Source: Phyllobates terribilis
Lineage: Eukaryota
Length of the DNA: 64,000 nt
Assembly: GCF_046119375.1 (NCBI RefSeq)
Contig: NW_027362771.1
Coordinates: forward strand, 580,878,001-580,942,000
Reading direction: 5' to 3'
Shown: piece by piece, positions 1 through 64,000 of the stretch
Layout of the letters: every line of letters begins with the position of its first letter
How positions within the stretch are numbered: the first letter of the stretch is position 1
Made by a program: the position numbers and the translations under genes
The notes under the pieces: model-generated
The model's database searches: none
What the model was told of the DNA's origin: nothing
What the model saw: the letters and a program-made list of their open reading frames with translations, nothing else

Positions 1-406
1 TATCCGCCCCTCCTGATGCATTAGTTGGTGGCATCATGATCGCGGGGACCTCCATCAATTGTCGAGGATGAAGGAACCCCAATGCACGGCCCCCCACTGC
101 AGCGTCCAACTCCATTCACGTCAACAGGGCTGGGAGCGATGCTGTGAAATAGGGAGGAAAAAAAATGTGGATTCAGTACAGTAGTCCCTTTATTTGGGGT
201 CTGACCCATCGTGGCGGAGAATAATCGGTAAACATTGTAGGGGATCAGCCCCCCACAGGGTACGTGACACCTTATCCCAAGTACTGGCACCCCTAACAAT
301 CACAAGAACAGGGCTCCGAAGATTGCCACGTACCGGCGTTCTGATGGGGCATGTCCAAGCCCTGGTCTCCTGATAATTCAGGATCACCCATCCGGTGCAA
401 TGTTAC

Positions 407-880
407 GATTAACCCCTTATAAGTTTATTCCTGCCTTTATAGATGGATAGAGCTTGTAAAACCAATCACTTTTGTAATTTACCGCTTATTAAAATTCTCA
501 ACCTTTCTTCAGATATTAACACTTTTTTATTTATTTACAGCTTGTTGCCTAGGAGACCGACCACCGCTGCTGTGTAGCTTTGTAACCCCCGCGCTGAAGC
601 TGTCCAGGATTAAAACTTTTAACGGCTCCCTCCAGCGATCCTGGCCGCCTTCAAAACAAAAAAAAAAGCTCATTAGAAAGGATCTCATAAGCGCTGCTCA
701 TGGTTTGCTTTCTAGCGGCGGTGGTCGGTCTCCGAGGAAACTAGCTGTAAACAACAACAAAAAACTGTTATCTCAAGAACGACTGAAAATTTTAATAAGC
801 AGTAAATTGCCAAAGTGCTGGTAATTACAAGCGCTATCCGACGGAACCAATTTATGAAAGTGCGGTATTAACCCTTTAAG
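407..880. mobile_element. Non-autonomous MITE with an internal inverted repeat (T2/Kolobok-like ends)
   Basis: About 35-bp inverted repeat: cagcttgttgcctaggagaccgaccaccgc (~539-570) versus gcggtggtcggtctccgaggaaactagctg (~717-747); ttaaccc-type ends. Confidence 0.45.
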
Positions 881-1023
881 TGATTTCTTAGCAAGTGATA
901 CTATATTACTAAGGAAATTACCTAATTTAACGCCTGTCTCAATTGACAAGTCATAAGTGTTGCCGTGCCAGTGGTGGTGCCCCGTGTGATCACTGACTTT
1001 CCTCTGTTTCCTCCTCCCGTCAG

Positions 1024-1101
1024 GAATGCCCACGGCGTACGATCTCAGCAGTGTTATAGCTGGAAGCTCAGGCATCAGTCACAGTAACCTCATCCCTCTA
1101 G
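1024..1101 (+). CDS. CARM1: CARM1 (PRMT4) third-from-last coding exon (mammalian exon 14 equivalent)
   Basis: cag|GA...CTAG|gtgagc; 78 nt, encodes (G)MPTAYDLSSVIAGSSGISHSNLIPL, matching the human CARM1 C-terminal region MPTAYDLSSVIASGSSVGHNNLIPL. Confidence 0.95.
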
Positions 1102-1944
1102 GTGAGCAGCCAGCAGTCGCGTGTACTCCTGCATCTCTGCGCCCGGAGCCCCAAGACCTGACACACGGAAACTCCAGTAATACTACAACCTCCATTCTCT
1201 CATAACTACCCCTCCCCTCATTTGCAGCAGCTTTTTGTTTAATGTTATTTTTATTAATTTTTTTTCTTAAGTTACAGAAATGTCATTCTGCTGCATGTCA
1301 GTCACAGAATAATTTATGCCAAACTCTAAACTTTTTAACAGTCCTTAATATGACTAAACACCCCCACACACCCCTCCATTTCATCAGCCATTAATTCGGG
1401 CCACCACCACCTGCGAGCATTGAAGTCATCTGGTCCATCAGCCATGGAAGTGATGGAGGCAATAATCCAGGACTACACCTCGTTATTAACCTGCCCCCTA
1501 ATGTAATGTCCTTACTGGAATAGGGAACTTCAGCGGGTGACGCTGCCAAAAACATGCAGGGAGGCATAGGGACTAATGGGGTACCGCAATGGGGTCCACA
1601 CTAGCCCCAGTAATGACATTGCATTAGTCATCAGCTTTCCTTCACTAAACTTGCATATCTGATTAATAAAACAGGGTGAAACGCAAAATGATGGCACCAA
1701 TGCCATTAGTCAGCCGGGCGGTATTACTGTGCCAAGACAAACGGGTCTGACAGGTTACTGTAAGCGCTCTGCCCAGAAACCGCCGCCGGCATTATCCTAT
1801 ACTTGTTGGGTGTCACGTAGAAGATTGATTACTAAGGTCTTTGTCTTATTAATCAGATATTGGGGTAAAAAAAATATTCACTAAAGCTTCTAAAAGTGTA
1901 TGTCCATCTTTGAACACAATCTACATAATAGTTCTGCTGCTTGT

Positions 1945-2345
1945 AATACAGGATGTAACTCAGGATCAGTAATGTAATGTATGTACACAGTGACTGCACC
2001 AGCAGAATAGTGAGTGCAGCTCTGGAGTATAATACAGGATGTAACTCAGGATCAGTAATGTATGTACACAGTGACTGCACCAGCAGAATAGTGAGTGCAG
2101 CTCTGGAGTATAATACGGGAGGTAACTCAGGATCAGTACAGGATCAGTAATGTATGTACACAGTGACTGCACCAGCAGAATAGTGAGTGCAGCTCTGGAG
2201 TATAATATAGGATGTAACTCAGGATCAGTACAGGATCAATAATGTAATGTATGTATACAGTGACTGCACCAGCAGAATAGTGAGTGCAGCTCTGGAGTAT
2301 AATACAGGATGTAACTCAGGATCCGTGCAGGATAAGTAATGTAAA
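1945..2345 (+). repeat. Tandem repeat, ~80-97-bp unit, about 4.5 copies (tatgtacacagtgactgcaccagcagaatagtgagtgcagctctggagtataatacaggatgtaactcaggatcag)
   Basis: Direct repeats visible at ~1980, 2060, 2152 and 2250. Confidence 0.92.
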
Positions 2346-2969
2346 TCACATTGGTGTTCAAAGATGAGCATTCACTTCTGATTGAACCCTCTAATATCTG
2401 GCATTAGAAGTCATCTATCATACCTGATAATGGCGTCTTGCCTGAGTCATTAGGTTCCTGGAGCCTCCGGAGCTCCTCCATATTCCTGTTACTCGGAGTT
2501 GTCAGTTTTCTTCCTCTTCTGTACTCTGGGTCTGTGCCCGCTCCTCCTCTTGGATCAGGTCAGTAGTTGTCTGATGAGCATTGGAGGCTTCATGGAACAC
2601 AATAACTAAAAGATCTGCCCCAGGATTACACATGGCTGCTTTCTTGCCGAGAACGCCAGACTTGCCTGTGGGTGGTGTCTGGTATTGCTGCTCCATGGAA
2701 ATCGATGAGTCTGAGCTGCAGAACCCACACACCCCCTGTAGCCATGATTTTCCTGTTCTGCATGTTCATTCATCTGCTGATCCATTCATTGCCTGAATTA
2801 CCGTCATCACCCAGGTCCTGCTGTCTCCAGGCCTCTCTGGTGACCGCAGTGCACCTCACCCCTATAGACTGACTCGCTAACCACATCACTGACCCTTCAT
2901 TTGTGACCAGACTAACAATGGAAATCATTGTATGTATGAGGAGGCTGTAAGCAGCCACCGGACGCTCAT

Positions 2970-5281
2970 CAAAAATGGCCACCTCTGGTGAAGATTACTG
3001 TTATTATGAACAGCTAAGCAAGTTGAAGATGAAATAATCTCTAAAGTCAAAGATGACACTTCCTTTGTATTTTCTGCCAAAATATATAGTCATTTTTTTT
3101 ACATTTTACAATTCTAAAAAGGAAAATGGGCTGAAGAAAAAGTTTGGCCACCCTTGGAGATTTGTGTACTCAGATCACTTTGACCAAGGTTTCAGGCCTT
3201 AATTAACCTGTTTAGGATTATGGCTTGTTCACGATCATCGTTAGGAAAGGCCAGGTGATGCAAGTTTTCCAACTTTAGGCTGCGTGCACACGATACGTTT
3301 TTCATGCGTTTATGCTGTGGAATTTCCGCAGCGGAAATGCATCAAAAACGCTTGGTAATCCGCACCCCATGGTCCCCAATGGCATTCCGCAATGTCAGTG
3401 AACATGCTGCGGATTTTTCCACAGCGTTTCTGCAGCGCTCATAAATCCGCAGCATGTTCATTAATTTTGCGGAAGCGCCGCCATTGACTTGCATTGAGAT
3501 GCATATAATCCGTGTCAGTACAAGCGGATTATATGCGGTTCAATGTGCGGATGGTACCCGGTTGTGGAGGAGAGAAGACTCTCATCCAGACCTGGGTACC
3601 ATTGTACCTGTGAAAAAAAAAAGAATAAAATAATAAAGTTTATATTCACCTTTCCGGCGGCCCCTGCAGCGCTTCTCGTTCCAGGACCTGAGATCACGTC
3701 GCGGTCATGTGACCGCAGGCTGTCTCGCGAGATGCCGGCAACCAGGAAGAAGCCAGGAAGGAGCGCGACAGCACAAGCCGGGGCATCGGAGGTAAGTATG
3801 GCTTTTATTTTTACGGTTATACTGTATAAATCCATGCTGGTTGCATGGATTTATACAGTGTGACCTAGTTGTCAAGCACTTTCCAAGTGATGCTATCGCC
3901 TGGAAAGTGCTTGTCAGTCCGCATGCGAATCTGCATGTATTCTGCAGGGAAAACGCATGCACAATCTGCATGCGTTTTTTCTGCCAGGGAGATGCAGACA
4001 TGCTGCAGAAATTTTCTGCATCATGGGCACATAGCCTTATACAAACCCAGCCTCCTCTAACCGTGTGCCAAAAAACAGCAGCCATGGGTTCTAAGCAGCT
4101 GCCGAGGACTCTGAAAATAAAAATGGTGGAGGCCCGCAAAGCCAGAGAAGTCTATAAGAAGATAGTAAAGCGTTTTTCAAGTTGCCCTTTTCTCAGTTTG
4201 AAATGTAACTAAGAAATGGCAGTTATCTGGATCAGTGGAGGTCAAGATAAGGTCTGGAAGAGCACGCAAAATTTCAGTGAAAGTTGCTCGTAGGATTGCT
4301 AGAGGGGCAAATCAGAACCACCCCCTGCTTGAATGCTAAAGACCTTCAGAAAGATTTAGCAGACTCTGGAGTTGTGGTATATTCTACTGTTCAGCCACCT
4401 GCACTAATAGGGCCTCCATGGAAGAGTCAGCAGAAGAAAACCTCTCCTGCGTTCTCTCCATAAAATTCAGCGTCGCATGTATGCAAAAGAACATCTAAAC
4501 AAGCCTGAAGCATTTTGGAAACAAGTCCTGTGGACCTATAAGGATAAAATAGAACTCTGTGGCCACAATGATCAAAGGTATGTGTGGAGAAAAAAGGGCA
4601 CAGAATTTCAGGAAAAGAACATCCCGCCAGCCATTAAGCATGGTGGTGGATCAATCATGCTTTGGGGTTGTGTTGCAGCCAATGGCTCGGGGAACATTTC
4701 ACGGGTAGAGGGAAGAATGGATTCAATGAAATTTCAACAAATTCTTGATGCAAATGGGTAATGATTCTAAACACACGTTAATGTCGTCTACTGGGGATAT
4801 CAAAATATGCAAGCTGAAGGTTTTACAATGGCCCTCACCGTCCCCTGATCTGAACATCATTGAAAATCTGTGGCTAGACCTTAAAATAGCAGTGCATGCA
4901 AGACGCCCCAGGAATCTCACAGAACTGGAAGAATTCTCCAAGGAAGAATGGATGAAAACCCCTCCAACAAGAATTGAAAGACTCTTGTCTGGCTACATAA
5001 GCGTTCACAAGCTGTGATACTTGCAAAAGGGGGCGCTACTAGGTACTAACCATGCAGGGTGCACAAACTTTTGCATCGGCCCATTTTCCTTTTTGTAATT
5101 TTTAAAATGTAAAAGATTAAAGGGTTTTTTTTGTTTTGTTTTGTTTTTGCTGAAATACAAAGGAAATGTGTCATCAATAACATTAGGCCTTTTAGAGATT
5201 AATTCATCTTCAACTTGCTTAATTGTTCACAAAAACAGAAATTTTGACCAGGGGTGCCTAAACTTTTACATGTCCCTGTAT
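2970..5281 (+). mobile_element. Degraded DD34E Tc1 transposon in CARM1 intron
   Basis: Long TIRs (agcaagttgaagatgaaataatctctaa ~3016 / ttagagattaattcatcttcaacttgct ~5192). Transposase remnants from ATG 4084 to ~5049 (KHGGGSIMLWGC, WPSPSPDLNIIENLW) with frameshifts; the right end finishes at ...cctgTA. Confidence 0.9.
3278..4036. mobile_element. PIF/Harbinger-type MITE nested in the Tc1
   Basis: TTA on both sides (3275-3277, 4037-4039); ends ggctgcgtgcacacga / tcatgggcacatagcc are inverted; the Tc1 sequence rejoins across it. Confidence 0.8.
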
Positions 5282-5423
5282 ATGTCCAGCAGGGAGCCTG
5301 GTGGCTGCTTATAGCCTGTATATTCTGCTGCATGAATTAATTGTTCCTGATGGTTTTGTATAGAGGTTCTCCGGTGTTATCTCAACTCTATCCTGAGTTT
5401 TCTCAGTGGCATACCCCTTTTAA

Positions 5424-6028
5424 GGGGAACCTGTCACCTGATTTTTGCTGCTCAAACTTGGTTTTACAGTATATTTTCTCTAAGGATCCAGCTGGAGCTG
5501 AGACCAGTCCAGCGCTGCTGACAGTTCTCCCCCACTGCTTGTGTGCTGGGCAAAGAGACCTGTCAATCATCAGCAGCGCTGGGAGGGGACACCAGTGCTG
5601 AAATAATCAGGTCCCCCAGACAGATCTATAACGTATACTTCCTATAATCATGCTGGCCGCAGTTTGGGTACCATGAATTGGGTGACTGATCCCGTTTAAA
5701 GGGAATCTGTCAGTATGTTTCTGCCAAGTAATCTGAGAGCATCATGCTGTAGGGGCAGAGACCTTGATTCCTGTGATGTTACCTGCCATCATTTTGATAG
5801 AATTGTAGTTTTCTCTGCTGCAGAGCCATGCTGAGTGGTGTATAACTCCACCCACACTGATTGGCAGCTGTCATCGCAGTGTACTCAGGAAGCTGCCAAT
5901 CAGCTGTGGGGGCGGGGTTACACAACAGCAGGACTAGGAAGCCCCAGACACCTAGTCCTGCAGTGAAAATCTGCTGCTAAATTACATAATTACAGATTAC
6001 ATAGCAAACACCTGCTGACAGATTCCCT
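5424..6028. mobile_element. Two adjacent T2/Kolobok MITEs joined at a shared TTAA
   Basis: TTAA-ggggaacctgtca...gatcccgt-TTAA (5420-5699) followed by agggaatctgtcag...ctgacagattccct-TTTAA. Confidence 0.75.
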
Positions 6029-6566
6029 TTTAATAACCTCAGTGAGGAGTGGCTGACATCCAGACAGAATGGGAATATTTCACCTTGAGAACCTCTTCCT
6101 GGGTACCGGGGTGATATCGAATTGTTCTGCACTTGTTTTGTGAATATTTTTGATCTGTTTATAGTTAGGATTATTATGGGGTGACTGATTTGGGAACACG
6201 TCTTCCCTCTGATATTATGACAGGTATTCACCCTCAGACATGGCAGGCTGGTAGCGCTAGACTTCCCGGTAGACTGGGCTTAACACGTAAGGACGATGCA
6301 GGGTTGTCCTGCGTTCACTCATCGGCGATGAGCGGCACTGATGACGTTTGTACGCCCGTGCCTGGGATGTCATCAGCGCCGCTGCGGGTGTGTGGCACTG
6401 GACAATCGGGCTGACTACTAGCTGCTCCTGGCTATGGTCTGATGACAGGACCATGCTGCAGCCCCTGCCTTATCGCAGTCCTTTACACTGTCATGGTATT
6501 GTGGGGAAATGTGTGTCCTATAACCTTCCCATTTCCATCCCCACCTCCTCCCCCGTTTCCTTGCAG

Positions 6567-6635
6567 CTAACACAGGAATCGTTAATCACACCCACTCCAG
6601 AATGGGATCTATCATGAGCACAGGGATTGTTCAAG
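6567..6635 (+). CDS. CARM1: CARM1 penultimate coding exon (exon 15 equivalent, alternatively spliced in mammals)
   Basis: ttgcag|CT...CAAG|gtgagg; 69 nt, encodes (A)NTGIVNHTHSRMGSIMSTGIVQ, in phase with the flanking exons. Confidence 0.96.
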
Positions 6636-6751
6636 GTGAGGTTCTGCCGCTGACATACCCCCTGACTTTTATGTTGTCTCTGCGTCTTCCTGCCCATGTG
6701 TAAACTGCTTGTTTTCTTTTTTTTCCCTTTTCCTCTTTCTTCTATCCTCAG

Positions 6752-6888
6752 GATCGGCCACCGGACAAGCTGGATCCACCTCCTCCACCTACTACCCAGT
6801 CAACAACCAATTCACCATGGGCGGCCCGGCCATCTCTATGGCGTCCCCTATGTCTATCAACACCAACACAATGCATTATGGGAGTTAA
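6752..6888 (+). CDS. CARM1: CARM1 last coding exon
   Basis: Pyrimidine tract plus cag acceptor; encodes (G)SATGQAGSTSSTYYPVNNQFTMGGPAISMASPMSINTNTMHYGS*, matching the human end QFTMGGPAISMASPMSIPTNTMHYGS. Confidence 0.96.
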
Positions 6889-8510
6889 GAATTGCTTGCC
6901 CTTTCCCCAAACCCCCCTGTTGCCCGTCCTACCTCTCGCCTCCCACCGCCCCTTTTTCTCTCTCTAAACCAACAGCATACCAAATGGTGCAGAGACGTCT
7001 CTGCCGCTCCTCATCCTCCCCTGACATCTGCAGGTTTTTGGGGTTCTTTTTCCTTTTTTTTTTTGCTCGTATCTCGGAGCAGGATGCTGACAATGAACTT
7101 GTACATTTTTTTTTTTTTTTAAGTACTTTTCAATAAAATAAGTCTCACGCAGTGTCATAAGAAGATGGGCCAGTGAAGATTCGGGGGGCGATCATGTACC
7201 GTGCTTAGGTGTCATACGGACTCTGACGCTTTCAGACCCTCCTGCGCCCATTTGCTCTGAGGGGGGTGAGAAATGATACATCACCTCTTCCTGCCCCCGG
7301 ACTATGGCTGTTTCTTGCAGGGTGGGGAGTGTTACTTTTACTTGCAGCTGGTGTTTTTCCAATTATTTTTTTATCCTTCACCCCTTCCTCCTATATTTGC
7401 AGTAATCTCATCGTTTGGGTAGAGGGAAAAACCCACCCTAAATTTATGTCACTACACCTGGAGATGGCTCCTCGTCTCGGGCAACTAAGAAGAGATGGAA
7501 GCCCCTCGTCTTATACTTCACACCTGTGAACCCCCCCCCCATCACTATCGAATTGGTGGTCTGCCTGTAACTGGATGACATAGTAGGGCATGGACCTTTC
7601 CCCGGGACTTGGCCCTGGATGGATCTGACTATCGGCATGCGTATATAGTCTGGAGAGTGTACTGTTAATGGTGTAGATTGGGGAGGGTGGTGGTGGGGGT
7701 ATGGAGATCTTGTGTAAAAGCCTTTAATTTTTTTTCTTATTTTTCGCTTCACCCCCTCTTATCAGCGGGTGAGAGATGCAGTCTGGCCTTTCTGTAGTTA
7801 GGAAGAATCTTTTTTTTTGGGGCCGCTTGAACCCCTTCCCCCACCGTCAGTATTTCCAATGACGCAGGTTCCCATTGTAGTCCGTCTCTTTAGTGTCTGG
7901 AATCTGGACCGGGTCAGGTTCGGGGATGAAGAACTGTTACGTTAAGGGTTAAAGAGAGGCGGCAGCCATTAATACTAGGATGGGTGAAAAATGTGAATGT
8001 CTCGCTGGACTTTAACCGTCTCGGTATTCTCCTCTGTCTCCGTTACGCTGGCGTCTCCTCTGTTTCCCCTCCTCTCCTACCTCTGTCTTCTCCACGGCAG
8101 CGTGGATAAAGCACGTCCTGAACGCCTCCGTCCCTGCATCATGTATGTGACTCTTATTTTTTTTTAACCCCCGCTGGAAGTGCTCGGCTTTTTCTACAAT
8201 GATTCCTTCTAGTATTCGCGGGGAGGCCGAGATGTCCGTGATCTGGTTAGTATCCTCAGGTTTCTTTTCCTCATCTATTTTAGGGGGGGTTTTTTTGTTT
8301 TGTTTTTTATGTCTGTTGCCCTATACACCCCCCCACCCGTTATGTGTAACCGTACATTTGTCTATGTCCTCTGTGGGATGGCAGACTGTCGTACTGGGAT
8401 GGCTTTTCAGAGGTAATGTCTGAAGACACATAGGAATCCATTGCTAACACAGCTCTGCTGCTCTTATTCTGCCTGTAGTGTTCAATAAAGTTGGGAGGGA
8501 TTTTTTTTTT
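6889..8510 (+). other. CARM1: CARM1 3' UTR with candidate proximal (AATAAA 7132-7137) and distal (AATAAA 8484-8489) poly(A) signals
   Basis: Repeat-poor, U-tract-rich sequence after the stop codon; two canonical hexamers. The true 3' end is inferred. Confidence 0.55.
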
Positions 8511-11500
8511 TTTTTTTTTGAAGTGTGTGTATATTTAATTTTTTTATATATGTGTATATATATATATATATATGTGTGTGTTTTAATCTTCTTGTATATA
8601 GAGTAGCGGGAAGAGTTTGGATGGGCCTGTTCATTCGATAGAGGTTTCCCTTTTCTTATTAGAATGTGCACATTATAAATTCAGACTGACGGCAGCAAAA
8701 CCACATAGGCAAACGGGTAGATATAGAGTAAAGAAACAAACCAGAATCTGTGTATACAGTACCGGGCAAGAGTTTGGATACACCTGTTCATCCCCTAGGT
8801 TTCATTTTTCTTATTGGAATGTGCACATTATAAATTCAGACTGACAGCAGCAAAGCTGCAAAGGAAAATGTGGAGATTATAAAGAAACAAACCAGAATCT
8901 GTTTTACACTTTTGATTTCTTCTTGTTCTGTCCCTTGTCATCACCTGGCATGGCTTCCAATGCACGAGTCTGTCTTAGCCACACTTCACCGGCTTTCATA
9001 AATTGTGACCATCAGGTGTGATTTGCAGAGGCTGTGTTTGTACACAGCTCCAACGAGTGCTGAGTCCTATTCCACCAATGTTTTCAGCCAGAATATGGCA
9101 AAAACCACTCAACTAAGTAAGGAGAAATGATGGCCTGTCATTACTGAAAGAGACACAGGTCGGAACCTTGAAGGTATTCCTCAAGTGCAGTCATCAAAAC
9201 CATCAATCTCTATTGACTCATGAAGACCAACTCAGGAAAGAAAGATCAAAAATTATCTGCGCTGCAGCGGATAAGTTCATCAATTACCAGCCTCAATTGC
9301 CTGTCATGCTAGGTAGGGGAAGAACCCAGCATACAACGATGGGAAAAGGGGAGAAGCCCAGCAACTAGGGGGGGAGTGGAGACTCCTAAGCAGATCTAAC
9401 AACACCCTGACTTCCCAATTGTTCTGCACCCATCGCGGAGTAGGATACCTTAGCCCTGTCGGACCCTAGAGTTAGGCCCTAGGTAGGGAGGGGTGAGCAC
9501 TATTTAGCCCCACTGCAACTAAAGACATACAAGGGGATACACGTAGCTTAGAGAAGACACCAGAGAGATAACGACTGCAATCCACAAAGGAACTCCAAGG
9601 AGAATCTAGCTGCCTGCTAGACTGCCAGACCTGTACAGAGGAATGAACTATCATCTGCCACTCTCCAGAGAAACAGTGTATTTAAAGATCCAGCAAGGGT
9701 GTGTGAATTAGCAGCAGAAGGTGGAGATCACCGCTGGGTCCTAGAGTAGGAGGGATGATGAAAGGATTAAGAAGGTGTCTGCAAGGCCAAGTGCAGCGAC
9801 TTTCTACAGCCAGATCCAAAATGTCTGTCAAACCTGACATGGCCGTGACTGTAGCTTCCCCCCCCCCCCCCCCCCCCCCCACCCTTCTATGAGTGGCCTC
9901 AGGACCAGGTTTCTCCGGATGAGAGGCATGGAAAGAACAAACCAACCTTGGGGCATTCACCTCTGATGCTGAACCCCACATCCTTTCCTCTGGACCATAA
10001 CCCGCAAGTGCACCAAGTACTGATGAAGGGAACGACGTTGTGAGAATCCACAATCTTCGAAATTTGAAACTCCAAATTGCCATTAACCATGATTGGGGGT
10101 GGCGGCAAGGGGAGGACTCAAGAGGTACCACATGCTAATTGAGCAGAGACCTGTGACACACGTGGATCCTAAGAGCCTGAGGTGACTCCAGATGAAACGC
10201 TGCTGCCTTAATGATGGCGGTTATTTTATAGGTACCAATAGATCTAGGTCCCAGCTTCCAGGAAGGAACCTTCACCTTGATATTCCTGGTAGCCAACCAC
10301 ACAAAGTCATTGACACTTAGGTTCGTACTTGGTGAGGGTTTCCTGCCAGCCATACTTTTGTGTCTGTCTCCCATGATCTTCAAATTACTCTGCACCCCCT
10401 GCCACACAGAAGAGAGCGACGTGACGAAACAAAATGTTCCTCCTCAGGAACTCCTGAAGCCCCTCCCCCACTAAAGGTACCAAACTGGAGGAAAACTATG
10501 CACCAAAGAAAGGTGACCTGCCAGTAGATTCTTGACGATGATTATTAATAGCAAACTTGGCCAATGGTAAGTAGGATACCCAATCCTCCTGGTTCTCGGA
10601 GACAAAACACCTGAGGTAAGTCTCCAAATTCTGATTAATGCACTTGGTCTGTCCATTCGACTGAGGATGGAAGGCAGAAGAAAAAGACAACTGCACCCCC
10701 ATTTGAGCACAGAAAGCTTTCCAGAATTTAGAAACAAACTGGGTCACCTGACCTGACACCACATCAGAAGGAACCCTGTGAAGCTTCACGATCTCATTAA
10801 TGAATACCTGAGCAAGTGTCTTGGCATTCGGAAGTGCTGGTAATGTGAAGAAATGAACCATTTTACTGAACCTATCTGCAACCACCAGAACTACAGTCTT
10901 GCCTGCAGATATCGGTAGGTCAGTAATGAAATCCATAAACAAGTGTGTCTATGGCCTGCTAGGAATAGTCAGCGGCAGAAGAGGACCAGATGGACGGGCA
11001 TGCGATACTTTAGAACGCGCGCAAATACTGCAAGCACACATGTTCAACCACATCCTGATGCAATCCGGCCACCAAAAACGACGAGAAAGGAGGTCCGCAG
11101 TTGCCTTACCACCTGGATAACCAGCAAGCACAGAGCTGTGATGTTCCCTAATTACACTACAGATTAGATGGTACAAATAACCTTCCTGAAGGACAGGAGG
11201 CAGGGGCATCCCCCTGAGGCTCCAACACCTCTACCCCCCAGGTCAAGGGTACAAAGCCGAAATGACTACCCCCTTCTGCAAAGTAGGGGTAGGATTGTCA
11301 TGGTCACCACCACCAGGGAAACTCTGGGATAAAGCATCAGCATTGATGTTTTTAACCCCTGGGCGGTAAGTGACAATAAAATTGAACCTAGTAAAAAAAA
11401 ATGGAACATCTAGCTTGGCTAGGGTTGAGACGTTTAGCTGGTTGAAGATATGACAGGTTCTTATGGTCTGTGATAACATTAATAGGATGGACAGCCCCCT

Positions 11501-11831
11501 CCAACCAATGTCGCCATTCTTCGAATGCCAATTTAATTGCCAAAAGCTTCCTATTACCCACGTCATAATTTCTCTCAGCCGAAGACAATTTTTTGGAAAA
11601 GAAAGTGCATGGACATCATTTACCAGGGGACGGACCCTGAGACAACACAGCCCCAATCCCCACTTCTGACGCATCAACTTCTACGATGAAATATTGAGAA
11701 ACATCGGGTTGACGTATAGGTGCCGTGGCAAAACAGCTCTTTAGGGAGGAAAACAGATTCGACCATTTAGAAAGATCAGATCCCTTGTCATCAGTGAGGG
11801 GTTTCACAATTACCGAATAATTTTTAATTTA

Positions 11832-12318
11832 ACTTCAAATCTTAGAAAGAAGAGTCTTGGAATATAAATTCATGGTAACCTTTGACACTTTCAGAGTAGA
11901 AATGAATGTGTCGCATGGATTTATGTCATTCTACATCAACTAAAGAATGTGCTCCTTGGGACCTGTAGGGTCATCACAAAACTTGACCAGACCTCAATCA
12001 CATAACAATTAATCTTTCACACTCCTTATCTATGAACTGCTCCAATATTTACGGTCACATTTGTTTATCCCTCTCCCATAAGGATAGTTCTGCTTCACGG
12101 CACTTGTCTCATCTATTACATTATTTCTGTGTCCTATTGTGTATAAATATGTGACTCTTCAGATCTAATGTTATACTATGCCTGATGAAGAGACCGGAGT
12201 AGTCTCGAAAGCTTTCAACTTGTTACCATGACTTAGCCATTAAAAGGTATCAACCATTGAGGTCTCTCAAATGTAAAAAAATTTCTATCTACTGGCTAAC
12301 ACTGTACAAAAATATATT
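11832..12318 (+). mobile_element. Penelope-like element 3' fragment inserted into Gypsy pol
   Basis: Interrupts the Gypsy frame between ...FLGFTNFYR and IKNYSVIVKP; contains cctgatgaagagacc...gtctcgaaagc...cattaaaaggtatcaacc, which resembles Penelope terminal-repeat sequence (family call from recollection). Confidence 0.6.
12176..12220 (+). ncRNA. Minimal type I hammerhead ribozyme motif (possibly degenerate)
   Basis: CUGAUGA 12182-12188, extra A, stem II GAGAC/GTCTC (12190-12194/12202-12206), GAAA 12207-12210, palindromic AAGCTT; stem I is weak. Confidence 0.55.
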
Positions 12319-13814
12319 TTTTTCCCGGTAAAAATTAGTAAAGCCCAGAAAGCGCTGTAGAGCCTTCAGGTTCTCGGGACGGTCTCAATCAAGAACAGTA
12401 CGGATCTTTTCCGGATTCATCCGAAAACTCGATGACAACAGATACCCCAAAAATTGCACCTACTGGACAGTGAAAACACTTATCTAATTTGGCATATAGT
12501 TTATCTCTTAATATCTGTAGTACCTGTTTAACGTGACCCTGATGTGCCTCGAAATCAGGTGAGTAAACCAAAATATCATCCAGATAGACCACCACAAACC
12601 TCCCCACTAAATGACGGAAAATATTGTTTATGAAATGCTGGAACAACGCTGGTGCCTGCAGTTGCTGCTGAACCTCTAATTAAAGGTCAGTCAAACTCTG
12701 AAGCAGCTCTACCAGCACCGAAACGGGATCCATAACCCTGGGAAAGAAAATCTATTTTTTTTTTTCTAAAAGGCTGACCCTAGAGCTAGGCCCTAGGTAG
12801 GGAAGGGAGCACTAGTCAGCCCCACTGCAACTAAAGACAAACAAGGGAAATATACAAGGGGATACACTTAGCTTAGAAAAGACACCAGAGAGACTACAAT
12901 CCACAAAGGAACTCCAAGGTGAATCTAGTAGGCTGATAGAATTCCAGACCTGAACAGAGGAATTAACTATCACCAGCCACTCTCTGGAGAAACAGTGTAT
13001 TTAAAGATCCAGCAAGGGTGTGACAATTAGCAGCAGAAGGTGGAGATCACCGCTGGGTCCTAGAGAGGGAGTGATGATGAAAGTATCAAGAAGGTGTCTG
13101 CAAGGCCAAGCACAGTGACCTTCTACAGCCGGATCCAGAATGACTGTCACACCTGACACAGCCTTGACATTGCCACTTTAGATAAGAACCTTAGGGTGTA
13201 ACACACATTCAGCTTTGTTTCATTCATGTTTGTTTGTTTTTTTACTCCTTTCCATATGTGTTTGTCGTGGTTTTGCTGCCTTCAGTCTGACTCTACAATC
13301 TGCACATTCCAGTAAGCACAAGGAAAACCATTGCTTAAACCAGTGCAGCCAAGCTTTTGATTGGTTCTGCTCAATATTGTAGTTTAATCCTCACCAGAAG
13401 TATGACTGCACTTGTATTGTACTTTTGATATTGTCATATTGAGACTTGGAGATGGGCGCTCAGCTCGGCTTCCCTGCTCCTTCCTCTCGATGACTAGAAG
13501 GGAACTCTGCCCACCAGCTCAACCGATCACAGCTTCAGACATGTCTACGTTTGTGGTGTGCAACTTGCAGTATTTTGGTAGCTGTAAAATAACTCGCAGC
13601 ATTCACGAGCACCTGAAAACTCTTTGGTGATGGTAGTTGTAGGTTTCTGAATGTAGAAACTGACCTTAGTTTTATTTGAAGAGTAACTATTCCCACTCTA
13701 GTCTGGCTGCCAAAAGCAGGGACATCAAATCAGGTTTTATGTAAATTGAAATTTTAAAATATTTAGGTAAAAAAAAATTTATAATCACAATTATTAGAAA
13801 AAAATGGGTGTTAC

Positions 13815-15060
13815 AGCTCACCTTTTCTTTATGTACAATCACTGATAACACCTCTATATATAGTAGATAACACAGGATCCACCATTCACAATAGGTGATT
13901 TCACAGCTCACCTCCTCCTCCTGTACAATGACTGATAATGCCTTTATATACAGTAGATAACACAGGATCCACCACTCACAATAGGTGATATCACAGCTCA
14001 CCTCCTCCTCCTGGACAATGACTGATAACACCTCTATATACAGCTGATAACACAGGATCCACCATTCACAATAGGTGATGTCACAGCTCACCTCCTCCTC
14101 CTGTACAATGACTGATAACACCTCTATATACAGCTGATAACACAGGATTCACCATTTACAATAGGTGATGTCACAGCTCACCTCCTCCTGTACAATGACT
14201 GATAACACCTCTATATACAGTAGATAACACAGGATCCACCACTCACATTAGGTGATATCACAGCTCACCTCCTCCTGTACAATGACTGATAACACCTCTA
14301 TATACAGTAGATAACACAGGATCCACCACTCACAATAGGTGATATCACAGCTCACCTCATCCTCCTGTACAATGACTGATAACACCTCTATATACAGCTG
14401 ATAACACAGGATCCACCATTTACAATAGGTGATGTCACAGCTCACCTCCTCCTCCTGTACAATGACTGATAACACCTCTATATACAGTAGATAATACAGG
14501 ATCCACCACTCACATTAGGTGATGTCACAGCTCACCTCCTCCTCCTGTACAATCACTGATAACACCTCTATATACAGCTGATAACACAGGATCCACCATT
14601 CACAATAGGTGATGTCACAGCTCACCTCCTCCTCCTGTACAATGACTGATAACACCTCTATATACAGTAGATAACAGAGGATCCACCACTCACATTAGGT
14701 GATGTCACAGCTCACCTCCTCCTCCTGTACAATGACTGATAACACCTCTATATACAGTAGATTACACAGGATCCACCATTCACAATAGGTGATGTCACAG
14801 CTCACCTCCTCCTGTACAATGACTGATAACACCTCTATATACAGTAGATAACACAGGATTCACAATTGGTGATGTCACCTCCTCCTGTACAATGACTGAT
14901 ATCTACTGTATATAGAGGTGTTATCAGTCATTGTACAGGAGGAGGTGAGCTGTAACATTGCCTAATGTGAATGATGGATCCTGTGCCAATACGTCTATAT
15001 ACAGTAGATAACAGGATCCACCATTCAGAATAGATGGTCACAGCTCACCTCCTCCTTCGC
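13815..15060 (+). repeat. Minisatellite, ~87-90-bp unit (tgtacaatgactgataacacctctatatacagtagataacacaggatccaccattcacaataggtgatgtcacagctcacctcctcc), about 13 copies with one inverted unit
   Basis: Direct repeats visible; reverse-complement unit at ~14901-14985. Confidence 0.95.
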
Positions 15061-15335
15061 CTGTATCAATCGATGCCAGGTAAGTAATATTTCACAAAAT
15101 GTTACAGTATCAAAATCTTTATTTCACAGAAAACGAGTGCGTACATAAGTAAAATGAATCACATAAGGAAAGAATGGCAGAATCACCGAAGACATCTTAT
15201 TCAAGAATATTAATATTTATAAATAATATAATTAGATGTTTTGCTACTTCACTATAGGTTTCTTATATACTCGCAAACTTATGCCTGTGCCCAAACATAT
15301 CAGCTTTCCTGACATGGTTCTCATTGACTACAGAT

Positions 15336-15945
15336 ACAGTTGTGCTCAAAAGTTTACATACCCCGGCAGAAGTTTTCCTTTCTTGGCCTTGTTTCAGAGA
15401 ATATTAATGATAACAGAAAAACTTTTTCTCCTCTCATGGTTATTGGTTGGGTGAAGCCATTTATTGTCAAACTACTGTGTTTTCTCTTTTTAAATCTTAA
15501 TAACAACCAAAATCATCCAAATGACCCAGATCAAAAGTTCTCATACCCCAGTTCTTAATACCGTGTATTGCTCCCTCTAACATCAATGACAGCTTGAAGT
15601 ATTTTGTGGTAGTTGTGGATGAGATTCTTTATTTTCTCAGATGGTAAAGCTGCCCATTCTTCTTGGCAAAAAGCCTCCAGTTCCTGTAAATTTCTGGGCT
15701 GTCTAGCATGAACTGCGCACTTGAGATCTCCCCAGAGTGGCTCAATGATATTGAGGTCAGGAGACTGAGATGGCCGCTCCAGAACCTTCACTTTGTTCTG
15801 CTGTAGCCAATGACAGGTCGACATGGCCTTGTGTTTGGATCGTTGTCATGCTGGAATGTCCAAGTACGTCCCATGCGCAGCTTCCGGGCTGATGAGTGCA
15901 AATTTGCCTCCAGTATGTGCTGATAACGTGTTGCATTCATCTTTA
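15336..15945 (-). mobile_element. Tc1 3' fragment (transposase C-terminus plus TIR)
   Basis: ORF 15555-15824: KVLERPSQSPDLNIIEPLWGDLK...RGSNTRY*; TA-cagttgtgctcaaaagtttacatacccc end. Confidence 0.85.
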
Positions 15946-18143
15946 CAGAAATTTACAACATGGAGCCGTGAAAATAAAAAAATCAAACTTTTTCCATAAA
16001 AATGATGTTTTAGCCCCAATTTTTTTATTTTCACAAGGGTAAGGAGAAAATGGACCCCAAAAACTTTTGTGCAATTTCTCCTGAGTACGCCAATACCCCA
16101 TATGTGGGGAAAATACAGTGTTTGGGCGCACGGCAGAGTTCAGAAGGGAAGGAGCACTGTGTGACTTTTTGAACGCAAAATTGGCTGGAATCGAGAGCGG
16201 ACGCCATGTCGTGTTTGGAGAGCCCCTGATGTGCCTAAATAGTGGAAACCCCCCACAAGTGACACCATTTTGGAAACTAGACCCCTCAAGGATTTTATCA
16301 AGGGGTATAGTGAACATTTTGAAACCCAGAGGTACGACACAGAATTTAATGACATTAGGTCATCATATTGAATAAGTTGTCATTAGTCTTGAGCGCCAGT
16401 GCTCACTACTTGAGTTTGCATCGGGTGCTCGGGTATGCACCATGTACAGCGTGTGCTCGAGTGACACGCTCGAGTCCCCGCCCGCATGTTTCACGGTTAT
16501 TAGACACCCAAAAAAAACATGCGGGGATCGGTCGTGCATGGCAGGCAATCCCTGCGAGTTTGTTTTGGCTGCGAAGCATATGGGGTGGAGACTCGAGCAC
16601 CCGCGATACTCAATGCATACCCGAGCACCCGATGCAAACTCAAGTAGCGAGCACTTGCGCTCAACACTAGTTGCCATATCGTCATCTTTTTTTTTTTTTT
16701 TTTTTTTACCTTTTGAAAAAAAACAACCCTAACCCCAGCCCTAGAGTTTATTCTTTATGCTGTTCCTCGTGCGGTATAAGTGATTAGACGACCTTATTCT
16801 TCGGGTCGGTGCGATTACAGAGATACCAGAATCATATGGGGTTTTTATGATTGACAGCTGTCACACACTAAAAGACGCATTTTTTTGTAAAATCTAGTTT
16901 TTGCATCGCCATATTTTAAGAGCTATAATTTTCCATATTTTGGCCGACAGAGTCATGTGACAGCTTGTTTTTTGCGGGATGAGTTGACGTTTTTATTGGT
17001 GCCATTTTCAGGCACGTGACCTTTTTTGATCGCTTTTCTATTCCGATTTTTGGGAGACAGAATAAACAAAAACCAACAATTCAGGAATTGTGTTTTTTTG
17101 TTTTTATTATTCTGCTCCGCGTGTGGTAAAATTGATAAGGCAGCTTTATTCTTCGGGTCAGTACGTTTACAGCGGTACCACATTTATATAGATTTTCTAT
17201 GTTTTGGCGCTTTTACACAATAAAAGCCATTTTATAGAAAAAAAATTTTTTTTGCATCGCTTTATTCTGAGAGCTATAACTTTTTGATTTTTCGGCTGAA
17301 GGAGCTGTATGGCGGCTTGTTTTTTGCAGGATGAGATGACGTTTTCAGCGGTACCATTTTTATTTATATTCGTCTTTTTGATCGCGTGTTATTCCATTTT
17401 TTGTTTGGCGGTATGATGATAAAGCATTGTTTTTTGCTTCGTTTTTTAATTTTTTTAGTGTTCACTGAAGGGGTTAACTAGTGGGACAGTTTTATAGGTC
17501 AGGTTGTTCCGGACGCGGCGATACCAAATATGTGTACTTTTATTGTTTGTTTTTTTCATAATATTTATTGATGGGTAAATTATATTTTTATTTTTGGTGG
17601 ATTATTTTTTTTATTTTTTTACAATTTTTTATTTTATTTTTCACTTTGAGAGTTTTTTTAATTTTTTTACTTTGTCCCACTATGGGACTTTCACTTTTTT
17701 TATTCTGATCGCCTGCATAGCATAGGGATGGAGCACCATCCCTGTGCCATGCAGGTAGTCAGCGCTGCACAGTGAGAAGATAGTTTGGTCATGCACTGCG
17801 CATGACCAAAATATCTTCCTGCTGTCTGGTGACCCGGATGTTGTCATGACGACATCAGGTCGTCATGGCAACATCCGGGAAGCCGCGGCAGACAGCGCTG
17901 GAGGCCGGAAGAGGAGGTGAGTATACTGATCACCTCCCCTTAGCCACCGCAATGCTGCGATCAACTTTGATTGCAGCATTGCGGGGGTTAATGTGCCGGG
18001 AGCGGTGCGGGACCGCTCCCTGCACATAGCCCCGGGTGTCAGCTGTGACAATCAGCTGACACCCGGCGGCGATCGCACCTGCACAGCCTGTGTGCGCGCG
18101 CGCGCGATCACCATGACGTAATAATACGGGTCAGGCTCTTAAA
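15946..18143. mobile_element. Non-autonomous Kolobok/T2-like composite element, copy 1 (left-truncated), with nested hairpin MITE at ~16384-16669
   Basis: Colinear similarity to 23300-25420; nested arms tagtcttgagcgccagtgctc...gagcacttgcgctcaacacta. Confidence 0.75.
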
Positions 18144-18160
18144 GCCTGACCCGTATTATT

Positions 18161-19545
18161 GCATAAGTGTGAGCACCCTCTTATAACTGAGGACGTGGTT
18201 GTGACCAGAATTAGCCAATCACATTTACCCTCATGTTACATAGTAGCAAGTGCTTGGCCGCCATCATTTACAGGGATTCTGATTAACCCCATATAATGCT
18301 TCGCTTTTCCAGGAGAATTTTCCTGGCGGTTTTTTTAGTTGCATATTACAGGTTGCATGCTACCAACATAGCATAGGGATCTCATTGTTCAAAGTTATCA
18401 GGAGAAGGGCACAAAAATCTTCAAGGCATTAAATATATCCTGGAGTACTGTGAAGACTTCTTGAAGAACTGGCTTAAAATTGGCACTACAGTAACGTTAC
18501 CTAGAACTGGATGTCCCTCAAAACTTGATGAAAAGACGAGAAGAGAACTGGTTCTGGAGGCTGTAAAGAGGCCGACAGCAACATTAAAGGTGCTGCAGGA
18601 ATTTCTGGCCAGTACTGGTTGTGTCCTGCATGTGACAACATTCTCCTGTATTCTTCATATCTCTGGCCTGTGGAGAGGGTGGCAAGACGGAAGCCTTTTC
18701 TTCCGAAGAGAAAAATCCAAGCCTGGCTATGTTTTGCCAAAACCTACATCAAGTCTGCTGAAAGCATGTGAGAAACGTGTTCTGATCTTATGAGACAGAG
18801 GTTGAACTCTGCCCATAATTGCAAAAGGTATGTTTGGCACAAGGCCAACATGCGCATCACCAAGAGAAAACCATAACCACAGTGAAGCATGGTGGAAGCA
18901 GCATTGTGCTTTGGGACTGTTTTTTTTTTTTTTTTTTAGATTGGGGGGGGGGCAGCTGGAACTGGAGCTTTAGTGAAGGTGGAGGGAATTATGAACAGTT
19001 CCAACTATCAGTCAATTTTCAGCAAAATCTCCAGGCCTCTGCTAAGAAGATGAAGAGGAATTTCAGCACGACAATGACCCTAAGCGACCTCCAAATCCGC
19101 CAAAGCGCAACTTCAGCAGAAGATCAGAGTTTTAGACCCCACACAGGAATCCAAGTGACAACCTGTGAGTGACCTGAAGAGGGCGCTGTACACAGGCGAT
19201 GCCTCTGCAATCTGACGAGGAGTTACTGCAAGGAAGGGCGGGCAAAGATCGCCAATTCTAGATTTGGCGTGCTGATAGACCCGACGCCAAAAGACTGAAT
19301 GTTGCCAGAAATTCAAAGGGAACTTTTACAAAGTATTAGTGTCAGGGTGTGCAGAATTATGCAATTACATTTTTTCATTTTGCACCTGCAAAGATTTGTT
19401 TCTTTCTCAATGGATTCGTACAGAATATGTGCAACAATAAAGGTGGAAAAAGTTCTGAAATGATTCTTCTTGGTATGATTTTTTTTTTTTTTTTTTTTTT
19501 TACATGACGAAAACCTGACATTCCTAGCAGGGGTGTGTAGACTTT
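18161..19545 (+). mobile_element. Highly degraded Tc1 transposon
   Basis: Fragments TLPRTGCPSKLDEKTRRELV, TTVKHGGSSIVLWDC and a ...TCE*PEEG-like end, with many frameshifts. Confidence 0.8.
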
Positions 19546-21328
19546 TAAGATCCTTTTTAGCACAGTCAAAGACGAGTCAATCAATACCGTTACATGGCCA
19601 GTCCATTCCTGAGAAATCAGTGTTTAAATCGATATGCAATTCAGGCTAAAGACCTATGGTGGATCTGAAGCCGTCGTCACTCCAGCTCTATTCCCCTTGC
19701 TACATGCACAAATAGTTTGGGGAGGGGATGAAATCCTGCTGACAGATTCCCTTTTATATTATTATACTGCCCTCTAGTGCCTAGCCGAGGGATTGATACA
19801 TACACTCCTCAACATTGAAACTGCTCCTCCAAGATGGAAAAGTCGTAGAATTCTGGAAATCACAGGATGGAGACGTTACTGATCTGTAAATGAGGAAAAA
19901 ATGAAAACAAAAAGCTTCAAAACCTCTGGATTTATTCAGGATGGAGTAGGAGCCACGTGCAGGAATCCCCGCACTTACAACCTCGGCTGCTATCACTGAG
20001 GTTATTAATGGTCGTCTGAGGAAGGTTCTGCCGCTAAATGATCTAGGGCAAAGCAAGATCCGCTGCCGATAGATCCCTTTACAATTACAGACCAATGGAG
20101 TCTCGGGACCTTTTTGTCAATGTCAGACCGCATGTTCCTCGTGCTACTGTGAGCAGCCTGCGTGGCTTAAATGTTCGCCCTTGTTCTGTACATGTCAGTA
20201 TCATGTGATAAACATTGTTGGGGTTTTATTGTACATACGCTTTTAAAAGTTTAAACTAAACAAAAAAAAAAAAAGTCTCTCTCTTATGCCTGTTTGTTTC
20301 GTGATACTTGGGGCTTAATTCTTATGTTATTTTTATGTTCTGGTTTTTTTTTTTTTTTTTTTAATTTATGCTTTTTTATATTTTATTTTTGCTTGTTTCA
20401 TAATTTCACACACTGTGCCCCAGCTGAGGTCTTAAAATTCCTTTGGAAGGCATTATAACATATTAATACATTACTTTTACTGTTAATTTCCCCTGTAACT
20501 GGGCCTGGTATATTAACCCCAGTTACAGGGGAAATTAAGCATCCTGACTGCATAGCAGAGCTGACTAGGTCTCCTGTAACCCACACATAACACTTCTTGC
20601 TCCATACACAGCAGTTATCAGTGCTTCCTATACTGTATACACAAGCGCTAGTCGGGGAAATCTATACAGTGATCAAGAAGGTAGAGATAAATAAATAGAT
20701 AAATAAATCATGTTTTTTATTTTCTGTGGGGAGTCTGGCTATGTCCCTGCCTCCACAGCTGCATAATCTCCTGCAAGCGGTTTACTTTGCATCTACGTTT
20801 TAGAACGTCAGTGTAGAGTCAAGTGGGGACCGCCGAGAAGTTTATAGTCGGTCTAGAAGTTGTTTTAAAATAAATAAAAAAATAAAATAAAATTGCAAGT
20901 AGCCTAAGTCAGCGAGATGAGCGTGATCTCTGCAGGTATCATTTGTATGACACAGTCGGAAGCCACCTAAACCCAAAGTAAGGCATCGTTCAGACTACCA
21001 TAACACGTCTGCAAAGTCCAGCCATGGAGCCACGAGCCACAATGCTGAAGACCTGATGTCGATCTAGGGATAATAGGCACAACATGGCGTGCTGAACAAG
21101 GCTGCCCCTTCTTCCAGATGGGTGACATCAGATCCTCCTGCTAGCAGGGTACCAATAGCCAGAATGTAGATGAGAAAAAAAAAAAATCTCTTTATTAAGA
21201 ATAATCTATACGTCAGTAAATAATCTCAGCCAATAAAAATAAAGCAGATGAGAAGTGCAGCGCCCTCCAGAGGACAGCACTAGACCTTACAACAGGCCAT
21301 GCTCACTCTTGTCTCTTCCGCCTGACAG

Positions 21329-21421
21329 TTACACTTTGAGTGTCGAGATGTGGCCCTTGGTGGGTGTAGCGGTGCTCGGTGCAGACCGGTTGTCATCTTC
21401 TACTCGCTGGAAAAAATATTC
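21329..21421 (-). CDS. YIPF2: YIPF2 last coding exon
   Basis: tgtgcag|GAA; encodes EYFFQRVEDDNRSAPSTATPTKGHISTLKV*; an AATAAA on the minus strand lies at 21191-21196. Confidence 0.88.
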   Translation of the reverse strand, partial: EYFFQRVEDDNRSAPSTATPTKGHISTLKV

Positions 21422-21826
21422 CTGCACAAAAAAAAAACAAGAACAGTGTCGGTGACTGCTTGTTGTGGAGCCTGTACACATTACTGCAAAAAGAATAATT
21501 CAAAGGGGTTCTCCACCTTTCGGGACAAGGTTATATATGATTTTGTTTTTAAACTTAAATGCACGTATTATTGGCTAGAAATCATTTCTTGGAATTGGGG
21601 TTTCCTTAAAAATGTTGAACCATTTGCCTTCTATTACACTGGCTGCAGAGCGAGTTAACTGAGAATCTGTCAGTCAGTCTTTTTCTGAGCTCTTAGCTGA
21701 TTTATGACCACAATAATAATGAATGTGCAGCAAAACGAGAGAGCCTGGGAAAGTGAAACCCAATTGTAAGATTGATTTTATTTTTTTTTTTTCTAGGCCC
21801 AAAAACATGCAAAAAAATAATAACAA

Positions 21827-21866
<40 letters not shown>

Positions 21867-22039
21867 GTTAGTGATTAGCCAATTATTTTCTTATAATAAA
21901 AAAACAAAAAGGATAAGCCATCTCACCGCAGCAAGGTTTACCTAATCAGGATGGTCCCCAACAAAGCCTCAAATAGACCACCCATGTCTGACGCACGCAG
22001 ATTAGTATATCGCCCCCTGGCCCGTGAGGTTATACGTAC

Positions 22040-22222
22040 CTTGCAGCCGATGGCCAGGAGCACGTGCAGTAGCCCCATGCTCGCCAGCATGCCCACAGCC
22101 ACCATTTTATTGTCTTTGCGAACCTGTGGCCAGAAAGCAAGGACAAGGACGAAGCCAGAGAGACACATTGCCACCAGGAGGATGATCCAGCGGAAAATCT
22201 CATAAGGAAGCACACAGAGAAC
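22040..22222 (-). CDS. YIPF2: YIPF2 coding exon 7
   Basis: 183 nt, phase 0/0; VLCVLPYEIFRWIILLVAMCLSGFVLVLAFWPQVRKDNKMVAVGMLASMGLLHVLLAIGCK; cag/gtacgt splice sites. Confidence 0.93.
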
Positions 22223-22789
22223 CTGACGGGAGAAATACAATAAGGAAATGTAGCGTCTCCATAGCAACAGACTACACCCAGACCCTTGTAGTCAGATCCT
22301 GTATCTTCACCTTCACTTAGGCAAACGTCAGGGACATTGCTAGGACTCCAGCTCTTCCGCTAATGCTGACAGGTTAAGGGGCCGACGTCGGAGCCCCCTC
22401 CATCTGTCAATCTCTTTGAGATGCTCCACTTGCTATTGATTGCAACATCTGAGGGGGTTAACCATCTTAAATAAACGCCCCCCATCACCCCTTTCCTATC
22501 TGACCAGGCACATTTAAGGTTTTTTTGTTTGTTTTTTCCGCAGACGCAGATTTAAAGACCTGGAAAAAAAAGATTATTGTTCGACATTGACATTCGTTTT
22601 TGCATTTTTTTTGTCCCATAAGTGGAATTCATTTTTAAGTCATTGTTTTAATGTATTTTTTTTGCAGATATCAGTGGGAAAATAAAAGAAATATGTGTCT
22701 GTTTTCACATAAAAAAGAACCAGTAAAATATCTAAAAATGTGTTTTCCCTTCTGTAATATTAGTGATTAGAATTAATAGTGGTTTTTTT

Positions 22790-23201
22790 TTAACCCCTTT
22801 ACCCCCGAGGGTGGTTTGCACGTTAAGGACCCGGCTAATTTTTACAATTCTGACCACTGTCACTTTATGAGGTAATTACTCTGGAACGCTTCAACGGATC
22901 CCCCTGATTCTGAGACTGTTTTTTCGTGACATATTGTACTTCATGATTGTGGTAAAATTTCTTCGATATCACTTGCGTTTATTTGTGAAAAAAACAGAAA
23001 TTTGGCAAAAATTTAGAAAATTTTAACTTTTATGCCTTTAAATCAGAGAGATATGTCACACAAAATACTTCACAAATAACATTTCCCACATGTCTACTTT
23101 ACATCAGCACAATTTTGGAACCAAAATTTTTTTTTGTTAGGGAGCTAAAAGGGTTAAAAGTTGACCCGCGATTTCTCATTTTTCCAACAAAATTTACAAA
23201 A

Positions 23202-23241
<40 letters not shown>

Positions 23242-25420
23242 GGACCACATCACATTTGAAGTCACTTTGAGGGGTCTTTATGAAAGAAAATACCCAAAAG
23301 TGACACCATTCTAAAAACTGCACCCCTCAAGGTGCTCAAAACCACATTCAAGAACTTTATTAACCCTTCAGGTGCTTCACAGGAATTTCTGGAATGTGGA
23401 AGAAAAAAAATGAACATTAACTTTTTTCACAAAAATGTTACTATAGACCCAATTTTTTTATTTTTGCAGGGGTAACAGGAAAAAAAATGGACCTAAAATT
23501 TGTTGCGCAATTTCCCCTGAGCACGCAGATACCCCATATAGGGGGAGGGGGGGTGGAATCACTGCTTGCGCGCACGGCGAGGTTCGGAAGGGAAGGAGCG
23601 CCACTAGACTTTTTGATTGTAAAATTTGCTTGAATAATTAGCGGACGCCATGATGCGTTTGGGGAGCCCCTGATGTGCCTAGACAGTGGAAGCCACCCCC
23701 CTCCCCCTAGTGACTCCATTTTGGAAACTACACCCCTCCAGGATTTTATCAAGGGGTATAGTGAACATTTTGAACCCAGAGGTACGGCACATTATTTGTT
23801 TACATTAGGTCATCATATTGAATAAGTTGTCATTAGTCTTGAGCGCAAGTGCTCGCTACTTGAGTTTGCATCGGGTACTCAGGTATGCACCATGTACAGC
23901 GTGTGCTCGAGTGACACGCTCGAGTCCCTGCTCCGCATGTTTCACGGTTATTAGACACCCAAAAAAAAAAACCACACATGAGGGGATCGCTCGTGCATGG
24001 CAGGCAATCCCCGCAAGGTTTTTTTTGGCTGTATAACAGCCGCAAAACATATGGGGTGGAGACTCGAGCACCCGCAATACTCAGTGCATACCCGGCACCC
24101 GATGCAAACTCAAGTAACGAGTACTTGTGCTCAACATTAGTCGCCATTTTTTTTTTTTCTTTACTTCTGAAAAAATCCCAGCCCTAGCACAACCCCAAAG
24201 GGTATTTACACCGTTCCTTGTACGGTATAAGTGATTAGATGTCTTTATACTTCAGGTCGGTGCGATTACTGCGATACCAGAATCATATGGGGTTTTTATG
24301 ACTGGCAGTTGTCACACACTAAAAGACGCTTTTCTTTGCAAAGACTAGTTTCTGCATCACCATATTTTGAGAGCTATAATTTTTCCATATTTCGGCCTCC
24401 AGAGTCATGTGACGGCTTGTTTTTTGTGGGACAAGTTGACGCTTTTATTGGTGACATTTTCTGATCGCTTTCTATTCCAGCTTTTGGGAGGCAGAATAAA
24501 CAAAAAAACAACAATTCGGGAATTGTTTTTTTGTTTTGTTTTTATGCCGTTCGGCGTGTGGTAAAATTGATGAGGCAGCTTTATTCTTTGGGTCAGTACG
24601 TTTACAGCGGTACCACGTTTATATTTTTTTTATATTTTGGCGCTTTTACACAATAAAGCTATTTTATAGAAAAAAAAATTGTTTTTGCATCGCTTTATTC
24701 TGAGAGCTATAACTTTTTTATTTTTCGGCTGATGGAGCTGTATGGCAGCTTGTTTTTTTTGCAGGACAAGATGACGTTTTCAGCGGTACCATTTTTATTT
24801 ACATTCATCTTTTTGATCGCGTTTTTTTCCATTTTTTGTTTGGCGGTATGATGATAAAGCATTGTTTTGTTTAGTTGTTTTTTTTTTTAATTTATTTATT
24901 ATTTTTCCCCTTCTTCCCACTTTGACATTTTTTATTACTTTTACGCTTTGTCCCACTATGGGACTTTCACTTTTTGCAGCCTGTTTTGCGGCTGTATAGC
25001 ACAGGCATGCAGAACCATCCCTGTGCTATGCAGTCTGTCAGCGCTGCAAAGGGAGAAGTTACTTTGGTCGTGCACTGCGCATGACCAAAGCAACTTCCTG
25101 CCTCCTGGTGACCCGGATGTTGTCATGATGACATCAGGTCACCATGGCAACATCCGGGACCAGACTCAGATGCCGCGGGACGCCGGCAGAGAAGGTAAGT
25201 ATCGCGCTTACCTCCTCTTGCCACCGGAATGCTGCGATCGATTTCGATCGTAGCATTTCAGGGGTTAATGTGCAGGGAGTGGTGCGGGACCGCTGCCTGC
25301 ACATTGTAACAGCTAACACCCGATGCTATCATCTGACACCCGGCGGCGATCTCTCCCGCACCGCTTGTGTGCGTGCGAAATTGCCAGGGTGTACTAATAC
25401 ACCCTGGCGTATTAGATCAT
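22790..25420. mobile_element. Non-autonomous Kolobok/T2-like composite element, copy 2, in YIPF2 intron
   Basis: Starts TTAA-cccctttacccccg; carries the same nested hairpin MITE (~23833-24140) at the same position as copy 1. Confidence 0.78.
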
Positions 25421-25792
25421 AAAAAAAATATATATATATATATATATATATCCAGGGGGCATTTCAGCATTTAGATACTTTATGTTATGTCCCCTGTAAC
25501 TGGGGCTTGTAAATTAGCCCCAGTTACAGGGGAAGTTCAGCCTCCTGGCGGCAGAGCCGACTGAACATCCTATAAACCAGCAGATCCTGCTCCCTCTCTG
25601 GATCCAGCAATCACATGATCGCTGGATCAGGAGCAGGATCCGCCATTAGCGCTTCCTATTACTGTGATTGAAAAGGCAGAGAAGATAGTAAACAGTCTCT
25701 GCCTTCTCTATGGGGGGAGTCTGGCTGTGTCTGACAACTGGCTCTGCTCAGCAGCTACACGATAGCGCACAGCTATGTATCTCCAGTTCTTA

Positions 25793-26209
<417 letters not shown>

Positions 26210-26417
26210 CTAAAAACGGAGAGATACCGTTAAAGGGAGGTGGTAGATCCCCTATAGTGTGCAGATAAGCGCACCTTACTCTGGTAATGATAGCCTTATT
26301 AAAAGGGTTCTCCTATATCATATCTGTGGGGTTCTGACACCTGGCACCCAAACTGTTCACACCCCAGCTACATAAGCATTGAACGTCAGGTACCGCATCT
26401 CATGTGTCCGGAGCCTA

Positions 26418-26711
<294 letters not shown>

Positions 26712-27095
26712 TTACAGCCGGCACGACCACAATAAAATGGCAGGTAGCGCCAGATCTCTGCCACACACAACGTACTATTAAAGGAGCCACCTGGAAGTAA
26801 AGCGGCTCTGGACATACCCTTTAAAAGTAAGAGGATACAGATGAGCAAATTATTTGCAGCAGTCTGATTCAAAGACCAGGACAGCCGTCCGTGACCGATA
26901 CACAGAAGCAGGGCTGTGGAGTCGGAGTCGGTGCTCATTTTGGTGGAGTTGGAGTCGGTATAAAATGGACTGACTCCGACAATATATAATAAATTGGGTA
27001 CAGTAGTTCAATGCAGAATGTGCTGAATATTTTTTCATAGGAATTTGGGAAAGTTATGAAATGTCCTATAAATGGCTGTTCTATTCCTGATCTAA

Positions 27096-27432
27096 GGCTA
27101 CATTCACACACAGCGTTTTTGCTGCATTTTTTGAGGATACGTTTTTCAGCTGCAAAAGCAGATCAGCTTTTTAAAAAACCGCATCACCTGAAAGGTTTTT
27201 GAGCTGATAGATAAAGTTTTCAATAGCAAAAGCAGATTAGAACAACGCCGCACAAACTGACATGCTCATTCTTTGTGAGGATCCGTTTTTGAGCCCAAAA
27301 ACGGATCCTCACAAAACGATGTGTCTGAATGTCCTATCTTGAAACCCATTGACTTTGCTGGGATGCCCAGAGTCACTGCATTTTACTGCAAAAAACGGAT
27401 CCGCAAAAACGCTGTGTGTGTGAATCATGGCC
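27096..27432. mobile_element. Harbinger-type MITE nested in the hAT
   Basis: TAA-ggctacattcacacacagcgttttt ... aaaaacgctgtgtgtgtgaatcatggcc inverted ends. Confidence 0.7.
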
Positions 27433-27774
27433 ATAGCCAGCGAGGGGCAGGGGGGGCAGCTGCCCCCCCTAGAAGCAGGGGCACGCACCTATCAAAACTC
27501 ACTTGTATGCTGCAGTGCTCCCGACTGCAGGGGGCAATCTCCCCTCCTCTGTCCTGTCTTATGCTGTCTTCACCAGAGAGAGGAGGGGGAGAGGTGCCTG
27601 CCCTGCACAGGATCCGATTCCTGAGCCCCGAGCTGGAGAAAGTGAGAAAGTGAAAGTACTACTGCTCATGTCTGTCACAGAAAGGTAACTAATGCTAATA
27701 TTGTAGGTGATTATTATGTGCTCTCTGTACAATGTGTGAACTATATGTGCAATGTACTATTTGCTGTCTGTAGC

Positions 27775-28095
27775 TGTCATCTGTCTATCACACTCTATCT
27801 ATCCCTCCATGTAGTCATCTATCTATCCATCTATCCTTTCATTTATCCCTCTATCCATCCATCCTTTCATCTATCTCTCCAGCTATCCATCCATATAGCT
27901 ATCATCTATCTATCTATCTATCTATCCTTCCATCTCTCCATCCCTCTATTAATCTATCTATTCCTCCATCTATCCCACTATCTGTATATCCATCCCTCCA
28001 TCTATCTATAACTTTATCTGTCTTATCTTATCTATCCATCCTTTCATCTATCCCTTCATCTCTCCCTCCATATGGCTATCTATCATCTATCTATT
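27775..28095 (+). repeat. Degenerate (TATC/CATC)n microsatellite
   Basis: Low-complexity tatc/catc run. Confidence 0.9.
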
Positions 28096-28819
28096 AACTC
28101 CTGGCATTTTCATAAGGGAGTGGAAGAACTTGCTATTTTGCCTGTCCCAAAGAGGAGGTTTAATTGCAGATGGCATTTCTGCTTCAATGAAACGGAGAGA
28201 GACACAGCTATTGGAAAATAACATTTTTCTGGCAGCTGTTTATGTGGACCTGAGTCATCGTATACTGCTTGATGATCAACAGCTTACTAAAGGAAAAGAA
28301 GCGCTGACTGAGGTAGCAGTTAGGATGAGTTGCCTACAGGAGGACTGCCAGGCGCAGGAGGACTTGGGTCCTGACAGTGCTACTGCTGCCATATCTTCAT
28401 CCTCATCAGATGAGGAGTTTGACTTTGACAAGTATTTGGATGACATGGAGCAGGCAAAGCGTTGCCGCAAGGAAAAAGATTTCACTCCATCTCCTATAGC
28501 AAGCAGATTGACCATATTTCAGCAAAATGATTCACTTGCTCTCAAAGAAATAGAAAAATTCAACCGTTCATCAAAACTGACTGTGCATGAAGCAATTCCT
28601 TTATACCCGGAAATTGCTAGAGATGTTGCCCATGTGGTTACGGCTTTGCCTCCAACCCAAGTTAGTGTAGAGGTTGTTCTCTAGCCTTAAAATTATTAGG
28701 TCAGATTTGAGGTCATCTATGAAGGAGGATCTGATGGAGGCAATTCTATTTATTAGAACAAATTCATAGACTGCACAAATGCTATTTAGTATGTTTTTGT
28801 TGAAAACTGGTTTTTGCCA

Positions 28820-29133
28820 CTTTCTGTATTTTCATGACTATGAAAATTGTACATTCACACTGAAGGCATCAAAACTATGAATTAACACATGTGGAATTAT
28901 ATACTTAACAAAAAAGTGTGCAAAGCAGTCATCAAAGCAAAAGGTGGCTACTTTGAAGAACCTAGAATATAAGACATATTTTCAGTTGTTTCACACTTTT
29001 TTGTTAAGTATATAATTCCACATGTGTTAATTCATAGTTTTGATGCCTTCAGTGTGAATGTACAATTTTCATAGTCATGAAAATACAGAAAAATCTTTAA
29101 ATGAGGTGTGTCCAAACTTTTGGTCTGTACTGT
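28820..29133. mobile_element. Tc1-derived fold-back remnant (about 100-bp inverted arms)
   Basis: 28820-28920 is the reverse complement of ~28993-29093; ends ...gtgtgtccaaacttttggtctgtactgTA. Confidence 0.75.
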
Positions 29134-29732
29134 ATATATATGTGTATTACATATTTACAATTTATTGCAGTTTGTGTTCTAAAGTTGTATTCCAATAAAT
29201 ATATTTTATGTTCTATCTAAATATCTTGATTATTGTATCATAAAAATGATTAAATGTCTGATGTTCACATTGTACTGCAATAAATTTTTCACTTAAATAT
29301 AAGCAATATATGTGGGAGTCGGAGTCGGTGTAAGGGAAATTGAGGAGTCGGAGTCGCAGGTTTGGCTTACTGACTCCACAGTCCTGTACAGAAGCTCAGC
29401 CAGACGCCTCCTACCTGCCACCATCCCGGCTCCTCTTTAGTCCTGATGTCTTAATGCACCAAGACTACAAATCAAAAGAGAACCGGGATGGCGGCAGGTA
29501 GGAGGCATTTCGCAGGGCTCTTGTCTGGTGGCCGCTGGAGTCCAGTGAATTGATTTGCTTTAATTAAAGGGTAAATATTCTACTAATGATAATACAACCG
29601 CAGCTCCCAGGAAATCCAGACGCTCGGTAACGCCATGAACGCATCCAGGGGATGTTACACCTTATGCCCGTCCAAAAATAAGAAGTCCCTCGTTAACCAG
29701 CCCCCATATAATGACGTCCTTATCTATGTAAG

Positions 29733-29904
29733 GGCGAAGTCAAACAGCCGTATTACTCGCATCGTAATCCTCGGACTGGACGTCGGCAATCCTCACCTGA
29801 GCGTGACAGCTGGATCGAAATACATGCTGTCACGCTCAGGTGAGGATTGCCGACGGCCAGTCCGAGGATTGAGATGCGAGTAATATGGCTGTCTGACTGC
29901 ACCC
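29733..29904. mobile_element. Nearly perfect palindromic MITE (Harbinger-like ends)
   Basis: Arms tattactcgcatc...gagcgtgacagc / gctgtcacgctc...gatgcgagtaata around a ~15-nt loop. Confidence 0.75.
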
Positions 29905-29965
29905 CAAGGATGGTTTCTGCTAGAGCTGCAGCACCCACCTATGTGCGGACATGTGGAGGACCCAC

Positions 29966-30046
29966 CTGAGAGGTGTCTACATCATAGAGGTCCTGGTAGT
30001 ACTGGAAAGTCCAGAAGCCGGAGGTTTTCTTCTGAGGTGCGAGGAG
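29966..30046 (-). CDS. YIPF2: YIPF2 coding exon 3
   Basis: 81 nt; LLAPQKKTSGFWTFQYYQDLYDVDTSQ (human GFWTFSYYQSFFDVDTSQ). Confidence 0.94.
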
Positions 30047-30120
30047 CTGAGAACAGAGAATAGGCCGTGAGATCTCACAGGGAGGTTGATATCTCCGGTA
30101 TTATGCAAGGGGCTGCGTAC

Positions 30121-30260
30121 CTCAGTCTGATCCGTCTCGCCCTCCTCCTCGCTGTCACCTCCCATCTGCAGCGTGGCATGCTGGGGTCTTGTCTCCTCGC
30201 TCACGCTCTTCGTTGCGGCATTTGGAGTTTCAGCGAGTAGGTCCGCTGCCTCATCGAACT
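30121..30260 (-). CDS. YIPF2: YIPF2 coding exon 2
   Basis: 140 nt; (E)FDEAADLLAETPNAATKSVSEETRPQHATLQMGGDSEEEGETDQTE. Confidence 0.93.
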
Positions 30261-30689
30261 CTGCACAGAGAGGGACATGAGCATCTTCTGTCTATTCGCT
30301 CTATTATTCTCTGTTATCAGCCATCTGAGCCTGGGGGGAAAGTCCGGATGGCATTCTAGACTGATCGGGTAAGAACCTAGATGACTGAATCCAGCAACTC
30401 CGTCTATGAGACCTGGCACTGCTCATATAACACCAACACTGTCCAACCGCCTAAACGCTGCAGTCAATCACTAACAGCAGCAGGTAAGCAGTATGATCCT
30501 GACAGGTCATCCATCAATGAAACTGTGGTGTGCTGATGGGATGCCACGTCCCCTGGGGGCTTAGTCAAAGCCCCCTCTGTTATCATCTTGGTCTTCAAGT
30601 GTAAGACCACCATAGGCTGGACCTTATAGGAGGCTGTGAATATTATTACTATGATAAACTGCAATAATGAACTGTGACATCGCAGATCA

Positions 30690-31960
30690 GAAGAGGAGCC
30701 GGGGTGAGGAGCGAAGAGGGGGCGAGGACGCCGCCAGACAAGAGGAGCCGGGGGAGGTGGGAAGAGGGGGCGAGGACGCCGCCAGACAAGAGGAGCCGGG
30801 GGAGGTGGGAAGAGGGGGCGAGGACGCCGCCAGACAAGAGGAGCCGGGGGAGCAGGGAAGAGGGGGCGAGGACGCCGCCAGACAAGAGGAGCCGGGGGAG
30901 CAGGGAAGAGGGGGCGAGGACGCCGCCAGACAAGAGGAGCCGGGGGAGCAGGGAAGAGGGGGCGAGGACGCCGCCAGACAAGAGGAGGCGGGGGAGCAGG
31001 GAAGAGGGGGCGAGGACGCCGCCAGACAAGAGGAGGCGGGGGAGCAGGGAAGAGGGGGCGAGGACGCCGCCAGACAAGAGGAGGCGGGGGAGCAGGGAAG
31101 AGGGGGCGAGGACGCCGCCAGACAAGAGGAGCGAAGAGGGGGCGGGGACGCCGCCAGACAAGAGGAGCGAAGAGGGGGCGGGGACGCCGCCAGACAAGAG
31201 GAGCGAAGAGGGGGCGGGGACGCCGCCTGACAAGAGGAGCGAAGAGGGGGCGGGGACGACGCCAGACAAGAGGAGCCGGGGGAGGAGGGAAGAGGGGGCG
31301 CGGACGCCGCCAGACAAGAGGAGCCGGGGGAGGAGGGAAGAGGGGGCACGGACGCCGCCAGACAAGAGGAGCGAAGAGGGGGCGGGGACGACGCCAGACA
31401 AGAGGAGCCGGGGGAGGAGGGAAGAGGGGGCGCGGATGCCACCAGACAAGAGGAGCCGGGGGAGGAGGGAAGAGGGGGCGGGGACACCGCCAGACAAGAG
31501 GAGCGAAGAGGGGGCGGGGACGCCGCCAGACAAGAGGAGCGAAGAGGGGGCGGGGACGCCGCCAGACAAGAGGAGCCGGGGGAGGAGGGAAGAGGGGGCG
31601 CGGACGCCGCCAGACAAGAGGAGCCGGGGGAGGAGGGAAGAGGACGCCGCCAGACAAGAGGAGCGAAGAGGGGGCGGGGACGCCGCCAGACAAGAGGAGC
31701 CGGGGGAGGAGGGAAGAGGGGGCGGGGACGCCGCCAGACAAGAGGAGCGAAGAGGGGGCGGGGACGCCGCCAGACAAGAGGAGCGAAGAGGGGGCGGGGA
31801 CGCCGCCAGACAAGAGGAGCGAAGAGGGGGCGGGGACGCCACCAGACAAGAGGAGCCGGGGGAGGAGGGAAGAGGGGGCGCGGACGCCGCCAGACAAGAG
31901 GAGCCGGGGGAGGAGGGAAGAGGACGCCGCCAGACAAGAGGAGCGAAGAGGGGGCGGGGA
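30690..31960 (+). repeat. GC/purine-rich minisatellite with 36-bp and 48-bp variant units, in YIPF2 intron
   Basis: Core gagggggcggggacgccgccagacaagaggagc plus or minus a 12-bp module; it explains the 400-500 aa ORFs in several frames. Confidence 0.96.
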
Positions 31961-32313
31961 TGACACCGCAGCCGGTGGCCACTGATTCCTAAGATGGTGG
32001 CAGGACCGAGCTCCTGGGAGCAGATGCTTTCATCTCTGTAGACTCTGGAAACCTAAAATTATTTATCCCATAAAGGTAAACGCCTTAGAGAGAGAAAAAT
32101 GTTACGGGGCTGGAAAACCGGCGAGGATGAAGAAAAACACATCGGAAAGTTGTAAGACACTAAATTAAAAAATAAATTAGAGACAGTGTAATGGCACCAG
32201 TCACATCTACAACTAGGGCAGCAAACAAAATACACAGTCCTGCTAATATAGAAGGAGGGAAAAATATATATATACGTATATAACAGCCAACGACATAGCA
32301 GTCCAGTACTTAC

Positions 32314-32344
32314 CTTGGAATTGCAGTTGGTCGGCAGACGCCAT
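32314..32344 (-). CDS. YIPF2: YIPF2 first coding exon
   Basis: aagATGGCG...CAAG|gtaagt; MASADQLQFQ (human MASADELTFH). The exons sum to 900 nt, i.e. 299 aa plus stop. Confidence 0.93.
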
Positions 32345-32747
32345 CTTCAGCGGCGTGACATCCCCGGATCATGTGACCACCGCAGCCCGACACCCACCGC
32401 ACTGCCAGCAGCTCCGGCCGCGTCACCACTCAGCGGACTGTACCAACTGCTCACTAACACGAGGGGTGCGATTTACTGCCATCCCACAACCAACCTACAG
32501 CAGCAGCTATAGGAGTAATTATTAGCATCACACTGAATCAATATCTTCCACTCGAAGCTCCGCAGATTTCATGTATAATGAATCATTAATATACCCTCCC
32601 TATGTAATATTTAAATAGGACAGTCCTTCCGGCACAAAAAAATGGAACTTCTTGAAGCGGCTATAGTCCCGTGGAGGAAAAAGTATTAGGATGCACCTAC
32701 TGAGAGTGTACGGAAACCGGAAGTGGCCTCAGCGGTGGAGGACTGAC
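32345..32747. promoter_or_regulatory. Bidirectional YIPF2/TIMM29 promoter
   Basis: Divergent ATGs about 400 bp apart; tandem ETS/GABP-type cggaaaccggaagtg at 32711-32725; YY1-type gccatctt at 32340-32347; CpG-enriched. Confidence 0.75.
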
Positions 32748-32862
32748 ATGGCCGGGAGGTGTGTAGCTGCTTTATTCAGGAGGTCGTGCTCCGGGACTGC
32801 GGCTCCAGTGGCTGCAGAAACCAAGCCAGGGTTTTGGGGGCGAATGAAGGACAAGAAGATGG
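32748..32862 (+). CDS. TIMM29: TIMM29 exon 1 (mitochondrial presequence-like N-terminus)
   Basis: MAGRCVAALFRRSCSGTAAPVAAETKPGFWGRMKDKKM(V), G|gtgagt donor; KPGFWGR resembles human KPGVWAR. Confidence 0.9.
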
Positions 32863-32989
32863 GTGAGTGGTGGCCATAGAGAATGTAGGTGATAAAGTAT
32901 AGGAGGAACACGTGGGGCCAGACTGACACTGACAGATCACTGGTGTAATGTAACCGAGCAAATCCGACAGGGGACTGATCAGCACATAA

Positions 32990-34085
32990 CTGTAATACTG
33001 CCCCTATGTACAAGAAAATAACTACTATAATACTGCCCCTATGTACAAGAAAATAACTACTATAATACTGCTCCTATGTACAAGAATATAACTACTATAA
33101 TACTGCCCCCTATGTACAAGAATATAACTACTATAATACTGCTCCCTATGTACAAGAATATAACTACTATAATACTGCCCCTATGTACAAGAATATAACT
33201 ACTATAATACTGCCCCTATGTACAAGAATATAACTACTATAATACTGCTCCTATGTACAAGAATATAACTACTATAATACTGCTCCCTATGTACACGAAT
33301 ATAACTACTATAATACTGCCCCCTATGTACAAGAATATAACTACTATAATACTGCTCCCTATGTACACGAATATAACTACTATAATACTGCCCCCTATGT
33401 ACACGAATATAACTACTATAATACTGCCCCCTATGTACAAGAATATAACTACTATAATACTGCCCCTATGTACAAGAATATAACTACTATAATACTGCCC
33501 CTATGTACAAGAATATAACTACTATAATACTGCCCCTATGTACAAGAAAATAACTACTATAATACTGCCCCCTATGTACAAGAATATAACTACTATAATA
33601 CTGCCTCCTATGTACAAGAATATAACTACTATAATACTGCCCCCTATGTACAAGAATATAACTACTATAATACTGCCCCCTATGTACAAGAATATAACTA
33701 CTATAATACTGCTCCCTATGTACAAGAATATAACTACTATAATACTGCTCCCTATGTACAAGAATATAACTACTATAATACTGCTCCCTATGTACAAGAA
33801 TATAACTACTATAATACTGCTCCCTATGTACAAGAATATAACTACTATAATACTGCTCCCTATGTACAAGAATATAACTACTATAATACTGCCCTCTATG
33901 TACAAGAATATAACTACTATAATACTGCTCCCTATGTACAAGAATATAACTACTATAATACTGCTCCCTATGTACAAGAATATAACTACTGTAATACTGC
34001 CCCTATGTACAAGAATATGACTACTGTAATACTGCCCCCCTATGTGCAAGAATATAACTACTACTGTAATACTGCCCCCCTATGT
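32990..34085 (+). repeat. AT-rich 35-36-bp minisatellite (tatgtacaagaatataactactataatactgccccc), about 30 copies, filling the TIMM29 intron
   Basis: Direct repeats visible. Confidence 0.97.
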
Positions 34086-34117
34086 ACACAACTACTTATT
34101 TTCTTCCTTTTTCTCAG

Positions 34118-34710
34118 TTATCTGGACGAGGAGCCTCTTGCGTGATTATAAGGAAGCCTGTAAGGATATTGTAGTGGGGGCCAGAGAGCGCCCCCTGAAA
34201 GCCTCGGTGTATCTGTCCCTGCTGGCAGGGGTGGGGGTCTGCTCGTCTAAAGCCCCCTCTGAGGACTCTTTTCAGTGTTCTCTCCTGGAAGCGTCGGCCT
34301 CTCTTCTTCTCCTTTCCCCTTGGACGAGGAGCGGGACGTCTGATGGCCACGTGCAGCGTCTCCTGGACCTGAGCCACCAGGGCCGCCTGCGCCACGTGAA
34401 GCTTCTGTGTCTGTCCCTGATGTACGAGGCTCCATATTCCCCGGACTGTGATCTGTACAACACCCAGTGCCCGCACCTGCAGCCCCGCCTGGCCGACTTC
34501 CCTGCCCGGGTGCTGGACGTCGGCTTCTTTGGACACTGGTGGCTTCTGAGGAATAAGATGAAGGACTTTGATATCAATGAGGACGAGTTCCGTCACCTTC
34601 CCTCCAGCATGAGAGCCATCTCCTACAGTGATCTGCACTCCGAGGAAAACGAGAAACTCTATCACATCAAATTCCAGCCGGTCATTATGCGTGAAGAAGA
34701 CCCCCAGTGA
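34118..34710 (+). CDS. TIMM29: TIMM29 exon 2
   Basis: ttctcag|TT; WTRSLLRDYKEAC...GRLRHVKL...LQPRLADFPARVLDVGFFGHWW...DINEDEF...LHSEENEKLY matches human TIMM29 (C19orf52). Confidence 0.95.
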
Positions 34711-35110
34711 CGGGATGGGGGGGGCTCTAGTATCCGGACTACTGTGTGCAGATTGCTGAGGTTATAGACTTGTGTTCAGACTCTGATCACACCGGCATCC
34801 ATTATAACACAAGCCACGCTGCTCTATACTGGAAATAAGCGGGGATTAGTGCACTTATAAGGAGTCTGACAACAGAATGGGACACATGCTCTTAAAGGGG
34901 TTGTCCAGAATTAGAAAATAAAGCTGCTTTTTGTAGAAACTGCACCATCCTGTCTACCGGATGTGAGTGGTATTGCACTTTTTTTTTTTTTTAATAAATA
35001 TTATCTAAAAGACCAGCGTCCGTTCTCCATCGCAGTCAGCTCTGCTGCTCTAACAGTATAAAAAAAAAAAAAAGCAATATATTTATTAATGTATTGTATA
35101 CCAGTTATCA

Positions 35111-35124
35111 CCACTAGAGGGCAG
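35111..35124 (+). promoter_or_regulatory. CTCF core motif, forward
   Basis: CCACTAGAGGGCAG fits the consensus CCACYAGRGGGCRS; binding untested. Confidence 0.5.
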
Positions 35125-36049
35125 TCTGTGCTGCCAATATCAGGTCAATATAAAAGGGGATATTTTTGTTGTTTTTTTTTTTTTCAACTTTAATGCATGT
35201 GTATATACATTTCTTTTTTTTCATACTATAGCCAAAATCTTTTAGCAGTAAAAAAAAAACCCGCTGCTTTCAGAATTTTTTTTTTTTTTTTTTTTTTGCT
35301 TCGAAAATACATGACAACTACAACGTTATTTGATCAAGTTCAGGCAGGAAGAGAAAAAAAAGTGCATGAGGTTTCTGACGCCTTTTTGCTCTTACTCTAA
35401 AAAGGAGTTTTTAATTTGTATATAAAAAATGCAGCAAAAAGAAAAAGACTACATGTGAACATGGCTTTAAGGGGCATTTACCCTGTAATTGAGTGGAAAG
35501 CCCCCAAGAGTTTGAGGAATTTTTAGATTTGGAAGAATTTCTGCTCGAAAAAAAACTTTATGCCCATGGCCTAATGAGCTCCTTGATGGATTCTCAGTTA
35601 ACTCGTTCTGCAACAAGCAATAGATAACGTAACACAGCAGCAAACTCTAAAGAAAAAAAAATAAAAAAAAAAGTTATAAATAGTGAGACCTAATTGCAAA
35701 AATGAATTTTAGTCCAAAATAATGCAGTAAAAAAAAAAGTGCCCCCCCCCCCCTAAGGTTACTGTCATGAAATTGGAGTCAATAAATGGGCATAGGTCAT
35801 TGGGATCAAAAGCAATGGTGTTTACCCCATACAAACAATAGTAGCCATGCACGTGTGCACCCCTATATGACGTCCCACCTGTGCAAAGCTCTGATCTTCT
35901 CCCTCCTGTGGCTGATAACATAGGACAATAGCTTACACTCAGCCTTTGTTGCTCTCCGTGCGGGTCAGACCCGTCATTACTGATCCACCATTAAACAAGA
36001 AAAGCCGAGAATGAGGGGGACAATGCAGAGAAAAAAGTCACCGCAGCAA

Positions 36050-36210
36050 CCGGAGGCGTCACCGGATTAAGGCGGCTGTGTAATTAATTGCGCTAATTAA
36101 GGGCTTTATAATAAGAGGTTGTGTCCTCGGAGCGGAGAGTCAGGGAGCGGCTGTGGCAGCGGAGTGTGAGGGGCTGCGGCTTTACAGGTAATGCTGGGAA
36201 CTGTAGTTCA
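36050..36210 (+). promoter_or_regulatory. Small CpG-rich promoter-like patch with ZNF143/SBS motif and candidate non-coding exon
   Basis: atgctgggaactgtagt 36191-36207 (reverse complement ACTACAGTTCCCAGCAT); candidate donor CAG|gtaatg at 36187/36188. Confidence 0.4.
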
Positions 36211-38447
36211 GCGTACGGGGGTCTCACAGCTCTCTGAGAGAAAGATGGTGCAGATGGATTTCAACATGTCTGATCGTTCTGTTCAAAGGGAAAAATAGGA
36301 TTGTGGCAGCCGTTTTCTTATCACACCCAATCTGAGAGTTCATGATAATAGGGGTGGGATGCGGGGGGTCAAGAAAATGCCTGTTGGCTGAAGTTTTAGC
36401 TGATGGGTAGGAATGTGCCCCTGCCAATAATTAATGTCCACCCTTACATGTCCACCTCTCATCTGCGTTGTTTCCCATCTTTCCTCGCATCCTGAGTGGT
36501 TCATATATTCGCTGCATTTTTGAGGAGTTGTCCCCGGTTTGGCTTCAGACGTCTCTGTAGATTTTTGTGTGCACCAGTGAGCTCAGGATGAGCAAGTCCT
36601 GGTTAGTTTGTTGAGGGCTTAGTACACTATAGGCAGTCTATGGGGAGGAGGATTACTTTAGGTAAGCAGAAGGTAAAGCTTCGCCCCCTCCCTGCGGCGT
36701 GGTATAAGGAGGTTGTGCATGCAGTATAGCAGTACAGCACTTCCAGGCGGGATTACTCCAGCACAGCGGATTACTCTCTGGCACAGTAGATCCCGCCGTG
36801 TGAATAGCTTGTTGTTCAGCCGTATCTCTCCTCTGATCTGTAGGTGATTATCCAGGTCATGTCTGGACAGGACTGTTTGCTCAGCGCAGTTTATCATGTG
36901 CTGAGCTATCTGTGTAACCAGGTACTTACTGCTGTGTATCAGGAGGAAGGGCCCAAACCAGACCCTAAAAGAGAGAGGGGAAAACTGCCTGTACCAATTC
37001 AGAATAGGGGGTAAAGTTTTAGTCCAATCAGCAGGGGCTTATATTTTAGGTGCACATACCCGAACATCTGTGGGGACTTTTGAGCATTTCTGAGGTCAGA
37101 CCCTGATGTTGGGTAGAGGCCAGGCTCACAGTCTCCATTCTAGGTGTTGGTTGAGCCTGAGGTCATGTGCGGCCAGTCATGTTTTTCCATCAAATTTCCC
37201 AACCACGTCTGTATGACCCTTGTGCACTGGGCACAGTCTTGGGGAACAGAAAAGGGTCTTCCCCCAAACTGTTCCCACAAAGCAGGAAGCTAAAATTATC
37301 CACAATGTCTTGTGCTGAAGAACAAAGGGCCCAATGCCGACTCCTGATAACAAGCCAATAGGGTTATCCTCCTCCACCATCTCTACAGAGGCACAATGCA
37401 GTCAGGGGGTAACGTTCTCCTGGAATCACCAAACCCAGACTCCTCCAGACGCCAGATAGAGAAGTGCGATCAGTCACTGCACAGTACATGTCTCCTCCAA
37501 CGTCCAGTGGTGGCAGCTTTACACCTCTCCATCCAACGCTCGGCATTGTGCTTGGTGATGTATGGCTGCATGCAGCTGCTCGGCCATGAAGCTCCAGGTG
37601 GGGGCGCAGTGTTTGTGCTGATGTTATGCTAGAGGAGGTCTGGACTCTGTAGTTATGGAGTCAGCAGAGCGTCAGTGACTTTTCTGCTGTCTGCTCCTCA
37701 GCACTCGGCCCCCCACTTTGCATCGTTATGCGGTCTCCAATTTGTAGCTGAGTTGCGCTTCCTTCCACTTCTCAATAATATCACTCACAGGTGATGTGGG
37801 AAGATTTAGAAGGGAAGAAATGTAATGAACGGACTTGTTACCCCAGTGGCTCCGATTACAGGATCACGTTGGTATCAGTGAGCTCTGCCCCACCACACGG
37901 CAGATGGCAGGGCGAGGATGCAAATGTTATATACTAGAGGAGCAAGGGGCCGGATGTTATACATCGGGGAAGGGGGTGCAGAGGTTATACACACTGGGGT
38001 GTGAGGGGCCGGATGTTATACACTGGGGGCAAGGGACTGTAGGTTATACACTGGGGGCGAGGGTCCGGAGGTTATACACTGGGGGGTGGGCAATTGACCG
38101 GAGGTTATACACTGGGGGGGGCGAGGGGCCGGATGTTATACACAGGGGGAGAAGGTTATACACTGGGGGGGGGCGAGGGGTCAGATGTTATACACTGGGG
38201 GGGGGCGAGGGACCGGAGGTTATACACTGGGGGGGGCGAGGGACCGGAGGTTATACACTGGGGGGCGAGGGGCCGGAGGTTATACACTGGGGGGGGTGAG
38301 GGGCCAGATGTTATACACTGGGGGGGGGCGAGGGGCCAGATGTTATACACTGGTGGGTGAGGGGCCGGATGTTATACACTTGGGGGTGGGGGGGGGGCAA
38401 GGGGCCGGAGGTTATACAGTGGAGGGGGCGAGGGGCCGGATGTTATA

Positions 38448-40017
38448 CAGTCATGGCCAAAAGTTTTGAGAATGACACCAAAATTATATTTTCACATGAT
38501 CTGCTGGCCTCTGGTTTTTATTAGTGTTTGTCTGATGTTTATATCACATACAGAAATATAATTGCAATCATATTATGAGTACCAATAGGTTATATTGACA
38601 GTTAAAATGAGTTAATGCAGCAAGTCAATATTTGCAGTGTTGCCCCTTCTTCTTCAAGACCTCTGTAATTCTCCCTGGCATGCTCTCAATCAACTTTTGG
38701 ACCAAATCCTGACTGATAGCAGTCCATTCTTGCATAATCAATGCTTGCATTTTGCCAGAATTTGTTGGTTTTTGTTTGTCCACCCGTCTCTTGATGATTG
38801 ACCACAAGTTCTCAATGGGATTAAGATCTGGGGAGTTTCCAGGCCATGGACCCAAAATCTCTATGTTTTGTTCCATGAGCCATTTTGTTATCACCTTTGC
38901 TTTATGGCAAGGTGCTCCATCATGCTGGAAAAGGCATTTTTGGGCGCCAAACTGCTCTTGGACAGTTGGGAGAAGTTGCTCTTGGAGGACATTCTGGTAC
39001 CATTCTTTATTCATGGCTGTGTTTTTAGGCAAGACTGTGAGTGAGCCGATTCCCTTGGCTGAGAAGCAACCCCACACATGAATGGTTTCAGGATGCTTTA
39101 CAGTTGGCATGAGACAAGACTGGTGGTAGCGCTCACCTCTTCTTCTCCGAATAAGCTGTTTTCCAGATGTCCCAAACAATCGAAAAGGGGATTCATCAGA
39201 GAAAATGACTTTGCCCCAGTCCTCAGCAGTCCACTCCCTGTACCTTTTGCAGAATATCAGTCGGTCCCTGATGTTTTTTCTGGAGAGAAGTGGCTTCTTT
39301 GCTGCCCTCCTTGAAACCAGCCCTTGCTCAAAGAGTCTCCTCCTCACAGTGCGTGCAGAAGCACTCACACCAGCCTGCTGCCATTCCTGAGCAAGCTCGG
39401 CACTGCTGGTAGTCCGATCCCGCAGCTGAAACAGTTTTAAGATACGGTCCTGGCGCTTGCTGGTCTTTCTTGGGCGCCCTGGAGCCTTTTTGACAACAAT
39501 GGAAGCTCTCTCCTTGAAGTTCTTGATGATGCGATAGATTGTTGACTGAGGTGCAATCTTTGTAGCTGCGATACTCTTCCCTGTTAGGCCATTTTTGTGC
39601 AGTGCAATGATGGCTGCACGTGTTTCTTTAGAGATAACCATGGTTAACTGAAGAGAAACAATGATACCAAGAACCAGCCTCCTTTTAAAGTGTCCAGTGA
39701 TGTCATTCTTACTTAATCATGACTGATTGATCGCCAGCCCTGTCCTCATCAACACCCACACCTGTGTTAATGGATCAATCACTAAAACGATGTTAGCTGC
39801 TCCTTTTAAGGCAGGACTGCAATGATGTTGAAATGTGTTTTGGGGGTTAAAGTTCATTTTCTGGGCAAATATTGACTTTGCAAGTACAGTAATTGCTGTT
39901 AAGCTGATCACTCTTTGACATTCAGGAGTATATGCAAATTGCCATTACAAAAAATGAAGCAGTAAACTTTGGAAAAACTACTATTTGTCTCATTCTCAAT
40001 ACTTTTGGCCATGACTG
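38448..40017 (-). mobile_element. Apparently intact Tc1/mariner DD35E (Traveler-type) transposon
   Basis: 1570 bp; TA on both sides; 28-bp TIRs cagtcatggccaaaagt(t/a)ttgagaatga with one mismatch; single uninterrupted transposase ORF. Confidence 0.95.
38625..39641 (-). CDS. DD35E transposase, 338 aa, full length
   Basis: N-terminal HTH region, GRPR motif, and catalytic FSDES / QHDGAPCH / PIENLW with 35 residues between the second D and E (counted from codons). Confidence 0.95.
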   Translation of the reverse strand: MVISKETRAAIIALHKNGLTGKSIAATKIAPQSTIYRIIKNFKERASIVVKKAPGRPRKTSKRQDRILKLFQLRDRTTSSAELAQEWQQAGVSASARTVRRRLFEQGLVSRRAAKKPLLSRKNIRDRLIFCKRYREWTAEDWGKVIFSDESPFRLFGTSGKQLIRRRRGERYHQSCLMPTVKHPETIHVWGCFSAKGIGSLTVLPKNTAMNKEWYQNVLQEQLLPTVQEQFGAQKCLFQHDGAPCHKAKVITKWLMEQNIEILGPWPGNSPDLNPIENLWSIIKRRVDKQKPTNSGKMQALIMQEWTAISQDLVQKLIESMPGRITEVLKKKGQHCKY

Positions 40018-40834
40018 TACACTGGGGGGGGGGGGGTGAGGGGCCGGAGGTTATACACTGGGGGGTGAGGGGCCGGAGGTTATACACTGGGGGGGGCGAG
40101 GGGCTGGATGTTATACACTGGGGGGGTGAGGGGCCGGATGTTATACACTGGGGGGGGTGAGGGGCTGGATGTTATACACTGGGGGGGTGAGGGGCTGGAT
40201 GTTATACACTGGGGGGTGAGGGGCCGGATGTTATACACTGGGGGGGGGTGAGGGGCCGGATGTTATACACTGGGGGGGGTGAGGGGCCGGATGTTATACA
40301 CTGGGGGGGGGGGGGGGGGGGCGAGGGGCCGGATGTTATACACTGGGGGGTGAGGGGCTTGATGTTATACACTGGGGGGTGAGATGCTGGATGTACAGAC
40401 ACAACTCTAGGAGCGTCGGACATGTTGGTTGCCTCCAGCTTCCCAGAAGCAGATGGAAGTTATAACCTTGTGGCCAGAATGGCTTCTGTCTCTGGGGGGC
40501 AGCACTTTGTGACACTCACATATTACACTACTTTTCCTGGCAGATGGGTTCTGTCTTTTCCCATGTTTTCGTGCCTCCTTTCTCGTGCCCTGGTTACCCT
40601 TTGTGGTCCCAGGCTTCACCCTTTGTGGTCCGGGCTTTCCCCTGTGAATGGAGCGCGCCCTCACCGGAGCCGCTCGACTCTATTTATTGACATAAAGGCT
40701 TAGTTGTCAGAGCGCAGGTGACACATGACAGATTCTCCTCGTCCAGGTACACACAGCGCAGTATTTACCAGGAGCCGTGTCTCCAACACAACGCCGCTGT
40801 GCCGCTGCTGGAGAGGGGAGCACCACCGGCCACC

Positions 40835-40921
40835 ATGGCATCCAAGACCAGTGGGAAGAGGGCCTCTGTGGCCAGCGTGCGGATCAGCCTGGACAACGCC
40901 GACAAAGCGGGACAGAAAATG
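40835..40921 (+). CDS. Tctex-1 domain (DYNLT-family) gene, coding exon 1
   Basis: gccaccATGG Kozak; MASKTSGKRASVASVRISLDNADKAGQKM|gtaaag; 87 nt, phase 0. Confidence 0.7.
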
Positions 40922-41394
40922 GTAAAGTGTGTGACTGAGCTGTAGCATTATAATGTCTGCTGTAGAGTTATAAGCTTATTATATCGCTGATTGCAGCACA
41001 ACCGCAATGAGTAAGTCGGACATTCGTGGTCTGATGTGCGGCCGGGGGTCTCCTGTTCCAAGCTCAACAGTATAATTTGGGGTCAGGAGGGAGACCCCCG
41101 GCCGGCTCAGCCTTGACGCTCCATATTTAGACCATGAATTGTGCTGCAGTTTGCTGGAGCCACATTATATCATGAGACTGAACACAGCACTGACCTTATT
41201 ACACAGACTGGAGCATTATAGCCATATATCAGGTCTGCGGTGAGCGCTGCACTATTATCACCCTATAACACAGAACCAAAACCGAGGTGATAAAGAGGTA
41301 GTGTGTAATAACATTATTACAGGCGTGACGTTATACAGAAGCACAGAGGAGACTATAGGCTCGTACAATGTAATACTGTAGTGTGGGGGGGTAA

Positions 41395-44115
41395 TTAAGT
41401 CAATTAATTTTCCTGAGGGGCCACACTAATAGGCTGAAATAAATTCTGCTCAGTATTAATATTAACATATTAAGTATCACTATTTTATATAATATTAATT
41501 GTATCACTTAATATTGATCAGAATTAAGTATGCTGACATCCCCCTATATACCATATGCCCCGCACACAGCCCACTATATACAGTATGAGCCCCCACACAA
41601 CCCCCTTATATACAGCATGATCCCACACAGACCTCCGATATACAGTATGAGCCCCCACACAGACCTCCGATATACAGTATGAGCCCCCACACACAGCTCC
41701 CCTATATACAGCATGAAACCCCACACAGCCCTCTATTTACATTATGAATCCCCACACAGCCCCCTATATACCATATGAACCTGCACACAGCCCCCCTATA
41801 TACCGTATGAGCCAAAACACAGCCCCCTACATACAGTATGAATCCCCACACAGCCCCCTATATACAGTCCTGCTCATCGTTATTGGCACCCATGAAGTTT
41901 AAGTGCATAATAAAGTTAAACAGTTTTTTGGATAGAGACTTGTGTTAAATACAAAAGAGCAAATGATAAACAATAATTTAAAACAAAAAAACAATTGGAG
42001 GGACAAATAGAGAAACCTAAAGCTTACTAGGATACTGGTATTGGCCCCCTTTACATTCATTTAGTATGGAAACACATTTTGACTCGCCTGTAGTAAATCA
42101 CAAAAGAGATTCACCTGTGATTAATTGTCGGTATCAATGTGACATGAATTAGCCAATGAATGATAACTTCAGTGTTTTAATAAGCCACATGGTAGGCCAT
42201 GTTCCTTTGTCACAATGGTGAAGACAAAGGAGCTCTCTGAAGACATCAGAACTGCTATTATTAGCAAACACAAGACTTCCAAAGGGTACAAGGCCATCTC
42301 CAAAGACCTTGGTATCCAAGTTTCAACAGTGCTCAATGTTATTAAGAAGTTTGCCAAGCATGGAACCATCAAGAACCTCCCTGTACATGGGGGGAAGAGG
42401 AAAATTGACAAGAGATGTCTTTGAAGGTTGGTGCGAATGGTGGAAAAAAACACAACGTTATACCTGGAACAGTTTGGGGTCATGGTTTCAACAAGTACGA
42501 TACGCCACACACTAAACCAAGCAGAAGCTTTATGAGCAAATGCCAAGGAAGAAACCATTGCTGAAGAAAAGACATAAAAAGGAACGACTGATCTTTGCCA
42601 AAGAGTAACTTGACAAACCACAATCCTTCTGGGAAAATGTTCTGTGGACAGATGAAACAAAAATAGAGCTTTTTGGCAATGCAAAGTTTGCTTACAGACA
42701 GCACAATGAAGCTTATAAGGAAAAGAACACCTTACCAACAGTTAAGCATGTTAGAAGATCCATAATGCTGTGGGGTTGCTTTGCTGTGTCTGGTAGTGGA
42801 GGCCTTGACCTTATCACAGAAATCATGAAATCAGAGAATTAGCAAGAGATTTTAGATAAAAATGTCCTACCCAGTGTAAGGTTTAAGTTGAAGATCATGG
42901 TTGAAAAAGAAAAAATGGACTGTTTTAAAATGGCCAGCAATAAGTCCTGACCTCAATCCCATTGAAAATCTTTGGGGTGAGCTGAAATCTGCCATTGGGA
43001 AAAAGAACCCTGCAAACATTCAAGAGCTTGAACAAACTGCAAAGGAAGAGTGGGGGGAAATTCCAGCTGAGAAGAGCAAGAAGCTTATAGATGGCTACAA
43101 AAAATGTCTGGAGGCTGTCAGCAATGCCAAAGGGTGTGCAAACAAGTATTCATTAGGGGGGCAACCAAGTATTCATTAGGGGGCCTTTATTGCTGCACAT
43201 GCTGTTTATTCTGTTTCTTCTTTGTTTTTCAACTTCCAGGTTGCAATTTCAATGTTTTATTGTGGTATTACTTTGGGCCACTAATTAAAAAATCCTGAGG
43301 ATATAACTTTGGTACATTTCCATTTATTTCTGAAAATATTGTACATTCTATGAAAAAATGAAGGGGTGCCAATAATGGAGAACAGCATGAGCCTACACAG
43401 CCCTACTATATACAGTATGAGCCCCAACACATAGCTCCCCTATATACAATGAAACCCCCCTATATACAGCATGAGTTCCCACATTGCCCCCTATATACAG
43501 AATGATCTCCCATATAGACTCCTACATACAGTATGAGCTCCCACATAGCCTCCTATATACAGTATGAGCTCCCACATAGCCCCCCTATATACAGTATGAG
43601 CTCCCACATAGCCCCCTATATACAGTATGAGCTCCCACATTGCCCCTATATACAGTATGAGCTCCCACATAGCCCCTATATATAGTATGAGCTCCTACAT
43701 AGCCCCCTATATACAGTATGAGCCCCCACATAGCCCCACTATAGAGTATGAGCTCCTACATAGCGCCCTATATACAGTATGAGCCCCCACATAGCCCCAC
43801 TAAGCCCCCTATACACAGTATCTGGCCACACATATTAGAAAAAAAACATATACCTCTCTCCTGTTCCCCGGGCGCTCTGCTCCTGTCTTTTCTGTGCGCA
43901 CTGACGCTCCGCACGGCAGATGAGAGACGAGATGCAGTGACGTCATGGCATCTGCTGTTGCACACACTGAATAGTGGAAGAAGGATTTAGCGGCTCCCTC
44001 ATCCTCCATTATATTCACTACTAACTAACTGCATCTAGAGGATGGAGACAGCAGTGAAATCGGGACGTCGGGGTGGGGAAAGCGGCTGCAAGGTGCGGCC
44101 CGTGGGCCAGAATAA
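41395..44115. mobile_element. hAT-like MITE remnant carrying a ~31-bp minisatellite (cccccacacagccccctatatacagtatgag; 41540-41864 and 43385-43820)
   Basis: Ends ...ttttcctgagggggccacac and gcggcccgtgggccagaa resemble hAT subtermini; the repeat units are directly visible. Confidence 0.55.
41865..43382 (+). mobile_element. Degraded Tc1 transposon inserted into the minisatellite
   Basis: TA-cagtcctgctcatcgttattggcaccc / ggggtgccaataa ends; transposase from ATG 42215 (MVKTKELSEDIR) to ~43150 (WPAISPDLNPIENLW), with stops and deletions. Confidence 0.88.
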
Positions 44116-44190
44116 GCAACGTATGATTATATTGCACCCGGGACTTCTGAGCGAGTATATATAATAATGCCGCACTTCTCCCATGTGCAG

Positions 44191-44295
44191 CCTATGAGGA
44201 GTAAGCCCTTCCTGGGCAATGTGTCCATCAGTAATCAAGCATCGTGGAGTCTTACTGGTCTGCTCGCTGCCCAAAGGATGACCAAGAACCTGAAG
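44191..44295 (+). CDS. Tctex-1 domain gene, coding exon 2
   Basis: gtgcag|CCT...AAG|gtaagt; 105 nt, phase 0/0; PMRSKPFLGNVSISNQASWSLTGLLAAQRMTKNLK. Confidence 0.72.
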
Positions 44296-44309
44296 GTAAG
44301 TTCTATGCC

Positions 44310-44348
<39 letters not shown>

Positions 44349-46049
44349 GTGTGTGATACAAGGCTATAATCATCCTCTATTAGCCAAGGAATAGCTATAG
44401 TGTCTCTCACTCTGGAGGATCTGGCATGTCCATGTATTATTGCTGAGGGAATAAATTGCTGAGACTTCTGCTTTAAAGAGGAACTAAACTTTTTTTATTA
44501 TTATATTTTTTATTTTATTTTTAATAATTGTATCCGTCATCCGTCGTTATGAAACTTTACATATCACTTTTATTAGTAGATTTTTCTTAATTTCAGTGAA
44601 AAAAAAAATTGGATGTGTCTTCCAAACCCTTGTTTTTGCCCAGTCTATGTGCTTGCCTTCAGCTGCATGGACGTACTCATTTGGAGTACAGATGATGGCA
44701 GTGATAGGTCACTACCTCTGGGGGAGAAGCTCAGAGGAGGAGACAGTTGCTGACCCATCACTGCCATCATCTGTACTCCAAATGAGATATCAGTGCAGCT
44801 GAATGCAGACAAATAGGGGAAAAGTTGGATTTGGCAGCCACTTACATTTATTTGTTATTTTTTTTTTACTGAAATGAAGACAAATCCCCTAATAAAAGTA
44901 ATGTGCAAAGTTACATAACCTTCCATGCTGCACAAAATGATTAAAACAAAGTTTAGTTACTGTTTAAAACTTTCACAACTTTTCTACAACTTTTTTTTTT
45001 TAATAGATTCTATGTAATGCTTTATTTCCCCTCTGGGGGTGCTGCAGGGAAGATGAGCACTTCCTGCTAAGTTATCCTACCAATTTGAGCTGATCATTGG
45101 AGGTCGCAGTAAAAAAAAAAAAAAAAGGTATATGGATTGGAAGGTCAGTGCCACAGTTGGAAGGTTTGGTATTCTGGTCATGAACCAGGATGATTTGGAT
45201 GAACTTGTGATACAAGGGAGTAATTTGGCCGGCAGTCATGAGGGCTCTGTCCGGCAATGAGTGACGGGCTGTGTCTCCAAATTGGTCAGAGAGAACAAAG
45301 TATAAGGTTTTATTTTACACTATGAATATTTAGATATTTTGTAATACCACTATTAACCAGTAGGGGTCAGCACTTATTCACGCCACTGCCTAGAAAGAGT
45401 TCATTTTTTCCATAGCTACATTATGTAGCAGTGGAGACAGCGACACCTGCAGGCTATAAAAGGGAAATAATAAAAGGAATACACTGTATATTATCATACA
45501 AAAGTGCTTACTGCAGATAAATGACGGACTGCGGCTTCAGATATTCATGAGATAATGGGCAGCATGATGGCGGACCTCTGCAGGGGGAGCTGCGTTCATC
45601 TACAGGAGTGATTATGGAACCAGTCCTGGAGTCCGGTCCATATTCACTGCTCTGTGCCCACATCTCATTTTATCTGCACTAAAACATATTCCCTGGTACT
45701 GTGTATAGGGGCCATGCAGGTTGACTATTTATAGAAGCACTGTTTATAGGGGTATATTGGGTTATTCTCTATCTGACACTATCAGGCATATGGGCACTGC
45801 ATGTGTAATCACTCTCAGACTGACACTGATTATGGGGACATTCTCTGCTTTGTATTCTTAATATCAGCAGTCTTTGGCTACCAACAGTTTATAGGGACAA
45901 TTCCTGTCTGGCAATGTTTATAGGGAAACATTAGCATTGGCGGTCAATCTCAGACTGGCACTTTTTTAGTGAGATACTGTGTATGTCCTTGCTCTCAGTC
46001 TAGCACTGTTTATAGGGACAGCCTGGATGACTCTCAGACTATTTAGAGG

Positions 46050-46600
46050 GAAATATTGACACTGCTTATGTGATCACTCTGTCTGACACTGGTTATAGGG
46101 GCACATTGGCATTGCTTATGTGATCACTCTGTCTGACACTGGTTATAGGGTTACTCTGCCATTGCTTATGTGATCACTCTCTGTCTGACACTGGTTATAG
46201 GGTTACTCACCCATTGCTTATGTGATCACTCTGACACTGGTTATAGTGTGACTCTGTCATTGCTTATTTGATCACTCTCTGACACTGGTTATAGGGTTAC
46301 TCTGCCATTGCTTATGTGATCACTCTCTGGCTGACACTGGTTATAGGGTTACTCTGTCATTGCTTATGTGATCACTCTCTGTATAGCACTTATTATAGGG
46401 GGTACTTTGATACTCATTATGTGATCTCTCTTTGTCTGACGCTGGTTATAGGGGCATTTTGGACCTGCTTATGTGATCACAGTGAGGCTGGAGGGGCACT
46501 GCTTATATCATCACTCTGTCTGAAACTGGTTATAGGGCATTATAGCACTGCTTACGTGATTACTCTCAGGCTGACACTGATTAGAGGGGCACTCTTAGAC
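46050..46600 (+). repeat. About 50-bp minisatellite (gcttatgtgatcactctctgtctgacactggttatagggttactctgccatt)
   Basis: Direct repeats visible, degenerating outward. Confidence 0.88.
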
Positions 46601-46882
46601 TGGCACTTTGCTTTCTATCTGCCATTCTTTATAGTAATACCCCTTTGCTGGCACTATTAGCGATGGCACTTTTAATGTGGACGAGTTTACGAGCACTCTT
46701 AATTGGCACACTTTGTGGCTGGCACTGTATCTAGGAGCACTGAGTCCAGCACTGTTTATGGGGGTGACCTCAGCTGTGTAAATGTAGGTGCCATGCTGTA
46801 GTCAATGGCTTCTTTGAGCTTAAATCTCCCTGTTCTTGATGATGGCAGCCATGTTGTTCTCATCCCCTTGTGTCTCGGTTAG

Positions 46883-46939
46883 GAGAGACGAGCCCAGAAG
46901 GTGGCGCTGGTGAAGAAGATTGAAATAGTAGAACCGCAG
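46883..46939 (+). CDS. Tctex-1 domain gene, coding exon 3
   Basis: ttag|GAG...CAG|gtgagt; 57 nt, phase 0/0; ERRAQKVALVKKIEIVEPQ. Confidence 0.72.
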
Positions 46940-47554
46940 GTGAGTGCCGCCATCTTGCCCATTGGGCAACATAGCAGAAAGAAACGATCTCCAGGGTGGC
47001 AGGGGCGCCGTTTTCGATCATGGTCAGGGGTAGAAATTATATATACTGTATACCCTCGAAGACACCAGATGTGGCCCCCACCTATGAATTCCTCATAGAC
47101 CTCCTCTCAGATCGGTCACTTTCCTCCTTCCGGGTGATATACATACGTGTGTTGAGAACGCCTCGATGGCGGCTGACATTGTATACGCGGCACAGCTCCC
47201 GGGCCCATGCTGTCGTTGGCATGGCGACAAGATTTGCCATCGTTCTGAGTTCTGCAGTGCAAAAGCAGAAACTCAGAACTTCATCAAATTCTGTAGTCAT
47301 GGCAACAATAGCACGTAACCGGGTGACATTTTTTTTTTTTTTTGCAGTTCTGAAGTAAAGCAAACATTTAAATTTTACTTAAAGGGCCCATTTATTACAT
47401 AAGAGGTCATTTCTCCCAAAATAATGAATGCTTTTTCTTAACGCCCTGCTGAACCGAAGAAATATGGATATTTATAGATCTCTGATCAGTCCACTCTCCT
47501 AGCATTTGTAATGCTACTTACTCAGGGTTGGTGGCAAAAAAACAGGGGAAGAGA

Positions 47555-48750
47555 GTGACTGGGGGGCCGCACTCCACCTGGGCCCAGGGTGACTGGGTCA
47601 CCGCCCTCTGCTCGGACCCAGGGTGACTGGGTCACCACCCTCTGCTCGGGTCCAGGGTGACTGGGTCACCGCCCTCTGTCTGGGCCCACGGTGACTGGGG
47701 GGGGCCACCCTCTGTCCGGGCCCAGGGTAACTGGGGGGGGGGGGCGCACTCTGCCTGGGCCCAAGGTGACTGGGGAGGCCACACTCTGCCTGGGCCCAAG
47801 GTGACTGGGGAGGCCACACTCTGCCTGGGCCCAGGGTGACTTGGGGGCCACACTCTGCCTTGGCCCAGGGTGACAGGGGCGACAAACTCTGACTGGGGGG
47901 CCACACTATGCCCGGGCCAAGGGTAACTGGGGGGGGCCATCCTCTGTCCGGGCTTATGGTGACTGGGGGCCGCCCTCAGCTTAGGCCCAGGGTGACTGGG
48001 GGGGGCGCACTCTGTCTGGGCCCAGGGTAACTGGGGGGGCCGCCCTCTGCTCGGGCCCAGGGTAACTGGGGGGGCCATCCTCTGTCCGGGCTTATGGTGA
48101 CTGGGGGCCACCCTCAGCTTAGGCCCAGGGTGACTGGGGGGGCCGCACTCTGTCTGGGCCGAGGGTGACTGGGGGGGCCGCCCTCTGCTCGGGCCCAGAG
48201 TGACTGGGGGGGCCACCCTCTGTCCGGGCTTATTGTGACTTGGGGCCGCCATCTGCTTGGGCCCAGGGTGACTGGGGGGGGGCGCACTCTGTCCGGGCCC
48301 AGGGTGACTGGGGGGGCCGCACTCTGCCTGGGCCTAGTGTGACTGGGGAGGCCACACTCTGCCTGGGCCCAAGGTGACTGGGGAGCCACACTCTGCCTGG
48401 GCCCAGGGTGACTTGGGGGCCACACTCTGCCTGGGCCCAGGGTGACTTGGGGGCCACACTCTGCCTGGGCCCAGGGTGACAGGGGCGACAAACTCTGACT
48501 GGGGGGCCACACTATGCCCGGGCCAAGGGGGACCGGGGGCTGCCCTCTGTATGGGCCCAGGGTGACTGGGGGAGCCACCCTCTGCCCAGGGTGACTGGTG
48601 GGCTGAACTCTGACTGGGGCCAGGGTGACTGGGGGGGCCGCACTCTGCCTTGGCCCAGGGTGACTGGTGGGCTGAACTCTGACTTGGGCCAGGGTGACTG
48701 GGGGTCTTCACTCTGCCTGGGCCCAGGGTGACTGGTGGGCTGCACTCTGC
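47555..48750 (+). repeat. About 32-35-bp GC-rich minisatellite (gggcccagggtgactggggggccgcactctgcct)
   Basis: Direct repeats with higher-order variant units. Confidence 0.93.
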
Positions 48751-49352
48751 CCAGGCTTTGATTTGCAGAACCCAACATACGGTATGTATAGAGAGTGCTC
48801 AGGAGCCATGTTATATGGCCGCCACCCAGTGCTCCGATCGCAGCAATTTAACCTCTTTAGATGCCGCTGACAATAGTAACCGCAACATTTAGGAGGTTTG
48901 AAATACGTCTGAGTCCCCTAGAGGGGACAAATAAAAATGAAAAAAAAATACAAAATTATAAAAGTCCATATCACCGCCTTTTTCCTGTAATTAAAATCCA
49001 AAATATGAAAAAATATATCAAAATAAATAATAAAAATATTAAATAATTAAAAAAGAAATAAGAAAAAAATATATTTGTTATCGCCGTGTGTGCAATCGAA
49101 ATGGCAAAATCACAGATTTTTAAGGATTTTACACCCCCCACCCAAAAAAATGGAATAAAATGATTTTGGAGAAGTCGTATGGATCAAAAAGTGGTGCCTA
49201 TAAAAGACTACAGCTCATACCGTAAAAAAACACCCTGATATAATGGTATCAAAGAAGAAATTAAAACGTTATATTTATTGAAGGCGAAGAGGGGCCCTCT
49301 GAGACGACTTCGCCATGTACTGACCTATTTCTGCTTTCTCTAACCCCCCCAG

Positions 49353-49700
49353 CCTCCGTCATTTGCCTCCCGGCCACCAGAGAAGGTCCAGGTCTCCGCC
49401 ATAAGGAACATTCTGGAAAGCTATCTCCCATTACGGTTGGGGGACACCACCTATGAGCCCCAAAAAGTGCCATCGCTAGTGAAGGAGATCAGCGAGGAGA
49501 TCAGGAGCCAGGTGAAGAAGGTCTTACCTGCACGATACAAGATGCTATGTGTGGCCACCATGGGCGAGAGGGGTCAGGAAGACATCAAAGTGGTCAGCCG
49601 CTGCCTCTGGGACCCCCATGCTGACAATTATGCAGCTCACGTGTACCAGAATGATAGTCTGTTCTGTGTGGTGTCTGTATACATGGTATTCTGCGAGTGA
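49353..49700 (+). CDS. Tctex-1 domain gene, last coding exon containing the whole Tctex-1 domain
   Basis: cccag|CCT; PPSFASRPPEKVQVSAIRNILESYL...YEPQKVPSLVKEISEEIRSQVKKV...RYKMLC...MGE...VVSRCLWDPHADNYA...YQNDSLFCVVSVYMVFCE*, with the hallmark RYK, SRCLWD and N.SLF motifs; AATAAA at 50121-50126. Confidence 0.9.
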   Translation, partial: PPSFASRPPEKVQVSAIRNILESYLPLRLGDTTYEPQKVPSLVKEISEEIRSQVKKVLPARYKMLCVATMGERGQEDIKVVSRCLWDPHADNYAAHVYQNDSLFCVVSVYMVFCE

Positions 49701-50309
49701 CACTGTGTGGGCCTGCTATGTGGCCGTCACTATATGTCCTGTCTGTCGTCAATGCCACCCCGGCCGTGGACCCAAGGACATTACTCTGCCCGCCGCATAC
49801 AAAGAAACTATGGAGGGAAAACAGACTTGTCAGACTCTGCTGTCTCTAGTAGTTATGGGGAAATGGAGTTTTCAGATGCTCTTAAAGGGTTAATCAGGGG
49901 GCACTAATGATGCCCATCACACAGCCCCCTGTATTGGAGTCTGGTGGGCTGCGCGCAGCATCAAATGTCCAGCTAAGACGGACACTATGGGGCATAACGT
50001 CAGCGAAAAGTCATATATATATATGTAACTACCCCGAAAACCGCTACCAGCCCCCCCCCACCCCCCACGTCTGGACATCACACGAATATCTCACCATGAA
50101 TCTAATGTGTAAGACGTCCCAATAAACCTTCAGGGTCTGGTTACAGATCCAGTGTCCGGTGCTCAGTTATCGGCTGTGATGTGGGATCAGATTTATTCTC
50201 CAGAATAGAAATCCCCGACCTTTATGAATAGAAGTGTTTGTGACCAGCTGCCAATGGAAAGCTGGAGAACGAGGGGCGTAGTGGTACCTCAAATATCAAC
50301 GTGTCCATA

Positions 50310-51345
50310 TCCTGCACCCCAAGTGTCATCATCTCATCCTGCAGCCAGAGTGTCAGCGTCATCATCTCATTATCCTGCACCCCGAATGTCAGCGTCATTA
50401 TCTTGTATCCTGAGTGTCATTATCCTGTACCCCAAGTGTCATTATCCTGTACCCCGAGTATCAGTGTCATTATCCTGTACCCCAAGTGTCATTATCCTGT
50501 ACCCTGAGTGTGTGTCATTATCCTGCACCCCGAGTGTCAGCATCATTATCCTGTACCCCGAGTGTCAGTGTGATTATCCTGTACCCCTAGTGTCAGTGTC
50601 ATTATCCTGTACCCCAAGTGTCAGTGTCCTTATGCTGCACCCCGAGCGTCAGTGTCATTATCTTGCACCCCGAGTGTCAGCGTCCTTATCCTGTACCCCA
50701 AGTGTCAGTATCATTATCCTGTACCCCAAGTGTCAGTGTCATTATCTTGCACCCCGAGTGTCAGCGTCCTTATCCTGTACCCCAAGTGTCAGTGTCCTTA
50801 TCCTGTACTCCGAGTGTCAGCGTCATTGTCCTGTACCCCGAGGGTCAGCGTCATCGTCCTGTACCCCAAGTGTCAGTGTCCTTATGCTGCACCCCGAGCG
50901 TCAGTGTCATTATCTTGCACCCCAAGTGTCAGTGTCCTTATCCTGTACTCCGAGTGTCAGCGTCATTGTCCTGTAACCCAAGTGTCATTATCCTGTACCC
51001 CGAGTGTCAGTGTCATTATGCTGTACCCCGAGTGTCATCATCCTGTACACCGAGTGTCAGCGTCATTATCCTGTACCCCGAGTGTCATTAACCTGTACCC
51101 CGAGTGTCAGCGTCATTATCCTGTACCCCGAGTGTCAGCGTCATTGTCCTGTACCCCGATTGTCAACGTCATTGTCCTGTACCCAGGGGGTCAGCGTCAT
51201 CGTCCTGTACCCCGAGGGTCAGCGTCATCGTCATCGTCCTGTACCCCGAGTGTCAGCGTCATCGTCCTGTACCCCGAGTGTTATTATCCTGCACCCCGCG
51301 TGTCAGCGTCATTGTCCTGTACCCCGAGTGTCATTATCCTGTACC
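50310..51345 (+). repeat. About 28-bp minisatellite (tatcctgtaccccgagtgtcagcgtcat)
   Basis: Direct repeats visible. Confidence 0.93.
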
Positions 51346-51634
51346 GGACCAGTGCCGCTGCTTCATTTTTCCGCTGGCTCAAACAGAATGTCAAGGCTGC
51401 AACTGATCAGTCATCACTGATTGACTGTAGCCGTCATGTATTGCCCCATTGAGGGAGCTTTCAAAAATAGTGGAAACCCCCTTTAAGATCCCACTATGTC
51501 TTCACTAGAAATAAATGAGCGAAACCGCGACAATCCGCCCCGGACCCTTCTCCGCTGGTATCAAACATCGCAGCCACGGACATGGCGCACTGGGATACAG
51601 GGACCGGTTTATCTCCACTGCACGGTCACAATAA

Positions 51635-51648
51635 CTGCCCCCTAGTGG
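51635..51648 (-). promoter_or_regulatory. CTCF core motif, reverse
   Basis: Reverse complement CCACTAGGGGGCAG. Confidence 0.5.
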
Positions 51649-52179
51649 TCAGGAACTGTGATGGCGCGTCAACACAACAGGACAAGGCAGCTGCTGTCAG
51701 TCACGGGTGTCATCAAAGCAGAAAACGGTGCAGGATGTCCCTCAGCATGTGGTTACTATGGTGACCAACTGACACACAGCTGTGCCTTAACCCCCCTCCC
51801 CCGGTCTAATGCTGTTAAGCCTCCATCGCTGATCCCAGTGCCTGTTACAGCCTGTCACATCAACAGCGCTGCTGCCAATCACTGAGCTCAACGGCTCTAC
51901 CCGAACTGAGGTCATGGCACAGAGGTTTTACAAAAATGGAAAATCCCTTTAATATTTTCTTAAAGGGGCATATTTTCTTTATAGGGGCATTTACTGGGGA
52001 CATCTATGCAAATTATTTTGTAAAAAAAACAAACACTGGCATTCTTTTATATCTGACTGTAAATGGACCGGTACTGAGTCAGGGGTGGGGGGGCAAATCA
52101 TTGAAGTTGGGTCACATAGGTAACCACCTCACTCCATTATTATGTCACAAAAAATACCAACTACCCCACGGGCTGGATG

Positions 52180-52430
52180 GGCTCATGTCACGTGAACATT
52201 CTCAGCCGCAGTGGAGCACTGACTGCGCATGCGTCACTCTCTCGCCCAGTGCGGTTCAAGCCTCGCCGAGAGCGAGACGCCGCATCCAGCAGCTGATTGG
52301 CAGCCGGCGAATGAATGAGTGACCGCGCCCCTTTTCCCCTCTCCAGTCCTTTATCACGCCTCTCGGTATCACGTGGCCGGCGTGCTGAGGCAGGGGCCGC
52401 CATCTTAGTTAGGGCGGCTGCTCCATTCTT
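52180..52430. promoter_or_regulatory. CpG-island-like housekeeping promoter
   Basis: E-box TCACGTGA 52188-52195, NRF1 TGCGCATGCG 52224-52233, reverse CCAAT 52296-52300, CACGTG 52370-52375, YY1 GCCGCCATCTT 52396-52406. Confidence 0.6.
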
Positions 52431-53659
52431 CTGGAAACAAAGGGTGTGAGAAGTTCCTGAGGACCAGAGCCGCTGTCCTATAATAAACACACGTGCCATG
52501 CATGAACTAGCCACTAAGGACATGAATAAAAATAATTCAGGAAATAATAACTTTATTTAAAATCTGTGGAAGCAGCAAAAAAAACAGGAAAAAGCGGCAA
52601 TAATAAAAAAATGAAAAAGCGGCAATAATAAAAAAAACCATGAAAAAGGGGCAATAAAAAAAAGTGAAAAATCAGCAATAATAATGATTATTTTATGGAG
52701 AGAGCGCCGTGGTGGAAAGCGGCTGCGGCGCTCGTGTGCTGCAACAACCAGCAATTCACTTGGTGTCCTCTGACAACCTTTATTCCCAACACTCACTTTA
52801 TCAATCTGAGGGTCCGGTATCTGGGACACCCCCTGATCTAGGGGGTCACTGCACGACCCGAGGTCCTGATCTCGAGGGTCCCAGCTGTGGGACACATGGT
52901 AAACACAAAGTTATTCCCTATCCAATGAATAGAGGGTAACTTAAAGGGGTCATCCAGCTAAGATGACTTCTCTCCACTCTACGGGATAGGTGATAACTTA
53001 CTTGGACCAGTGGATCCCGGACAGTCGGCAGAAGGGGGCACATTTTTCCCCATTAGCATGGAGCCATGCGCCTGCCCGGCCGCCCGCCGCTCCGTTCATT
53101 GCCTATGGGGCTGTGGAGTTTTCCCGTCAGTCCCATAGAGAATGAACGGAGTTGCTCCATCCTAATGGGGATAAATGTGCCCCGTTCTGCCGATCGGTCC
53201 TGGTCTCAGTAAATGACCACCTGCCCCGTGGAGGGGTGATGACTTCTCCTCACTGGACAACCTTTTCATTTGGGAAAAACTAGAGACGAGCAATTCGATT
53301 CGCACTGCCCTGATGTGGCATCCAGCACAGCCCGCCGCGGCAGGGGGCATTCACCCTCGTCTCACCATCCTAGGCACCTCTGTCGCTTACTAGACACCCA
53401 AGATGTCTCAGGAGCCACTGAGCCCCTCAAAATGACAATCTGAGCATGAAGAAGTGAAGACCACCTGCCAGAGTGGTCTGCACTGAATGCCAGAGCAGGG
53501 TAGAGCGAATCAAATTGCTCTTCTCTACGAATAACCCTTTAAGACCTTCAATGGGAACCAAGAAGAATTTCCCAACCCCACCTCCGAGCTCCTTATAAGC
53601 ACTGAATTGTTGAATTTAAGAAGGGGGGGCATTAAAGGGTAAAACAGCAGACGTGGCAT

Positions 53660-54390
53660 GGTAGGGACGTAATGGTGGAGGACAGGGGCATAATGGTGGA
53701 GGACAGGGGCGTAATGGTGGAGGACAGGGGCGTAATGGTGTACAGGGGCATAATTGTGGAGGACAGTGGCGTAATGGTGGATAGGGACGTAATGGTGGAA
53801 GACAGGGGTGTAATGGTGGACAGGGGCGTAATGGTGGAGGACAGGGGCATAATGGTGGAGGACAGGGGCGTAATGGTGGACAGGGACGTAATGGTGGAGG
53901 ACAGGGGCGTAATGGTGGAAGACAGGTGTGTAATGGTGGACTGCAGGGGCTTTATGGTGAAGGACAGGGGCGTAATGGTGGACAGGGGCGTAATGGTGGA
54001 GGACAGGGGCGTAATGGTGGACGGGGGCATAATGGTGAAGGACAGGGACGTAATGGTGAAGGACAAGGGCATAATGGTGTAGGACAGGGGCGTAATGGTG
54101 TAGGACAGGGGCGTAATGGTGGACAGGGGCGTAATGGTGGACAAGGGCGTAATGGTGAAGGACGGGGCGTAATGGTGTAGAACGGGGGCGTAATGGTGTA
54201 GGACGGGGGCGTAATGGTGAAGGACGGGGGCGTAATGGTGGAGGACGGGGACGTAATGGTGGAGGACGGGGGCGTAATGGTGGAGGACGGGGGCGTAATG
54301 GTGGAGGACGGGGACGTAATGGTGGAGGACGGGGACGTAATGGTGGAGGACGGGGGCGTAATGGTGGAGGACGGGGGCATAATGGTGGAG
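53660..54390 (+). repeat. 21-bp (and 18-bp variant) minisatellite (ggcgtaatggtggaggacagg)
   Basis: Direct repeats; source of ORFs 53525-54595 and 53632-54144. Confidence 0.95.
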
Positions 54391-54719
54391 GACAGGGATT
54401 AATCCTAATTATTCTCATGATTTCTTTCCATGTTGGCGCTTTTCCATTTCGTAAAACCCCATTCACACACCCGGGATGTGCATTGTGCTTGTGCATGATC
54501 GCAGCCATACTGTTAGGTACGATCGCCCTTATAGTGGGGTCATTATATAAAAAACAGCGCCCCTTGCTCCCTATACGCCATGGAGTAATACACAAGTCAC
54601 ATGGAAGATGCCATGGTTCTTACAGAGTTAATGAAAACACTTGAATAGAAAAGTGGCATCGTGAGACTGAAGTTGGCGACTACATGAAGCCTATTAGGAC
54701 CAAGTGGCACCTGCCCTTA

Positions 54720-54951
54720 TTAAAGATGGCGGCTGCTTCCCCCAGCCGTCTCCATGGCAATCAATACAATCCTTTTTTTCTATAGGACAAAGAAGGAGCG
54801 ACGTCATGACGTCACACCGTCCATGCCGCGTTTGAAGTATATAATGCAGAGGGGGAGGGGAGAAGAGCTTAGTTGAGCAGTATTGGCCACGGGAAAGGGG
54901 GCTGCAGTCGGCTGAGTCCCGGAGAGCGGAGGCTGCCGGAGGTGTGGAGAG
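54720..54951 (+). promoter_or_regulatory. Candidate SMARCA4 promoter and non-coding first exon
   Basis: YY1 AAGATGGCGGC 54723-54733, X-box-like GTCTCCATGGCAAT 54747-54760, CRE TGACGTCA 54807-54814, and a GC-rich stretch ending in the strong donor GAG|gtgagc at 54951/54952. Confidence 0.45.
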
Positions 54952-55559
54952 GTGAGCGGCGGACTGTGGCGGGGAGAGCTCGGCCTCTAGAGGGAGCTGT
55001 GCCCGGGCACAGAGGAGGAGGGGAGCGGACTGGGCAGTCATTGAATGAAGTGGGCGGGTAGTGGGAGGTGCAGCAGGGACAAAGGGGCCTGATAGCAGCG
55101 AGGAGCTCCAGGTATTGGGGTGCTGTGGGCAGGGCTGGCACTGACCTTCTGTGAGGGGCAGGTGGGTTACACTGGGCACTGCCATTACTTGTGCCATGCC
55201 CCTGGCATCATGTGCCCCCCATGCACATCAATCATCTCTGTACTTTCTATAAGTTGCCCCAAAAAGTAGTCATTGACCTTTTAGTTTTAGTTACCTATGT
55301 TGGGTAAGTGGCCTGGGGGCAAACTAATTAGCGGCACTGATTGGTGGGGTCTCGATGGGTAGACCCCCACTGATTGCAGATGTGATACCAGACATGGACA
55401 TGATGGAGATGGGCACTGGGTGGCACGGTCTTGGTTACAGTTGGGTCCAGGGCATGGGGTGGGGATCGGCTGGTGGCGCTCCTGAGTGTGGAGGTGCCAG
55501 GGAGGCGCCATTCCATGTGATCGCAGGGTATATAGCATGTCAGTGGTGTCTGGAGTAAC

Positions 55560-55800
55560 GGGCATTTGCTGATCGCAGGCTGGCATGGTGACTGCCGACA
55601 ATTCCCACACTCCTCCCGGATGAGGCTGGCATTGTGGTGCCAGGCTGGCATGGTGACTGCCGACAATTCCCATACTCCTCCTGGATGAGGCTGGCATTGT
55701 GGTGCCAGGCTGGCATGGTGACTGCCGACAATTCCCACACTTCTCCTGGATGAGGGTGGCATCATGGTGACAATTCCCACACTCTTCTGGATGAGGCTGG
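55560..55800 (+). repeat. About 65-bp tandem repeat, 3-4 copies (ggctggcatggtgactgccgacaattcccacactcctc...)
   Basis: Direct repeats visible. Confidence 0.8.
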
Positions 55801-58247
55801 CATACTTGGCTGCTTATTGCTGGACCTGCGTAATATATATTTTTGGTTGGTAGGACGTTACTGGGCACACGGTAATGTAGAGTAGATGCCAGGAGCTATA
55901 AATGACTGCTGATCTATCTAGATGACCCATGTGTGGCGTGATTGGCATCTATGGTAATTGACCCACCTCTGAATTGGAGGTATGTTTTTGGCAAAGCCTG
56001 TAACACATTATGCCTTTTTGGTTTATCTGGTGCACGTGACTTGCGAAGGAGGAGGATACGGGCATGATGGGCGGGGGACGACTTCGGAGCATTGGTCACT
56101 ATGGTGGTCCTCTTCATGGTGGCAGTGGCGTACTTGATCTTGTGCCATGTCTAGATCTTCTTGTTTCCAGGGGCTGTGGGTGGTCACAGGTTATATATGG
56201 ACCAGGTGGAGACTAAAGGTGATCGGATCACCGCTATTCCTTCCGACTCCGCCATACACGTGCATGCTCGATTTGGCAGATTGTGTGCGTGTAGTCAATG
56301 TGGGAGAAGCGTAAGCCGCTGCAAGACTCCTCCAAGGACCAAGCTGAAATTCTGCTGCCAAGACGTTGTCATAAGCATGGCCGCCTACAGATGGCACCTC
56401 TCCATGAACGGGCAGAGGTATCACAGTGGCGAGAGGGGGGCTGGCAGCTGCAGGGCACATTTTCCAGCTTAGTAGCGGATAGTTGAACCCTTGTTTTCCC
56501 CCATGTCTGCCCCATACACACGAGGGTATTGGCGGATCCTTTTTCCGTAATGGATATAGGCAAAGCTAAAGTAAATCTTCATCTCAACACGGCTCTATTA
56601 AAGGGATTCTTCATCACTGGAGACGTTTTATTCCCAAGGACAGGCTGCACACATCAGTCCGAGGAGGAACAACTTTTGATCATCTAATGGAATAATGGAG
56701 CTGAAGGAGGTCATTGCTTTATGCCAGGCAGCTCTTAAATCTCATTGGCTAAAACTGATCACCTGACCGCTGCCATAATGGCACCAATTGTTGGGTAGGG
56801 TGTGCTACTTTACATAAAGCGCATGCTAAATTTCAAGGCTCATTCACAGTGGTGCTGGAGGAATTGGTGGGACGTCTGTCATCACTTTAGTTAGTACAAT
56901 TGGAAGATGATAAATGGTTCCTTTTACCACCTGTTATCAGTCTGGTGCTGGTAGCGGCCCTGGTGGCTCAGGGGTGGGGTCCTTGTAGCAGCCTAGGGGA
57001 GGGGTGACACTGGTAGCTAGTCTGGTGGGTCAGGGGACAGATGGGGATTCTAATATCAGCCCTGGTGGCTTGGGGAATGAGGAGATGGGGTTCTCGCAGT
57101 GGCTCGGGGAGGGGTTGGACTTCTGGTAACGACGCTGGCAGCATTTGGCGCATGGGTCTTAGTTGCGACCCCGGTGGCTCGGGACGGAGGGTTGGTTGCG
57201 GTTCTGGTATCTGCCTTGGGGGCTGTGGGTACTGCTGGCGGCTCAGGGATGGCTAGTACCGTGCAGCGGCCCTGGCTGCTCAGGAGGGGGGATTTCTAGT
57301 AGCAGCCCTGGTGACTCGGGAAAGTGGGGTGGGGCTCTGCTAGAGGCTCAGCAGGCTCCAGGAAGGGGGGCTGCTGGCAGCCGCCCTGGTGGCTCAGGGA
57401 TGTGGAGTAGCTGGTAGCAGCCCTTGTGGTACGGGGGAGGTGTAGCTGGTGTCGATTTGGTGGTTGGGTGGGGGGGTTGGGGTAGCTGGTAGCTACCCTT
57501 ATGGCTTAGGGATGGGGTGTAGCTTTTAATGACTCTGAACGGAGGCTTCTAGTAGCGGCTCTGATGATTCGGGTGGGGGAGATGGGGCTCTTCCTGAGTC
57601 CCTGGTGGCTTGAGGAAGGGAAGGGGGGGGTGCTGGTAGCGGCCCCGGTCACTCAAGGATGGGGAAGTAGGTGGTAACAATCCTGGTGGTTCGGGGGGTG
57701 GGGGATAGCCGGTCCTGGTGGCTTGAGTGGGTGGTTGTTGCTTGATTGTGGGGTTGTTGGTGGTCCTGGTGGTAGGTAGTTCCTCAGCTTGCTGTTTCCA
57801 TAGGGCTTTAAGCAGACTAGATATTTTCCGCGCCCACGGTGACCCCCTTGCACCCAACAATCTACATTTCATAGATCTTGCCTTTCTTACAGGTGTGTTC
57901 CCATCTTCTAAGTAAATGGGATAGCTCCATGTACCCCTGTATGCCATCATTTTATGATCATTGGTGGTCCGTCCTCTACTGAATCAGCGGGCTGCTGTGC
58001 TGGCTTAGAGCGGGATCCCTTTTTACATTTTCAACGCACATCACTGCACCCACCCCATTCACTTTAATGGGGTCTTGCCGCAATTCATTGCATATCTGGT
58101 TGCTGGTAGTTGCTGCTGTGATGCGGGACACTGCGCTGCTCCACATCGGTACGATGTGATTTATCCTCTCCGTTTTCTGTGAACCTTAGGTTTGTGAGCC
58201 TTGTGCTGAGGTTGCCTTGTGTGCCTGCCCCCCCCCCCCCCCCCCCT

Positions 58248-58336
58248 CCATGGTCGCCCTCTGGGCTGCTCCCCCATGGTCGCCCTCTGGGCTGCTCCCC
58301 CATGGTCGCCCTCTGGGCTGCTCCCCCATGGTCGCC
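58248..58336 (+). repeat. 27-bp tandem repeat x3 (ccatggtcgccctctgggctgctcccc)
   Basis: Direct repeats visible. Confidence 0.85.
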
Positions 58337-61300
58337 CTTTTTAGTTGTCTGTCCCTGAAGCCCATGACAAAAGGAGGAATAATGGAGGTGACCGAGCAGA
58401 ATGGCACCATTGTTCTGTAACAGAAGCCAAGGGAAAGAAGTCTTGCAGCTTTCTTCCTTGTATATCCTCCTGCCATCTGTGCCCGTGGCTGGACATTTCA
58501 CGCTGCCATACTCATAGTGATGATTTATCTATAGTGCCAGGGATTATTAACCCCCCATACCCACCGCCTGCTCTCCGTCCACTGCATCGGTCAATTCTGG
58601 GTTTCTCTTTAAATATTCTGACCATCATTTGCCATTTCTCAAAGTCACTTTTTTTTCTTATTTTTTTGTCTTGTGGTATTCACCAACTTTGTTTTGGGCC
58701 AAAGTTTTCAAAATGGCGCACAAGCTTCATGAATTTGGTAGAAAATCAAATCTACTTTTTGTTTTTGTCTTTATCTGTTTTTTTGAGACTTTTCTTCACC
58801 AGAAGTTGAAACGTCCTTTAAAAAAATAAAATAAAATAAAACTCCTTCAGAAAGTTACTCCGGGCAGGGACAGGAGTGAGGTGCGCCCCCGAAAAATGTG
58901 ACCTCTGGTAAAAGTCGCATTTCACGACTCAAGTCTAAAACATCTGTATAAGCAAAAGAAATAAGAAAAAGAATAGAGACAGCGTAAAAAGTGGCGCAAA
59001 TAAAAATCGCTAAAAAACAGCAAATTATTGCAGAAAAGTGGAGAAATTGCAATGACGAATCGGGGCCGTGATCTTGTAGGTAGGGGGTGCCACAGTCAGC
59101 TTGTTCCCTACTCTGGCTGATTACCTGGGGAGGAGGAGTGAATCTGCACCAGGCGCAGTGCAGCGTGGGGTGCTGCTCATCCCATCAGCAGGGGAAGCAC
59201 TGTGTAGGTAAAGCTAAGGACAGTAGCCCTTGTGTCACTGCACATGTGCCAACTCCTTCATCATGTGCTGGTCGATTAGTGGACACAGACTAAAAGACAG
59301 ACCCCATATTTTTGAAGGGGTGGGGGGGGCAACAGTTGGAGGTCATGGTTGCATCTGCTTGAGGTGGGGCAGCAGCGGACGCCATGATTGCATGGGTTTG
59401 GAGCAGGGCAGCAGTTGAGTCCATGGTAGCATCAGCCTGGGGGGGGGGGTGTCGGAGGTCAAAGGTTTCATCAACTTGGAAGGGGGGGGGGCAGTGGCCT
59501 GGAGAGGAGCAGCGTCGGAGGTCGGTAGTTGTATCGGGCGAGGGTGAGCGCGGCGTCTGAAGCCAATGGTTGCGTTGGCCTGCAGGAGGGCGGAGGCCAA
59601 TGGTTGCATCAGCTTGGAGGGGGTCGCAGCGACGGAGGCCAACGGTTCCATCGGCCAAGGGTGGGGGTGACTGTGGCAGAGGCCAACAGTTGCGTCGGCC
59701 TGGAGAGAGGTGTGGAGGCCAATGGTTTGGGCGGCGGTGGCCAGCGGTTACATTGGCCTGGAGGCGCGCAGCGTCAGAGGTCAGCGGTTACATCGGCCTG
59801 GAGGAGGGCAGAGCGGCGGTGGCCAATGGTTGCCGCAGCCTGGAGAGGGAGGGCTGGTAGTGGCAGACCGGGCCGCCGCTGTTTGTGGAGCCGCCTCTCG
59901 CCGCTGTGTCTTCTCCATGGCACAGATAAAAATCCTTCAATAATTAATGCCTTTTCTTTTGAAGCTTCTTTTCTGCTTTTTTTTCCTTCTCTCCCTTGTG
60001 CTTTTCCCCTTCATCCGGGTAAGCAGCGTCTTGTTCTAGAAACGCCTCGTGCTTTCTCCTTGAGAAGAACAGATTGTGTTTTATCTTTCTCCTCCATCCT
60101 AATTTAATTTATTTTGTGCCGTACCTGGACGTCGCCAGCCCGGCCTTGTAATTAACACGAGCAAGACATCAAAGTGCAAGTAATTTCCCGCTACAATCAG
60201 ACGGGCGTTAATCAGATTCTTTGCTTTAATTAAATCTCCCAGTGCCATATAAAAGGAGCTGCCAGGAAGCGCCGGCCGCCCCCTCCCGCCCCATGCCATA
60301 AATCGCAGCATTACTGTCGGAGAGCGGATGGCGGCGAGCTCCTACGACGCGTTCTCCTATGTTTAGTCAGTGACGGTCGGTGGCGTGGGCGGCTGCGAGT
60401 AACCTGACAGCTCCATTTTCATTTTCTGCCTCCAGCCAGGAGCTGCTTGATCATTTTTCATTTTTTCCTGTTCTTGATTAATTTGCCACCTCTGCATTGT
60501 GCATGCGGCGGGGATCCGTGCGGCTTTTCTAGATGGCGGTAATGCTGGCGATCTGTAATGAAAGCAAGTGAGGAAGACTCCTAGTCAGGAGGACCGTGCC
60601 CAGGGGCATCGATGGGTTTGTCCATTAAAGTAGAATGCCACCTTATCAACGCAATGAGTTTACATTAGAGGTTTCGAATCTGCCGCTCAGATCACATTCA
60701 CTTTTATAGGAGCTGAGCTGCAGTACCGAGAATGGCCACTACACGGTGTACAGAGTGGCGGCGTTCTGTTCCGGTACACAGTGTACATCCGGCTGCCGAG
60801 GGTTGGACCTCCACCGATCTGATATTGACGACCTATCCTAAGGACAGGTCTTCATTATCCCCTTTAATTGAACATTTGATTCTCGTGAAGACCTTTTGAG
60901 CCATTGTGAGCCCAAGACTGTACAGTTTCCAGGAGGCAGGTAGCCAACACTGCTTGGAAAGTGGCTTGAAGTGAGACAACCCCTTTATTGGCCCAGCGGG
61001 GAGGGTATACTGCACAATATCTGCTACTCTTTGGACGGCAATTATCTAGTTAAACCTTTTTAAAAAGTAGGACAAGAAAGGAAGAAAGTACAACTCCAGG
61101 ATCTGACTACACAGGGTCTGCTCGTAGTCTGTTACCATGGAGACTCATAGGTCTCTATGGAAGCTGTAGATGTAGGGAATGAGTGATCTAGTGATCTCTG
61201 CTGATGTTCTCCCTCTAGATCAGGGGTCTCACCCTTGCTGCCTAGGGCCACATATAGCCCCTGAAGCTGTCCCCTGCGGGTCATTGGAGCTCCCGAGATA

Positions 61301-62854
61301 TCCTCAAAGCAGAGAACAGGCCGAAGGAGGAGCGCACCTTAATGATCACGCCAGAGCGGAGGCCGCTTCCGTGCTGGTGGTAAATGAATATGAAGAGGAG
61401 GATTTAAACATATTTTTTTAACCCCTTCCTGACATCCGTCATACGTTTACGGTGTAGTGAGAGGTAGTGTCCCGCAAACCGCCATACGTATATGGAACTA
61501 TGATGGCACCGGCTCAACAGTACAGCCGGCACCATCATCAGCCGTATTTCATAGCTGACACCCTGCTGCAACGGCCACGAGCAGTATTGGCACCGATCGC
61601 GGGCATTTAACCCCCTTAGATATCGCTGTCAGTAGTGGCTGCGGTATATAAGGGGTTTATTTGAGGGAGTGGTTTCCCTCTTTAAAGGGGTTATCCACTA
61701 CTAGGACAGTCCCTTCTCAATCTGAATGTTCCCAGTTAAAATAAAACACCTACGCTGGCGCCATTCCAGCTAGTGCCACTAAATGCCAGGGCAACCCAAG
61801 GCTAAGTAATGGCTTTCAGGTCAGCCAGTGGCAGGGTCTAACAGGTGAAAGTCAGTGTAAAACCGACAGTTCTAATAAACTAGCAGATATTAGATCAGCA
61901 ATTGGGAAAAGATAAAGTCCCGTATTATGACTTAGTTGAGCAAAAAAAAAAATGTAAAAATATTTCAGCACTATGTCTGGACTCTTCCAAAATGTCCTGA
62001 GATATAAAACTGTGCCATGACCCATACGATGAACGCCATGTAAAAAAAAAAAAAAAAAAGCAAACATTTTCCTTTTTCATTACACAAAAAAATAGCATAA
62101 AAAGGTGATCAAAAAGTCATATATAAAAAAAAAAAAAAGGTATCCGTGAAAACGTCATCTTGTCTCACGAAGAACATGAACTTAAAACTTTTATTTCTCT
62201 GAGTTGATCCGGCCGGGTGTGAGACCCCTGGTCTAGACTAAGTACATTTGGGGCGCCCTCTACAGGTCACTCCTTTATCGGTTCCCCACGTCCTTCTGTT
62301 CGGTCCGTAGAGACTGTTATGCATGCAGCCGCCCGTCAGACGGAGGAGGCTGTCGTTGCCCTCCATTGATTTTGTTCGCTCGGGCTGAAGCTGCAGTCGA
62401 CGTCCCTTGGAGTAAGGTCAATTATTTCTGAATTACACCAGGAATCCTGACGGTGCGGATAGTAAGGGCACCCTGGCTGCGGCGGCGGCTGCTGGAGAGC
62501 TCGCGTCTCATACTAAATCATCCTCGCTTTGCGGCATGGTCCTCCCAGCTCTCCGTATTCCAAGACATGATGGGGTATGTGTGGTATTGGGGGACTACAA
62601 GAAAAGTGGACCTTAAACTTTTTTTAAAGGGCCGCTGACAAATGAGAGCTGGTGTGGACTTAGCCAGGGGATGGCAGGCTGTGTATCGCCTGGTCCTTAC
62701 AGTATGAGTCTCCCATGTTTTATGTGCCTATTAGATTTGATTTTGCTTCCTGAATGGTGATTTGCTTTATGGTAAATGCTGCAAATTATAAAGAACTAAT
62801 GTCGTCCTCTTCTCTCTCACAGATAAACATTGATTGAGCCTCTTCACTGACGCA

Positions 62855-63061
62855 ATGTCCACCCCAGATCCGCCTATGGGCGGCACCCCTAGGCCTGTCC
62901 AGTCCCCAGGGCCGGGCCCTTCTCCTGGTGCTATGATGGGTCCTAGTCCTGGGCCATCTCCTGGATCAGCGCACAGCATGATGGGACCGAGCCCCGGGCC
63001 ACCAATTCCCTCTCAAGGCCCTAGTGGATATCCTCCTGAAAACATGCACCAGATGCATAAG
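62855..63061 (+). CDS. SMARCA4: SMARCA4 (BRG1) first coding exon; acceptor at 62822/62823
   Basis: [69 protein letters not shown]|gt; matches BRG1 (MSTPDPPLGG) rather than BRM (MSTPTDPG), consistent with synteny. Confidence 0.96.
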
Positions 63062-63397
63062 GTTGGTCTTTTCTGTGTGGGACTTCGTTCCATCACTGCC
63101 CCACAACCTAAAGATTTAGGAGTCCATGGCCGCCCAGAGAAAAAAATGTTTCTTGCCCTTCAGAGCTTGATTATTTACACCATTAATCACTGATTTTTAG
63201 TGGAGCCTAAAGCTGCACCCCTGCCAGCAAATCATCGCCACGGAATGACTAAAAAATTACTGGGCTTGTCCATTTTAGGATACCAAAAAATGGAAAAAAT
63301 TAGACACTTTCCTCCCTCTCCGCAGTTCGTACGAAGGTTGCCCTGCTCTACTTGCATTATATCGACCCAATAATACACCTTCCTTTTCTTATTGCAG

Positions 63398-63530
63398 CCC
63401 ATGGAGTCCATGCATGAGAAGCCTATGCCGGAAGACCCACGTTATACCCAGATGAAAGGAATGGCCATGCGGCCAGGTGGCCTTTCTGGAATGGGGCCAC
63501 CACCAAGTCCGATGGACCAACACTCACAAG
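63398..63530 (+). CDS. SMARCA4: SMARCA4 second coding exon
   Basis: 133 nt; [44 protein letters not shown](G). Confidence 0.96.
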
Positions 63531-63693
63531 GTATATATCGTACCGATGGATCCACCTTCCAATGTTCACCCAGGTAGTCCTGCTCATCCCCCCGATATCA
63601 CGGCTTTAGTTACTTACTGACATTGAGGATTGCGCTGCACGTCTCTCTCTTATGAGAATGGTATATAACGGTCTATTTTTCCCCTTCCCACAG

Positions 63694-64000
63694 GTTACCC
63701 CTCTCCCCTGGGCAGCTCTGAGCATATACCAAGCCCTGTGCCCTCTAATGGCCCATCCTCCGGACCCCAAATGCCTTCAGGCTCAGGAGGGGTGAATATG
63801 GAGAATGCGGACTCTCAGCAGCAGCAGCCTCCGCAGCAGCAGCCTCCTCAGCAGCAGCAGACGAGCCGCAGCCCGACGCCTTTCAACCAGAATCAGCTCC
63901 ATCAGTTACGAGCGCAGATAATGGCTTATAAAATGCTAGCCAGGGGGCAACCAATACCCGATCAACTACAGATGGCTGTGCAAGGCAAGAGGCCCATGCC
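63694..64000 (+). CDS. SMARCA4: SMARCA4 third coding exon (partial, QLQ domain), runs off the window
   Basis: cag|GT TAC; [10 protein letters not shown]...[43 protein letters not shown]. Confidence 0.96.

Follow-up and report, generated by a model that had tools for sequence, protein, structure and literature searches.

A structurally complete and apparently young Traveler (DD35E/TR) transposon in the poison frog Phyllobates terribilis

Introduction

A Tc1-like element with an open transposase gene lies in a 64,000-nucleotide stretch of the Phyllobates terribilis genome (hereafter the window, meaning the whole stretch that was analysed). A preliminary description of this DNA had assigned the element to the Traveler (DD35E/TR) family of Tc1/mariner transposons and had suggested that it is a recent invader that might still move. 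The locus therefore raises the question of what the element is, how young this copy is, and whether it could still transpose.

Traveler elements were described by Zong et al. 2020 (PMC7093834) as being about 1.5 kb long, with one ORF of about 340 amino acids and a duplication of the TA target. Their ends are inverted, are 13-68 bp long and start with CAGTC or CAGCC, and the protein carries a pair of helix-turn-helix motifs, the motif GRPR, a nuclear signal and 35 residues separating the second D from the E (PMC7093834). The hosts listed were 85 ray-finned fishes, four frogs and two squamates; the frog elements ranged from 1563 to 1565 bp and encoded proteins of 338-350 amino acids, and the describers concluded that the family moves horizontally (PMC7093834). 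In the poison frog Oophaga pumilio, fish-like Tc1 elements have been reported to be abundant and expressed and to stem from horizontal transfer, one of the elements reported being Tc1-3_SSa (Rogers et al. 2018, PMC6278860), and about 7% of P. terribilis reads derive from Tc1 elements (PMC12208295).

Our analysis indicates that the element is very likely a structurally complete, young Traveler copy, belonging to a poison-frog subgroup whose nearest elements are TR-Rhma, from the cane toad Rhinella marina, and those of Neotropical fishes.

Results

Structure and target site of the element

The element spans 1570 bp (38448-40017), and reading of the sequence placed its gene on the minus strand. 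It is located within a 31-bp host satellite array that Tandem Repeats Finder delimited at 37926 to 40394. The left part of the array (37926-38447; unit about GGGGCCGGATGTTATACACTGGGGGGGGCGA) ends in the target TA, and the right part of the same array runs from 40018 to 40394. A word count showed that all 25 GTTATACAC words of the window fall within this array, 14 to the left of the element and 11 to its right.

One TA copy is found on each flank, at 38446-38447 on the left and at 40018-40019 on the right. When the 1570 bp and one TA were removed, the flanks joined into AGGGGCCGGATGTTATACACTGGGG..., which is a regular 31-bp satellite unit. The restored junction reads ...GGGGCCGGATGTTATACACTGGGG..., again an ordinary unit of the array, and the predicted empty satellite site is …GATGTTATACACTGG…. 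The array thus supplies the empty-site control for the insertion, and on this basis the TA duplication is genuine; the earlier claim of a 1570-bp element with an exact TA duplication inside a satellite repeat unit holds.

The arms of the inverted ends pair over 48 nt at 85%. Within the terminal 28 nt (38448-38475 at the 3′ end of the transposase gene and 39990-40017 at its 5′ end, both given for the minus strand) there is a single mismatch, at position 18, in agreement with the 28-bp, one-mismatch repeats read previously. Both ends begin with CAGTC. At position 18 the 5′ end has an A (window base 40000), and the 3′ end of the element has a T, as has L001, a Traveler contig that is described below. 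The 3′ inverted end is the same as the ends of L001 and L002 and the published starts of TR-Rhma and TR-Auli.

Between the ends, on the minus strand, lie a 5′ untranslated part (39642-39989), the transposase ORF with its stop codon (38625-39641), and a 3′ untranslated part (38476-38624) that on sequence reading contains an AATAAA at 38517-38522 (minus strand), a candidate polyadenylation signal. The 5′ untranslated part is 94% identical to that of L001, relative to which it carries a 5-bp insertion and a 2-bp deletion. The whole window is free of N.

The transposase and its predicted fold

The ORF is open throughout and encodes 338 amino acids. The catalytic residues D149 (codon 39195-39197), D241 (38919-38921) and E277 (38811-38813) give a D-91-D-35-E arrangement, and the GRPR motif occupies residues 54-57 (39471-39482; all codons on the minus strand). 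Pfam searches identified HTH_Tnp_Tc3_2 (1.6e-18) and DDE_3 (7.6e-14), together with weaker N-terminal helix-turn-helix matches to HTH_23 and, weakly, to HTH_SB. The uninterrupted frame, the helix-turn-helix region, the GRPR motif and the D-35-E triad noted in the preliminary description are thus all present. Basic stretches at residues 51-66 and 110-127, read by eye, are a candidate nuclear signal.

An AlphaFold model built from a 26-sequence alignment had a mean pLDDT of 85.5, and it places six helices within residues 5-105. The top match among solved structures was 5CR4, the catalytic domain of Sleeping Beauty (TM by target of 0.82, 38% identity), followed by full-length Mos1. The match to 5CR4 was also evident at the sequence level (E = 7.7e-46).

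Family membership

The length (1570 bp), the 338-amino acid protein, the 28-bp CAGTC ends, the TA duplication and the DD35E spacing all correspond to the structure described for Traveler. As a stand-in for the TR-Rhma consensus we used contig L001 (Logan SRR32659532; 1571 bp), which contains two 39-mers of the published consensus in exact form; direct comparison with TR-Rhma was made by eye and with these two 39-base patterns. L001 is itself a whole Traveler element with a TA on each side. The window element is 95.2% identical to L001 across all 1570 bases, and the two transposases are about 95% identical.

At the protein level the closest relatives are other poison-frog copies. A second intact P. 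terribilis copy, P0133 (XP_073514773.1; 338 amino acids, open), matches the window protein at 330 of 338 residues, and Ranitomeya imitator gene models containing the ORF are 98% identical to it (284/291 residues for P0013, by word search). An exact look-up of the window protein in the assembly collection returned no record. Identity is 94-95% to the Prochilodus magdalenae proteins, 93% to that of Serrasalmus rhombeus (a partial match), 91% to that of Xiphophorus maculatus and 83% to a Salmo salar "transposase-like" protein (P0011). The spacing of 35 is found in every intact match down to 47% identity, and the 43% match P0120 has 34. Alignment with P0120 and with Sleeping Beauty alike puts the additional residue immediately ahead of the PWP motif.

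In a maximum-likelihood tree, the window copy, P. terribilis P0133 and R. imitator P0013 formed a clade with 100% support. A starred clade that adjoins the salmonid group encloses it together with Prochilodus, Serrasalmus, Xiphophorus and contig sequences; the starred clades that hold the window copy include salmonid, carp, Xiphophorus and Prochilodus copies. A phylogeny placing the element outside the DD35E clade had been named earlier as refuting evidence; this tree, with one DD34E protein (P0120) as its only outgroup, groups the window copy with salmonid Traveler-like proteins. Together with the structural agreement and the 95.2% identity to L001, its position in a starred clade with these proteins bears out the assignment to DD35E Traveler.

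Public protein sets label several of these transposase ORFs as host proteins (P0133, P0013, P0098, P0100 and P0135). P. terribilis P0133, a plain 338-amino acid transposase, is misnamed "mitochondrial glutamate carrier 1 isoform X1". The R. imitator entries are chimeric models of 357-804 amino acids, of which one goes under the name "Solute carrier family 44 member 1" and another includes a PF03006 domain.

State and age of the copy

Where at least 90% of the 55 intact relatives agree on a residue, the window protein departs from it at just three positions, A46, I67 and I164. P0133 shares A46 and I67, and an R. imitator copy shares all three. Because they are common to other poison-frog copies, these residues are best read as subgroup markers and not as private decay. 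The window protein has no private change at any conserved column.

We then compared the window protein with five poison-frog copies (P0133 of P. terribilis, and P0013, P0098, P0100 and P0135 of R. imitator, which are partial). It has one private residue, Q235K (codon 38937-38939, minus strand), six residues before D241. At residue 235 the window copy alone has K; all three copies that cover the position have Q, as do the five relatives, toad-type or from fishes, that were compared. A K also stands at this column in the hyperactive Sleeping Beauty SB100X. The five other copies carry 26 private changes in 1298 residues, or about 2% each, from which 6.8 changes would be expected in 338 residues where one was observed (Poisson P(≤1) = 0.009). 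Their differences are confined to single copies or are recurrent R-to-C changes, with the sole exception of A326 in P0135. Both P. terribilis copies have T at position 326, and P0135 is the only R. imitator copy that covers it, so that this position may separate the two species. In the tree the window copy has a terminal branch of 0.0027, and the other two frog copies have branches of 0.017 each.

Between the window copy and L001, dN/dS was 0.26, with 16 replacement and 17 silent changes (P = 0.0002 under neutrality). The value was 0.17 against L003 and ranged from 0.17 to 0.30 against the relatives overall. The lineages therefore diverged mostly under selection on the transposase, while the lineage was transposing. 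CpG decay was uninformative as a proxy for age, the four elements having about the same CpG count and CpG-type changes accounting for 2 of 46 on the window lineage.

These results, which estimate age from amino-acid changes, indicate that the copy is young or close to its source lineage, because its protein is near the consensus and has a single private residue where the others have about 2%. They also suggest that the transposase is probably functional.

Divergence of the transposase and of a host gene

The main coding exon of Tim29 (TIMM29) is located in the window at 34099-34707 (plus strand), and the Traveler copy follows some 3.7 kb downstream. The encoded sequence is 100% identical to Tim29 of P. 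terribilis, which confirms this species as the host. We used this exon as a measure of host divergence. Relative to P. terribilis (100%), its identity is 88% in R. imitator, 85% in Anomaloglossus, 66-78% in other frogs and about 50-55% in ray-finned fishes. The fish and frog lineages split more than 400 Myr ago. The transposases of the frog and of a characiform fish (Prochilodus) are 94-95% identical, while Tim29 is about 52% identical between frog and fishes. Given this low host-gene identity, the likeness of the fish and frog transposases reflects horizontal transfer; the comparison with host-gene divergence suggested earlier is in line with this reading for the fishes.

Between P. terribilis and R. 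imitator, the consensus transposases differ at no more than 1-2 residues and Tim29 differs by 12%, with four R. imitator copies, all partial, and a single host gene entering the comparison. These figures hint at a common source for the copies of the two poison-frog genera that is more recent than the genera.

The proposal that the element is a recent invader stands in part. The copy appears young, with its one private residue, and the family has been horizontally transferred. This reading concerns the copy and the family and not the date of entry into poison frogs; the same subgroup is present in R. imitator, and the other copies carry about 2% private amino-acid changes.

Surroundings in the window

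Three other Tc1-like remnants, at 42233-43149 (plus), 15558-15940 (minus) and 4829-4987 (plus), are 25-36% identical to the Traveler protein. The one at 42.2-43.2 kb was translated and is broken by several stops and frameshifts, consistent with the earlier remark that the other Tc1 pieces are decayed. ORFs at 10496-10942 and 11243-11677 (both minus) resemble the part of an LTR retrotransposon that encodes integrase and RNase H (e.g. ...HPQSNGQTKCINQNLETYLRCF...).

The window contains further tandem repeats. A G+C-rich (65%) array at 30464-31982 has long open frames in several frames and on both strands, with proline-/arginine-rich repeats; its appearance is that of a minisatellite and not of a gene. 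A tandem repeat at 33522-34049, directly upstream of the Tim29 exon, is open on both strands, with repeated ...IIVVIFLYIGSS... and ...MYKNITTIILPP.... A second 31-bp satellite, unrelated to the first (41536-41868; unit about ACAGCCCCCTATATACAGTATGAACCCCCAC), begins 1.1 kb past the transposon-bearing array.

Discussion

The element is an ordinary member of an already described family; what is new is the family of hosts and not the kind of element. Two other origins were weighed and rejected. The first is that the element descends from a DD34E/Tc1 lineage that gained a residue independently. The 35 spacing does come down to a single residue before PWP when Sleeping Beauty and P0120 are taken for comparison, and such a gain could in principle recur. 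However, the added residue sits at one and the same position in every match of 47% identity or more, the element agrees with Traveler in ends, length and motifs, the full-length nucleotide identity to a TR-Rhma-matching contig is 95%, and the tree places the copy inside a clade with salmonid copies. On the identity to L001, the tree position and the shared residue, we consider an independent DD34E origin highly improbable. The other is that a transposase gene has been adopted by the host. It could be argued from the open ORF and from the habit of gene-prediction pipelines of naming such ORFs as host proteins, but those names belong to chimeric or wrong models. Both ends and the target duplication are intact, and the element sits inside a satellite and is multi-copy, with paralogues that are decaying. 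Domestication, for these reasons, can be given almost no credence. A third concern bears on the age of the copy: its near-consensus appearance could be an artefact of assembly or polishing, in which reads of other copies overwrote private variants in a highly repetitive genome on the 10-Gb scale. Tc1 elements make up the share of P. terribilis reads given above, and the copy is unusually clean compared with the five others. Against this, the satellite junctions are exact and restore the unit, the window has no N, and the copy retains at least two differences that the others lack, Q235K and the end mismatch. We regard such an artefact as improbable, and the reading of the copy as a young Traveler element is retained.

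How would this copy move? By analogy with what is established for Tc1, Tc3, Sleeping Beauty and Mos1, we infer a cut-and-paste mechanism. The transposase would have a paired-like double helix-turn-helix part for DNA binding, a GRPR hook, a basic stretch for nuclear import, and an RNase H-like domain in which D149, D241 and E277 carry out catalysis. It would bind the 28-bp inverted ends and cut the element out, and the excised element would be reinserted at a TA, which becomes duplicated. Judged from its sequence, the copy would be autonomous and its protein active, and it is plausible that it is still mobile. The suggestion that it is possibly still mobile fits the single private residue, the absence of private change at conserved columns and the dN/dS of 0.17-0.30.

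The opposing view is that the copy is structurally intact but immobile, its integrity being a sign of youth and not of function, either because the end mutation or Q235K is crippling or because small RNAs or methylation silence it; indeed, the host may silence the Traveler family. Tc1 transposase contacts roughly bases 5-26 of the transposon end. This region covers position 18, so that the A of the 5′ end is probably inside the transposase-binding site, and the change could weaken binding. Q235K is close to the second catalytic aspartate, decay is under way in the other poison-frog copies, whose private amino-acid changes (about 2%) include CpG-type R-to-C, and a transposition assay was found for no Traveler element in the literature searched. 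On the other side, the hyperactive SB100X has the same K, the protein otherwise equals the subgroup consensus, and published intact elements also have one mismatch in their ends (TR-Auli, 28/28, 96.43%; TR-Rhma, 39/39, 97.44%). Immobility is a serious possibility, somewhat short of an even chance.

A broader reading joins native activity with spread: the copy would be a natively active, autonomous Traveler element, of a subgroup that moved among Neotropical hosts later than the split of the two frog genera. Those hosts may comprise characiform and poeciliid fishes, the cane toad and the two poison-frog genera. We put this forward tentatively, as rather unlikely in its entirety on the present sequences. 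Were it true, a Traveler element would for the first time be ready to have its activity tested directly, and transfer from frog to frog or from fish to frog would have a dated example.

With the present copy, the host range of Traveler gains the poison frogs, Phyllobates and Ranitomeya, in which its nearest relatives are the elements of the cane toad and of Neotropical fishes. No new mechanism and no new kind of element are revealed. An activity assay could sensibly begin with this copy, though the practical value is modest, and the wrong host-carrier names of Traveler ORFs in public frog protein sets are flagged here.

Comparison with known systems

The closest known system is TR-Rhma of R. 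marina, a 1563-bp element with a 338-amino acid protein and CAGTC ends that is present in 8027 copies, more than 300 of them intact (PMC7093834 supplement). The P. terribilis element shares with it the protein length, the CAGTC ends, the TA duplication and DD35E, and differs in total length (1570 bp). Its proxy L001 has 95.2% DNA identity and 95% protein identity to the window element and lacks the 5-bp insertion and 2-bp deletion of the 5′ untranslated part. By eye, the published alignment of the TR-Rhma DDE domain shows 4 differences from the window protein in about 115 residues, and the start of the representative TR-Rhma copy is about 93% identical to the first 146 bases of the window element. 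The poison-frog copies nevertheless form their own starred subgroup, with markers A46, I67 and L70, and the four frog species of the TR-Rhma paper include no Dendrobatidae (PMC7093834).

The Traveler copies of fishes (Prochilodus magdalenae, Serrasalmus rhombeus, Xiphophorus maculatus and the salmonid TR-Sasa) belong to the same family, and the intact ones are DD35E. More distant is Sleeping Beauty (SB100X), a reconstructed DD34E/Tc1 element that has the same fold, catalytic triad and domain order. Its catalytic domain (5CR4) is 38% identical to that of the window protein, and its second D and its E are one residue closer together. Each end of Sleeping Beauty is long, spanning about 230 bp and containing two binding sites, whereas the inverted ends of the P. 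terribilis element are short (28 bp).
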